From a virus (taxonomy: Duplodnaviria > Caudoviricetes), in the IMG/VR virus record IMGVR_UViG_3300025301_000016, positions 1 to 52,817 of that record: a stretch of 52,817 nt of DNA; one strand, 5' to 3'. The translations under genes were made by a program, and so were the position numbers. Positions 1 through 52,817 of the stretch are shown one piece after another (position 1 is the first letter of the stretch; each line of letters opens with the position of its first letter). Under the pieces are notes generated by a model. It was not told where the DNA came from. It ran no database searches and saw nothing but the letters and a program-made list of their open reading frames with translations.

Positions 1-28
1 CTCCACCCCTCCCCCTCCCCTCCCATTG

Positions 29-262
29 AACAACTGTGATCAATAACAACTGAACGGTTACCTTAAACAACTGAACAGTTACTTTAAACAACTGAACAGC
101 CAGCCTAAAGAGGATCAGCTGTTATAAGGCCAAGACATCGATATAAGATCAGAACGGTGACAATACGCGTTAAGCTGGGCTATAACAACGTACCTCGGCT
201 TCAGCTGTTAATATCCCCCGGCTCAGCTGTTATTGGGCTCCCTTAGCATAGGATCAGCTGTT
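29..262. repeat. Cluster of eight AACARCTG motifs, including a 21-bp tandem repeat
   Basis: AACAACTG at 29, 45, 66, 87 (last three 21 bp apart); CAGCTGTT (reverse complement AACAGCTG) at 116, 202, 224, 255. Confidence 0.85.
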
Positions 263-494
263 TATAGGCTGCTACAAGCTCAATTGGTTCCTAAGGAACT
301 GTAAAACTTAGGCTTCGGTTGATCAACGCGTATAGAGCCCAGCCTTTATAGGGGGGTGCTCGGTCCCCCCGGATGCGCGGTTTTAACTTTAATTGATAGT
401 ACCCCTATCGAGTAGAGCATTTTTTGGTCTGGAAACTGGAAATAGTTGCTTATTAATAAGTTATTCGTCACTTTTGTAGTATTAGGAGGCTATT

Positions 495-767
495 ATGGAA
501 CGTCAGCTGCAGGTTAAGTGCATTCGTTGCAATATCTTTATGTTTATAGGGGTATCGGAGTCTGAGGTTAAGACTTGGGTGGGTGATGGAGAGCAGAGGC
601 CACAGTATCCTGAGTTTGCTGAATGGCATGAGTGTCCTGACGGTGGATATGGGATCAATACGGTATTAGGCTTTACACCACCGAGTATGTATGTAGCTGA
701 GCCGGTTGAGGTGGAGCAAAGGTTTGATATAACGGGGAATAGAATAAGTGACAGCGAGGAAGGGTAA
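495..767 (+). CDS. Hypothetical protein, possible Zn-binding (CxxC ... HxC)
   Basis: AGGAGG RBS upstream; overlaps terS start. Confidence 0.7.
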   Translation: MERQLQVKCIRCNIFMFIGVSESEVKTWVGDGEQRPQYPEFAEWHECPDGGYGINTVLGFTPPSMYVAEPVEVEQRFDITGNRISDSEEG

Positions 768-1347
768 ATTACAGCGTGTAGCGGACCAGCAGGGTATTGT
801 CCGTCTATACCTGAAGCAGAAGTCCCATAAAGAGATTGCTCAGACGATGAATGTGTCTGTGCATTATGTGGGACGTCAATTAAAGCAGATTAAAGATGCG
901 TGGCTGGAATCTACGCTGGTGGATTTCAATCGCCGCCAGAATCAGGAGTTAGCTCGCATAGATGCATTGGAGGCAGAGTATTGGACGGCGTGGGAGGGTT
1001 CTAAGTCAGATGAGTCAAGGGAAGCGTTAGAGTATGTAGATGAGGACTCAATAATGCGGTTATCGCGGAAACGGCTGGAAACGATCAAGCGTAATGGCAC
1101 CAGTTCGTTTTTGCAGGGTATCCAGTGGTGTATAGAGCAGCGGTGCAAGATTCTGGGTCTTCACGCTCCTAAAGAGATTAAGATTGACCAGCACCAGCGT
1201 AAGACCAAGGAATTGCCGGAATTGACTCGTGAGGAGCTGCGACAGATCATTGCCGGGCAATCTAAGGCTCTGGCAGTGGATGCGGAGATTGTGGAGGAAG
1301 CACGGGTTAAGGAGTTAACCATGGGGGCTGAGCCAGTTCCTGCTTAG
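748..1347 (+). CDS. terS: Terminase small subunit
   Basis: N-terminal HTH (KSHKEIAQTMNVS), ELARIDALEAEYW and RCKILGLHAP motifs; directly upstream of terL. Confidence 0.8.
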   Translation: MTARKGKLQRVADQQGIVRLYLKQKSHKEIAQTMNVSVHYVGRQLKQIKDAWLESTLVDFNRRQNQELARIDALEAEYWTAWEGSKSDESREALEYVDEDSIMRLSRKRLETIKRNGTSSFLQGIQWCIEQRCKILGLHAPKEIKIDQHQRKTKELPELTREELRQIIAGQSKALAVDAEIVEEARVKELTMGAEPVPA

Positions 1348-1356
1348 AGCTATCTA

Positions 1357-2922
1357 GTGCAAAGCTTAGGTACTGATCAACAGAAGGCGGCGGAGGAGCT
1401 TCTGAAGAGGGAGGAGGCTTCGGAGTCTCTTCTTGCTTTTTCTAAGTATACGTTTGATGAGTTTAAGGCTGGTCCGCATCATCAGGCTATATGTGAGAAG
1501 CTGGAGGCAGTTGAGCGGGGTGACTGTCGCAGATTGATTATCTGTTTACCGCCACGGTATTCTAAGAGCGAGTTGGTATCACGTCGTTTTCCTGCGTGGT
1601 ACTTTGGTCGCAATCCTAATAAGTTCATCATCTTCGGAACATACGGTCAGGATCTTTCTAATGACTTTGGACGCGATGTACGTCAGATATTTTCTTCTCC
1701 CGAATATAGTCGTGTATTTGAGGGGATACGATTGGACCCGACAGCTGCAGCTGTTGACCATTGGCGCATTGAGAATCAGCGAGGGCGTTACATAGCGGCT
1801 GGTGTGGGTACGGCGGTTACAGGCCGTGGTGCTCATCTCTTTATTATCGACGATCCGTTTAAGGGTCCAGAGGACGCCTATTCCATCCAGATGCGGGAAC
1901 GGGCTTATACGTGGTATAAAGACGTAGTATTCACTCGCTTACAGCCACAGGCGTCTATTGTGGTTTGTGCTACTCGCTGGCATGACGATGATCTGATTGG
2001 ACGTATTATAGACGCCTCTAAAGAGGATACTCGAATTAGAGATTGGGATATACTGAGATTGCCGGTGCGGGCGGAATTGGATGATCCGCTGGGCAGAGAA
2101 CCGGGAGCGGTGTTATGGCCTGAGTGGTATTCCGAAGAAGACGTATTAGAGCAGGAAGCCGTTTTGGGAGAGCGTTCTTTTATGGCGCTGTACCAGCAGT
2201 CGCCTATTAAGGAGGAGGGCGACTATTTTCATGCTGATTGGTTCCAATCGTATACCACCTTGCCAGATCCCAAGATGATGCGATTTTATGGAGCATCTGA
2301 TTATGCTACAGACGATTCTTCACGGGATTGGACGGTACATGGCGTATTTGGGCTGGACGCCCATGCCAATATCTATGTCGTTGACTGGTACAGAGCCAGA
2401 GCTAAATCGTTTGACTGGATTGAAGCGCAGCTGGATTTGATTGAAAAGTGGGATATAGCCAAGTGGTTTGAGGAGAAAGGAGCCATTTTAAACATGGCCG
2501 ACCCTCTTATCCGCAAGAGGATGCGCGAGAGAGATGTATTTTGCCCTCGCGAATCCTTTAATATGTCACGGCGCAAAGAAGAGCGAGCTTTGTCTATTCA
2601 GGGCCGAGCCCAGCAGGGTATGGTGCATTTGCCGTCAGATAAGTCGTGGACCAAGGATTTGCTCTATGAATTGACTCGATTTCCCGCTGGCGCTCATGAC
2701 GATCAAGTAGATGTTTTTACGCTACTTGGCCGTGGTTTAGGACAGCTTAGGCCCGGACGTAGGCGTCCCAAGGGACCAAAACCCGTAATAAAAGCTGGAT
2801 ATAGCTTTAAAGACTTAATGGCACGACACAAAAGGCGGGTTAAGGGATTTCATCCTGCTAAGGGGGCTCCTATAATGGGAGAGCATAACCCTTTTGATGA
2901 AGCACAAACAGATGAATTATGA
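1357..2922 (+). CDS. terL: Terminase large subunit
   Basis: Walker A-like PPRYSKSE, Walker B LFIIDDP, TRWHDDDL, C-terminal nuclease motif FPAGAHDDQVD. Confidence 0.97.
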   Translation: MQSLGTDQQKAAEELLKREEASESLLAFSKYTFDEFKAGPHHQAICEKLEAVERGDCRRLIICLPPRYSKSELVSRRFPAWYFGRNPNKFIIFGTYGQDLSNDFGRDVRQIFSSPEYSRVFEGIRLDPTAAAVDHWRIENQRGRYIAAGVGTAVTGRGAHLFIIDDPFKGPEDAYSIQMRERAYTWYKDVVFTRLQPQASIVVCATRWHDDDLIGRIIDASKEDTRIRDWDILRLPVRAELDDPLGREPGAVLWPEWYSEEDVLEQEAVLGERSFMALYQQSPIKEEGDYFHADWFQSYTTLPDPKMMRFYGASDYATDDSSRDWTVHGVFGLDAHANIYVVDWYRARAKSFDWIEAQLDLIEKWDIAKWFEEKGAILNMADPLIRKRMRERDVFCPRESFNMSRRKEERALSIQGRAQQGMVHLPSDKSWTKDLLYELTRFPAGAHDDQVDVFTLLGRGLGQLRPGRRRPKGPKPVIKAGYSFKDLMARHKRRVKGFHPAKGAPIMGEHNPFDEAQTDEL

Positions 2923-3029
2923 TATTTTGGAGTTAGGACTGTGTCAACCGCACAGTTGCTTTTCCTCCTTTCCGGTTACGGGCGGTGGGTTCTACCCATC
3001 CTGAGCCTACCGTCCAGTAAGGATAAGTA

Positions 3030-3227
3030 ATGCCGTTTAAGTCAAAGGCCCAGCAGCGATTGTTTTATGCTGCGCTTAAAGATCCCAAGCTCCGCAGGAA
3101 GCATGATATTACGGAGGAAACGGCAAAGCAGTTAACCGAAAAGGATATGGGTAATCAATTGCCGGAACGCGTAAGACGTAAAGCAGCCAAGGCATCTAAA
3201 AAAACGAAGGCTACTACAGGGGGTTAA
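3030..3227 (+). CDS. Small basic phage protein (MPFKSKAQ-type N-terminus)
   Basis: Lys-rich ORF between terL and portal; this N-terminus is common in phage morphogenesis regions. Confidence 0.75.
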   Translation: MPFKSKAQQRLFYAALKDPKLRRKHDITEETAKQLTEKDMGNQLPERVRRKAAKASKKTKATTGG

Positions 3228-3230
3228 AAA

Positions 3231-3395
3231 ATGGCATTTCGAGGAGAACGGCCCGAATACGCGCATAGAGGAAGTACTAGGAAGGGTCATGCAGATCGTA
3301 AGTCTGCGATGCGGCAGCTTAAAAGGCAAAAAGGTGCCCATGATCGAGGTACGGGAGGAAGATCTACGCGATTTACAAGGGCAAGCCTTAGATGA
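3231..3395 (+). CDS. Small Arg-rich protein, 54 aa (not in ORF track)
   Basis: ATG at 3231, MAFRGERPEYAHRG...RASLR; stop overlaps the portal start (ATGA). Confidence 0.6.
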   Translation: MAFRGERPEYAHRGSTRKGHADRKSAMRQLKRQKGAHDRGTGGRSTRFTRASLR

Positions 3396-5461
3396 GCCTG
3401 TCTTATCCGGGAAGGAATCGCGTTGAGGATCGAATAGGATACTGGAATCGACAGATAGAGTATGCTATTCGGTACTATAAGCCGTATTTCGATGCTGCTA
3501 ATATTCTAATAAAGCAGTACAATATGGATGCGGCTTCTTTGCGTGAATCAATGAAAGAAGCTGAAGTTGGTCGGGGCATTGATCCGGGCCACAGGGTTAA
3601 GGCCAATATTGTCTACGGCTGGGTTTCTCAGTCTGTGGCCAATATAGCTGCTCATGATCCTAAATTCAGAGTACTACCCTTTAATAAAGAGGGAGTTGGA
3701 GCAGAAACGTCTGTAGCACGTATTTCTGACTATTGGTATCGAGAAACAAATCAACTGGAACAAGATAGGCGTGTTTTGCTTGACGCCTTTTTATCTCCGT
3801 TTGGCGCAGCCAAAGTTGGCTGGATGACGGATATAGACGGGTTAGTGGAGCGAATGGTTAACTTTGATCCGCAAAATGTTATAGATGATGCTATTACAGA
3901 AAATGACTTTTTACGGATGGGTCAGCCCACAAGAGTCATGCCTGACCAGTTGCACGATCAGCATATAGAAGCACATACTAATTTACTACAGACTCCTGAA
4001 CTGCATCGCACTATACAAGTTTTACTTGAAGATCACATTGAAGAGCATAATCGTCAATCGAATCGTGGCGATCCTGATCGTGATACTTCAATTAAGTGGG
4101 AAGCTCCATTTGGACAGCGATGGGAGCCGGGATCGGTTCTTATTGATCCATTGGCACAAAATGGAATAACCGATGCTCGTTGGGTGGCTTTTCGATATAA
4201 GAAGCCTATTGACGAGATGCTGATGGATCAAACCCTGAATAGTGAGGGATTGGAGCCAACAGAGCGCATTGATGGTGCGCCTGAGTCCAAGAACGTAGAC
4301 CTTAAGGACGATTTTGGACTGGTAGTGGGGTGGGAGATATGGGCTAGGAATTTCCCTGTAGATATAGGCCAAAGGCGCAATTTATTGCTGAATGTAGTGC
4401 CCAGCAATAAAAAGTTCTTACGAGATGACGAAGAATGGCCATATGAAACGATTGAAGATTATCCCGTAGAGATCCTCAATTTTGAGCGTGGTATTCAAAC
4501 GTGGTTTAATCATGCCCCATTAACTATGGCTGGAGCAGATTCTATTCAGTCATTAGCACATGAAATGCTGGATGCTTTTGCTAATACAGCTCGTAAACAG
4601 AAGAATCTCTTTCTATACGATCCTGATTTAATTGAGGAGGATGAAATTGAAAGCGTTCTACATGCTCCTGATCTTACTGCTTTTCCTGTAGAGGGGTTGG
4701 CTGATTCAGGAGGCCGTGCTGTTATGCCCATACAATTTGGGCAGGGACAAGCGGAAAAGAACAATCTATTAGATATGGTTATTGGCCTGTTGGACAGAAC
4801 GGCTGGTACGCCACAGCCGGGTCGTATGCCCGATCCTGATTCTGCAACAGAAGCTAATATTATTGATCGTAGAGTCTCAGCCAGAGAAGATGAACGAGCA
4901 GATCTATTTAACAAGTTCCAAGTTCGTAAGGCCCAGAAGTTTTGGAATCTAACTACAGAATTTCGTCCAGAGCGTGTATTTCTTATTGATCCACGAGCGG
5001 AAACATTTATACAAGTTGATGAGGATATATCACGAGGTCAGTATGCTTTCGAGATAGATATTACTTCTTCTTCTACGGCTATGATGCTGGAGCGCAAACA
5101 GTGGCTGGATCTATTGAATCTCTTATCTGGTCAAGTGCAGGTATTCCAGATGATCTATAAGCAAGTGCCTAATTTGGCTCGAATTACAGAACTCCTATTA
5201 ACAAGAGGATATGCAATTCAAGATCCTGAAACAATCCTGCCAATGTTAGAGCAAGCTATGCAGCAAGATGCTATCTTACCAGAAGAGGCCATTGCTCAAT
5301 TGTCTGGTCAGCAAATGACACCAGAAACTATGGCAGCAGCTCAAGCTGCTAATCAGGGCCGAGAACAGGGCCCAGCAATGTCAGAGCAATTTAATGCATC
5401 ACCTCCTACTCCAGTCGGGCAAAATGGCAGTGCTGCCCGAACTATAAGAGAGGGGCAGTAA
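3392..5461 (+). CDS. Portal protein
   Basis: 689 aa after terL; GAAKVGW, IDPLA, SATEANII motifs and Q/P-rich tail as in P22-like portals. Confidence 0.9.
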   Translation: MSLSYPGRNRVEDRIGYWNRQIEYAIRYYKPYFDAANILIKQYNMDAASLRESMKEAEVGRGIDPGHRVKANIVYGWVSQSVANIAAHDPKFRVLPFNKEGVGAETSVARISDYWYRETNQLEQDRRVLLDAFLSPFGAAKVGWMTDIDGLVERMVNFDPQNVIDDAITENDFLRMGQPTRVMPDQLHDQHIEAHTNLLQTPELHRTIQVLLEDHIEEHNRQSNRGDPDRDTSIKWEAPFGQRWEPGSVLIDPLAQNGITDARWVAFRYKKPIDEMLMDQTLNSEGLEPTERIDGAPESKNVDLKDDFGLVVGWEIWARNFPVDIGQRRNLLLNVVPSNKKFLRDDEEWPYETIEDYPVEILNFERGIQTWFNHAPLTMAGADSIQSLAHEMLDAFANTARKQKNLFLYDPDLIEEDEIESVLHAPDLTAFPVEGLADSGGRAVMPIQFGQGQAEKNNLLDMVIGLLDRTAGTPQPGRMPDPDSATEANIIDRRVSAREDERADLFNKFQVRKAQKFWNLTTEFRPERVFLIDPRAETFIQVDEDISRGQYAFEIDITSSSTAMMLERKQWLDLLNLLSGQVQVFQMIYKQVPNLARITELLLTRGYAIQDPETILPMLEQAMQQDAILPEEAIAQLSGQQMTPETMAAAQAANQGREQGPAMSEQFNASPPTPVGQNGSAARTIREGQ

Positions 5462-5462
5462 T

Positions 5463-5687
5463 ATGACTGGGATTGTAGTTAGTGGAGCCACGATGGGCTC
5501 TATGTACGACGACGATGATGCTTCCGTAAGATTGGAGATTGTTGAGCGTAAGCTGTCTCGAATGGAGCCAGATGATCCAGAAATGCCAGCCTTGCTTAAA
5601 GAAGCTCGTACTTTGAGGAAGGATCAAAGGAGGCGGCATTTAGAAAAAGAATTGAGTGATATGACAAGTGCTCAGGAGGAATTCTAA
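5463..5687 (+). CDS. Hypothetical protein
   Basis: Tightly packed; TAATG coupling to the next ORF. Confidence 0.65.
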   Translation: MTGIVVSGATMGSMYDDDDASVRLEIVERKLSRMEPDDPEMPALLKEARTLRKDQRRRHLEKELSDMTSAQEEF

Positions 5688-6658
5688 TGGGACGAAGAGC
5701 GAAGCGTAAGTCCGTTGCGGCAATTGAAAAAAAGATTCAACAGGGTGGATACAAAGAAGAAGATGATGCCTTAGGCGATCTTATGACTGCTGGCATTACT
5801 GCTTATGGTGCCAAGCTTCTTTATGATGGACTTAAAGATGCGCCCGTAGAAGATATAGAGATTCCAAAAGGCACTGAGTGGGTAGAAGAAGGTAGCACGA
5901 CGGCAGGTACGAAGTGGGAGGGAGAGTCGTTTAAGCCTCCTCCCAGTACGAGGGAGAGGATAGCAGAAAAGGACGCAATGGTCGCGGAGGGCGGTGCTAA
6001 AAGCCTAGAATTGGCTCAGAGTCAAAAAGGGGACGCTGAGCGCGAAGAGGCTTTTTGGAAAAATCAAGAAAAACTGGCAGAGGGACGAAAAAAGAAACAT
6101 GCACAATACAAGGAGAAAGCTAGGCTTACGAAAGAAAATATAGCTGCTACGTCGGCAGCAGCAAAAAAGGGTAGCGCTGAAAGCTTAGAATTCGCTATGG
6201 ATCAAGATGCGCCAGTTCGCGAAGCCGCTCGAGAGTCTCAGATTAAGCAGGCAGCGTTTGCCGAGAAGAGAGAAGGCGAAAAGAAGCTGCAAGATAGAGG
6301 GCAGTATTGGAAAGATCGAGAAGCAGAATTTCGTAAACAAAGGCAGACTTCAGATGTAAATAAATTGAGAGAGAAGACGCGTCGATCAATTGGGCCTTCG
6401 GAAACTAGAAGTCAAATAGCTGCACATAAGATGAAAAAAAGGACAAATCTAAGTCATAAAAAGAGGCGAGAAGTTCATAAGAAGTATAATGCTCCTACAG
6501 AGGGGTTTGAGTATAAACCTCGAGAGCCATATCAGTCCCCTTATCCAACATTAAGGGGAAGAGCGGCAAACAGAGATCGCTTAGCAGAAGTGCAAGGACC
6601 ACAGCAAGGACCAGATCAAGGATTAATACAACGCTTAAGAAGCCGATTGGGATTTTAG
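5687..6658 (+). CDS. Hypothetical highly charged protein
   Basis: 323-aa ORF, coupled start, Lys/Glu/Arg-rich. Confidence 0.75.
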   Translation: MGRRAKRKSVAAIEKKIQQGGYKEEDDALGDLMTAGITAYGAKLLYDGLKDAPVEDIEIPKGTEWVEEGSTTAGTKWEGESFKPPPSTRERIAEKDAMVAEGGAKSLELAQSQKGDAEREEAFWKNQEKLAEGRKKKHAQYKEKARLTKENIAATSAAAKKGSAESLEFAMDQDAPVREAARESQIKQAAFAEKREGEKKLQDRGQYWKDREAEFRKQRQTSDVNKLREKTRRSIGPSETRSQIAAHKMKKRTNLSHKKRREVHKKYNAPTEGFEYKPREPYQSPYPTLRGRAANRDRLAEVQGPQQGPDQGLIQRLRSRLGF

Positions 6659-6668
6659 GAGAATAATA

Positions 6669-7499
6669 ATGCCAACAGTAAATGGACAGAAGTTTCCATA
6701 CACGCCAGAAGGCGAAGCTCAGGCTTCAAAGGTCAGGGCACAGAAGAGGATGAATAATCCTGCAGGAGGCAATGGGAATAGGCAACCAGCCCCACCCGTT
6801 AGGCAACCGGCAGGCCCTGCTCCATCGGCAGCTCCTACTGGGGGTTCTCCTGCGGGAAATGGTACCGTTCCACTTCGTACTAGAAATGGCACAGGAGGTC
6901 AGGGCGCAGCTGCAACTTCTATACCCTCTGCTCCAATGCAAGGAGCTGGCAGATCGGGCGACAATAGAGTTGCAGAACTTGCTTCTTTGAGAAAGAAACG
7001 AGTTTCATTGCAGCGGCAGTTAAACCAAATGCATGGCTCTGGTGAACGCGGAGCGGCTGCTAGGTCTATTATGGGCCAAGTCCAAAAAACGACAAATCAA
7101 TACAATAAGGCTGCAGGAGGAGGGGCGGCACAGGGGCAAAGAGGGACGCAACGGCAAAAAGCGCCACAGCTATCTTCTCCTAGGGCGTCAGGCGCTGCAC
7201 CTGCTCCGGGGCGAGTACAGCCCACTTCTGCACCACAAGGTGGACCACAGGGTGGACCACAGGGTGGTGATCAAATGTTGCCATCGGCTCCAATGTCAGC
7301 CGCAGCATCTACAACGCCAGTGGCGGCACCGCCACAACCTTCGAGCGCTCCCCAGTCGCCACCTGCTCCGGGCGGACCTCCGCAGCAGTTGCCGGGACAA
7401 ATGCAGCCTAACACGACAACTAAAAATCCCAAGCGTAAACCAAAGAATACGGCGCAGGTTTCAGGTGCTACGCAACGCGCTATGGGTGGGGGCTATTAA
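6669..7499 (+). CDS. Low-complexity Pro/Gly/Ala/Gln-rich protein
   Basis: AGGAG RBS; N-terminal MPTVNGQKFPYTPEG motif; PQGG x3 (12-bp tandem repeat near 7233-7268). Confidence 0.75.
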   Translation: MPTVNGQKFPYTPEGEAQASKVRAQKRMNNPAGGNGNRQPAPPVRQPAGPAPSAAPTGGSPAGNGTVPLRTRNGTGGQGAAATSIPSAPMQGAGRSGDNRVAELASLRKKRVSLQRQLNQMHGSGERGAAARSIMGQVQKTTNQYNKAAGGGAAQGQRGTQRQKAPQLSSPRASGAAPAPGRVQPTSAPQGGPQGGPQGGDQMLPSAPMSAAASTTPVAAPPQPSSAPQSPPAPGGPPQQLPGQMQPNTTTKNPKRKPKNTAQVSGATQRAMGGGY

Positions 7500-8023
7500 T
7501 GCCGGCGTTGTACGACTTTGAATGTCCAGATTGTGGACGTATGGAAGAAGATGTATTTGTGGAATCTGATAAGCGTAATACGACTTATATCTATTGTGGC
7601 GAAGGACATGAGGGAGTGAGGATGCAGCGTCTATTCCCCACAAGTCAGGCGATTCATTCATTTGAAGCCTATTATGACCCTTCTTTGGATTGTGATATTC
7701 ATGGTCGCCGTGAAAAGAAAGAGATAATGAATGCATTGAACGTCCAAGAAGCTGGCGATGCTGTCCACGGAGGAAGAAATGCTGAATTGTCTCCGAACGC
7801 TACAGTAATTGACGTTCAAAAAGAAACAGGACGAAAGCTGTCTGATATACAACGGGAGCAAGATTATAATCATAAAGTTGCCAATAAATGGAATGTTTCA
7901 TTTGAGGGATCAAATGAACAGGTAAGCTCGCTCGACACATTGTCGAATCCGAGTAAAGCCGCTCGGAAAGGGGAAACTAAGACTCGAACTAAGCGTATTA
8001 AGGCGCTGCCAGAGTCTGAATAA
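7499..8023 (+). CDS. FmdB-like zinc-ribbon protein
   Basis: MPALYDFECPDCG N-terminus; typical position before the scaffold gene. Confidence 0.8.
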   Translation: MPALYDFECPDCGRMEEDVFVESDKRNTTYIYCGEGHEGVRMQRLFPTSQAIHSFEAYYDPSLDCDIHGRREKKEIMNALNVQEAGDAVHGGRNAELSPNATVIDVQKETGRKLSDIQREQDYNHKVANKWNVSFEGSNEQVSSLDTLSNPSKAARKGETKTRTKRIKALPESE

Positions 8024-8037
8024 AAAGGAGATATAGA

Positions 8038-8964
8038 ATGAATACCGCTACTGACCAAGAGCAAGTCCAAAGAATGGATTCGTCTGATGCTGAAGAATCG
8101 GCTTACGATCAACTTCGACAAATGGACGCCCAAGCTTCTTTGAGTGCTATGCAATCTATGGCTGGAGCGTCGGGTGCTGAGTCCATCCGCGACGCCGACC
8201 CAAACCGCCACAATGCCGCTTCTTCTGGAAATCCGGCTGGCAGATCTGGGGAGAAACCGGCAGGTCGAGATCAAGTACTCCGCTTTTTGGAAGAAAATGC
8301 CGACAGTCTTCCGGGAGGTGCGGCTACATTTCGTGATCTACAAAGGAGCGTAACTGATTTGGGGCAAAGAAATTCAGATACGCAAGCGCGACTCGAGGCC
8401 ATTGAAACTCATTTAGGCGGTTCGGAAGGGACGCCAGAAGAGCCCAACCAAGATGAGACTGAGATGACTCGTAAGCAAGCCTTGGTAGACAGATTGAGGC
8501 CGGAGCAGAAGGCAATGTTGGAAGCTTTTGTTGACGTCAATGGATTCATCCGGCAGGATGATGTAGACGCAGCTGAGTCTGATAAGCTTTCTGATGAGTT
8601 TACCTCAAAGTCAATAGAAGAAGGCATTGACTTATATGGGGATGATTTCGGCACCATGGAAGATGGTCGATTTATATGGAATCCAGACGTAAAAGAGGAG
8701 GCTCGTGCCGTATTGGAGCGAATCACCTCTGATGATACAGGTATTACACCAACGGATTTGTATGCGATTCTGAGAAGCCGTACTGGCGGACCAGTTTCAA
8801 GGGCAAATTTCAACCGACAGCGTATAGCTCGGGGCGTTAGTGGCAATACTGTTTCAAGGTCTGCTCCTAATTCTACTCGATCAAATCTTAATTATAACCG
8901 AGAGCGTGGGGACACATTGGAAGATGTGACAGATCGAGCCTTGCTTGATGCGCTCTCTTCTTGA
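8038..8964 (+). CDS. Putative capsid scaffolding protein
   Basis: Acidic, helical, AAGGAG RBS, immediately upstream of MCP. Confidence 0.7.
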   Translation: MNTATDQEQVQRMDSSDAEESAYDQLRQMDAQASLSAMQSMAGASGAESIRDADPNRHNAASSGNPAGRSGEKPAGRDQVLRFLEENADSLPGGAATFRDLQRSVTDLGQRNSDTQARLEAIETHLGGSEGTPEEPNQDETEMTRKQALVDRLRPEQKAMLEAFVDVNGFIRQDDVDAAESDKLSDEFTSKSIEEGIDLYGDDFGTMEDGRFIWNPDVKEEARAVLERITSDDTGITPTDLYAILRSRTGGPVSRANFNRQRIARGVSGNTVSRSAPNSTRSNLNYNRERGDTLEDVTDRALLDALSS

Positions 8965-8977
8965 TAAGGACTGAGCA

Positions 8978-9982
8978 ATGGTACAATCAACCGTAGGGGC
9001 TAGTACCCTATCTCGTACCTACGGCCCTTTATTGTCTACAACTCTGGATAAGATTTTGAGTTCAGGGGCGATTCAAGACAATGTATACGACGCTACTCCA
9101 ACCCTTGATTGGTTTAGGGGTGGAGGTCGTATTAAGGTCGTAGATGGTGGCGAGAGAATTCGTATCCCTATTATGACGGGAAAGAATAATACATTTAAGT
9201 GGTATTCTGATTACGAAATTCTTGACGTTACGCCACAGGCTGGACTGACAACTGCTTTCTTTAATTGGAAGCAGGGTGCGGTTTCAGTGTCAATTTCTGG
9301 TAATGAATTACGCCAGAATAGCGGTACAGCAAAGATTGCTGATCTCATGAAAGAAAAGATTCGCAATGCTAATAATTCATTAGCTGACAATGTTGCAACG
9401 GGCATCTTCTCTGATGGTACTGGTTCTTCCAGCAAGCAGTTGACGGGCCTTTCGGCTGTCACTGATACCACTCCAGCGACGACATCTTTTGCCAGCATTA
9501 ATCCAGCTACTAATACTTCATGGCGTAATAAAGCCGTTACTTCTGTTGGCGCAGCTGCCGTGAACCTGATTCCGAACTTGCGCTCAATCATGAATCAGTG
9601 TTCGCAGGGTCGGGAAGGTGCCGCTGGTAAGCCTGACTTTGTTGTAACAACTCGGACTGTCCATGAGTCTGCTGAAGCATTGGTTACGCCGCGTATTCGC
9701 TATCAACCTAATCCTTCTGGTGGTGCAGATCTTGGAGTTGACACCGTGATGTTCAAGGGTGCCAAGTTAATTTGGGATGATTATTGCACTTCTGGCAGGG
9801 CTTATGTGTTGAGTTCTCCTCATATCATGCTGTTCATCCATTCTGCTGCTAACTTTGCGATGAGCGAAGAAGGCTTTCAGAAGCCGATTGATCAGGATGC
9901 TTTGACGACTCAGGTATTAGTGCAGCTAAACATGGCCACTAATAATCGCCGTAAGCATGGCGTTCTTGACGGTATTACTTGA
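8978..9982 (+). CDS. Major capsid protein
   Basis: 334 aa; IQDNVYDATP, DGGERIRIPI, IFSDGTGSSSKQLTGL, terminal NNRRKHGVLDGIT match a widespread HK97-fold MCP family. Confidence 0.92.
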   Translation: MVQSTVGASTLSRTYGPLLSTTLDKILSSGAIQDNVYDATPTLDWFRGGGRIKVVDGGERIRIPIMTGKNNTFKWYSDYEILDVTPQAGLTTAFFNWKQGAVSVSISGNELRQNSGTAKIADLMKEKIRNANNSLADNVATGIFSDGTGSSSKQLTGLSAVTDTTPATTSFASINPATNTSWRNKAVTSVGAAAVNLIPNLRSIMNQCSQGREGAAGKPDFVVTTRTVHESAEALVTPRIRYQPNPSGGADLGVDTVMFKGAKLIWDDYCTSGRAYVLSSPHIMLFIHSAANFAMSEEGFQKPIDQDALTTQVLVQLNMATNNRRKHGVLDGIT

Positions 9983-10000
9983 TACCAAAGGAGGCTTAAT

Positions 10001-10306
10001 ATGGCAGCAGGAGATGTTACAATTAGTGGAACTCATTCCAGTGGTGATTACACTGTGGTAAGAGGTACCGTAGAGGTTGATGGAGATGATAGAGATTTTG
10101 CTATTGGGCCAACGACTTCATATCTATTGTATTTCAATACTATGGTGGCCGACAATTCAGCGGGGGATGATTTAGAAGACGCTGCATTGCCAGCTATACA
10201 GTTAAATTACAGTGTAGCTGACGCGGAAACTAATGGAAGTGTTTCAATCGAAGCAACGGCTGCTCATACTTGGACTTTTGAAGCCGGTATGATTGGCGTT
10301 CTTTAA
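10001..10306 (+). CDS. Putative minor virion protein
   Basis: GGAGG RBS; beta-rich, follows MCP. Confidence 0.65.
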   Translation: MAAGDVTISGTHSSGDYTVVRGTVEVDGDDRDFAIGPTTSYLLYFNTMVADNSAGDDLEDAALPAIQLNYSVADAETNGSVSIEATAAHTWTFEAGMIGVL

Positions 10307-10338
10307 TTGCATATAGACTGAAGAAAGAGAGAAGATAA

Positions 10339-10797
10339 ATGCAATTCGCAAACGTATCTCGGGGACAAGCCGAGAAAGTCTTTGTCGTCGTGCAAGAGGG
10401 CGGCGATCAAGAGTTACTTCCGGGCAATATTGCCGAATTTGACGTTACTACGACCGATGCTGATCAGGGTTATGTGGTGTCGGGATCTAGTGTAACGGCT
10501 AATTTGACATTAGCGCCATCCAAGCCACTTGCTGGAATTTGTGATTCCACTCTTTCTACAAGTGACGTTGGAAGATTACAGATATATGGACCAGCCAATG
10601 TTAGAGTGGTGACTACTATTACAGCTGGATTGCCAGCAGCAGCTACTACTCATGATAGTGCTTCAATTGGAACCCATGTAGCTACTACTGCTTTAATGAC
10701 AACGGATGCTCATTATGGCGGTGGATTAGGAGTGATTGGGACTGTTCTTGAGGCAGTAAATGCCACAAATCATACAGTTCAATTACGAATGATGTAG
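10339..10797 (+). CDS. Putative capsid decoration/cement protein
   Basis: AGICDSTL...GRLQIYGP pattern, Gly/Ala/Thr-rich, head module. Confidence 0.65.
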   Translation: MQFANVSRGQAEKVFVVVQEGGDQELLPGNIAEFDVTTTDADQGYVVSGSSVTANLTLAPSKPLAGICDSTLSTSDVGRLQIYGPANVRVVTTITAGLPAAATTHDSASIGTHVATTALMTTDAHYGGGLGVIGTVLEAVNATNHTVQLRMM

Positions 10798-10802
10798 ATT
10801 TG

Positions 10803-10842
10803 AAGCAGGGTAGAATTAGCGCAATGATTCTACCCTGCTTTT
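10803..10842 (+). terminator. Rho-independent terminator after the capsid genes
   Basis: AAGCAGGGTAGAAT / ATTCTACCCTGCTT 14-bp stem running into T residues. Confidence 0.75.
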
Positions 10843-10878
10843 ATAAATTTTGTAATCGGAAAGGGAAAGAGGAGAGAA

Positions 10879-11739
10879 ATGGAAGATTTTGAAAAATATG
10901 ATGGATTTGGCGAGGCAAAAGTATTAGTAGCAACGCCTAACTACACTAATGCATTTGAAGCTCCAGTTCATACAAATCACATTGAATGTGTGTCGAAGTG
11001 GACAGAGTGGGAAATTAATTTCAATTGGACAATAATTGGACGCACGTTTGTGCAGTTCGCAAGAACGCAATTATGCCAAGTGGCAGCAGATGGAGGGTTT
11101 ACGCATCTCTTTTTTGTTGATGACGATGCTGTCGTTCCTCCAGAAATTTTACCTAGGTTTTTAAAGCATGATAAGGACATTGTGATAGCCCCTTATCCAA
11201 TGCGTAGATACCCACATGCGATTGGGGTTTTAAAAGCTGAAAATTGGCGCGATCATGGCACATATAGAAATTTAACATTTGACGATTTAAACAAAGGACT
11301 TGTTGAAGTAGATGGAGGTGGGACGCACTGTATGTTGATTAATGTAGATGTGTTTCACAAAAAAGGCATGACAGCTTCTTTTGATATAGGCTCTACTAAA
11401 AAGAATGAAGAACGTAGTCTTTTTGAAGAAGACGAAGAGGCCGCACATACTGGACCCGGAGGAACGGGAACTCCCTTTTTCGTTATGCCTAAGTCCGGAA
11501 CGGAAGATATGTACTTTTGCTATAGGGCCAAGCTAAAGGGCAGTGAGGTTTGGTGTGATACAGATGTATTTGCCGACCATGTAGGGTTTGCGCCAGTTAT
11601 AACAGAAGCTTGGGCGCGATATGGGGAAAAGAGTAAAGAAGACATTAATCCCAATGGGAAGCATATGGTATATGTGGCCGGATCGGATCAAAGAAGTGAA
11701 AATATCATACGATTAAGCAAGCCATCTAATTTAGTATGA
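10879..11739 (+). CDS. GT-A fold (GT2-like) glycosyltransferase
   Basis: VLVATP, ARTQLC...THLFFVDDD (DxD), VDGGGTHCMLI, TEDMYFCYRAK...VWCDTDVFADH. Confidence 0.85.
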   Translation: MEDFEKYDGFGEAKVLVATPNYTNAFEAPVHTNHIECVSKWTEWEINFNWTIIGRTFVQFARTQLCQVAADGGFTHLFFVDDDAVVPPEILPRFLKHDKDIVIAPYPMRRYPHAIGVLKAENWRDHGTYRNLTFDDLNKGLVEVDGGGTHCMLINVDVFHKKGMTASFDIGSTKKNEERSLFEEDEEAAHTGPGGTGTPFFVMPKSGTEDMYFCYRAKLKGSEVWCDTDVFADHVGFAPVITEAWARYGEKSKEDINPNGKHMVYVAGSDQRSENIIRLSKPSNLV

Positions 11740-11930
11740 TAGATATACGAATCTTTCAATGTAATACGTGCCTTAAGGGATTCGATCTTTCTTTATCAAA
11801 AGGGATAATTTGCTCCAAGTGTGGTAGCAATACATGGCGACAATGGAACGCGCGGCCACCGAAACAGCCACCCTTTTTTTGGCGACTTTTAATGTTGTGG
11901 CGTCACAAGGTGTGGATTAGAAATGTTTAA
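11736..11930 (+). CDS. Small zinc-ribbon protein
   Basis: CxxC...CxxC; ATGA overlap with the GT gene. Confidence 0.65.
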   Translation: MIDIRIFQCNTCLKGFDLSLSKGIICSKCGSNTWRQWNARPPKQPPFFWRLLMLWRHKVWIRNV

Positions 11931-11959
11931 ATCATTAATTATACAAATGAGGTAACAAA

Positions 11960-12295
11960 ATGTATGTACAATTATTAGAAGGTATGTCTCCATGGTCAGA
12001 AACGACGGCTGGAACAGATTCGGGTGCAACGGCAACTCATGCCGCTGCTACGAATGTTCAACATTTTGTTACTGGCGTTTCAGGTCATGGCGATCAAGAT
12101 GCTACATTGCAAATTAAGGATGGAAGTACAGTGATGGCAGAATTTAAAATTGATGTTTCAGTTGAAGGAATTTCCTTTAAGCCATGGACGGGCTTGATAC
12201 CTATCACGCCGGGGGCTGCTTGTAGTGCTGTTATTTCAGCATCTGGATCTGATTGTCAGGTCAATGTTAATGGATTTAGCATCATCAAACCGTAA
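11960..12295 (+). CDS. Putative virion structural protein
   Basis: GAGG RBS; beta-rich, LQIKDGSTV motif. Confidence 0.65.
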   Translation: MYVQLLEGMSPWSETTAGTDSGATATHAAATNVQHFVTGVSGHGDQDATLQIKDGSTVMAEFKIDVSVEGISFKPWTGLIPITPGAACSAVISASGSDCQVNVNGFSIIKP

Positions 12296-12306
12296 GGGAG
12301 GAAGTC

Positions 12307-13080
12307 ATGGCCAAGGCCAAGTTAATAATTGATCCTACAATACCATCTGCTATACAAAAAAAGTTAGATAGTGGCAAAGAGCACTTGTCAACGGGCGTTG
12401 AATTGCCGTTGAGTAAATCTGATAAATCCAAGGTGATTTTTAGTAAAATGGAGTCGCAGAATCCATTGGTTACTGATACAATACACCATGGCGAGTGGCA
12501 TATTCAGACGGTAGCTCATGAAAAATTGTCATTACTTGGGCGAATTAATGACGAAGAAGAGGTTGGCATTACAGAAGACGATGGTATAATTCTGGATTTT
12601 AAGGGAACCCCAGCTGCTGAAATAGCTATTGATATGCGTAGTAATCGTATCATGACGGACACTGAAGCTGAGTCAGAAGAAGAGACTTTAGGCGTTGAAT
12701 ATCCACGATTTACGCGCTTTGATTTTCGCTTGGAAAAGGTGACAATTACTGATGGTCCATCGCGTAGGCAGAAGTTAGTGCAGTCTGCCGATCAAGAGCG
12801 GATGGAAGGCGAAACCAATATGTTCGCTACGATGGAAAAATTCTTTGGTCGTATGATGGGAATGCAAACTAGCATGGCTGCAGCGCAGGCTGGTAAGGAC
12901 TTTGATCCATCTAAGTTTTTCTCTGAAGCAGTGGCCGATATGACCCCTGAGCAAATTGAAGCTCAGGCTCAAATGAAAGAAATAGAAGAAGAAGATGCTG
13001 AGCTTGATAAAGCCATTGAGTCTGGTAAGGTGGTGGAGTTTGAGCCCGGCGGTGCTGGCAAAGAAGAAAGTAAAAAATGA
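12307..13080 (+). CDS. Hypothetical acidic protein
   Basis: GGAGG RBS, 257 aa, coupled to next gene. Confidence 0.75.
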   Translation: MAKAKLIIDPTIPSAIQKKLDSGKEHLSTGVELPLSKSDKSKVIFSKMESQNPLVTDTIHHGEWHIQTVAHEKLSLLGRINDEEEVGITEDDGIILDFKGTPAAEIAIDMRSNRIMTDTEAESEEETLGVEYPRFTRFDFRLEKVTITDGPSRRQKLVQSADQERMEGETNMFATMEKFFGRMMGMQTSMAAAQAGKDFDPSKFFSEAVADMTPEQIEAQAQMKEIEEEDAELDKAIESGKVVEFEPGGAGKEESKK

Positions 13081-14291
13081 CCTATAAAGAGCTGAGAGAG
13101 CATATCCTTGATATGGCTTCGGAAGAAGCTGGCGATGATTTTGAGGATATGGTAAAAGTGGCTATCAACCTTGTCTACTTTGAATTATTAGAAGAAACAG
13201 AGAACGACATAGAGCGTAGAGAGTTTACGCTTACTACAGCGGCCAATCGTTCACAGTATGGATTGCCCATGTACGTAGAGCGCGTTCTAAATTTCGATGA
13301 TGCTACTGCTAAGTGGCAGATTGAAATGATTTCATCTAATCAATTTGATCGTGAAGAACCCGGAAATATAGACACGGGAACAGCATTCTCGGCTTATCCA
13401 TTGGGCGATTTTGGAGTAGAACGCCAGCCAGTCGTTTCTTCCGCGTTAAAGTTAACTTCTTCATCAACTGCTGATGATGGGGCTAACTTTAATTGTGTGG
13501 CTCGTGGAATGTCCAGTGGCGTATTGACTCGTGATGCGATGGAAATGGATGGGACATCAAGCGTTACATCGTCAACTACTTTTGATGCTAACGGCATGGA
13601 AAGGTTTGTTTTGAGCACCTCTCAAAATAAAACTTTTGCAGGGACTGTAACTGTTAAGGATGCGACTGTGACATGTGCAGTAGATACGGGAACTACTGCC
13701 TCAACAACTACTACGTTGGTGACCGATACAAGTGGGCTATCAACGACAGATGATACATATAATGGTAAGACGATAACCTTTACATCTGGCGCTTTAAGTG
13801 GAACGACCACAACCATAACAGATTATGATGCATCAGATTTAACATTCACCTTTGAGGCCGTAGCTTCTGCCCCTGCTGATGACGTTGCGTTTACTATTGA
13901 CGGCTGGAAGTTGATGGAGTTGCCACCTTTTTATGGAGATTCTCCAACATATCAATGGTGGGAGTTTCATCCAATTCCTGATGATAAGCGTGATCTTACT
14001 GTTCGAGCTATCATGCGTAAGCCACCATTAGTTAATGATGATGACTGGCCTGAAATACCAGAGAACTATCATGACTTGATTATTGAAGGTGCTGCAGCTT
14101 CTATCTTACCGGTAGTAGGAAAAACCAGTGCAGCAGATCGTTCTCAGCGTCGCTTTGATAGGCGCTTGAGAAAGTTTGCAGGAAAGACACAAAAGAGGGC
14201 AGGGCGTATTCGCTCTTTTGAGAATGTTACAAATGTTTTTGTTAATGTTACTCCGGGATCTCCAACATATCCACGTAATATTCCAACGTAG
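13077..14291 (+). CDS. Head-tail adaptor-like protein with inserted beta domains
   Basis: MTYKELREHI N-terminus, SQYGLP, HPIPD, PEIPENYHDLIIEGAA. Confidence 0.75.
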   Translation: MTYKELREHILDMASEEAGDDFEDMVKVAINLVYFELLEETENDIERREFTLTTAANRSQYGLPMYVERVLNFDDATAKWQIEMISSNQFDREEPGNIDTGTAFSAYPLGDFGVERQPVVSSALKLTSSSTADDGANFNCVARGMSSGVLTRDAMEMDGTSSVTSSTTFDANGMERFVLSTSQNKTFAGTVTVKDATVTCAVDTGTTASTTTTLVTDTSGLSTTDDTYNGKTITFTSGALSGTTTTITDYDASDLTFTFEAVASAPADDVAFTIDGWKLMELPPFYGDSPTYQWWEFHPIPDDKRDLTVRAIMRKPPLVNDDDWPEIPENYHDLIIEGAAASILPVVGKTSAADRSQRRFDRRLRKFAGKTQKRAGRIRSFENVTNVFVNVTPGSPTYPRNIPT

Positions 14292-14297
14292 GCATAA

Positions 14298-15866
14298 ATG
14301 GCAGTTGAACCCCAAATAACCCAAGACCTAGCAACGTCGCCTATATTTAGGTTTAGAGGTCAGCGATCTCGTTGGAGGTATCCACATCCACGCTTAGAGC
14401 CCGAGGTCTGTGTAAAAGTTTCAAACATTAACTTTTCAGAGTTTGGAACTACCGATAGACGCAGGGGATACGAAAAGTATAGCACATCACAGTTGACTAG
14501 CTCGGAGCCAGTTGTGGGACTTCACCAGCAAAAGTTCTTAACTCCTGACGCTACGTACGAAATCATTAATACTCCTGATAAAATCTACGCCGATGCCGCT
14601 GGTGCTTCTCGCAAAAACATAACAGGTAGTATTAGCCTTACTGGTGGAGGTAACGATTACGTTCGTAGCGTCTTTATTTTAGATACGGTTGTACAAACAA
14701 ACGGTATTGATGCTCCGTGGAAATGGCTGGGAGACTATGCTACTCCGACAAATGCAGCGGCACTTACGGCGGCATCTACCTTAGAGCGTTGCAAGGATTT
14801 TGTTGTTAATGAGAACTTATTAGTGGCGCTCTATACTCGTGAATCTTCTACATGGTATCCCACTAGAGTTCGTTGGTCTGATATAGACACAAATACATTC
14901 CAACCGGATATCAGTAATTGGCCTACTGATAATCGCTATGAGATAGATGAAGGCACGGAAGAAATTGTAGGCGGCATTGATAACTTTGGTCGTGTTCTGA
15001 TCTTCAAAAGGAATGGAGTGTATCCCGGTTATTTCCAATTTACACAAGGATATATAACCTTCCATCAGGAAGAGCCCAAGTTGGGATTTCGACCAGTGGC
15101 AAGAAATTCTATTGTTAAGCGTCCTGATTTTGTATGGTGCGTTGCAGATGATGGTTGTTACATAGTAGATGCAGACCTAAAGGTTCAAAAGGTAACGGAT
15201 GACATACAGAATGAGTGGGAAGGTTTAAATAAAAGCAGATTGAAGTATGCGGTGTCAACTGTAAGAGTTAAGGACCATCAGGTCAGAACGCTATTGTCTT
15301 CTGCTGACAATTCTGCAGGGCATGATTTAATTTTGATTTGGGATTGGGAAACGGGCGACATTGGATTTGATAGGCCGTCTGATGTGATGAATTATATGGT
15401 TAATAGATATGATACAAATAACAATGAATTAGATTGGATGGGCGGTGCCCTTTCAGGATATTTGTATGATGGTAATGGTTCAAGTGTAACAACAGACGAT
15501 GCTACTAATTATTCTTGGGAAATAATAACTGCAGCCAATGACTTGCAGGCTCCAAATAGAGTTAAGATTATAAAAAATGTTACTGTTTGGTATAAAGCAA
15601 CAGGGGGGAGTCCAACGGCTACTCTTGAAGTTGTTAGAGATCAAGGGGTGCGTAGTACTCGGACTAAGACATTAACATTGGGTGGAGGAACTGTTTATAA
15701 CGCAGGGAATTTATACAACTCGGGACTTACATGGCCCGGAGGATCAAACCGGAAAGCGAGATTTTTTGTCAACCGTTCAGCTGAGAATGTATCTGTGCGC
15801 CTGTATGGAGATGGCGATGCTAACTTGCATGGATATTCTGTAGAATATCTACCAGCTGAGGGGTAG
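14298..15866 (+). CDS. Tail nozzle / DNA stabilisation protein (P22 gp10-like)
   Basis: TDRRRGYEK, TNGIDAP, RVRWSD, VLIFKRNGVY beta-propeller motifs; follows the adaptor. Confidence 0.75.
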   Translation: MAVEPQITQDLATSPIFRFRGQRSRWRYPHPRLEPEVCVKVSNINFSEFGTTDRRRGYEKYSTSQLTSSEPVVGLHQQKFLTPDATYEIINTPDKIYADAAGASRKNITGSISLTGGGNDYVRSVFILDTVVQTNGIDAPWKWLGDYATPTNAAALTAASTLERCKDFVVNENLLVALYTRESSTWYPTRVRWSDIDTNTFQPDISNWPTDNRYEIDEGTEEIVGGIDNFGRVLIFKRNGVYPGYFQFTQGYITFHQEEPKLGFRPVARNSIVKRPDFVWCVADDGCYIVDADLKVQKVTDDIQNEWEGLNKSRLKYAVSTVRVKDHQVRTLLSSADNSAGHDLILIWDWETGDIGFDRPSDVMNYMVNRYDTNNNELDWMGGALSGYLYDGNGSSVTTDDATNYSWEIITAANDLQAPNRVKIIKNVTVWYKATGGSPTATLEVVRDQGVRSTRTKTLTLGGGTVYNAGNLYNSGLTWPGGSNRKARFFVNRSAENVSVRLYGDGDANLHGYSVEYLPAEG

Positions 15867-15908
15867 GCTCTGACATGGGGAACTAAACCAGCTTGAAGGA
15901 GCGATCAA

Positions 15909-18900
15909 ATGGCTACACCAACTTATACCGATCCTAGTACGCTACCCTCTTCGGGTGGCGATATAGATGCTGAACCATTAGCAAACAGGTTTCAGGGTCT
16001 TCACAACTTTTTAAATGAAGCTTCAAATATAGATGAAGATAATGTAGACCTTACTAGTACTAATGGTCTCATGGGTTTGTCTACAGCCCAAGCCGTAACG
16101 GGCTTAAAGAGCTTTTCTAATACATCCGCAGCTGCTGGTGGTGTCAGAACTGCTGGTGTATTTCAGCATAATCCTGCCAGTGGTGATGCAGCAGATGCTG
16201 ATGGCGTAGAGATCATTTTCAGGGGCGATGATGACGGTGGGAATACAGCTGATTATGGCGAAATAGAATGCGTCTTTACTGATACTGCTGTCACTGGAGA
16301 AGATTCAGACTTTTTTATAAAAGTACTAGTGGCTGCTACTGCACGTAATGTCTTGAGTATAGGTAGTGCAGGTACAGTATTTAATGAAGACTCACAGGAT
16401 CTTGACTTTAGAATTGAAACTGACAATATCGCCAACGGATTCTCGGTAGACGCAGGGCTTGACACCTTCTCTTTTGGCGCTGCGGCAGTTGATGACCAGT
16501 TCGTTAAGATTGCCACTCCTACGGCAACGCATACTGCCACAACAAATACCTATGCTCTAAATGTTCAGCCCGGAGGAGCGCAAACTATTCCGAGTGGGAC
16601 GACGGCTTACGCAGGATCGGTAAATATCGAAGAACCGAATCTGACAGCAACTGGAACAGTTACAAATGCATTTACCCTGAGGGTTGGTGGAGCGCCTACA
16701 GAAGGTGGCACCACTAATTATGCATTATGGGTAGATTCTGGGGCATCTCAGTTAGATGGAACCTTAGGAGTTGGCGGTGCGCTTAATTTGTCTACTGTTG
16801 CAGCGGCAGGGTCAGATACAGATAAGTTCTTAGTTCTTGATAGCTCTGGAAATGTTGACTATCGCACAGGTGCTCAAGTTTTAAGTGATATTGGAGGGGC
16901 GTCATCAGCTTCAGGTTCTGGTGATTTTAGTGGCCCCGGAAGCTCCACGGATAATGCCATTGTTCGATTTGATGGTACTGGCGGTAAGACGGGACAAACG
17001 TCCAGCGTTCTCATTGATGACAGTAATAATATATCTGGCGTTGGGACTTTGGGATCAGGCGCAATTACAAGTACGGGCGTAGTTACAGGATCGGGATTTA
17101 CAATTGGCTCTGCTGTTATTGGAGAAGCTGAATTAGAAATACTTGACGGGGCTACTGTTACTACTACCGAGCTGAATCTAATAGATGGAGGCACTGCCAG
17201 AGGAACTGATGCGGTGGCCTCTGGTGATGGCATCCTCATTAATGATGCCGGTACGATGAAGATGACCAACGTAGATACGGTCAGTACTTATTTCGCCAGT
17301 CATAGTGTAGGCGGTACTAACATTGCCACAGTAGGTACAATTAGCACTGGTGCATGGCAGGGAGACGTTATTGCTTCAGCTTACCTCGACTCAGATACAG
17401 CGCATCTTGGTGTAGTCCAGACCTTTACTGCAAATAAGACTTTTACGGGCACTGTTACCGTAGGCGTTGATGATGATGGTAAGGATGTAAAGTTTTTTGG
17501 AGAATCTGCTGGTGCGTACATGGAGTGGGATGAGAGTGCCGATCAATTAAGATTGGTTGGCCCGTCAGCTGATGCAGCTGGAAGTTCAGGGAAATTATTA
17601 CTTGCTACAGCCCAGACGGATGTTCGCGCCAATGATGTCCTTGGACAGATTGAATTTCAAGCACCACTAGAGGCTCAAGATACTGACGCAAGAGCAATTG
17701 CCGCCTCTATTAAGGCTATAGCGCAAGACACTTTTACAGCCAGTGTTAATGCCACTGATTTGATTTTTTATACAGGGCATTCTGAAGCGGCCACTGAAAA
17801 GTTCAGGATCACCTCTCAAGGGGAGCTGGGCATAGGTGGTGCAAACTATGGATCTGATGGTCAGGTGCTGACTTCGACGGGGGCTGGTACAGCACCGGCA
17901 TGGGAGGCATTGCCATCATCTGGCGCAACTTTATCTGGATCAACGGACAATGGCTTAGTTACGGCAACTGGTGCTAACGCTATGGCAGCGGAGTCCACTG
18001 CAACCTATGACAATAGTCAACTGATACTTCCAGATGGCTCGGTATCCGCGCCTTGTGTAACGAATACGGGCGACCTTAATGCAGGGTTGTATTTCCCCGG
18101 CACCGACATAATAGGAATGACAACTGCTGGCACTGAACGAATGCGCTTCGGGGCAGACGGCACTTGTTACATAGGGTCGAACATACCGTCCAACAACGAG
18201 ATGGGCCACGGTCTGATTATAAAAACGTCGGGCGACGACCAGAACGCTCTGGCTCTATATGACACTGATATAGCTCATGCGTTCACCGCCCAAAACTCTG
18301 AAACAGACATGTATGCCCAATTCCGAAAGACAAGTGATGATTATGGTGGTCTGCGAATACGCTCGTTTATGGAGGATGTTGATGCACGACATTCAATGAT
18401 TTTTCAGGCGTTTGGAGGGCAAGGCGTCGCTGCGAAAAGCACCGGTGGTGAGGGCCTGATTGAATTTCAGGCATATGAGACTGATGGGAGTGGAAATTAT
18501 GCAGACGTTACATCTGATAGTAACATTTGGGTTTTGAGAGCGATGGTAGGCAGCGGTAACCGTACTCTATTCATCATTGATGAAGACGGTGACATTTTCT
18601 ATGACGGGTCAGCAGCGTCTATGGATAATTTCGATGATGCCCAGTTGATCCGCTGCATGTCACTGGAGACAACAAAAGATCCTAAAACCTTAGTGCGCAG
18701 CCGATGGGATCATCTGGTCAAATACAAGAAAGACGATCTCGTATCCGCTGGTTTGTTGGGAGCCGTAACGCCCGAAGAAGAGGCCAAGGGTCATACGGGG
18801 CTGGTGAACGCGTGTCAGATGCAGCGCCTGTTTATGGGAGCGCATTGGCAATCATATGAAGATCGTGCTGAAATGCGTGAAACAATTGAGTCCCTCCAAG

Positions 18901-18944
18901 GACGACTTACCGAAGCAGAAACCACAATTAAGAGGTTGACATAA
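15909..18944 (+). CDS. Tail fibre / receptor-binding protein
   Basis: 1011 aa Gly/Thr/Ser/Ala-rich; fibre motifs STDNAIVRFDGTGG, EKFRITSQG, GQVLTSTGAGTAPAW; C-terminal coiled coil. Confidence 0.85.
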   Translation: MATPTYTDPSTLPSSGGDIDAEPLANRFQGLHNFLNEASNIDEDNVDLTSTNGLMGLSTAQAVTGLKSFSNTSAAAGGVRTAGVFQHNPASGDAADADGVEIIFRGDDDGGNTADYGEIECVFTDTAVTGEDSDFFIKVLVAATARNVLSIGSAGTVFNEDSQDLDFRIETDNIANGFSVDAGLDTFSFGAAAVDDQFVKIATPTATHTATTNTYALNVQPGGAQTIPSGTTAYAGSVNIEEPNLTATGTVTNAFTLRVGGAPTEGGTTNYALWVDSGASQLDGTLGVGGALNLSTVAAAGSDTDKFLVLDSSGNVDYRTGAQVLSDIGGASSASGSGDFSGPGSSTDNAIVRFDGTGGKTGQTSSVLIDDSNNISGVGTLGSGAITSTGVVTGSGFTIGSAVIGEAELEILDGATVTTTELNLIDGGTARGTDAVASGDGILINDAGTMKMTNVDTVSTYFASHSVGGTNIATVGTISTGAWQGDVIASAYLDSDTAHLGVVQTFTANKTFTGTVTVGVDDDGKDVKFFGESAGAYMEWDESADQLRLVGPSADAAGSSGKLLLATAQTDVRANDVLGQIEFQAPLEAQDTDARAIAASIKAIAQDTFTASVNATDLIFYTGHSEAATEKFRITSQGELGIGGANYGSDGQVLTSTGAGTAPAWEALPSSGATLSGSTDNGLVTATGANAMAAESTATYDNSQLILPDGSVSAPCVTNTGDLNAGLYFPGTDIIGMTTAGTERMRFGADGTCYIGSNIPSNNEMGHGLIIKTSGDDQNALALYDTDIAHAFTAQNSETDMYAQFRKTSDDYGGLRIRSFMEDVDARHSMIFQAFGGQGVAAKSTGGEGLIEFQAYETDGSGNYADVTSDSNIWVLRAMVGSGNRTLFIIDEDGDIFYDGSAASMDNFDDAQLIRCMSLETTKDPKTLVRSRWDHLVKYKKDDLVSAGLLGAVTPEEEAKGHTGLVNACQMQRLFMGAHWQSYEDRAEMRETIESLQGRLTEAETTIKRLT

Positions 18945-19264
18945 TGGCTATCACGGCAAACGTAGCAGTATCGAATCAAGGCTTTTCTATGAATGGTGCC
19001 TATCTGAAAATTCCGGGTGTGAAGGTGCGGAAATTGGGAGATGGATCTTATAGGATCATTTACGAAGTCCGCATTTTTACAAATCAATCGGCCCGTAACG
19101 CGGCGGGGTCAGATGGACGCCAACCGGAGCCATCGGTCAGAGTCAAAGGTATGGATCAGTTTTCTGCTACCTATGATCCAACAAGTAATGCTAATCCATG
19201 GGCACAGGCGTATGCGAATTTAAAAACGAAGACGAATCTTCTGGCATCCATATCAGATGCTTAA
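18944..19264 (+). CDS. Tail fibre-associated protein
   Basis: Coupled to the fibre gene; GAYLKI...QAYANLK pattern. Confidence 0.65.
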   Translation: MAITANVAVSNQGFSMNGAYLKIPGVKVRKLGDGSYRIIYEVRIFTNQSARNAAGSDGRQPEPSVRVKGMDQFSATYDPTSNANPWAQAYANLKTKTNLLASISDA

Positions 19265-19344
19265 AAGAGTACTAATAATTACAGGAGGCGTGATATCTAT
19301 ATTGGCCTTAGCGACGATATGGCAACTCCTGATCTCGATGTAAG

Positions 19345-19770
19345 ATGGCACGGTTCAAGCGGCCAGATGCGTGTAATTCTTTTGGAGAGATTAAAGAGGA
19401 GTACATCAGATGCCTGAAGGCATTAAAGGAGTGCCAACAGGAGCGCAAATTAGCGTTCAGCGTTGGCAGTTCGGATCGAAAAGAGTTACAGGAAACAAGG
19501 GAAGAAGTTAAGGAAACCACTCGTCAGGTTAAGATACTTACCACTCGGGAAGAAGAAGCTAAAAAACAGTCGAGACAAACAACGATAGCTTCCACTACGG
19601 CCGGTACGCTAATGGTAGTACTCTATCAGATCTGGGAAATAAGTCATGGGTGGCCCGGAGGCAGTCAGTGGCAAAGTTTTTGGCAACACGAAGCAGTTAG
19701 CGGATCTGTAATGTGGGGCATAACAATGGCGATTGTTATACTACGTAGGATTTATGAAGGCGGAAGATGA
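19345..19770 (+). CDS. Coiled-coil membrane protein, holin candidate
   Basis: Two C-terminal hydrophobic segments; lysis-module position. Confidence 0.55.
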   Translation: MARFKRPDACNSFGEIKEEYIRCLKALKECQQERKLAFSVGSSDRKELQETREEVKETTRQVKILTTREEEAKKQSRQTTIASTTAGTLMVVLYQIWEISHGWPGGSQWQSFWQHEAVSGSVMWGITMAIVILRRIYEGGR

Positions 19771-19949
19771 TATACACTGAAACACTAAACGAGGCGTTAA
19801 AGCTATGCACAACAACAGAGGCTGTACCAACTGTCGTTAAGGACGCGCTGCTTGAATTGGTGCAGAAAGTTCAGGCGTCGTCGCAAGATCGACCGCAAGG
19901 TATGGGAACGGATACAGCGGCGAGATGCCAATGCGGGAAGGCAACCTAA
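19767..19949 (+). CDS. Hypothetical protein
   Basis: ATGA overlap with the upstream ORF. Confidence 0.55.
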   Translation: MIYTETLNEALKLCTTTEAVPTVVKDALLELVQKVQASSQDRPQGMGTDTAARCQCGKAT

Positions 19950-19961
19950 AAGGAGAAGAGC

Positions 19962-20141
19962 ATGGAACAGGTTGAAGTAGACCAGAACATAGAGCAGTTA
20001 CAGCAACAGTTACAGCAACGTGCAAATCAACTAGTGTCTGAAGACCCAATATCTCAGCGTATAATGGGTAAAATAGAGGCATACAAATCTATGACTCCAT
20101 CGGTTAGTGCGAATGGAGAACTTATAGAGGAGACAGAATAA
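19962..20141 (+). CDS. Small Gln-rich coiled-coil protein, 59 aa (not in ORF track)
   Basis: AAGGAG RBS; MEQVEVDQNIEQLQQQLQQRANQL...; TAATG coupling to the next gene. Confidence 0.7.
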   Translation: MEQVEVDQNIEQLQQQLQQRANQLVSEDPISQRIMGKIEAYKSMTPSVSANGELIEETE

Positions 20142-20344
20142 TGGGATCATTTTTAACGGAACGGCTACAAAGTCTTGTCAGTAAGAAATTAGGTGCTGCT
20201 GTACTAGGCGAAGGCGTAGTTGCCGCTAGTGCACCTGACTTAGCAGGTCAGCCTACTCTTGTATTTATCGTAATGCAAGCGTTGGTAGATGCTGTGAAGT
20301 ATTACACAGATAAAAAGTTTGGAAGTTCCAACGGCGAAGGCTAG
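20141..20344 (+). CDS. Small hydrophobic protein, holin candidate
   Basis: SKKL followed by hydrophobic segments; directly before the DUF5675-like gene. Confidence 0.55.
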   Translation: MGSFLTERLQSLVSKKLGAAVLGEGVVAASAPDLAGQPTLVFIVMQALVDAVKYYTDKKFGSSNGEG

Positions 20345-20350
20345 TTCTGA

Positions 20351-20782
20351 ATGAAAAAGGTATTAATACAGCGGTATTTGTCATCAAGAAATGGAGTTCA
20401 ATCCAATGTTTTATGTGGAGATGACCAATGGCATGGCTTAGAAAGACCGTGGATAGACAATCTGCCATTCGAAAGCTGTATTCCTACTGGTACCTATACC
20501 CTTTTGCCGTGGGATTCGCCGCACTTTGGAGCGGCTTACATTTTCATAGGAGGCACCGTAGGTGTAACGGCGCAGGATGGAGAACGATACGCTTGTTTAA
20601 TCCATCCTGCGAATTACACCAATCAGCTTCAGGGATGTCTCGCCTTGGGGATGAAGAAGTCGGACTATCATAAGCCACAAGATTGTGCAGCTGTGTGGTC
20701 AAGTAGAAATGCCTTAAATGACTTTAAAAATAAAGTGGGGTATGAAGACCCCGTGCAAGTAAAAATAGATTGGGTGTATTGA
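20351..20782 (+). CDS. DUF5675-like protein (putative cell-wall enzyme)
   Basis: LERPW...SCIPTGTY...LIHPANYTNQLQGCLALG...SRNAL. Confidence 0.85.
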   Translation: MKKVLIQRYLSSRNGVQSNVLCGDDQWHGLERPWIDNLPFESCIPTGTYTLLPWDSPHFGAAYIFIGGTVGVTAQDGERYACLIHPANYTNQLQGCLALGMKKSDYHKPQDCAAVWSSRNALNDFKNKVGYEDPVQVKIDWVY

Positions 20783-20783
20783 T

Positions 20784-23700
20784 ATGGCTAACGGTAATAA
20801 CACAGCTCGCGTAAGCAATGCTACTAACGGTACCTTTTATGATGAATCTGATTATGCAAGGGTAACTTCTGGCCAAGATACGACTGAGATAGAAAGATCT
20901 AGGGAACAGACTCGGCGATTGGACGAAGAGCGAGAAGAAAGGGAGGCAGAAGAAGCAAGACAGGAGGCAGAGCGAAAGAGAAAAACTGAAGAAAGAACAA
21001 AAAGAAAAAGGAAAGCACAGGATTGGTATAACTCCAATAGCGCACTGCAAAATCCATTGTTGACAGATGGAGATCGACAAAACGCACTTTATATTGCTGA
21101 AAATACTGGCATACCTGAGGCTAGTACATGGCTGAATAATGCAATTAACGCTCGCCAAAGCGAAGCAGATGAAGGTACGGCCAGAGACGAGGCAGACATT
21201 AGGCCAATCGATGTCGAAGAAGAACAAGCCATACAGCCAATAAATGAAGATTATGTGGAGGGCTTGCGTGATGCTGGGTATTCGGAGGAGCAAGTACAAC
21301 AGGTTATTAATCTTTGGAATGATACCGGGAAGATTGATAAGGTAACGCAATTAGTTGAAGGCTTCGTTACTCCAGCGCAAGAAGAGGAAAATAAACAATC
21401 TGCCTACACGGAAGAGGGCGACGAGTTTGATAGGATCAGATCTGGTTTGTGGGATAGATACATAAAGGCTGGCGGAACTGATGATCAGGCAAGCGCGGAT
21501 GAATTCAATCGGATTGCTACAACTCATACTGGCCAGAGGTATGGACTAGAGCCGCTACATGAGAAGTATGTAAATGCTGAAAAACTAGAGGAATGGGTGG
21601 GGGCACAAGAGGATCGTTATAGGATTGCTCAGGACAATGAACAGAAGACTGGCAATTTAAGAGCGCAAAAATATAAAACAGAATTTTTGCCCAAGTGGGA
21701 AGAATTTTCAGCGAGCCCTCGGAACTACTTAACTCCATCGTTGACTAATGAGCAATCAGCTGAATTAATGGAGGTGTATTTAGCGGCTTATAATGACCTT
21801 GATTTATTGGGAGACCCTTCAGATTGGTCACAAGATGCCGAGGGGAATCTTATTCTTCCAGATCAAATCCAAGCTGAAGCCATAAAGAGAGCTAATGAGG
21901 CGTGGGATACATGGCTGGCGCAAAATGCCCCATTAATAACAGAAGAAGCTGACCCTAATGATCCTGATAATCAGTATGGCGGCACTCACACCCTCGATGA
22001 TATTGTAAGGGATCAGCAGGGAAATCCCGTATTAGACGCATCGGGAAATCAGATGAAGATTTATCGCACGGTAGAGGGGGGTCAAGGTTATTATCGCCCA
22101 AGTGAAGGACAAATACAGTGGGTTGATCTTGAAAAGGCGGGACAGGAGGGGCCAGAAGCTGCCATAGAGACCGAGGAGCAAAAGCGAGCTAGGTATGACA
22201 CTAAGGTAACCGAGTATGCAACTGCCTATGGATTAACGGAAGATCAAGTTGCTGAAATGGTGGCCGCTAGTGAAAATGAACTCAATCCATTTGGCAAACT
22301 TGATCTTTGGATACAACAAAGTGGCTTGTTGCCCGTGGCAGATCGTCCAGTGGTTGTTGGGGAGGAGGAGGTTGTTATTGGCGAAGGTGAGCCGGATGAT
22401 GAGCCGGATGAGATTGTCGACCTAGATGATCCTTCTACTTGGGAGCTTGATAAGGACGCGCCTTCGGGCCCCGACATACATGAAAAGAAGGTTGGGAAAA
22501 AGAAAAGGACTAATCAGCCTAAAGATGACGAGGAGGTTATAACTGAGGACGGCGAGCCGGGAGAGTACGATCCAAACGATCCATATGGCACTGTAACCCC
22601 CAAGACTACTATAACAGATGAAGAAGATTCAGATCCTGATGCCGATGTTGTAGATCCAGCAACTGCAATGGCTCAGACGTCAGCTGAAAACAAGGGGCAG
22701 GGATGGGATGCAATAGGTTCGGAGTATATAAAAGAATACAAGAGGATGGGATTAAACGATGATCAGATAAAAACAGTTAATGATTATATGACGGAGAATG
22801 AAGTCGGGCCTGATGACGCTGGCTTAAACGCATATATCGATGGACTCGTTGTTGACAATGCAGTGACAATAGATGACGCAACGGTCAAAACGCGAAATGG
22901 CGAAGATATTGATCCGACAACTGGATTGACTGCAAGTGAAGATGAAATGCTAGAGGAAGCATATGCAGCTGGTGGGCTGGTTAATTTTCTATCGCAAATT
23001 GATGAGTTGCAAGATTCGATTGATTTTTTCTTTGAAGACCCAGAAACTTTATTTGAAGATATATTAAATATGGAGTTTGATTCAGAGGAACTTAATCAAG
23101 CTATTAGAGATGGTGTTAATGTTGCCTTTGAACAAAGGGATGCTCCTTTCTCTGAAACAATAAGCCAAATAGATACTGTTATGCAGGAAATGATAGATTC
23201 TATGGGATATGATCCCGGAGAAATGAGAGAATTGCGACGGGCTAATATTGATCAAGATGTAGACGATGCATATGAACGTATGGCTCGAATGGGGTTATTG
23301 GCCCCCGGCGCTACGGGTGAGTACGACAGGGCTGTAATTGAAATGGAAAAAGAACGAATGCGCCATTACAGAGATGTCGATATCGAAATAAATCAAAAGG
23401 CGTTAGAGGTTGAGGGTCAAAACTTCCAATTATTTACTGATGCGATTACAAAGTTGGGAGATTTGAATCTGTCAGAATACATGTTTACTGGCGACATAAC
23501 AGAACGCGCTTCTCAGTTTGATCGAGATTTCGAATTGCGAAGAACAGAATTGGAGGTTGCAAACCAACAATTCGAAGCAGGGTTGATATCCAGCCATGAA
23601 TTACAGGCAGCAGAATTGGCCTTTAGGCGACAAGAATTAATTCAAGAAAACTATAAATGGGCCACTGATTTCCAGAATCGCCAAGTTGAATTTCAAGCAC

Positions 23701-26700
23701 AATTAGAGCTTTCGCGAGAAGAATTAGAACAAGCACAGAATCAATTTACGTCTGATTTGGCTTTGCGTGATCGTCAGTTTGAAGAAGCGCAAGATCAGTT
23801 TGATGAGCAAATGGAGATCAACCAAAGAGACTTTGACGAGGGCGTGAGAGAAGCCAATAGGCAATTTGAAGAAGCGAAAGCTGTCAGTCAAAGGGACTTT
23901 GATCAATCAAAAAGTGTCAACCAAAGAGACTTTGATCAAAGCGTAAGTGAGGCCGGTAGGCAATTTGAAGAAGCGCAAAGGCAATTCGATCAAGGGATTC
24001 TTACTGAAGAACAGTTAGCCGCGGCTCAAAGATTGCATGAAACAGCTATGCAAACAGCTCAAACGACTCATGACCAAGCTATGCAAGACGCTCAAAGGGT
24101 GCACGAACAAAATCTAAATTCGCTTAACAGGACAAATGAAACAGACTTGCAAGCAAATCAATTGACATTTGATCGAGAAAATTTAAAGGCTGAAACAGAG
24201 ATGGCAAATGCTGACATAAAATATAAAAATAGCACTGTAACTGCAGATAAGGACATGCATTACGCAGAGATGGTCCTAAAGCGCGAAGAATTTCATGAAC
24301 AGAAAATGATTTATTTAAAAGAGAATCAGAAGTATTATGCGGAATTTGCCCAAAGAAAAGAGGAGTGGGATGATTCATTTGGCCTTGACGAAGATAAGTT
24401 TTTTGAAACTGCACGACAGTTTAATGAGCAATTGAAGGAAAGGGTAAAAGAATGGGGTGATCAATTCGGCTTAGACCAAGCACAGCAACAGGCTTTGATC
24501 CGTCAAATTGATAATCAAATTGTGAATTCCACTCGTGAGCTTTCATTGGCTATAGGAACTTCATGGGCTGGCATTACGGGACGAACGGGAACGGGGAAGG
24601 GTACAATTAGCTTTGATGACTTGGGACTTAAGATACCGAGGGCTGAAGTGTTGCAAGCTGCTGAACATGATCCAACTGTTTTATTAGATACAGACGAAGC
24701 TGAGGCATTTCGCGGTGGCTTTCTAGCTATGATGGGCAGAGAGGCAACAGATGAGGAGCTTATAACTTTATTAAATGGCAATTTGCTGGAGATTGAAGAG
24801 GGGATGCCCACATTAGAAGCGCGAGGTATGGCTTCTAATATAATGTCTCAGAATATGGAGCGGTTTGCTAAGTATGGTGCGATAGCCGAAGAGAATGGTT
24901 TAAATAGGGATCAGTTTCAAGCCGCTGTTAGAGAGTCGGATAGGCAGTGGAATCGCTTGACGTTGAATGTGGCTGATGAATTTGGATTGGACAATAACAC
25001 TTTCCGTATGGCTATACACAATCGAAATAATATGCGTCTTAGGGGCAAGGAAGAAAGTCAAATTGACGATTGGTTGCGACTGAAATTTGGCGATGACTTC
25101 GGTGCTTTTTTAAGGGCAGAAGATGCTTTTGACCAAGCTTTTGGATATCAACAATCAGAAATAGCTCGAGCAAACAATTTTGAAGATGAGCAATGGGAAC
25201 AAGCCAAGCATCAGGCTGATTTGCATGAGCAAAAAGTAGAGTCTACTTGGACGGGGATAACCGAAGGTAAGGCTCAGGAAACTGGACAAATTGGAATTAT
25301 GTCTGAGGCCCTGCCTCAAGCGCAGCGATCTTTTGTGGGCCTGTTTCAACAGATTGCCATAGATCCGGCGATGAGCGGAGCAGAGGTTGCCTATGAATTA
25401 AAAGACTTGCCTGAAGTAATGGAAACTCGGGAAATGATAGAAAATGCTTATGGCAAGTTAAATGATACAGATTGGAACAAATTGGTTGTGGATATGTATG
25501 AGTCATTCCGAGGGTCATATTCTTACAGTGATCCAGCAACGGTCGAATTCGAGTTTCCTGAGGATCTGGGCTTAGGTCGTCCCGTTTGGGGAACTAAAGG
25601 TGATAGGGGTACTGTACGCGGCGCCATCCCATGGTCTAAAAAGAATCCCGGTCAGAAATTCAGAGATAAGGCAATGCGTGACTGGAATGCGGGCCTTGAT
25701 TATACCGACGAACAGATCCAGTTGTTCGGATTTTTGCCGGGCATGGATATAGGGGGGTTTATAGAAGCATCAGCAGATGGCAATAAAGAGAGAGCGCGGG
25801 AATTTTTAAAAGTTTCGGCAGGCCCCGGTTGGGCCACTCAAAAGGCTGTTGATGCGGTTTTTGACTTTGCCTTTGGCAAGGATAAAACTCAACTTGAGGA
25901 GTTGATCGAGGACTTAGGCAAGGAATGGAGCGCTCATAAAGACATAATGAATGGTATGTTCGAGCGTTATTATAGTGGAATAGAAGACGGCACTTTGGAT
26001 ATGCGAGATCCAGCAACTGGAGAAAAGTGGGAGTTGCCTAGAAGGTCTAAATTTGTAAAACCACGCCTTTATCGAGATTGGTTTCAGGCTGCGGCAGGTG
26101 AGGAATACGCAGGATATCCTACTATCGAAATCCCCGGCCAGCAAAGATATGTAGGAATGCTTGCGATGTCTCAGGATCTTATGAAGGGGATGGAGGTGGA
26201 CGTTGAGGTGACTTACATAGATGAATTTGGGGATCAACACAAGAAATTGTTAACGATACCGCCAAGGCAAGAAGGTGAACGGGTGCCGTGGGAAGAAAGG
26301 GCAGATTACCTTAAGCGGAGCGTAGAAGGTGAACTGACAAATATAGTGGGCACAGTGGATGAGTTGGGACAAGAAGAGTTTGACGCTCGACACCACGCTT
26401 TTTTTGGAGAGGAGGCGGGCCCCGGAACGTTTGTTGACGCAAACGGCAAGCTTGTGAAAGCGCTTTATGGAGTATCCTCTGACGCAGCACGGGCTCTGGC
26501 TTCTACAGGGGTTTATGAATGGGAGAGCCAAGGAAGACGATGGTCGGTGAGCATAGAAGAACTTCCCTTCTTAGCTGAGCGGGAAGAGTTCAAGCGAATG
26601 CAAGGAGGGTGGAACTTAAAGGGGGATGTTGACACTACGGGAGATGGCTTGACTTTTGAGCACGTAAATGCCGACTGGCTTACGGAATTAATAACGACAA

Positions 26701-27110
26701 ACCCAGATATTGTGCAATCATTGTTTGCTTTAATAAACGGTGGCAATTTCTCGCCAGAAAGACAGGGAGCAGCAATAGCTGCTGGCGGTGATGGGAGTGG
26801 GAGTGGTGCCCAAGATTTTGGACAAATGATTGGACAGAACTTACCGGCGATATTATCGCTTGCACCGCAGATACTACCATTGCTAGGTGGATCTGATCCC
26901 GGAATGAAAGAGAATATTAAACTCCTCAGGCAATCTCCTGCCGGATTGAATATATATGAGTTTACATATAAACCGGGACTTGGTCCTGTAGGAGTTTATG
27001 AGGGCGTGATGTCTACTGAGATACCATCTGAGGCAGTATTAAAAGTCCCCGGTGAATTTGATAGAGTGTTCTATAACAAGATTGATGTTGACTTTAAAAG
27101 AGTAGGATAA
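20784..27110 (+). CDS. 2108-aa internal virion/ejection protein with 11-residue repeats and a C-terminal S74-like chaperone domain
   Basis: RQFEEA/RDFDQ repeats; C-terminal SDPGMKENI...GLNIYEFTY...GVM. Confidence 0.75.
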   Translation: MANGNNTARVSNATNGTFYDESDYARVTSGQDTTEIERSREQTRRLDEEREEREAEEARQEAERKRKTEERTKRKRKAQDWYNSNSALQNPLLTDGDRQNALYIAENTGIPEASTWLNNAINARQSEADEGTARDEADIRPIDVEEEQAIQPINEDYVEGLRDAGYSEEQVQQVINLWNDTGKIDKVTQLVEGFVTPAQEEENKQSAYTEEGDEFDRIRSGLWDRYIKAGGTDDQASADEFNRIATTHTGQRYGLEPLHEKYVNAEKLEEWVGAQEDRYRIAQDNEQKTGNLRAQKYKTEFLPKWEEFSASPRNYLTPSLTNEQSAELMEVYLAAYNDLDLLGDPSDWSQDAEGNLILPDQIQAEAIKRANEAWDTWLAQNAPLITEEADPNDPDNQYGGTHTLDDIVRDQQGNPVLDASGNQMKIYRTVEGGQGYYRPSEGQIQWVDLEKAGQEGPEAAIETEEQKRARYDTKVTEYATAYGLTEDQVAEMVAASENELNPFGKLDLWIQQSGLLPVADRPVVVGEEEVVIGEGEPDDEPDEIVDLDDPSTWELDKDAPSGPDIHEKKVGKKKRTNQPKDDEEVITEDGEPGEYDPNDPYGTVTPKTTITDEEDSDPDADVVDPATAMAQTSAENKGQGWDAIGSEYIKEYKRMGLNDDQIKTVNDYMTENEVGPDDAGLNAYIDGLVVDNAVTIDDATVKTRNGEDIDPTTGLTASEDEMLEEAYAAGGLVNFLSQIDELQDSIDFFFEDPETLFEDILNMEFDSEELNQAIRDGVNVAFEQRDAPFSETISQIDTVMQEMIDSMGYDPGEMRELRRANIDQDVDDAYERMARMGLLAPGATGEYDRAVIEMEKERMRHYRDVDIEINQKALEVEGQNFQLFTDAITKLGDLNLSEYMFTGDITERASQFDRDFELRRTELEVANQQFEAGLISSHELQAAELAFRRQELIQENYKWATDFQNRQVEFQAQLELSREELEQAQNQFTSDLALRDRQFEEAQDQFDEQMEINQRDFDEGVREANRQFEEAKAVSQRDFDQSKSVNQRDFDQSVSEAGRQFEEAQRQFDQGILTEEQLAAAQRLHETAMQTAQTTHDQAMQDAQRVHEQNLNSLNRTNETDLQANQLTFDRENLKAETEMANADIKYKNSTVTADKDMHYAEMVLKREEFHEQKMIYLKENQKYYAEFAQRKEEWDDSFGLDEDKFFETARQFNEQLKERVKEWGDQFGLDQAQQQALIRQIDNQIVNSTRELSLAIGTSWAGITGRTGTGKGTISFDDLGLKIPRAEVLQAAEHDPTVLLDTDEAEAFRGGFLAMMGREATDEELITLLNGNLLEIEEGMPTLEARGMASNIMSQNMERFAKYGAIAEENGLNRDQFQAAVRESDRQWNRLTLNVADEFGLDNNTFRMAIHNRNNMRLRGKEESQIDDWLRLKFGDDFGAFLRAEDAFDQAFGYQQSEIARANNFEDEQWEQAKHQADLHEQKVESTWTGITEGKAQETGQIGIMSEALPQAQRSFVGLFQQIAIDPAMSGAEVAYELKDLPEVMETREMIENAYGKLNDTDWNKLVVDMYESFRGSYSYSDPATVEFEFPEDLGLGRPVWGTKGDRGTVRGAIPWSKKNPGQKFRDKAMRDWNAGLDYTDEQIQLFGFLPGMDIGGFIEASADGNKERAREFLKVSAGPGWATQKAVDAVFDFAFGKDKTQLEELIEDLGKEWSAHKDIMNGMFERYYSGIEDGTLDMRDPATGEKWELPRRSKFVKPRLYRDWFQAAAGEEYAGYPTIEIPGQQRYVGMLAMSQDLMKGMEVDVEVTYIDEFGDQHKKLLTIPPRQEGERVPWEERADYLKRSVEGELTNIVGTVDELGQEEFDARHHAFFGEEAGPGTFVDANGKLVKALYGVSSDAARALASTGVYEWESQGRRWSVSIEELPFLAEREEFKRMQGGWNLKGDVDTTGDGLTFEHVNADWLTELITTNPDIVQSLFALINGGNFSPERQGAAIAAGGDGSGSGAQDFGQMIGQNLPAILSLAPQILPLLGGSDPGMKENIKLLRQSPAGLNIYEFTYKPGLGPVGVYEGVMSTEIPSEAVLKVPGEFDRVFYNKIDVDFKRVG

Positions 27111-27115
27111 TTTAA

Positions 27116-29590
27116 ATGGCTTTCTTTGATAAATTAGGGGATTTCGCTACTGGCTTCGTGCAAGGCGCAGCCCAGAGTATGCCAGCTCATTGGGAAACGC
27201 AGCGCAGGGAAGCGAGGAGGGATGAAGAGTTAGCAGAAAATAGAAGAAGGCAAGATAGAAATGATCTTTTTAATACAACTATACAAAGTAACAGTCCAGA
27301 AGCTTTGCAAATGTTGTATGATGCAGATCCAGATTATGGTGAACAGGCTGCCGCCATGATGGCAGAGAGGGAACGAGTGAAGATTCGTGAGTATGCAGAA
27401 ACTCAAGACCAGATTACAAATAGGTTCAATTCTTATATGCTTTCTAATCCCTCTTATCAAGAATGGGACGAGGCCAATGTCATTGCTGGTGATCTAGATA
27501 AGTTGAATCTATATCGTGGCCGCCAAGACACCTCTTGGCGGAATTTAAATCGATACTCAGAAATAGTTGGCCAAGATTACATAGGAGATATGACTCAACC
27601 CTTGTACTCCGAAGCTGATGTCGATGAATTTAATGAACTCATTTCTGGAAGAAAACGAGCAATCTTAGATTCCAATTTAACAGAAGGCCAAGCCGCAGAG
27701 CTTATAAGACGTGGTCAGGAGATGAAGGATACGGCTCTGATAGACAGAGGATATGATATGCTGAGGTTGACTCAGCAGGGCTCAAAATTTCAGGGCAAAT
27801 GGGTTCCACTTGGACATTATTCTGACGCATACATTAAACAAGGAATGGATTCTGAGCGAATACATATAAAAAACCAACAGCTTTTGGATATAGCGGCCAT
27901 AGATCCATATAGAGCAGAGGAAATGCTGGAGCGGTCTGCAAGTGATGGGGTTCCATACAATAGACATGTGATTGATAGGGTAGGCGCGCTTGTAGGTATT
28001 AAGGATAGCGGTAAAGATGATCAATGGATAGAGAAATTACTTTCTGATAACCAATTTGAAGCGGCAATGGATTATGTGACACAGGAGGAGTTGAGCCCTA
28101 GCATGGCGCGCCAGCAAGGCAGGTGGGTAACGAGAATTTTAGACCTTGAGGATAATTGGAATGACACAAGAATGGATGCAGGGTTTCGAGCGTTTAGACA
28201 GGAAGTCTCGTCTGAATATGATAAGCTTGCAGGACGCGAATGGAATAACTTGACTCAAGATTTCATACACGCAGGAGGCGAGGCTCGACATGCAACGGAA
28301 AAGCCGGCGACTTATCGTCAGGCTAAGATGAATGTTATACAGCGATTTCATAACAGCTTATCAAGAACAGAAAGAGATATAGCTGCGCGTGTCGCATTGC
28401 AAGGAATGGCACAAGGGTATCATGGCAGTCCATCGCAGGCCATTGCTAATAAAATTATTATTGATGTTAGGTCTATGATGGAGGAAAAGGGCCTTGATCC
28501 AGATGAAGAGGGGATCGCCGCTGTGTCGGAGCCAGTTGATGGTTTCCAGCCATCCAGCATGGAGCTTACCCCTGAGCAGGAAGTGAAAAATGAAATTGAG
28601 AGTTGGCAGGATAAGGTCCGGTCTATTAGAGGCATGTCCATGCAAGAAAGGCAGGAAGTTTTAAATATATTAGAAGCCACGTATGGAGAAAGGTTTGGCA
28701 TAGAGGCGGGATATTCCTTTATGCGGAAAGAAGATCCTACAACTCTCCAGCAAGTAGAAATAGAAACTATGTTGGGTCCGAAGTTTTTAGGTAACTATTT
28801 AAGAGGAGACCTTCCATATCAAAGTAGTAGAATACAGCAAGTAAACCTTGCTAATTGGATGGAAGAGAAAAGCACGAGCCTTATTAGTAGAGATACAAGA
28901 GGCATGGATGATTCCGAAAAGAATGACGCAAAAAGAGAGATACTGGAGGGCTTAATGTCTTCCGTTAGATATGGAGTAATGCCTTATAATACTGACATAA
29001 AAAAAGTTAGTGATGATATTTGGGAGGCGGTGATGGGCGCCGAGCAAGTTCCATTAAAGGCAAAGGCTGCAAAATTTGAAGAGGTAGCCGATCCGGGAAT
29101 GGAAGTAGATATTTTTGCAGGCGTTGACGATGCAGCAGGGGATGCTATGGAGGCTGATCCTACTGCCAAGCAATTGGGAGCGGGTGGATATACTTGGCGT
29201 AAGGAAGAAAGAGATAGTATGCTGAATGAAGGCTTGCCAGCACAGGAGCGCTTTTTAAAGCAAGAAGAAGACAAGTATAAGAGGGAGTATATTGATAAGG
29301 GTGAATACAACGAGAAAACAGAAGAGTATCTTGAAGGCTTGCGAGGTAACATAGAACGGACGAAGGAAAGAATCCTGCAATTGGAAGACGAATTGAACCT
29401 TCCTGCTGGTCAGCGTTCAAATTTCGAAGGCATTATAGCTGATCAACCAAGGCTTCCGGGTAACATAGCTAAAGTTTTAGGAAATGTACAGACAAGAGGT
29501 GCACGAGGAGGAGGCGCGACAGAAGTCTCGGATGCCACTCAAGGCGGCAATAGGTATCCAGTGCGCTATCAGCCAGAGTTGGGTCGATAA
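27116..29590 (+). CDS. Putative internal virion/ejection protein
   Basis: N-terminal LGDFATGFVQGAAQ followed by a charged helix; lies between two giant ORFs. Confidence 0.65.
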   Translation: MAFFDKLGDFATGFVQGAAQSMPAHWETQRREARRDEELAENRRRQDRNDLFNTTIQSNSPEALQMLYDADPDYGEQAAAMMAERERVKIREYAETQDQITNRFNSYMLSNPSYQEWDEANVIAGDLDKLNLYRGRQDTSWRNLNRYSEIVGQDYIGDMTQPLYSEADVDEFNELISGRKRAILDSNLTEGQAAELIRRGQEMKDTALIDRGYDMLRLTQQGSKFQGKWVPLGHYSDAYIKQGMDSERIHIKNQQLLDIAAIDPYRAEEMLERSASDGVPYNRHVIDRVGALVGIKDSGKDDQWIEKLLSDNQFEAAMDYVTQEELSPSMARQQGRWVTRILDLEDNWNDTRMDAGFRAFRQEVSSEYDKLAGREWNNLTQDFIHAGGEARHATEKPATYRQAKMNVIQRFHNSLSRTERDIAARVALQGMAQGYHGSPSQAIANKIIIDVRSMMEEKGLDPDEEGIAAVSEPVDGFQPSSMELTPEQEVKNEIESWQDKVRSIRGMSMQERQEVLNILEATYGERFGIEAGYSFMRKEDPTTLQQVEIETMLGPKFLGNYLRGDLPYQSSRIQQVNLANWMEEKSTSLISRDTRGMDDSEKNDAKREILEGLMSSVRYGVMPYNTDIKKVSDDIWEAVMGAEQVPLKAKAAKFEEVADPGMEVDIFAGVDDAAGDAMEADPTAKQLGAGGYTWRKEERDSMLNEGLPAQERFLKQEEDKYKREYIDKGEYNEKTEEYLEGLRGNIERTKERILQLEDELNLPAGQRSNFEGIIADQPRLPGNIAKVLGNVQTRGARGGGATEVSDATQGGNRYPVRYQPELGR

Positions 29591-29608
29591 TAAAATAGAA
29601 AGAATCAC

Positions 29609-32600
29609 ATGAGCATTTTAGAACAGGTCGCACAGTTACCAAAGTTTGGCGTTGACACTCCATTTTATACTGCCGACGACTTGGATCCTGATGATGGTGT
29701 ATATAGTTCAAGGGATTACAATGCCTATGAAGGCGACTTAGTCAATATAGATGCAGGCTTCATGGACTTGATGGAGACCCGACCTCGAAGGGACTCTAGA
29801 GTCTATCCTAATACTGGCTTAAGTACACGAGCAAGGACGCCGGGTGAAGATCGAGCTGAAAGATCGGCTGTTACTGAGTTTAGAAATAATGCCGAGTGGA
29901 TTCGACAAATGGGCTTGGAGGACACCTATAATCGCGACATGGCCGTAGCTAACAATGAAGTGTTCCCCGGAAGCATGGCCACTTTTACCGATGGACTCTT
30001 TGATTTTCTCCAAGCTGGTAATTTTGCAACGGCCACAGGAGTGGATGAATTTTTCGATCATTACAATCGCACTGGTGGAGACTTTTTTGATAGTGCGTAC
30101 GAGGGCTTCAAGCAAGCAGCAATTGAATTTTCCGATGCATTTACGCCAGACTTTTATACAGATGGCAGGGCTAGGAAGATGGTTTTTGGGGATGTTCTCA
30201 GGGATCATTTTGGATTTGAAGATAGTGAAAACCAGATGTTTTATGAGTCTGGCACGGCCGTAGCTGGATTATTCTTAGACATCTTCTTAGATCCATTGAC
30301 CTACACTGGGTATGGATTGGGCAAATCCTTAAGGATGTTTCGTGGCATTTCTCCGGTACAACATGCGGAACGGTACATAAAGCATACTGCTCCCGGACGA
30401 GCTTTCCGCGCTAAGTTTGTTCCCAAGTCCTTGCTAAAGGGTTTGCAAGAAGGGGAAAATGCAGAAGACATTGCTGCCTTTATGAATGGCAGATTAAAAG
30501 AGGGCGGCACCCCAATAACTGCTGACGAGGTAAAAGAATCAGCTGCAGAAGTTCTTGCTTCTTTGGGCACCAGAGAGCAAACAATACAAATGGAAGAGCA
30601 GTTATTGCAGCAAGAATTGGTAAATCTTTTTTCGGGGTTTAACAATGCTGAATTGCGGCTGATGGGAACATACATGTTAGATCAGCCTAATTTTGGCAAG
30701 GTGATTAGGGAGCAGCTGAATATTAGCGATAAGCAAAAGCAGAGAATGGAAGATGCTGTTGGAACTTTTCGTAAGACATTAGATAAATGGTTTAACAATG
30801 AAGTTAGTGTAGGTCTTTTATCTGAGAATCAAATGCGCTCTAACTACGCCATGGCGCTTGCAACGCAAACTGGTGAGTCAAAGGCCCTGTTTGAGCTTAT
30901 GGCACGAATACGATTTGGTAGCTTGTCTGGCAAGTTTATGGACGATATAGCTCCGGGGTATAGTGTAGGGACAAAAAATGGGATAGCGTTTTTTGAAAAA
31001 GAAAAGGGATATCCAACATTAATATCTCGTATGCTTGATGGCATTAATACGGAATCAAACATTGCCTTGTCTGGCTCAAAGCGTGGCATAGAAAGTATCC
31101 GACGTATTAATACTAAAAAGTTATTCGATACCGTTCTATCGGATGATCGCATTGCCATGAAGATAGACGATGGCATTGCCAGAGATAGATTTCATCCACT
31201 ACATGATGATTTAAAGAAGTATGGAATGAAAATGTGGTCCGGTCCCGTAGGGGACTTGGGAGATACGGTTACGTATGCACTACCTGAAGCGCTGGTGGAT
31301 CATCTAGATGAAGCTAATAAAGTATTCTCTGACCCTTCAGAGTTGAATGGATTCTGGAAAGGCTTTAAGGATGTGCAAAACATCTGGAAGTCATATGCCT
31401 TAATGTCTCCCGGTTATCATATGCGAAATATGTATTCCAATGTTTTTAATAATGCAATAGCTGGTGTTAAAAATCCCAAACAATATGCAGCCGGGATGGT
31501 AATGCAAGTAGAGGATACGTCCAAATTGCCATGGTCTGTTCGATCAATGGTTGAATTTATATTGGGCGGTCATAAAACATTGGATACCATAAAGTTCCCC
31601 GGAAAAGATCCAGATACTGGCGAGCAAGTAATGCTAACGGGTCGCGAGCTTAAAGACGCAGGGATGGCGCAAGGGATAGGGGCTGGCGGCCTGTATGCCC
31701 ATGAAGGACCGGCGACTGTGGAGTCCGAATTATTACGACAGTTTGGTGGAGTCCTGCGAACTCCAGATGGTTTTGACATTAAAACTATGGAGGATACGTG
31801 GGGGAAGACAGCTGACCGTCGTCGTGAAATGGCTAACATGATTCGCAAGGCTGCTCCTCAAGTTACAGATAAGCAGGCATTAGACACTGCGTCTATTTAT
31901 GATACAATCGCAGCGCGATGGGCCTTGCAGCGTGGCCTAACTCCAAAGGATTTCTATAGAGAAAATCTTTCAGAAATTCTTCCGGGCTTGCCCCCCGGCC
32001 TTGAACTCGATGAGCCTTCAAGAAATTTACTATTTGACAAGCTCGAGATGGGTGAATTTTACAATCGAGTGCAAAGACATATTGACACGCAGTTTGAACG
32101 ACATGCTTCTCAGTCTAAAAAGCCTATGAATGCACAGACTCTTTTAGACTCTTTGCAAACGACGAAGATGAAAGGGGAAAAAGAAGTTTCTATTTCAAGG
32201 CCCTTTAAGCAAAGGGACGTCGATTGGACGGGGGTACAAAAGTTTCTGGAAAGGCGTATTGATGACTGGACGGAACACAAGGAAGCTTGGAACAATCTTA
32301 GTGACGCTGAAAGGGCAAATTCAAAGGCTCCTACTAAGGTTCCTCATGTAGACAGGGCGGCCGTTAATGCTTGGCTGAGTTCTAAGGAAGGATTTAAAAA
32401 AGGCAGGATAACAACGCGGTTAAAGAATGGAAGGGGACAAGAGGGATGGGAGTCGGCAACCATAGATGCTGCCCTTAAAGCTGTCACGCGTAAATATGGA
32501 TCTAAAGGCAAGCCAAGAATAACTACGCCAACCGTAGGAAAGGTGCTTGAAGACAAAACGGCCATATCCACTAGAGAACAACTTCAGCACCGAGTAGATG

Positions 32601-35600
32601 AGATAGACGGGGAAATCTCATCTATTAGAAATGAAGCCGGGCCTACTTATGATGGATCCGCACAAGAAGGCGCCTATGATGAAGGGGGCGTTTTTGTTCC
32701 CGATGATCCTGACAGCTTTGACGCTTATCAGCAAACGATGAAAGACGATGACGCGCATGAGGCGATTGAAAGGGCTTTTGTGTGGGGCGATGATATTTAT
32801 GCAGAGGGAATAGAGAACGGGAGGGGCCTTGACGAGCTGGCGCTTACCGGCTTGAATGACGGATTTGAAGAAACTGTTATTGGCGGTCTTTCTAAGGAGC
32901 TTCAAAATGACCCTCAATTTGTAAGCGATTTGTATGCGATCAATGACTTAAGAAAAGAAAGGTTTTTATTATTAGAGGATGTAAGATTGGGGCCGGGGTG
33001 GAGGAAGAATAATATAGAAACTAGTTCGCCTGAAGCCCTTCGAAAGTGGGAGTTGAAAAGGGAAAAGGATCGAGCAGATGGAACAGCGGCATATTTTGAA
33101 TTAAAGGGTTGGGAGCATACGGGGAAAGGCAATCTAAGTATTGAGCGAACCTCGCAAGTAGATCCGGATGAATTTATGGGATACTCCAAGCCAGAAGAGG
33201 AGCAAGTTAAAGGACTTGATGAGTGGTTTGAGGTTTATTTCGACAGTACACTTGACGCACATGCGCCGCATCAAAGGCTTATTATAAGGTCCGAAGAGGA
33301 GTTAGAAAGTTGGCTTAATGCCAATAGGCCAAAGCCCATAGTAAATCATCCAGATGCTATAGATGATTTCCCCGGTGGAGAAAACTACGATGAGTGGCTG
33401 ATAATGTGGGAGCCGGGTGAGAGAACTATAAAGAACGGGAATGCCGTAGAAACAATTGCCGAGCAAAGCTACTCTAAGGCTGGTGGTGGAGGTGAAGATA
33501 TAAGCTTACACGAGGCGCATTTTAGCAAATTAAAAGGGGACGACCGTCCGTCTAATGTAATTGCCCATGCTCGAACTAAAGATTATATCGACGAAAATGG
33601 AGATCGAACTCTAGTAATATTAGAGCTTCAAAGTGATTGGTCACAAAAACTTGGCAGGCCCATAAGTGATGAGTTAGAAACGGCTGGTGAATTTCTGCCG
33701 CTATATGGATTAAACCATAAGTATTTCAGAGACAGCCATGGTGCCGAACAAGCCTTTTTAAAAAACAACGTTGACCCAGATTCGGCTAATAATAAAAAAG
33801 CAACAACGGCTCCATATACATGGGACACCCTTCCTAAAGAAGAAAGAGTTTTCAAAGGAGAGATGTGGGTTAATAAAGAGAAAAAAGTTATTGAGGACTT
33901 TTACAGGCTAGAGGCACCTCATGAAATAAAGCATCTCCATTCCACTAAGCAAAACCCTCTTTATGACATTGAGTGGCGTCTTTTTAAAAATAAAGATCTG
34001 GACGGGAATCTAATACCTAGAAACGAACAAGAGATGACTTCGGTGTGGAGCCTAAATGGAAAGGGAATGCGTGATGCTTCAACGCCACAGCAAGCTCGAG
34101 AGTATGCAATGGATATGATTAACAAAAAAAGGTATGAATTTTCTGTTCCTGATAGTCCCTTCCATGATGATAAGGCTTGGGTTGAAGTGGCTGCGAAGCA
34201 CATAGCAAGAGAAGCAACAAGTAGGAAGTATGACAGAATTGCATGGCTTCGCAGCGAAGATCAAATTCGTCGTATGGAGCAGTGGGGAAGGGACGCACAT
34301 CAAGATCAGGTTTCAACCGTCTTAAGGAATGCTTTAAGTAATTCCCAGTCTTTAGTGAAAATGTTTAATGGCCTCTCGAGGGATATGGAGTGGGGGAATA
34401 CCGTTGAGCTAACTCGTATACCTGTAGAAAGAACGCCCTTTACGCCCACCCGAAGGGGCACAGACTTAGACCCAGAGACTGGCTTTGCCAAAGTAGACCA
34501 CCAGCCACTTTCTGTTAGAATGGCTCGACGGTCAAAGGGTGTTACTGATGCCGAGCAAGCGGCCATTATTCGTCAAACGAAAAGCTATGGCAATCGCTTT
34601 AAGCGAGACATTCCAATCAAGGTTTTAAATGATGCAATAGATGCAACATGGGATATGCGATCTCGTTATAAACGAGGGACGAAAATTCATAAGCAATCGG
34701 GCGAGGTTGACGCAGATGCACATAAAACAGATTCCATGGACAAAATAAAAGACAAGGCATTGTATCAAGAGATCCAAGAGGCTGCAGACGAAGAAGTGCA
34801 AATAGCATTACGGAAACAAACAGAGTCTCTTGAGGAATTAGAATCAAGGTATGGGAAAAGAGGAGAATCAAAGTGGGAGGTTTCAAGCTCAAGGGAGGGG
34901 GGAGCAGAGGATCAGTATCTTAAGATTCTGCGAGAAACAGATGATGAATTAGAGCGAGTTGCAGATGGCCTTGATGAGATCTTGCTAGCCGAATTTGATT
35001 TTATTCCCGAAGAGATGATGTACGGAAGTATGCTTACTGAGAATCAGAAGAATCAAATTAAAGCCGCCGCAGAAAGAGTTTTTCAAGATCAGCATGTAGA
35101 ATTTAGCTTTGACAATATGGCTCGCAATGCTGCTACAGGAACGCGTGGGCTTACTATTAATTTGCAACAGCTAATGGATGAGTTGGGGAGCAATACAAAA
35201 CTAAAGTCACGCCTTGAAGATAACTTATGGACTATTCCAAGGGATCTTCATTATGGAATAGATGATGACTATGGGCTAATCAGTGGGATGGTTAACTCCA
35301 TTAGCTTGAAGCCTTGGAGGGCGCAGCCGCATAAGGGGATTCCGTTAATGCAGCGCGAGAAGCCGTCCATACGTATGCGTACGGAATCGGATATCCTGTA
35401 TCAAAAAGGCAGGCATCCTTCTGCATATGCTATCGATGGTTACGGTAGTGGCATGAAGGCGTTGTCTGCTGATCAAAGAAGGGCTTACGACAAGCTGTCT
35501 CCTAGTCAACAGGAGCAAGTTCGAAAGGCTCAAAAGAAGGCGCGAGAACTGCGACACAAGCAGGGTTATGGCGTTGACACAGAATACATTCCGGGAGGCG

Positions 35601-38254
35601 ATTCCTTATATAATTATCGCAAATCGTTAATTTCTAAGCCTGATAATACTATGCTCCAGCCTGCAAGGGTTAGAATAGCAGTTGCAGAAATCATTGAAGA
35701 AATGCCTGATACCTATAAAGGCATAAATGTTACGCGACCGGGATATGCAACGGACGTGCAAGATCGAATTGGACTTTTTTATTCAAGGTTGGATGATCAC
35801 ATTGATTCCGGGCAGCTTGTAAGATCAAAAAGTGTTACAGATTTTCTATCTATTAATTTCAATAAGATCTTAGAAGATCAAGGGTACACATTTAAAGAAT
35901 TAAAAGACTTAGGGACGCATACTTCAAAATCAGACGATGTTGAAAAGGCCGTGGGCGATCACATAAAATATTATGACGGAGAGGAATGGAATCCTGTAGT
36001 AGTAAACAGAGCGTTCATTGAAAAAATTATTTCTGACGATGAGTTGTTGAAGTCTAAGTCAACGTTTACTCCAGAAAATAGAAGGGCCATTAGCCATGCC
36101 CTGCGAGGGTATGCAGAAGTTAATAAGCTAGCAAGATTTGACACTTGGACAACCAAGCAATTCGATACTTTTATTAGGCTCTTACTAAAGACAAGACAAA
36201 GAGACGCTGGAAAGCAAAGTCAGGTGCGGGAGTTCTTCAAGCAAAACTTCAAGCACACAACAGAAGAGCCCCCACTGACTGTTTCCTCAGATGTTGAGAT
36301 TGCCGATGAAGCTTGGCGTCAACAGATGGCTGCGCTGTCGAGGATTCCTGAGAGTTCTGAATACACACAACAGTTGCAAGACTTGCGAGCCCTTGAAAAC
36401 TCAGACTTAGATCTTAAATCTGATGTGATCGAAAAAATTCAGCAGCGCATAGAAGACTTGCAGGTTGGGCAAATCACTAAGCACAATGAGATCTTTCCAA
36501 GTACTACAGTTAGGGACGCTCAATTGCTTCCAACGTACCAAGGCAAGAAGACATTTGATATTCCAAGCTCTTTTAATCTAACGGCATTGAAAAGATTTAA
36601 GAAGAACAAGACTTGGTGGGAAGCTTTAGTGCCTTCTGAGCAAAAGAGGATAAATAATTCTATCAAGGAACTGGAAGACCTTAAAAGCAAAGGCCACTAC
36701 GAAGAAGTTAAAAAGAAAATACGAGGGAAGCAGCATACGATTGGAAAGTTGACAAGTAAAGGGTATTTAGTTCAGCGCCAGAAGGGTGATGACATCTTAG
36801 GCGCGGTTGAATTTACCGATGACGAGATTGTACCGTTCAGGGCACAAGGAACAGCTGTTATGTATGCAGCTGAAGGAGCTAACCCTTCGACTTTCATACA
36901 TGAAATGGGACATATCATTCGTCGATTTCTGATTGATGAGGGAGACGAGCTTGCAATTAATCGGTGGGTCTTTGGGGAAAAGGAAGCTCTTATTGCACGA
37001 AAGACGGGAGTTCCATTAGAGTGGGGCGTAGACGAAGAGGAGAAGTTTGCTGAAGCTTTAGAGAATCTTGTGATCAAAGGGATCAAACCTCATGGTGCGC
37101 TGAAGGTATTAGAGGGGCCATTTGAAAGATTGCAAGTCAATCTCCAAGAAGTTTATAAAGATATTAAAAAGTCCGGAGCACAGTTCGATGGTAATGTAGA
37201 AGAGGTGATGCGAAGGGTATTAGGTCGTGGCACTGAACCAAATCCAGAGGAGCTTCTTACGGCTAAGGCTCTTATCCAAAGTTCACAAAAGAAATACCAG
37301 AAAAAGTATGGCCTAGAGGTTCCAATTAAAGAAAGGATTAAGGCCGCTACTGGCGGTCCGGTTATAAAGGGAAGAAACCTAGTCCAATGGAACCAAGCTA
37401 TTGGTCATGCTTTTGAAAACAACGCACGGTGGGCTCACTTTATTCAAAAATGGCAAGACGGAAATAGCTTTGAGGAGGCAGGCCAGAGCGTTAAGAGATT
37501 CTTGTTTGATTACAATGAATTAACGCCCTTTGAGCGAGATGTTATGAAGACAATTATTCCGTTCTATACTTGGATGCGGAAAAATATTCCTCTTCAAATA
37601 GAAATGTTAATAGAGCGGCCTGAATTCTACGCTAAGATTCCTAAGTTTATGGAAGAAGTGGAAGGCATGTCCAATGCCTTGGCTGATGACAATGGAAAGA
37701 TTCCGACTCCAGATTACTTTGATGAAGTGAACGCAATGAGATTGCCGTGGCAAAATGACGGCCAGCCTGTTTATCTATCGCAAGATCTTCCCTTCCAAGA
37801 TTTAAATCGTCTGAATTATAAGGACATGCTTTCTCAGATGAGTCCCTTCTTAAAAATCTGGGGAGCATTGGCGATAGACAAAGGGTATGATTTCTTTTTG
37901 GAGTCTCCCATTGAACAGTTCGCAGGAGAGCCGGCGGTCATCGACCTCTTTGGAGAACCATCCGAGTTGCCCATCAGTAAGAAGATGGAGTATGCTATTA
38001 AGACCATGGTGCCACCTGCCGGTAAGGCACTGAGATTTCTTGATAAGGCAGCACAAGGACGCGCAGAAGATCAGCTCTTTAGAGAGGCGCTTGGCCTGTC
38101 TGTTACATCGGTCGATGTCGATGCTATTGTTAGGTCTCAGAGGTATAAGAGAAAAGAAGTTAGCAGTCTGTTGCGAAGAAAAGTTCGGAGGAGAATACAA
38201 CGATTTGGATTAGAAGAGGGGCTTAAGAAGTCCGGTAGTAGGCTGGTGAACTAG
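29609..38254 (+). CDS. 2881-aa large polyvalent internal virion protein with a zincin-like HExxH motif
   Basis: LDIFLDPLTY, GYHMRN, GGENYDEWL...LELQSDW, STFIHEMGH...EEKFAE, FDYNELTPFE...PFYTWMRKNIPLQ. Confidence 0.8.
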   Translation: MSILEQVAQLPKFGVDTPFYTADDLDPDDGVYSSRDYNAYEGDLVNIDAGFMDLMETRPRRDSRVYPNTGLSTRARTPGEDRAERSAVTEFRNNAEWIRQMGLEDTYNRDMAVANNEVFPGSMATFTDGLFDFLQAGNFATATGVDEFFDHYNRTGGDFFDSAYEGFKQAAIEFSDAFTPDFYTDGRARKMVFGDVLRDHFGFEDSENQMFYESGTAVAGLFLDIFLDPLTYTGYGLGKSLRMFRGISPVQHAERYIKHTAPGRAFRAKFVPKSLLKGLQEGENAEDIAAFMNGRLKEGGTPITADEVKESAAEVLASLGTREQTIQMEEQLLQQELVNLFSGFNNAELRLMGTYMLDQPNFGKVIREQLNISDKQKQRMEDAVGTFRKTLDKWFNNEVSVGLLSENQMRSNYAMALATQTGESKALFELMARIRFGSLSGKFMDDIAPGYSVGTKNGIAFFEKEKGYPTLISRMLDGINTESNIALSGSKRGIESIRRINTKKLFDTVLSDDRIAMKIDDGIARDRFHPLHDDLKKYGMKMWSGPVGDLGDTVTYALPEALVDHLDEANKVFSDPSELNGFWKGFKDVQNIWKSYALMSPGYHMRNMYSNVFNNAIAGVKNPKQYAAGMVMQVEDTSKLPWSVRSMVEFILGGHKTLDTIKFPGKDPDTGEQVMLTGRELKDAGMAQGIGAGGLYAHEGPATVESELLRQFGGVLRTPDGFDIKTMEDTWGKTADRRREMANMIRKAAPQVTDKQALDTASIYDTIAARWALQRGLTPKDFYRENLSEILPGLPPGLELDEPSRNLLFDKLEMGEFYNRVQRHIDTQFERHASQSKKPMNAQTLLDSLQTTKMKGEKEVSISRPFKQRDVDWTGVQKFLERRIDDWTEHKEAWNNLSDAERANSKAPTKVPHVDRAAVNAWLSSKEGFKKGRITTRLKNGRGQEGWESATIDAALKAVTRKYGSKGKPRITTPTVGKVLEDKTAISTREQLQHRVDEIDGEISSIRNEAGPTYDGSAQEGAYDEGGVFVPDDPDSFDAYQQTMKDDDAHEAIERAFVWGDDIYAEGIENGRGLDELALTGLNDGFEETVIGGLSKELQNDPQFVSDLYAINDLRKERFLLLEDVRLGPGWRKNNIETSSPEALRKWELKREKDRADGTAAYFELKGWEHTGKGNLSIERTSQVDPDEFMGYSKPEEEQVKGLDEWFEVYFDSTLDAHAPHQRLIIRSEEELESWLNANRPKPIVNHPDAIDDFPGGENYDEWLIMWEPGERTIKNGNAVETIAEQSYSKAGGGGEDISLHEAHFSKLKGDDRPSNVIAHARTKDYIDENGDRTLVILELQSDWSQKLGRPISDELETAGEFLPLYGLNHKYFRDSHGAEQAFLKNNVDPDSANNKKATTAPYTWDTLPKEERVFKGEMWVNKEKKVIEDFYRLEAPHEIKHLHSTKQNPLYDIEWRLFKNKDLDGNLIPRNEQEMTSVWSLNGKGMRDASTPQQAREYAMDMINKKRYEFSVPDSPFHDDKAWVEVAAKHIAREATSRKYDRIAWLRSEDQIRRMEQWGRDAHQDQVSTVLRNALSNSQSLVKMFNGLSRDMEWGNTVELTRIPVERTPFTPTRRGTDLDPETGFAKVDHQPLSVRMARRSKGVTDAEQAAIIRQTKSYGNRFKRDIPIKVLNDAIDATWDMRSRYKRGTKIHKQSGEVDADAHKTDSMDKIKDKALYQEIQEAADEEVQIALRKQTESLEELESRYGKRGESKWEVSSSREGGAEDQYLKILRETDDELERVADGLDEILLAEFDFIPEEMMYGSMLTENQKNQIKAAAERVFQDQHVEFSFDNMARNAATGTRGLTINLQQLMDELGSNTKLKSRLEDNLWTIPRDLHYGIDDDYGLISGMVNSISLKPWRAQPHKGIPLMQREKPSIRMRTESDILYQKGRHPSAYAIDGYGSGMKALSADQRRAYDKLSPSQQEQVRKAQKKARELRHKQGYGVDTEYIPGGDSLYNYRKSLISKPDNTMLQPARVRIAVAEIIEEMPDTYKGINVTRPGYATDVQDRIGLFYSRLDDHIDSGQLVRSKSVTDFLSINFNKILEDQGYTFKELKDLGTHTSKSDDVEKAVGDHIKYYDGEEWNPVVVNRAFIEKIISDDELLKSKSTFTPENRRAISHALRGYAEVNKLARFDTWTTKQFDTFIRLLLKTRQRDAGKQSQVREFFKQNFKHTTEEPPLTVSSDVEIADEAWRQQMAALSRIPESSEYTQQLQDLRALENSDLDLKSDVIEKIQQRIEDLQVGQITKHNEIFPSTTVRDAQLLPTYQGKKTFDIPSSFNLTALKRFKKNKTWWEALVPSEQKRINNSIKELEDLKSKGHYEEVKKKIRGKQHTIGKLTSKGYLVQRQKGDDILGAVEFTDDEIVPFRAQGTAVMYAAEGANPSTFIHEMGHIIRRFLIDEGDELAINRWVFGEKEALIARKTGVPLEWGVDEEEKFAEALENLVIKGIKPHGALKVLEGPFERLQVNLQEVYKDIKKSGAQFDGNVEEVMRRVLGRGTEPNPEELLTAKALIQSSQKKYQKKYGLEVPIKERIKAATGGPVIKGRNLVQWNQAIGHAFENNARWAHFIQKWQDGNSFEEAGQSVKRFLFDYNELTPFERDVMKTIIPFYTWMRKNIPLQIEMLIERPEFYAKIPKFMEEVEGMSNALADDNGKIPTPDYFDEVNAMRLPWQNDGQPVYLSQDLPFQDLNRLNYKDMLSQMSPFLKIWGALAIDKGYDFFLESPIEQFAGEPAVIDLFGEPSELPISKKMEYAIKTMVPPAGKALRFLDKAAQGRAEDQLFREALGLSVTSVDVDAIVRSQRYKRKEVSSLLRRKVRRRIQRFGLEEGLKKSGSRLVN

Positions 38255-38562
38255 CGCTTCTTAGCTCGCCTTACTTTATCAGCGTGGTGTTGACACATTT
38301 TGTGCGAGTGTAGTTTGCGCCCACACTTCTTGCCATCTTCAGTGATCTGGCAATACTTCCATGATGGTTTCTTCTTTAACTCTGAATAGCACGGTAAGCA
38401 GAGGCCATCATGCCGTGCAGGTTTAGCGCACTCCTTAACAGAACATCTGGGGTTGTTGTTACGTGCGCTCCCCTTGAAAGAACCATATGGTTCCCAGTCA
38501 GTTTTTAATGTGACGGGCTCTTGGGTTGATAGTATCTGATAGTTCCTATCTTTTCCCTCCAT
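38251..38562 (-). CDS. Small protein with two Cys/His zinc-finger-like repeats
   Basis: CSVKEC...GLCLPC and CQITEDGKKC...MCQHH; converges with the + arm at CTAG. Confidence 0.7.
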   Translation of the reverse strand: MEGKDRNYQILSTQEPVTLKTDWEPYGSFKGSARNNNPRCSVKECAKPARHDGLCLPCYSELKKKPSWKYCQITEDGKKCGRKLHSHKMCQHHADKVRRAKKR

Positions 38563-38986
38563 GATATTCTACCGCGTGTCCTTCGACAACTAGTAATTGA
38601 TTTAAGCTTACGGCTGCGCCGTCCTCAAATTCATGTTCTGTAGAATTCTTCATTTGTTCTATCATGTTCTGGCCTACCTCTGCCAGCAAGGGCTGTATGT
38701 AAGTCAGCGGCACCCATAGTATGCCTAAGCACCGACCATACTTACCATACTCTTTGCTGGTCACGGCACATTGATTACTGGCTGCTGCCAGTAGCTCAGT
38801 TAATCTTGCCGTAGCTGCCTTCCCTTTTTTCTTTTCTTCAAGATCTCGGGTTCTACTTTCCGGGGTGTTAATACCCCAAAGTCGAATGCGCTGTCGAGTC
38901 TGTACTTTAAAACCTAAATCCAATACAGCATCTACAGTATCTCCATCTACGATGTGATAAATCTGTGCAGGATATTCAAACATCAA
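38546..38986 (-). CDS. Thermonuclease (SNase-like)
   Basis: IVDGDTVD...DLGF...RIRLWGINTPE...GKYGRCLG. Confidence 0.92.
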   Translation of the reverse strand: MMFEYPAQIYHIVDGDTVDAVLDLGFKVQTRQRIRLWGINTPESRTRDLEEKKKGKAATARLTELLAAASNQCAVTSKEYGKYGRCLGILWVPLTYIQPLLAEVGQNMIEQMKNSTEHEFEDGAAVSLNQLLVVEGHAVEYHGGKR

Positions 38987-39423
38987 GCCACTCCTTTCAT
39001 ATACACAGGAAGTTCGGGTAAGTAATCCCTTTCTTTTTCATCTTCTTTCCATGGCGTAATAGTAATATCTGTCAATGGATCATCAATACCTGTTCGTTTA
39101 AAGCACAGGAGATCTACTATCTGCTTATCATCCCCCCATGCCAATCCATTTAATGGATCTAAGATGCCTTTAGCAAGGTTGTCAACGTCATAAACCTTCC
39201 ATGAGTTCGGTTTCTTAATCCAAAACCATATGACTACACGCAATAGGCCATCCATCTTCTTAACCTTTTGAGTTAGCGCCCACTTCTCCACTCGTTCGGC
39301 AAACTTTTTAGTTCGCTCTGGAGTATACGTTATACGCTTACCGCTTTTAGTAACGGCCATACGTGGCCGTCCTTTAGGCGTGGGTTCTCCGGGTATAATA
39401 ATGCGTTGTGTTTTATCGTTCAT
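38983..39423 (-). CDS. rusA: RusA-like Holliday junction resolvase
   Basis: PTPKGRPR, DVDNLAKGILDPLNGLAWGDDKQIVDL. Confidence 0.92.
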   Translation of the reverse strand: MNDKTQRIIIPGEPTPKGRPRMAVTKSGKRITYTPERTKKFAERVEKWALTQKVKKMDGLLRVVIWFWIKKPNSWKVYDVDNLAKGILDPLNGLAWGDDKQIVDLLCFKRTGIDDPLTDITITPWKEDEKERDYLPELPVYMKGVA

Positions 39424-39621
39424 AATTAGTGCGGCTTGGAGCGTGCCGTAGTATCTCCCGTATGTCTACTGCTAACACGAATAGATGCTCCCCAGAATCT
39501 ATTCATGCGGCATTTGCAGAGCCCCCCTTGAGGCCCTGCTACTCCCTTCGTAGACACCTCGTCCTCTACGGCAACCGATGGGAACCTGTAATCCCCTGCT
39601 CCAAGCCGCTTCCTTTTTAAG

Positions 39622-39659
39622 TATCCGTCAGATTTGACTGACTATCCGTCAGATTTGAC
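39622..39659. repeat. 17-bp direct repeat, period 21
   Basis: TATCCGTCAGATTTGAC at 39622 and 39643. Confidence 0.9.
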
Positions 39660-40346
39660 GGATATTGCCTCCCTTATCTTTCGGTTATGTGCGTAGCGTT
39701 CTACTTGCTGAATGTGCCATGGCCTTTTGGGCTTGCCCTTGAAGGCTGCCCATAGCTCTTCGCCCTTATCGCAGCCGCATACACATTGTAATGCAGTTAG
39801 CTTGAGCATCTTTACAGCAGCTTCTGACATGTCAAGATACTCTTGCTTAGTGTATACATCTACTTGATCACTCATGTCAGAAGACACTCCATCCCTGTAA
39901 AAGTTTACCCTTCCTGTGTCATGACAGATAGAACAAGTGACAAATTTCTCAGCACTTTTATTTGTGTAAACTTCTACGTGGTCGTGCTTAAAATATCTCT
40001 TCATGTGACCGGGGACATGAAGAGATATAACATTACTTTGTGGGATGGCAACAGGTTGGAAAGCCTTTTCTTTCTTTAGTCGTGACTCTTCTTTCCTCAT
40101 GTTCCTTAAGTGCCACACAAGATCTGCTGTGCTGGGGGGCCATTTACCTACGATAGAATTGTCTCTTTCTCTGGCGTCCATTACATGAGACTTGATAGCT
40201 GCGATGACTTCCGCCTCTTCATATTCATATTGAAGTGGGTAAATGATGTCAGCTATATCCGCATACTCAAGCTTCATTCTTTTATAGCTACTATCCATTA
40301 AAGCATGCGCTTCTTTAGTCCACTTCTTCTTTTTCTTTTCACTCAT
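39642..40346 (-). CDS. Putative helicase loader/inhibitor-like replication protein with Zn finger
   Basis: EVIAAIKSH...KWPPSTADL (G39P-like pattern), CSICHDTG...CVCGCDKG. Confidence 0.55.
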   Translation of the reverse strand: MSEKKKKKWTKEAHALMDSSYKRMKLEYADIADIIYPLQYEYEEAEVIAAIKSHVMDARERDNSIVGKWPPSTADLVWHLRNMRKEESRLKKEKAFQPVAIPQSNVISLHVPGHMKRYFKHDHVEVYTNKSAEKFVTCSICHDTGRVNFYRDGVSSDMSDQVDVYTKQEYLDMSEAAVKMLKLTALQCVCGCDKGEELWAAFKGKPKRPWHIQQVERYAHNRKIREAISVKSDG

Positions 40347-40869
40347 TTCTTTCCTCTTGTTCGGGAAAATTTAATTGAGCTAGATCTTCAAAGGCTACCC
40401 TAGCTGCCACATCATATGCCAGTGCAGCATCTGCCTCGGAAGAGTATGATCCTAAGTGTATTTGTATGCCATTCAATTTGATATAGGATACCCAGTTTTT
40501 GTTGACGTTATTCCAACTGACTCCTCTATAAATACTACTTGTATTTGTACTTAAACTACTACGAGCCGTAGCCGCTTCGCCCATAGTAATTACCCGTAGG
40601 TTGTGTCTCGAACAATCTAATAGATTCTTATTAATATGAGACACAACTTCATTAGGCCATGATACAAGCGGCCTCTCTAACATCCTACTGGCTATGATTC
40701 GATGGGCAAAGATTACTCTACTTCTATTCTTTTCTTTGTCTTGCTCATACCGAATGACGTACCCATCCCTATGCAGTCGCCAGTTTAATAAAATTCTTAT
40801 CTCTGCATCCTCTTGAGATACAATGAAAGGTTGATCATGATTGCGTAGTGGAATTTCGTGAAGCTTCAT
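40339..40869 (-). CDS. HNH-AP2 homing endonuclease-like protein
   Basis: HRII...SHINKNLLDCSRHNLR (degenerate HNH) plus AP2 domain SIYRGVSW...HLGSY...AALAYD...LNFP. Confidence 0.9.
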   Translation of the reverse strand: MKLHEIPLRNHDQPFIVSQEDAEIRILLNWRLHRDGYVIRYEQDKEKNRSRVIFAHRIIASRMLERPLVSWPNEVVSHINKNLLDCSRHNLRVITMGEAATARSSLSTNTSSIYRGVSWNNVNKNWVSYIKLNGIQIHLGSYSSEADAALAYDVAARVAFEDLAQLNFPEQEERNE

Positions 40870-40961
40870 TTCAGCGCCCGGTTAGATTTTGTTATCCCCT
40901 AATAACAAGAGTATGCTTGATAATGTCAACACCTTGGGAGGGGTGTAGGAAATATTTTCCC

Positions 40962-40989
40962 TTGACAGATTTTTCAGGTCGAGTAGATT
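40962..40989 (+). promoter_or_regulatory. Candidate sigma70-type promoter
   Basis: TTGACA-N16-TAGATT; a divergent TTGACA lies on - at 40929-40924. Confidence 0.45.
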
Positions 40990-41029
40990 CCCTTCCGCTT
41001 GCAGGATTTTACCATAGATTATATAGAAT

Positions 41030-41430
41030 ATAAAGGCCCCGAAACCGGCTGAGCTTTAGCCCATCGGGGGGTTTCCGTTTCCATTCAATCTATGGTAACC
41101 TACAGGCGACCCCGATGGGCTTTTTTATTTAGCCCCAAAAACCAGTCACTGTAGGGACTTGACCACTGTAGTCGGGCAGTATCCATCCGATGGGCTAACC
41201 GTATGTATCTGCCCTGTGAGCCAGAAGTAGACAGGCTGCTGTCACTTAAACGGTACATAGTATTACTTGTTTCATTGGGGACCAAGCTGAGGAGCTGGTC
41301 GGAGCTAAGGGTCGGGTGTGACCCTGAGTGGAGAGGGGGGGGATGAAGGTGTGTCCGCAGTACAGGGAATAAGTTGTGATCCAACCCGATAGCTGCCCTC
41401 TAGGATCTTTGGTAGCGTTGGCACGTACGC
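41030..41430 (+). ncRNA. Structured intergenic region, candidate ncRNA or origin
   Basis: No convincing ORF; several stems, mutually exclusive 12-bp pairings, G8 run at 41335-41342. Confidence 0.4.
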
Positions 41431-41454
41431 TAAAACACACCCCCATATGTACCC

Positions 41455-42231
41455 TCAGCGATAGAAGGCGTTAATAATAATAACAGAGCAAGCACCGACA
41501 GCATAACATGCTACTCCAAATAGTACGTACACAAGTGGGGTCTCCATAAAGGTTCTGACCTTGCTGTAATCACTTGTTAATTCATTTCTTGCGTGATACT
41601 CTTGCGACCTTTCTTTGGACTCTTCTTTTATAGCTTTAGATCTTTGAGGATGGTACGTTGTTGTAGGTAGTACTGACCAGTTCCCATCTTTTGTAAAGTC
41701 TTTAATAGACTTTTCACTAATATGACTTTTAGATTTAATTCTTTCAGCTTCTTGTTTCTTGCGAAGCTTATGAAAGCCCGGTCCATATGTGGCATTTCTT
41801 GATGGCTTTTGGGACATATCAATCTTAGGTCTAACCCCTGTCTCTGCATACTCCTTGCCCACTGCTTCAATCCTTTTACGTAAGGAAGGACTAAGTTTTA
41901 TGTCGCGATCCTTTTCATAGTGCCCCATAAAATCAGGGGCAAAGTTTATCACATGAGCCATGGCAGTAAGGGGGAGGCCCATACATAACCTTAATTCCTT
42001 AAGGTATTCAGGAGAGCATGTATGATCCTGTCTGACAAACATAATTGGTTCTAAGAAAGGGGGGTAAATACTTCTAAGCTTCTGCCTTCTTTCCAGTTCC
42101 TTCGTAGTAAACACAAGAAAATCCTCTCGGGATAAAGAGTTTGTTGTGCTACTTTGTGATAACATCTGATACGTTTTTGATACTGTATCCATAATTTCTC
42201 TCTTTTTAAAATGGTAAATCATCATTTTCAA
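41455..42231 (-). CDS. XRE-type HTH protein with a C-terminal transmembrane segment
   Basis: LKELRLCMGLPLTAMAHVINFAPDFMGHYEK; hydrophobic C-terminus; true start may be downstream. Confidence 0.6.
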   Translation of the reverse strand: MKMMIYHFKKREIMDTVSKTYQMLSQSSTTNSLSREDFLVFTTKELERRQKLRSIYPPFLEPIMFVRQDHTCSPEYLKELRLCMGLPLTAMAHVINFAPDFMGHYEKDRDIKLSPSLRKRIEAVGKEYAETGVRPKIDMSQKPSRNATYGPGFHKLRKKQEAERIKSKSHISEKSIKDFTKDGNWSVLPTTTYHPQRSKAIKEESKERSQEYHARNELTSDYSKVRTFMETPLVYVLFGVACYAVGACSVIIINAFYR

Positions 42232-42994
42232 ACGAAAAATCTGTACCGGGAGGCGCCAACCCTTTAACTTGCGTGATATATTCTTTAAGTTGGGCGACCG
42301 TTGCAGACTCTAAGTCTTCTGTTTCGATGAACTTCATACGACACTTAGGAATATGCGCTTCTTCTAATTCAATTACCTTTTCTGCATGTATAGCTTGTTT
42401 GATTAGGTCAGCCTTGGTAGGAGTAGAGCTTTTCTTTTTTGGCTCCTCCTTTGCAAGCTCCTCCTCTGTCACTTCTTCAGTGGGTCCGAACAGTTTATCT
42501 AACTGTTCTTTAGCAGCAGATGACTTCTCTGGCTTCAAAGGGATGTCGTCATATCTATTCTGCTTTGATTCTGGCTTCTCCCCTTGATCTTCGAGCCTCC
42601 AAAAAGTCTCAATGAAAGATGTTATATCTCCAGAGCCATCAGCCTTAGGTCTATGGGCTACGACATAGCCAATTCGAACAGCAACGAACTCTTCTACGGG
42701 GTCAAATTCGGTTGCCTTTGACTCATCTGCAGTAAGCTCTCTTCCAAGAACCTTCTCACGATGTTGTCGAAGATTTGAATTGGGAGCAGAACTTACTGTG
42801 TCCCATATTGTTATGATGTAAGGCTGACCATCATCACGAAACGATGTGCTGCTTTCAATTTTAAGTGGGAGTTTTACCTTCGGTCCCCATTGAGTTTCGA
42901 ATTCTCTTGGCTCTTCAACTGCAAAGAAGAACCCTTCATGTTGACCTGCCGGGTGATGATCCCACTCTTGTCTTGGTATAGCCACTGTTGCCAT
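42206..42994 (-). CDS. Single-stranded DNA-binding protein-like
   Basis: PAGQHEG...FETQWGPK N-terminal pattern; acidic tail ENDDLPF. Confidence 0.7.
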   Translation of the reverse strand: MATVAIPRQEWDHHPAGQHEGFFFAVEEPREFETQWGPKVKLPLKIESSTSFRDDGQPYIITIWDTVSSAPNSNLRQHREKVLGRELTADESKATEFDPVEEFVAVRIGYVVAHRPKADGSGDITSFIETFWRLEDQGEKPESKQNRYDDIPLKPEKSSAAKEQLDKLFGPTEEVTEEELAKEEPKKKSSTPTKADLIKQAIHAEKVIELEEAHIPKCRMKFIETEDLESATVAQLKEYITQVKGLAPPGTDFSFENDDLPF

Positions 42995-43101
42995 GTTATC
43001 TCCACATTCTTAGCAGATGATGAATGGTTAACAAGCAAATCCCTCCTGCTAATAAGAGAAAAAGCTTGACTTGAATAGATGAATATCCTTTTTTTATTCG
43101 C

Positions 43102-43887
43102 ATGAATACGTCCCTTAAACGCCCCGCAGCAGAACAACTCTTACCAGAAGAAGTTCCCTTAGAACCCAAGCATTATCAACCAGATACAACAATGCAGTCT
43201 CTGGTTGACCAGAAGCCATTGACGCATGGACTTCATGGTCATCTTGACGAGCGAGGGTATTATCCCCCTGTCGATATGAGTTGGGATCAATTCAACGAAG
43301 ATGTTTCGCTGCTGTTCCACATGGAACGATGGATTAATTGGGCTATTGGAGATCTATTGAATTATGCCAAGGGCAGATGGCCGAATAGGTATGAACATTT
43401 CTGCGATCAGACTGGCAAATCATTACAACATTTATACAATCTCTCTTGGGTATCAAGGGTTTTCCCTCCTGAGACACGCCACTTTAATGATGAGGGTATT
43501 AGTTGGTCCCATCACCTTGAAGTAGCTGGGTTGCCAACCCCACAGCAACGAGAAGAATGGCTTCAGGCTGCTATAGCAGGGTCGTGGACAAGATTAGAAC
43601 TTCGTAATAGACGTAATGGAAGAGAGCCTGTTGATCCATTCAGAACCAAGGATACCATGGTTGAGGTGCCCGAAGGGATGACTTCTCACATGCGTCAAAC
43701 GATCTCTAAATTCCTATCTGTATTTTCTGGGTGGAGTCCAAAGGTTAAGGAAACTATAGTATGCCCTACTCCATGGGGCAAAATTACTATTTCTTTGGAT
43801 TTAGATTCCGTTCCGGTAGAAGAATCTACTGGAACAGGTAAGCCAGTAAGAATACTTACCGACAAACCCGACTTCCCCCATCCATAG
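43102..43887 (+). CDS. LmbU-like DNA-binding regulator
   Basis: WAIGDLL...RY...TGKS...NLSWVSRVF...ISWSHHLEVA...WL..A...W...ELR. Confidence 0.7.
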   Translation: MNTSLKRPAAEQLLPEEVPLEPKHYQPDTTMQSLVDQKPLTHGLHGHLDERGYYPPVDMSWDQFNEDVSLLFHMERWINWAIGDLLNYAKGRWPNRYEHFCDQTGKSLQHLYNLSWVSRVFPPETRHFNDEGISWSHHLEVAGLPTPQQREEWLQAAIAGSWTRLELRNRRNGREPVDPFRTKDTMVEVPEGMTSHMRQTISKFLSVFSGWSPKVKETIVCPTPWGKITISLDLDSVPVEESTGTGKPVRILTDKPDFPHP

Positions 43888-43888
43888 T

Positions 43889-44518
43889 TCATTCTCTTTC
43901 TAACTCATTAAGTAAATCTTCTATTGTCCAAGGTGCATGTTGCTCTTCCCATTCTTCTATGGTCGGTTGAGTGGAAAGCAATTCAAATGAATCTTCAAGA
44001 GCGACTACTTTAAATTTACTAGTATTATCAGATGCACTAAACTTGCGACAGATTTTATCGGCAAATGTTTTGTTGGGTATTATTTGAAACTCATCTTGCG
44101 AAGACCAGATCCCCCATAAATCAGTGCCGTCTTCTTCAAGAGGGCCGTATCGAGCGATACACCATTGTCCAGCTTGAATCCCTGCTGAATCAAGATCGGC
44201 GGGGGTATTTATAATGCCATCTGCTTCTATTAATTCTGGTTCAAACTCAGGGAATAATTTATTAAGTTCTTCTTTAACTGAATCAGCTATTGTCTTTGCT
44301 AATTGTGAGCCAATTATTAGAATCAATGACGGGTCTTCTTGTTTGGCTTGCTCTAAAGATATAATTTCATGAGCCTTATTGTCGGTTCCCATTTTTTTAA
44401 ATGCTTCAGCATGATCACGGCTTTCAAACAAAACTACTACTCCGTCTACGCCTACTACATAGGTATAGTTTCCATCTTTATTCTTGGGCTTACGGACAAC
44501 CCATTCTTTAATAGACAT
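43889..44518 (-). CDS. Hypothetical protein
   Basis: 209-aa ORF downstream of a candidate promoter and structured leader. Confidence 0.75.
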   Translation of the reverse strand: MSIKEWVVRKPKNKDGNYTYVVGVDGVVVLFESRDHAEAFKKMGTDNKAHEIISLEQAKQEDPSLILIIGSQLAKTIADSVKEELNKLFPEFEPELIEADGIINTPADLDSAGIQAGQWCIARYGPLEEDGTDLWGIWSSQDEFQIIPNKTFADKICRKFSASDNTSKFKVVALEDSFELLSTQPTIEEWEEQHAPWTIEDLLNELERE

Positions 44519-44538
44519 TTTAAGTTCCGGTTAAAACT

Positions 44539-44624
44539 ACTGCGTGTCTAAGTTGATGAGGGGTTAGGGATAATATAGGTGACATGAAGAGTTGGACCTA
44601 TATAATCAACTTAAGACACGCAGT
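44539..44624 (-). promoter_or_regulatory. Long stem-loop in 5' leader
   Basis: ACTGCGTGTCTAAGTTGAT pairs with ATCAACTT(A)AGACACGCAGT; inner TATAGGT/ACCTATA stem. Confidence 0.65.
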
Positions 44625-44655
44625 TTCAACAAAAAATTCTTCCCCTCTAAATCAA

Positions 44656-44684
44656 AATATACTTATAAAGTTAATGCTTGACAA
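44656..44684 (-). promoter_or_regulatory. sigma70-type promoter
   Basis: TTGTCA-N17-TATATT on the - strand in an AT-rich gap. Confidence 0.65.
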
Positions 44685-44691
44685 GTAAAAA

Positions 44692-44889
44692 TCACCGATC
44701 TAATTCTTCTTCCAATACATGCGTAACGACCAACGTTGTCTCCATCTTCTGCCCTTCTGAACCAAAGTGGCGGTAGATGAGATATATCTCGCCATCTTCT
44801 TTCCCTAGGTCTACAGACCAAGGCAATTCATCTTTCGTGAGACTAACAATTGAAAGCCATTTATCTACTGTGGATTGTCTTTCAGACAT
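44692..44889 (-). CDS. Hypothetical protein
   Basis: AGGAG RBS; overlaps the E1 stop. Confidence 0.65.
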   Translation of the reverse strand: MSERQSTVDKWLSIVSLTKDELPWSVDLGKEDGEIYLIYRHFGSEGQKMETTLVVTHVLEEELDR

Positions 44890-45652
44890 CTTGATTCTCC
44901 TCTAAAATAGTTGGCGTTAATTCTCCAGATCCTATAGAAAAGGTCAAGTCAGCGTCTATTGGAGCATCTCGTAGCCACTTGGCAAACTGAGACACCATTA
45001 AACCTGCTGCTAATGAAGCACTATACACAGTGCTTTGTGTAGTGCAGGCTCCCTGAAATGCTTCGCTCCCTGAAAACAGAGTAGCTGGATAATTCATAAA
45101 AGATTCATGGTTTTCATTCCATGCAGTGATTATTCGCAACACTTCGCCAGCCATCCGACCGTCACACCAGAAATCAAAGTTTCTTCTATTGTTAATCCAT
45201 ATATGCTTACGGGTATCAATGGAATCTACGCAACAGAATACAGCTGTGGGGCCGCTATGTTCTCTAAGCATGGACGACTTCCATCGAGACGTATTAGTCT
45301 TGACATCTGTGGCTGAGTTGATCATCTGTAGATTTTCAGCTACTGCTAGCACCTTATACTGCCCAAGAAATTCCGTAGACCATGCTTGCGGTCCCAAATT
45401 AACCACCTCAATGGAGTCATGGTCGGTCAAGCTAATAGATGGAACTCCCATAGCTGACAGCATACAAGCTACTTGCCTACCTATAGCACCACATCCAATA
45501 ACATGAGCTTCAATTTCCTTCAGCCTATCAGGTGGTATTAATTCTTTTTGTCTAACATCTCGTGTTAACTCTTGCGTCTTAACAGCTTCAACAGAGGATA
45601 CATCAGACAGCGTAGCCCCTATGATCCCATCCGTCGTCTCCATCTGATCCAA
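44882..45652 (-). CDS. ThiF/E1-like ubiquitin-activating enzyme
   Basis: VIGCGAIG, DHDSIEVVNLGPQ, KVLA, FCCVDSIDTR, DGRM, putative catalytic Cys in GACTTQST. Confidence 0.92.
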   Translation of the reverse strand: MDQMETTDGIIGATLSDVSSVEAVKTQELTRDVRQKELIPPDRLKEIEAHVIGCGAIGRQVACMLSAMGVPSISLTDHDSIEVVNLGPQAWSTEFLGQYKVLAVAENLQMINSATDVKTNTSRWKSSMLREHSGPTAVFCCVDSIDTRKHIWINNRRNFDFWCDGRMAGEVLRIITAWNENHESFMNYPATLFSGSEAFQGACTTQSTVYSASLAAGLMVSQFAKWLRDAPIDADLTFSIGSGELTPTILEENQDV

Positions 45653-46304
45653 AGTAGTCTTCCTCCTCAGCTTTTGAGTTAGTTATGCTATTGCCTGTCT
45701 TAAAATTCTCCCCATGATAACCCTTGTATTGGCCAAAATCATATGAGCTAAAGTTATTTTTATTAGAAGAGGTAATAGTTGTGAATGATCTGGTGACAGT
45801 GCTTACTTTCTCTTCTAATTCTTTTGCCCAATCATTAGGATTAGCTTGTGTAATTGGCAAACTCCATTCAATTTCTATTGAAGGGAGCGTAATGAAGCCA
45901 CAATCTGGATGTGTTATCCACAAATGCCCCTCACTTGTATCACCATCTGATCCCATGATAGCCATTAATGACCAGTCACAGTCAGTAAACTTCTCTTTAA
46001 ACATTTCCCAGTCTGTACTAGAGGGAGTCGTGCATTTACTGGGGTGGGTATGTATCCAAATACGAAGGCATTCACTTGGATGGCGTCCTGATGCAACTTG
46101 ATCTTCAACATATTCAGCCAATGCCTCATCATCTAACTCGACTGTTGCTGCGGTGCACTCTTGTTTAATCAGGTGAAACTCTGTTACCAGTAGTGGATCT
46201 TCGGTAGAGCTTACTCCAAATCCTCCTATTTCAGTATCGGACAAAGTGCACATATACCGAAGCTTTGCCCATGCTGTTGGAGCCATGCGTAATCGAAGTG
46301 CCAT
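45603..46304 (-). CDS. JAB/MPN metallopeptidase (deubiquitinase-like)
   Basis: TEIGGFG (catalytic Glu) and JAMM motif WIHTHPSKCTTPSSTD. Confidence 0.9.
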   Translation of the reverse strand: MALRLRMAPTAWAKLRYMCTLSDTEIGGFGVSSTEDPLLVTEFHLIKQECTAATVELDDEALAEYVEDQVASGRHPSECLRIWIHTHPSKCTTPSSTDWEMFKEKFTDCDWSLMAIMGSDGDTSEGHLWITHPDCGFITLPSIEIEWSLPITQANPNDWAKELEEKVSTVTRSFTTITSSNKNNFSSYDFGQYKGYHGENFKTGNSITNSKAEEEDYFGSDGDDGWDHRGYAV

Positions 46305-46316
46305 GCTATCCTTTCT

Positions 46317-47678
46317 TTAAAGAGGTTGATATTCTGATAATGCTGTAGCGGATTCTAATTCATTTGTGGTTTGACCTGAAGCTCCAAATATTGGACTCTC
46401 ATTTTCCTCAGCCTCAAGGTCTTGCTCATTTTGTCGTTTTTCTGCTAGTGCAAACAGGACTTCTGCATTATGTGCACTGAGGCAGCGATCACAAAATCTA
46501 CTTTCGGGAGTATAACATTCATCTACCCCATCGTGACTGCAAGTTTTTACATGATAACTGCAGAAAATTTCATCACAATTGGAGCAGGTCCATGTGCAAT
46601 CACCGCATATTGAATCTTCACATCCCGATTGCTGACAATAATGCAAATAGTCCTCATCATATATAGTCACTCCGCATTCGGTACAACTCTTACCGGTCCC
46701 ATGCCAACGCGATAATGACCTATAAGGACTTTCTACTTCTCCATCATAAAAGAGGACGCTGTTTATTAGCAGGGCTGCATCGGTAAATCTTTGTTCAGAT
46801 AAGGCATTACCCAAGGCCGTTGCTGCATTCCCCATGCATATTACATGGTCACTCACATTAGGATGTGTGACATCGTCAGAATCAATTGGATAATTGGGAG
46901 TTATAGCACGAACTAGTGGAGGATCTGTCCTTGGCGAGCGGTCAATCCCATAGAAAGAGCGGAAATGTATTTCAAATTTCCCCAAATCAATTGTTTCTTG
47001 TAAGTCATTGGGATCATCAAATACAACAGGCTCTTTGGTGATCACACTAAATGTTCCCTGCATTAGCTCATAGGCGCTTGGCTCACTTGCCGAAGGTGCC
47101 TCTGTTGTTACGTAGACCTCACCAAATTCTTTCTCAAGAGCTACTAACTCGTCATAAAAGAACTGTCGAGAGGTCGTATGATCCTCTGTCCAAAATGGAC
47201 TGGTGCCGGGTAGAACTACAGGGGCCTCTCCATGATAAAAGCTCTTAAGGTTGGCTTTCCATTCAGGATACGGCTTAACTTTTAAGTCCTCTATAGAGGC
47301 GAGGAATGCGCTTTCATAATTCTGTAGGATAGTTACAAGGTCATCATGTATATATTTCAATCTTGAAACATCAACGTCAATTAAGCTATGCCTATGTGCG
47401 GGAGCTGCCGCAAGAAAAAATGGCAGCTCATTTTCATTATCTACAAGCTTTTTAAAACTATCACGAGAATTATCCCGCAATCGATTAAGAGATTGATGCA
47501 TGAGAATCCAACGTGTACTAGGATAAGCTTCTGGTGCGTCATGTGGCTCGTGATTGAATTGTTTTGCGGCAAGAGCTTCTTGTTCTAAGCGGACAAATCT
47601 ACGAGTGTCTGGTTTCATCCAGCACTCGTAGATCCAGCCAGCCAGCTCTTGCGTAATTGGAAGAGCGGCCTTTGCCAT
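46317..47678 (-). CDS. Prokaryotic E2-like conjugating enzyme with C-terminal Cys/His-rich zinc domain
   Basis: LGKFEI...HPNVSDHVICMGNA (HPN...C), SPYRSLSRW, several CxxC pairs; lies between Ubl and JAB. Confidence 0.8.
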   Translation of the reverse strand: MAKAALPITQELAGWIYECWMKPDTRRFVRLEQEALAAKQFNHEPHDAPEAYPSTRWILMHQSLNRLRDNSRDSFKKLVDNENELPFFLAAAPAHRHSLIDVDVSRLKYIHDDLVTILQNYESAFLASIEDLKVKPYPEWKANLKSFYHGEAPVVLPGTSPFWTEDHTTSRQFFYDELVALEKEFGEVYVTTEAPSASEPSAYELMQGTFSVITKEPVVFDDPNDLQETIDLGKFEIHFRSFYGIDRSPRTDPPLVRAITPNYPIDSDDVTHPNVSDHVICMGNAATALGNALSEQRFTDAALLINSVLFYDGEVESPYRSLSRWHGTGKSCTECGVTIYDEDYLHYCQQSGCEDSICGDCTWTCSNCDEIFCSYHVKTCSHDGVDECYTPESRFCDRCLSAHNAEVLFALAEKRQNEQDLEAEENESPIFGASGQTTNELESATALSEYQPL

Positions 47679-47679
47679 T

Positions 47680-47907
47680 CTAATTCAAAGCCCCTTCCAC
47701 CTTAGTGGGAGTAATGGATATACGATCATCTTCCTTCAACTCATAGGAAGCTTGGACCTGATCCCGATTAACGCGGATCATATATCCATCTGGACGCTGC
47801 CCTTGCATCTGGGAAGCAAAGAATTGATCGATGGTTGTCCCATCGCCGGTCTCAACGTAGTCAGCGAAACCGCCGCCATCGTTGTTAATCAAGAATACTC
47901 GTGGCAT
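47680..47907 (-). CDS. Ubiquitin-like (beta-grasp) protein
   Basis: 75 aa; INNDGGGFAD, IRVNR, LKEDDRISITPTKVEGA; first gene of the Ubl-E2-JAB-E1 cluster. Confidence 0.88.
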   Translation of the reverse strand: MPRVFLINNDGGGFADYVETGDGTTIDQFFASQMQGQRPDGYMIRVNRDQVQASYELKEDDRISITPTKVEGALN

Positions 47908-47937
47908 TCTCTTTCTCCATGTTAAGGGTTAACTACG

Positions 47938-48288
47938 CTAAACATCATTTACGTCAACTGTAAAGCGAGCTACTTCAGGAGTGGTTGTAAACTCCGTGGA
48001 CTTCCTGTACTTCTTGTTCCCATCACGCTTGTCAACTCCACCTTGCTCAATCAATTGAGTGCGGAGCTTGTCAATGGCGTGGTCAAACTCAGCCGTACTT
48101 ATATCACTCGCCTTTTTGTCTTCGGACAAATCCACTAGCTTGCCCATCAACAAAGACGCTTGATCGAATTCCAGCTCAGGTTTAAGCTCACGGACATCTA
48201 CTTGAGTGAACTTAAACAAGCCGAAAGTTTGTCCTCTTGTGGCCAACCTAATCTCAGTTGGCTCAACTTCATCCTGCTTGTCACTCAT
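47938..48288 (-). CDS. Hypothetical early protein, paralogue of 51981-52526
   Basis: AAGGAG RBS; shares FKxTxVDVR...EL...AS.L.G.LV.L...R.QLI..GG.DK...V.RF.V.V. Confidence 0.8.
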   Translation of the reverse strand: MSDKQDEVEPTEIRLATRGQTFGLFKFTQVDVRELKPELEFDQASLLMGKLVDLSEDKKASDISTAEFDHAIDKLRTQLIEQGGVDKRDGNKKYRKSTEFTTTPEVARFTVDVNDV

Positions 48289-48332
48289 GCTTCTCCTTTC
48301 CTTTTTAATGGCGGTCGGCGGCGAGCATTCAT

Positions 48333-48375
48333 CTCCTCCCCACCACCCTCACTCCGTGAGGGTGGTGGGGAGGAG
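48333..48375. promoter_or_regulatory. G/C hairpin element copy 1
   Basis: Perfect 20-bp stem CTCCTCCCCACCACCCTCAC-TCC-GTGAGGGTGGTGGGGAGGAG. Confidence 0.85.
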
Positions 48376-48402
48376 GGTACATCTTGATGCTGCTGCTGCT
48401 TA

Positions 48403-49178
48403 CTGCATAGCCACACTATGCTGCAACTTGCTGTAGCCTGCTGTGCAAGGGACTGTGCTATACTGGGAATTGCTGCAATTTACTGGAGAGTGCTGTGCAA
48501 GGGACTGTACTATGCTACGCCATACCACGCAGAACCCAACTATGCTCCTCTACGCCCTGCTTTGGACTGTGCTGTGCCATACCAGACTTAGTCCTGCTCT
48601 GGACTGTACTGTGCTGTGCTGTGCTGGGCCTAACCTAGCCGTGCGCCGGACTGTACTGTGCTGGGCCGGGCCGCTCTCTGAATTGCTTGACGGCGCATTG
48701 CCATGGACTGTGCTACGCTACACAATGCACAACTATACCGAACTACGCACCACTTTGCCGGGCACCGCCTTACCACGGACTGTGCTGTGCTATACAATGC
48801 ACCACTTTGACAGGCACTGCTTCGGACTGTGCTGTGCTATCATGGCAGGCCATGCTGTAGGCGATGCTGAACAAAGGAGAGCCCCACCTTACCCTGCTCC
48901 GGACTGTGCTATGCTGTGCCGTACCGGACTGGGATAGGGCTTGCCCTGCCGTGGACTATGCTGTGCCGTACTGTGCTATGCTGTGCCGTACTGTGCTATG
49001 CTGTGCCGTACCGGACTGGGATAGGGCTTGCCCTGCCGTGGACTATGCTGTGCCGTACCGGGCTCAACTCGGCCAGACCATGCGGTGGACTGTGCTATAC
49101 TGTGTCGCGCCCAACTCGACGGCGCAGTGGACTGTGCTATACTCCACGCAGCAATACATTGCCAAGCAATGCTTAGCC
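48403..49178 (-). ncRNA. Pentamer-periodic (DGY-NN) repeat array, candidate guide-RNA array of ~14 units
   Basis: 13 AGTCC anchors with all spacings 5n+2; begins right after the stop codon of 49179-49490; the repeat is directly visible, the RNA role is inferred. Confidence 0.75.
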
Positions 49179-49490
49179 TTAGGTTGGCAATCCATAGAAA
49201 TTTCTTATATTTTTTCTTGCTTCTTCTAACTCTTTAATAGCGCATATTATATCTTCTGGAACTTCCCCTTCCACGGTCGGGTTGGCCCAAGTTACAAGCT
49301 CTTCTAAATCTTTAAATTGTTCAATAATTTTTCTCAGATCCCTGTCGATCTCGTCTATACCTTTGGTCGTAGCGGATTCACGCCACCATACTCTATCAAT
49401 CTTTCTCCATACGTCCAAGATTCGGCTTCTTCGTTCAAGCTCTCCTTGTGTGGAGCTGGCATTAAGAAACTTAATTTTAAAAGTTGGCAT
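49179..49490 (-). CDS. Small helical accessory protein between the Cas7-like gene and the array
   Basis: ATG 1 nt after the upstream stop; DRDLRKIIEQFKDLEEL amphipathic helix. Confidence 0.75.
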   Translation of the reverse strand: MPTFKIKFLNASSTQGELERRSRILDVWRKIDRVWWRESATTKGIDEIDRDLRKIIEQFKDLEELVTWANPTVEGEVPEDIICAIKELEEARKNIRNFYGLPT

Positions 49491-49491
49491 G

Positions 49492-50151
49492 TTATGGTAT
49501 AACTTTTACATCTTCAACTTCAAACTGTCCATGCAATCCTTTGTTGATAACCCTCCAAGCACCAACGCCTACAGAATTACCAGCATGTTGTAGCAGGTTA
49601 CAGATCTGGTGGATTGTTAGAAAGTCAGCATTAAACTTAAAGCGCAATATACATTTCCAATCATGAAACTCAGCACGAACGGTTACTGTCTGTGGATTCT
49701 TTGGTGTAGTGCCACCTACTTTATCAAGCCGTATCTTACGAGTGGAGAACTCCAAGGGAACATGCTCATCAAGAGGGATGAAGGCATGGTTCGCTTCGGT
49801 CATAGCGATACCATCAATGAGTCTGGCGGCATCTCTACATGCCAATCGAAAGCCACTGGCTGGAAATCCGAAGGTTCCCGTAGTCTCTTCGCCCCCTTCT
49901 TGATAGCCAAACTGATGTGACTCCAATCGATACGTTGAATCTTCATACTCTTTATTGCGATCACGAGCTTTCTTGGCACCTCTGGGTGTCTTTTCAGCGT
50001 CTCCCATGATCTTTGCAATAGCTTCTTCAGTCATTCTGTCTGTGAGTAATGGAGTCACACCTTTGATTCGCACTTCTGCGTAATGATAATTGGGATCATG
50101 AATGTTCAGTGTTGTAGCAGTCTCTTCTTTCTTTGCCTTAGCTTTTGCCAC
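49492..50151 (-). CDS. Stand-alone Cas7/RAMP-like RNA-binding protein
   Basis: VRIKGVTPLL (beta1), FPASGFRLACRDAA (RAMP helix-1 motif), VRAEFHDW, Gly-rich loop AGNSVGVGAWRVINKGLHGQFEV. Confidence 0.78.
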   Translation of the reverse strand: MAKAKAKKEETATTLNIHDPNYHYAEVRIKGVTPLLTDRMTEEAIAKIMGDAEKTPRGAKKARDRNKEYEDSTYRLESHQFGYQEGGEETTGTFGFPASGFRLACRDAARLIDGIAMTEANHAFIPLDEHVPLEFSTRKIRLDKVGGTTPKNPQTVTVRAEFHDWKCILRFKFNADFLTIHQICNLLQHAGNSVGVGAWRVINKGLHGQFEVEDVKVIP

Positions 50152-50470
50152 GTTTTGTGCCTTTCTTTTTGAGTTTAAACTCCTTGTTACAGCTGCGACA
50201 CTTTACTTTATCTCCTGCTTTTGGGGAGTCGATGGATACGATACCGTATCTTGTTCGGCGTTCGCCCAATCCATCAATGTCCCATTCATACCATTGTGCC
50301 AGATGTGCAGTGAACCGAGCTTCTTCTGGATCATCGGCCCCGCTATTACAGTGTGGGCATATCCATTCGAGATTGTCGGCACTGATCCATCCGTCTCCGT
50401 CAAACTGTGAAGCCTCATCAAAGCGTTTATGAGATAGCTTTGTCTTCGGCTTGAAGTCGTACTTTGCCAT
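50138..50470 (-). CDS. Zinc-finger protein
   Basis: CPHC...CRSC; overlaps the start of the Cas7-like gene. Confidence 0.7.
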   Translation of the reverse strand: MAKYDFKPKTKLSHKRFDEASQFDGDGWISADNLEWICPHCNSGADDPEEARFTAHLAQWYEWDIDGLGERRTRYGIVSIDSPKAGDKVKCRSCNKEFKLKKKGTKRGKS

Positions 50471-50684
50471 TTACTTTTCCCGTCGGTTCCGGTACGCGTG
50501 AATTTATGCATGACCAATATCTGTAATCATTCAAGAGGTCGATAATGGCGTCGATTTCCTTCCAGTGATATGTGCCTATATGGTTACAAACATCACCGAT
50601 TGTGCATGAATTGCTTGTGAGCCTACTGGATAGACGCCGAGGTTCTAAGCGTCTATCCAGTAATTTTGGATCTATATCTTTCAT
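50427..50684 (-). CDS. Hypothetical protein
   Basis: ATGA-coupled to the upstream ORF. Confidence 0.55.
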   Translation of the reverse strand: MKDIDPKLLDRRLEPRRLSSRLTSNSCTIGDVCNHIGTYHWKEIDAIIDLLNDYRYWSCINSRVPEPTGKVNGKVRLQAEDKAIS

Positions 50685-50947
50685 TTCTTATTATTAAACG
50701 ACAGCCTATTTGTTAGCTTATCTAATAAGTCCATGCCTACTGATGGCATTCCACCATTCAAGTAGTTGCAGATCTCAAAGGCTTTTTGTTGGGAGTCAGC
50801 AGTTGCAACACCCATCCAAGCTACGGTTTTATCTAGTGGGGTTGCCCCTTCGTTGTGATGTATTAAATCTGCAACCCCTGCTAATTTTATACCTGATTCC
50901 CAACCTATTTCCCAGTGATCATCGGTCTCGTAGCAAACAAAGCTCAT
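50681..50947 (-). CDS. Hypothetical protein
   Basis: Packed early-gene ORF. Confidence 0.65.
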   Translation of the reverse strand: MSFVCYETDDHWEIGWESGIKLAGVADLIHHNEGATPLDKTVAWMGVATADSQQKAFEICNYLNGGMPSVGMDLLDKLTNRLSFNNKK

Positions 50948-50953
50948 AGCATG

Positions 50954-51172
50954 TTACCTTTCTTCTTTAAGGGTTAGTGTTCTTATGTTAGCATCATCAT
51001 ATTCGGTTTCCCAGAGATTGGGAACCACAGAATTAAATCCACAATCTTTATACCATAGGGGCATGGATATAAAGTAATCGCTATCTTCAATATCATCACA
51101 CTCTTGCTCTGGTTCAGCAGAAACTACGCTGTAAATGAAGCTCTTGTCGGTAAGAAGTTTACGTGACATCAT
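50954..51172 (-). CDS. Hypothetical protein
   Basis: AAGGAGG RBS, ATGA overlap. Confidence 0.65.
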   Translation of the reverse strand: MMSRKLLTDKSFIYSVVSAEPEQECDDIEDSDYFISMPLWYKDCGFNSVVPNLWETEYDDANIRTLTLKEER

Positions 51173-51393
51173 TGAACCTCCTTAACCTTAAGCCTGTAAT
51201 CGTCGGGGATTTTAGTAGACCACTTGGCAGATTGAAACTTGGCTGCCTTAATGAGTTGGGAGGCTATCTGTACTGCAGATGTTGGATACACTGCGGCTAC
51301 AACGAACGGTCCTCTGCCACCTTCATAGCTGACAATCAATACTTTACCGTTAGGTAAGACACGAACTGAGATCCCTTCTGGTTCTTTACTCAT
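51169..51393 (-). CDS. Hypothetical protein
   Basis: AAGGAG RBS. Confidence 0.7.
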   Translation of the reverse strand: MSKEPEGISVRVLPNGKVLIVSYEGGRGPFVVAAVYPTSAVQIASQLIKAAKFQSAKWSTKIPDDYRLKVKEVQ

Positions 51394-51395
51394 GT

Positions 51396-51746
51396 TTACT
51401 CCTTCCGTCTAACCATCTCCATAACATCTTCAACCGCTACTTTTAATCTGTCGCTCCTATTTTTTTCTATGATCTCCCGCCTTTGCTTCAGTTCCGTTAA
51501 TGCCTTATAGACCTCCCGCCTAAATTCGGCCTTGGTCAATTCTTCTCTGTCGAGATCACTGTAGTCTATCTCTGTGTCCAACATAGAATACATCCGACGG
51601 TCTACTTCATCTGACCTAATCAAAGAGCGAACATCCCTTGAATCGTCATCAACTCTTTTTGCTTCAGAGATCTCAAGCCAGACATTATTGGGCACATCTA
51701 CTCTGTCTCCATTGATGTTAACAACCGAAATCTTTGGCATAGCCAT
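51396..51746 (-). CDS. Hypothetical protein
   Basis: GGGAG RBS; first gene after hairpin copy 2. Confidence 0.7.
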   Translation of the reverse strand: MAMPKISVVNINGDRVDVPNNVWLEISEAKRVDDDSRDVRSLIRSDEVDRRMYSMLDTEIDYSDLDREELTKAEFRREVYKALTELKQRREIIEKNRSDRLKVAVEDVMEMVRRKE

Positions 51747-51794
51747 AAGCTATTCTCCCTTGATTAAAGTATGGTCGGCGTCGTTCGCCATTAC

Positions 51795-51838
51795 CACCAC
51801 CCCACCACCCTCACTGTGTGAGGGGTGGTGGGGTGGTG
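51795..51838. promoter_or_regulatory. G/C hairpin element copy 2
   Basis: CACCACCCCACCACCCTCAC-TGT-GTGAGGGGTGGTGGGGTGGTG, 20 bp with one bulged G. Confidence 0.85.
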
Positions 51839-51900
51839 TACATCGGATGCTGCTGCTGCTTACTGTCGGTTCCGGTAGGACATTTTTACACAGATAGCAT

Positions 51901-51957
51901 AAAAACAAAAAAAAAAAGAATAAAAAAAAATAGCCACCCCCCGAAGGGGGCAGCTAT
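51901..51957 (-). terminator. Rho-independent terminator
   Basis: - strand ATAGCTGCCCC-cTTCGg-GGGGTGGCTAT followed by a long T-rich tract, downstream of 51981-52526. Confidence 0.9.
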
Positions 51958-51980
51958 TATTAATGGTCTGTCCTAACTAC

Positions 51981-52526
51981 TTAAGAACGTTTTCGACCAT
52001 TAAAGCTTACAACTGGCTGAAGCTCTTCTTTAAGCTCAGCCTCCTTCAACAACTCATCAGCCTCAGCTTCCAACTGTTCTTCAGCTGACCCTAATGCTTC
52101 AAGCTCATCCAACTCTTTATCAGCAGCCTCTTTCTTCAACTGCTTCGCAGTTTTCTCAACTGCTTCAACCTCGACCTTAAAACGACTAACCCTTGCTGGC
52201 TCTGCTTCTTTTTGGGCTACCGTCTTAGTAGTTTGTTTGTCAGTCCCTCCAGCTGCTATAAGCTGCTCCCTAATACTGTTGACTGCTCCATTGAACTGAT
52301 CAACAGTAATGCTCCGATCATCTTTCTTAGGGAGCCCCTTTCTCTCATAGAGGCCGACTAACGAACCTAATAGGTCGGAAGCTTCTTGCATTGTTAGCTC
52401 CTCATCACAAGACCTTACGTCAACTCTGGTCATCTTAAATATAGCCGAACCTTGTCTTGCTGATATTGGAGCATTAGGGTTCTTAAGTTGGATCTTCTTG
52501 CCGTTCTTCTTCAGTTGCTGTGCCAT
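51981..52526 (-). CDS. Hypothetical early protein, paralogue of 47938-48288, with acidic coiled-coil tail
   Basis: GAGGAG RBS; shared motifs; has its own terminator. Confidence 0.8.
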   Translation of the reverse strand: MAQQLKKNGKKIQLKNPNAPISARQGSAIFKMTRVDVRSCDEELTMQEASDLLGSLVGLYERKGLPKKDDRSITVDQFNGAVNSIREQLIAAGGTDKQTTKTVAQKEAEPARVSRFKVEVEAVEKTAKQLKKEAADKELDELEALGSAEEQLEAEADELLKEAELKEELQPVVSFNGRKRS

Positions 52527-52733
52527 AAGTTATGATCTCCTCGGCTTAAAGCCGTTAAGGTGCCGGACCAACTGAATGTCGGTTCCGGTATAACTAACAA
52601 CCGAACTTCCCAACAAATACTGATGCAACTTATAACAGCTGGACTGACCAAGCCCAATACTTTAGGTCGCTGACCTCCATTTGTTATACGTCGATTTTCG
52701 CCGACCTTCTTCCCGACCCCCAACCACAGCCTT

Positions 52734-52783
52734 TCCCCACACCACCAACCCCTCACTTCGTGAGGGGGTTGGTGGTGTGGGGA
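52734..52783. promoter_or_regulatory. G/C hairpin element copy 3
   Basis: TCCCCACACCACCAACCCCTCAC-TTC-GTGAGGGGGTTGGTGGTGTGGGGA, 23 bp with one bulged G; extendable by CAACCAC/GTGGTTG. Confidence 0.85.
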
Positions 52784-52817
52784 GTGGTTGGTGGCGGAGG
52801 GAAGAACTTGATGGGGT

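What the first reader, a model, noticed from the sequence alone, without database searches (positions are those of the whole stretch)
48450..49178. Strict 5n+2 unit-length rule and polarised unit grammar
Seen: GGACT anchors (AGTCC on -) at 48450, 48502, 48564, 48601, 48648, 48705, 48777, 48824, 48901, 48953, 49040, 49087 and 49129 give spacings 52, 62, 37, 47, 57, 72, 47, 77, 52, 87, 47, 42, all 2 mod 5. Two further GGACT (48926, 49013) fall in pentamer register inside units. Each - strand unit is a 2-nt linker, then variable pentamers, then a stereotyped tail (AGCAC/AGCAT/AGTAC)n-AGTCC. Example: GT GGTAA GGCGG TGCCC GGCAA AGTGG TGCGT AGTTC GGTAT AGTTG TGCAT TGTGT AGCGT AGCAC AGTCC. Inference: the 2-nt register break delimits individual guides or filaments and may be the processing site.
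Basis: partly seen in the sequence, partly recalled or inferred. Interest (0 to 1): 0.88.

Follow-up and report, generated by a model that had tools for sequence, protein, structure and literature searches.

The report
VIPR guide-RNA array, 2-nt stagger
This is a phage VIPR locus, a recently described RNA-guided silencing system related to CRISPR: 13 back-to-back guide RNAs built from 5-letter repeats sit next to their Cas7-like protein, and the 5n+2 rule reflects a fixed 2-letter spacer after a conserved end-cap.

Summary
On the minus strand, 49178-48450 holds 13 abutting units. Each is a run of NGYNN pentamers (97 of 115 body pentamers) ending in AGYAY-AGTCC. All 12 anchor spacings are 2 mod 5.

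This is a known kind of element. The ORF just upstream (49492-50151, minus) is a Vipr protein: its family profile matches the solved SUSP1 Vipr chain at E 2.4e-14, and its model resembles Cas7/Csm3. Four 2026 bioRxiv preprints describe VIPR. Its vrRNAs are 9-16 pentamer repeats plus a 3' tail, one Vipr protomer binds each pentamer, variant consensuses such as YNNNG exist, and "staggered" arrays overlap by 1 nt.

- Junction offset: 100 of 105 junctions beside Vipr with an acidic G-loop residue shift by 4 mod 5. All 11 junctions beside Ala-type Vipr shift by +2 (window, L125, L126).
- Relaxed first base: the Ala-type loci also lose G at pentamer position 1.
- Strain variants: they differ by whole units (52, 87, 144 nt) or by single pentamers.

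RNA ends, processing and targets remain untested. Verdict: a new member of a known kind with a minor architectural twist.

The parts
49492..50151 (-). vipr gene: 219-aa RAMP (Cas7-like) protein with G-loop GVGAWR
   Evidence: The family profile A1 matches PDB 36pp_D 'SUSP1 Vipr protein' at E 2.4e-14. The AF2 model (pLDDT 71.8) has type VII Cas7 and Csm3 as its top Foldseek hits. The family has 7399 representatives at E<=1e-3. phrog_4652, function unknown.
49179..49490 (-). 103-aa ORF between vipr and the array; candidate accessory (vap-like) gene by position only
   Evidence: No Pfam match. No homolog in the other Vipr loci. The single-sequence AF2 model is a three-helix fold of low confidence (pLDDT 61).
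49129..49178 (-). vrRNA unit 1 (50 nt, 10 pentamers); starts right after the stop codon of the 103-aa ORF
49087..49128 (-). vrRNA unit 2 (42 nt: AC + 8 pentamers)
49040..49086 (-). vrRNA unit 3 (47 nt)
48953..49039 (-). vrRNA unit 4 (87 nt, 17 pentamers). It shares its 5' part with unit 5 and has an expanded AGTAC-GGCAC-AGCAT-AGCAC tail and an internal in-register AGTCC
48901..48952 (-). vrRNA unit 5 (52 nt)
48824..48900 (-). vrRNA unit 6 (77 nt); the middle is degenerate
48777..48823 (-). vrRNA unit 7 (47 nt)
48648..48704 (-). vrRNA unit 9 (57 nt)
48601..48647 (-). vrRNA unit 10 (47 nt; only 4 variable pentamers before the (AGCAC)3-AGTAC-AGTCC tail)
48564..48600 (-). vrRNA unit 11 (37 nt, 7 pentamers; the shortest)
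48502..48563 (-). vrRNA unit 12 (62 nt)
48450..48501 (-). vrRNA unit 13 (52 nt); absent from a variant contig of run X15
48380..48449 (-). Capless, partly degenerate pentamer tract after the last cap (CT + TGCAC AGCAG ...); a possible decayed or terminal 14th unit
48332..48376 (-). Perfect 20-bp hairpin just downstream of the array, with no U tract; a possible 3' end or terminator element
   Evidence: Fold z = -5.8 against 200 shuffles. Not called by the terminator scan.

Best explanation
The region is the guide-RNA (vrRNA) array of a phage VIPR system (Viral Interference Programmable Repeat). It is read on the minus strand, downstream of its vipr gene.

Each of the 13 units is most likely one vrRNA. 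A unit has a body of NGY/NN pentamers and a 3' cap, (A/G)GYAY...AGUCC. By analogy with SUSP1 VIPR, one Vipr protomer would grip each NGY and present the NN pair for gapped pairing to DNA under the published 1-nt skip rule.

The 5n+2 rule follows from two facts. The body can only change in steps of 5 nt, and the junction (one cap pentamer plus a 2-nt spacer) has a fixed length.

Shown here: the anatomy; the Vipr identity; conservation of cap plus 2-nt spacer in relatives at 45-53% protein identity; variation among strains in steps of whole units or single pentamers.

Inferred, not shown: a spacing other than a multiple of 5 stops a Vipr filament from running on into the next unit, so each unit forms its own ribonucleoprotein; the exposed spacer is where the transcript is cut or trimmed; the relaxed first base (N instead of G) results from loss of the two residues that read G1 in SUSP1 Vipr (H17 to D38, D177 to A198).
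For: Vipr identity:
- Profile hit to the solved SUSP1 Vipr chain at E 2.4e-14, covering residues 2-188 of 202.
- Cas7/Csm3-like fold.
- R159, W199 and R200 align with SUSP1 R138, W178 and R179, which hold G2 and Y3.

Association of protein and repeats:
- 57 of the 80 viral loci kept from the Vipr-profile scan have at least one run of 8 or more GY-periodic pentamers on the vipr strand.

Literature:
- vrRNAs are 9-16 YNNGG repeats plus a 3' tail.
- Alternative consensuses include YNNNG.
- Staggered arrays overlap by 1 nt.
- One protomer binds each repeat.

Junction offsets (113 loci with a Vipr hit):
- 100 of 105 junctions beside acidic-type Vipr shift by 4 mod 5.
- 11 of 11 junctions beside Ala-type Vipr shift by +2 (window 5, L125 2, L126 4).

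Clade conservation and cap polarity:
- L125 repeats (NGCAC)n-AGTCC plus 2 nt, with 4 of 5 anchor spacings equal to 2 mod 5.
- L012 solo units place the cap at the 3' end.

Frequency of G at pentamer position 1:
- 0.88 on average over the 64 H/E loci that have arrays.
- 0.07-0.55 in the six Ala-type loci with 26 or more pentamers.

Strain variants:
- Skips of 52, 87 and 144 nt; 144 nt has the residue mod 5 expected of two units.
- 113 nt replaced by 16, a net change of 97, which is 2 mod 5.
- 5-nt indels.

RNA folding:
- The array RNA folds no better than its shuffles (z +1.65; 20 of 20 shuffles fold at least as well). That fits a single-stranded protein scaffold with no structured tails.
Against: - No RNA data exist, so ends, processing and even transcription are unproven.
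- Exceptions to the G1 correlation: L152 has Asp at the acidic position yet G1 frequency 0.08; L127 is Ala-type with 0.88, though from only 8 pentamers; L095 and L067 are acidic-type at 0.62-0.68.
- L128, Ala-type and 46% identical, has a longer tail of variable length and no constant residue mod 5.
- L012 tandem units are spaced 105 and 100 nt, which is 0 mod 5, with 35-nt non-repeat spacers between them.
- Several units carry few variable pentamers: 4 in unit 10, and 7 pentamers in total in unit 11. That is below the published 9-16 and would give weak specificity.
- No natural target was found. There is no convincing self match, and two exact 10-dinucleotide patterns gave no hit in the viral collection.
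- The 103-aa neighbour is not a recognisable vap gene.
Confidence: 0.8

Rival explanations
1. It is a VIPR array, but the offset of 2 has no function of its own. It would be a frozen by-product of the array growing by duplication of one founder junction. Unit boundaries would be set by the cap sequence (GCAY-NGUCC), recognised by Vipr or by a host RNase, and not by the register.
For: - The cap pattern is the inverse of the body: NN is fixed and position 1 varies in L125 (A, T or C before GCAC), which suggests sequence-specific recognition.
- L128 and the L012 tandem units work without a constant residue.
- Units 4 and 5 are recent duplicates.
- A variant contig deletes unit 13 with 18 nt of shared sequence at the joint, as recombination between repeated junctions would give.
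Against: Among the 116 directly abutting junctions scored (113 loci with a Vipr hit), only 3 keep the register (shift 0). Two offset classes (4 mod 5 and +2) are each conserved across divergent loci. Drift alone does not predict that.
Confidence: 0.3
2. The units are not all true guides. The array, or its AGCAC-rich units, would act as a sponge or decoy that soaks up or redirects the Vipr of a competitor. Solo vrRNAs of SUSP1 satellites have been reported to do this.
For: - The October 2026 preprint reports solo vrRNAs that redirect Vipr (abstract, passages).
- Several units have only 4-5 variable pentamers and long stereotyped tails.
- No target was found.
Against: - A cognate vipr gene lies directly upstream on the same strand.
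- Most units carry 6-12 variable pentamers with near-random NN.
- The target search was very shallow: exact matches only, for two guides.
Confidence: 0.1
3. It is a DNA-level repeat, such as iterons, a packaging site or protein-binding sites, or a coding region, and is unrelated to RNA guides.
For: Long open frames cross the array on the + strand (164 and 121 aa). There is no promoter-like site on the minus strand within the scanned region.
Against: - The + strand frames have no family match. They are expected by chance in a tract of this biased composition, which has few stop triplets.
- A period of 5 nt is incompatible with coding.
- The strand and position relative to vipr are the same across the viral Vipr loci that carry arrays.
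- The pentamer consensus tracks residues of the adjacent protein.
Confidence: 0.03

Closest known systems
VIPR systems, type II as characterised in coliphage SUSP1 and a Pseudomonas fulva prophage (bioRxiv 10.64898/2026.04.26.720920 and 10.64898/2026.04.26.720927)
   Same: A small RAMP protein with the G-loop motif GxGxWR lies next to same-strand tracts of pentanucleotide repeats in which three positions are constrained and two (NN) vary freely. Unit size is similar (7-17 pentamers here, 9-16 published). Polarity is the same: variable tract first, then a conserved 3' end. The residues holding G2 and Y3 are conserved (R159, W199, R200).
   Different: The consensus is NGY/NN, not GGY/NN. The two G1-reading residues are replaced (H17 to D38, D177 to A198). 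There is no roughly 40-nt pseudoknot tail; the 3' end is two or more stereotyped pentamers ending in AGUCC. The 13 units abut directly. The neighbouring gene is not a recognisable vap1.
'Staggered' vrRNA arrays of VIPR (legend of Fig. S18 of 10.64898/2026.04.26.720920; figure not seen)
   Same: The vrRNAs abut with no structured spacer, and the end of one marks the start of the next. A register break separates neighbouring pentamer tracts.
   Different: The published form overlaps by 1 nt. I found it as GGCAG|GC at 56 junctions, and a 4-nt-linker form (GGCAG/GGCCG-TCNN) at 23 junctions; both are 4 mod 5. The window has a 2-nt spacer after an AGUCC cap (2 mod 5), seen only beside Ala-type Vipr.
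Non-canonical VIPR repeats (YNNNG, NNNGG, NNNNG in 10.64898/2026.04.26.720920; WGT/NN, TGH/NN and others in 10.64898/2026.10.21.760802)
   Same: Rotated, NGYNN is YNNNG, so the relaxed first G is already a reported class.
   Different: The passages I read do not link the relaxation to particular Vipr residues or to a particular junction offset.
Class 1 CRISPR backbones (Cas7/Csm3 filaments on crRNA)
   Same: A RAMP fold, one protomer per short RNA step, and thumb-induced base flipping. The top structural matches of the window protein are of this kind.
   Different: The period is 6 nt with a contiguous guide. The arrays are repeat-spacer arrays processed by Cas6. Other cas genes are present, and none is here.
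TRAP binding to (G/U)AG repeats spaced about 5 nt apart (recalled, not from any call)
   Same: A protein oligomer reads a trinucleotide at roughly 5-nt periodicity on single-stranded RNA. This was my first working idea.
   Different: There is no TRAP-like gene. The adjacent protein is a RAMP, and the variable dinucleotides act as a guide code according to the VIPR papers.

Membership tests
VIPR system | Vipr protein: a single-RRM RAMP with a glycine-rich loop and a thumb | tested here: met
   Profile A1 against the SUSP1 Vipr PDB chain gives E 2.4e-14 over residues 2-188. Foldseek top hits are Cas7/Csm3. The G-loop GVGAWR and thumb Arg159 align with SUSP1 GVGDWR and R138.
VIPR system | Same-strand tandem pentanucleotide repeats with a conserved trinucleotide and a hypervariable NN, next to vipr | tested here: met
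   97 of 115 body pentamers are NGY. Information is 1.23 and 0.78 bits at G and Y, against 0.25 and 0.12 at the NN positions. The consensus is the relaxed YNNNG class named in the preprint's methods.
VIPR system | Each vrRNA has 9-16 repeats followed by an invariable 3' tail | tested here: inconclusive
   The units have 7-17 pentamers. A conserved 3' cap is present (AGYAY-AGTCC in 13 of 13 units), but it is only about 10 nt, sits in pentamer form and is unstructured. It is not the roughly 40-nt pseudoknot tail.
VIPR system | vrRNAs are expressed as discrete small RNAs and co-purify with Vipr | not testable with these tools
   No RNA run holds the locus. Only DNA contigs could be laid.
VIPR system | The NN code matches natural targets under the 1-nt skip rule | tested here: inconclusive
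   There is no convincing self target (best 16 of 20). Exact 10-dinucleotide patterns from units 8 and 12 gave 0 hits in the viral collection. No mismatch-tolerant search of a collection was possible.
VIPR system | An accessory vap gene beside vipr | tested here: inconclusive
   A 103-aa ORF sits in the expected place. It has no family match and no homolog in the other Vipr loci.
VIPR 'staggered' array (Fig. S18 type) | Neighbouring vrRNAs overlap by 1 nt, so unit length is 5n-1 | tested here: not met
   All 12 spacings in the window are 5n+2, with a 2-nt spacer. The 1-nt-overlap form was found in other loci, at 56 junctions.
Hammerhead-interspersed VIPR array | A ribozyme between neighbouring vrRNAs | tested here: not met
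   There is no hammerhead or other relevant Rfam match in 47800-49800 at E<=10, and 2-nt junctions leave no room for one.
CRISPR array | Direct repeats of about 24-40 nt alternating with unique spacers; cas genes nearby | tested here: not met
   The only repeated element is a cap of about 10 nt, and the 'spacers' are themselves periodic at 5 nt. No cas families were found among the ten neighbouring ORFs tested.

The most novel reading that the evidence does not exclude
The register offset is an encoded punctuation mark of VIPR arrays. On this reading a non-multiple-of-5 step ends one Vipr filament and starts the next on a single transcript. The offset class would co-evolve with the protein: 4 mod 5 with Vipr that keeps an acidic G1-reading residue, and +2 with an Ala-type clade that has lost G1 reading. 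That clade would use a short GCAY-NGUCC cap in place of a structured tail as its nucleation or processing signal. If so, it is a distinct and so far undescribed VIPR subtype, and filament length would be set purely by sequence phase.
Probability: 0.35. Interest if true: 0.55.

Novelty: new member of a known kind. Interest (0 to 1): 0.35.

Why it matters
VIPR was first reported in 2026 as a minimal RNA-guided DNA-silencing system that may pre-date CRISPR. How multi-guide arrays are divided into single guides is one of its open points, because the staggered architecture was not confirmed experimentally in the preprint.

This marine phage gives a clean 13-unit example. Together with its relatives it shows that unit boundaries follow a fixed phase rule, and that the rule differs between protein clades.

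It also points to two residues (SUSP1 H17 and D177) whose loss goes with a relaxed first base. That offers a simple handle for engineering repeat specificity and for annotating arrays automatically.

For genome annotation the message is practical: the long intergenic stretch and the spurious + strand ORFs over it should be annotated as a vrRNA array.

Tried and rejected
Ideas dropped:
- A TRAP-like attenuator or other periodic RNA-binding site was my first idea. I dropped it once the neighbouring protein proved to be a Vipr RAMP.
- A promoter or processing element upstream of genes was suggested by the dispersed units in L012. I now read those as solo or flanking vrRNAs.

Searches that found nothing useful:
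- Rfam: only weak sub-threshold hits on the downstream hairpin.
- Nucleotide similarity to deposited phages: no match.
- The 116-aa downstream ORF as a handle for relatives: none.
- The close-relative scan of metagenome contigs with the window Vipr alone: none.
- Exact 15-mer cap search: 37 loci, of which only L012, L026 and L035 carry periodic tracts.
- Tandem-cap pattern: 5 loci, all unrelated sequence.

Expression and targets:
- No RNA holder was listed for the locus, so nothing can be said about expression.
- In the laid DNA contigs, many substitutions come from poorly aligned short contigs. I did not use them to compare NN with GY variability.
- Target prediction: no self target; two exact gapped patterns gave 0 hits; kin genomes cannot be drawn for a virus record.

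Other limits:
- The 103-aa ORF folded from a single sequence gave only a low-confidence helical model. I did not take it to a fold search.
- I could not assign one of the seven published VIPR types. The type figures and data are in supplements or images that I could not see. These (Figs S16-S18, data S4 of 10.64898/2026.04.26.720920) may already show this clade or offset.

Papers, and what I saw of each:
- 10.64898/2026.04.26.720920: outline, Results, Discussion, first part of Methods, and passages including supplementary figure legends.
- 10.64898/2026.04.26.720927: outline, two Results sections, passages.
- 10.64898/2026.10.15.759431: outline with abstract, passages.
- 10.64898/2026.10.21.760802: passages only.
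- My statement that the 5n+2 offset is not described rests on term searches within these four papers and two library searches.
Full report
Observation. The rest of the 52.8-kb window holds 42 copies, about 0.8 per kb. Read on the minus strand and cut after each of the 13 main AGTCC, the sequence falls into units of 50, 42, 47, 87, 52, 77, 47, 72, 57, 47, 37, 62 and 52 nt. All 12 anchor-to-anchor spacings are 2 mod 5, which has a chance of 4e-9 for one given residue. The two extra anchors lie 25 and 60 nt from the previous one, so they are in register. Within units, 113 of 131 pentamers fit NGYNN. With the two cap pentamers of each unit removed, 97 of 115 fit, against a background GY frequency of 0.106 (P about 1e-75). 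Information is concentrated at G (1.23 bits) and Y (0.78). Positions 4-5 are near random (0.25 and 0.12 bits). In the cap the pattern inverts: A, G and the last C are nearly fixed. Nothing similar occurs elsewhere in the window. One refinement: AGTCC alone does not break the register, because the two internal copies are followed in register.

What it is. The window is a complete virus record. Structural genes lie on the + strand and early genes on the minus strand. The large terminase is nearest to those of Pseudanabaena and Microcystis phages, at 44% identity or less. The array fills the gap between a 103-aa ORF and a 116-aa ORF on the minus strand. Two genes upstream lies a 219-aa ORF (49492-50151) with no Pfam match, assigned only to phrog_4652, function unknown. 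An exact search for the cap 15-mer led to L012, an unrelated GC-rich phage contig. There, tracts of 11-14 NGYNN pentamers ending in AGCAC-AGTCC sit in intergenic regions around a homolog of this ORF. A profile of the ORF and its relatives (A1) finds 7399 representative proteins at E<=1e-3 and 231 viral loci, of which 80 were kept. It matches the solved 'SUSP1 Vipr protein' chain 36pp_D at E 2.4e-14. The AF2 model (pLDDT 71.8) resembles type VII Cas7 and type III Csm3 (49 Foldseek matches at E<=1e-3). Of the 80 viral loci, 57 carry at least one run of 8 or more GY-periodic pentamers on the vipr strand, mostly just downstream of the gene.

Literature. Four 2026 bioRxiv preprints describe VIPR.
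- The discovery paper (Results, Discussion, part of Methods and figure legends read) reports vrRNAs of 9-16 YNNGG repeats, with conserved GGY and hypervariable NN, followed by an invariable 3' tail.
- It also reports a 1-nt skip rule for DNA targets, seven types, and alternative consensuses NNNGG, YNNNG and NNNNG.
- It describes several array architectures, including 'staggered arrays' in which vrRNAs come from positions overlapping by 1 nt. Only the ribozyme-interspersed and single-vrRNA architectures were confirmed by sRNA-seq.
- The structure paper (two sections and passages) shows one protomer per repeat. G1 is read by H17 and D177, G2 by R138 and W178, and Y3 partly by R179. R-loop growth runs from the 3' pseudoknot towards the 5' end.
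- A third paper reports solo vrRNAs that redirect Vipr.
- A fourth reports further non-canonical 5-mers.
The window's NGYNN is the YNNNG class after rotation. The finding is thus a VIPR vrRNA array.

The unit-length rule in context. I called runs of GY-periodic pentamers in the window, L012 and the 80 viral loci, and scored the phase shift at directly abutting runs. Of 88 junctions:
- 56 overlap by 1 nt (GGCAG|GC...), which is the published staggered form.
- 23 have a 4-nt linker (GGCAG or GGCCG, then TCNN). Both of these forms are 4 mod 5.
- 6 shift by +2 (5 in the window, 1 in L045), 2 shift by 0 and 1 by +3.
The window's offset is therefore real and unusual. A second round with the closest proteins (A2) brought 31 more loci. 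L125, whose Vipr is 53% identical, has an array starting right after the gene with the same grammar: (NGCAC)n-AGTCC, a 2-nt spacer, then the next unit. Its anchor spacings are 62, 115, 57, 47 and 62, so 4 of 5 are 2 mod 5; the exception contains a 55-nt non-repeat insert. L126 (45% identical) uses AGCAT-CGTCC, CGTCA or CGCCC caps, again with 2-nt spacers. L128 (46% identical) has a longer tail of variable length (CGGCAGTTCC...TCGTCC) and no constant residue. The rule therefore holds wherever the junction has a fixed length. It is a clade feature, not a universal one.

Protein-RNA covariation. I aligned the Vipr of 113 loci to the profile and read the columns of SUSP1 H17 and D177.
- 104 loci have Glu or Asp at the D177 column. 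Of these, 88 are the His/Glu combination.
- 7 have Ala there (window, L125, L126, L127, L128, L012, L072). 2 have something else.
- In the 64 H/E loci with arrays, G at pentamer position 1 averages 0.88.
- In the six Ala-type loci with 26 or more pentamers it is 0.07-0.55 (window 0.29).
- Exceptions: L127 (Ala-type, 0.88, but only 8 pentamers), L152 (Asp, 0.08), and L095 and L067 (0.62-0.68).
- Junction offsets split the same way: 100 of 105 are 4 mod 5 beside acidic-type Vipr, and 11 of 11 are +2 beside Ala-type Vipr.
- The residues that hold G2 and Y3 are kept in the window protein (R159, W199, R200).
Loss of the G1 contacts is a reasonable cause of the relaxed first base. This rests on a sequence alignment and a correlation that has exceptions.

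Variation among strains. No RNA run holds the locus. I laid DNA contigs from four runs that hold only part of the stretch. They show a 52-nt skip that removes unit 13, an 87-nt skip and a 144-nt skip; the last has the residue mod 5 expected of two units. They also show a 113-nt stretch replaced by 16 letters (net 97, which is 2 mod 5), an inserted CTGTG in a tail, and a 5-nt deletion. Change therefore comes in whole units or whole pentamers, as a modular guide array would predict. These are short contigs from metagenomes, so I give the joints weight but not the scattered substitutions.

Other features.
- The array RNA folds slightly worse than its dinucleotide shuffles (z +1.65; 20 of 20 shuffles fold at least as well). 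There is no structured tail between units and no ribozyme.
- A perfect 20-bp hairpin follows the array (z -5.8).
- No sigma-70-like site lies on the minus strand nearby, so the array is probably co-transcribed with vipr.
- The + strand ORFs over the array have no family match.
- Under the published NNx rule there is no convincing self target. Two exact 10-dinucleotide patterns found nothing in the viral collection. That is a very shallow test.

Mechanism. Shown: the anatomy, the Vipr identity, conservation of the cap and spacer in the clade, and modular variation. From the published structures: one protomer per pentamer, with NN as the guide code. Inferred: because the body changes only in 5-nt steps and the junction is one cap pentamer plus 2 nt, every unit is 5n+2. 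The non-zero phase step most likely prevents a filament from reading through into the next unit. Each unit would then assemble its own RNP, and the exposed spacer would be cut or trimmed. The cap, whose NN is fixed, would act as a handle or nucleation signal in place of the pseudoknot tail. The main rival is that the offset itself is neutral and only the cap matters. L128 and the L012 tandem units argue for that rival. The near absence of in-register junctions (3 of the 116 scored) argues against it.

Verdict. The processing claim is untested. The element belongs to a kind described in 2026. The locus is a new member with a relaxed consensus of an already reported class and with a 2-nt stagger and short cap. 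I did not find that stagger or cap described in the text I could read. Interest is moderate to low for the finding as such. It would be higher if the phase-punctuation reading and its co-variation with the G-loop residue hold up.

Noticed in passing
window 44882-47907 (minus strand): Directly downstream of the VIPR locus lies a ubiquitin-like conjugation module. It comprises a 75-aa ThiS-like protein (47680-47907, weak), a 453-aa protein with a Cys-rich C-terminus (46317-47678, no family), a JAB-like protein (45603-46304, weak) and a ThiF/E1-like protein (44882-45652, E 5e-23). None has a homolog in the other Vipr loci.
   Followed up: partly
window 48332-48376 and 51794-51865: The perfect 20-bp C/G-rich hairpin after the array has a 20-nt identical stretch at 51846-51865. 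Complementary 8-mer repeats lie at 51794-51838. This looks like a repeated hairpin element, perhaps a phage terminator or punctuation element.
   Followed up: partly
L012 2780-5055: In this GC-rich phage contig the same AGCAC-AGTCC-capped tracts are dispersed in intergenic regions on both sides of vipr. One cap ends 1 nt before the ATG of an XRE-like gene that has no Shine-Dalgarno sequence. Two units are 105-nt duplicates.
   Followed up: partly
L128 780-3300: This contig has large arrays on both sides of its vipr gene. The units end in (CGCAT)n followed by a 17-22-nt tail, CGGCAGTTCC...TCGTCC, and then a 2-nt spacer. The tail contains two GTCC-like motifs and varies in length, so no mod-5 rule holds.
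   Followed up: partly
L152 1686-1809: An AT-rich array of NGTTN pentamers with a 1-nt overlap junction (AGTC|TGTTA), beside a Vipr that keeps Asp at the D177 column. G1 frequency is only 0.08, which is an exception to the residue-consensus correlation.
   Followed up: no
window 48899-49058: An 87-nt direct duplication (1.8 copies, 98% identical) creates units 4 and 5. A 20-nt sub-repeat (2.8 copies) lengthens the tail of unit 4. This is evidence of recent array growth by duplication and slippage.
   Followed up: yes
window 50138-50470 (minus strand): The 110-aa ORF just upstream of vipr has weak, sub-threshold HNH and zinc-finger-like matches. I did not examine whether it is linked to the VIPR locus.
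   Followed up: no
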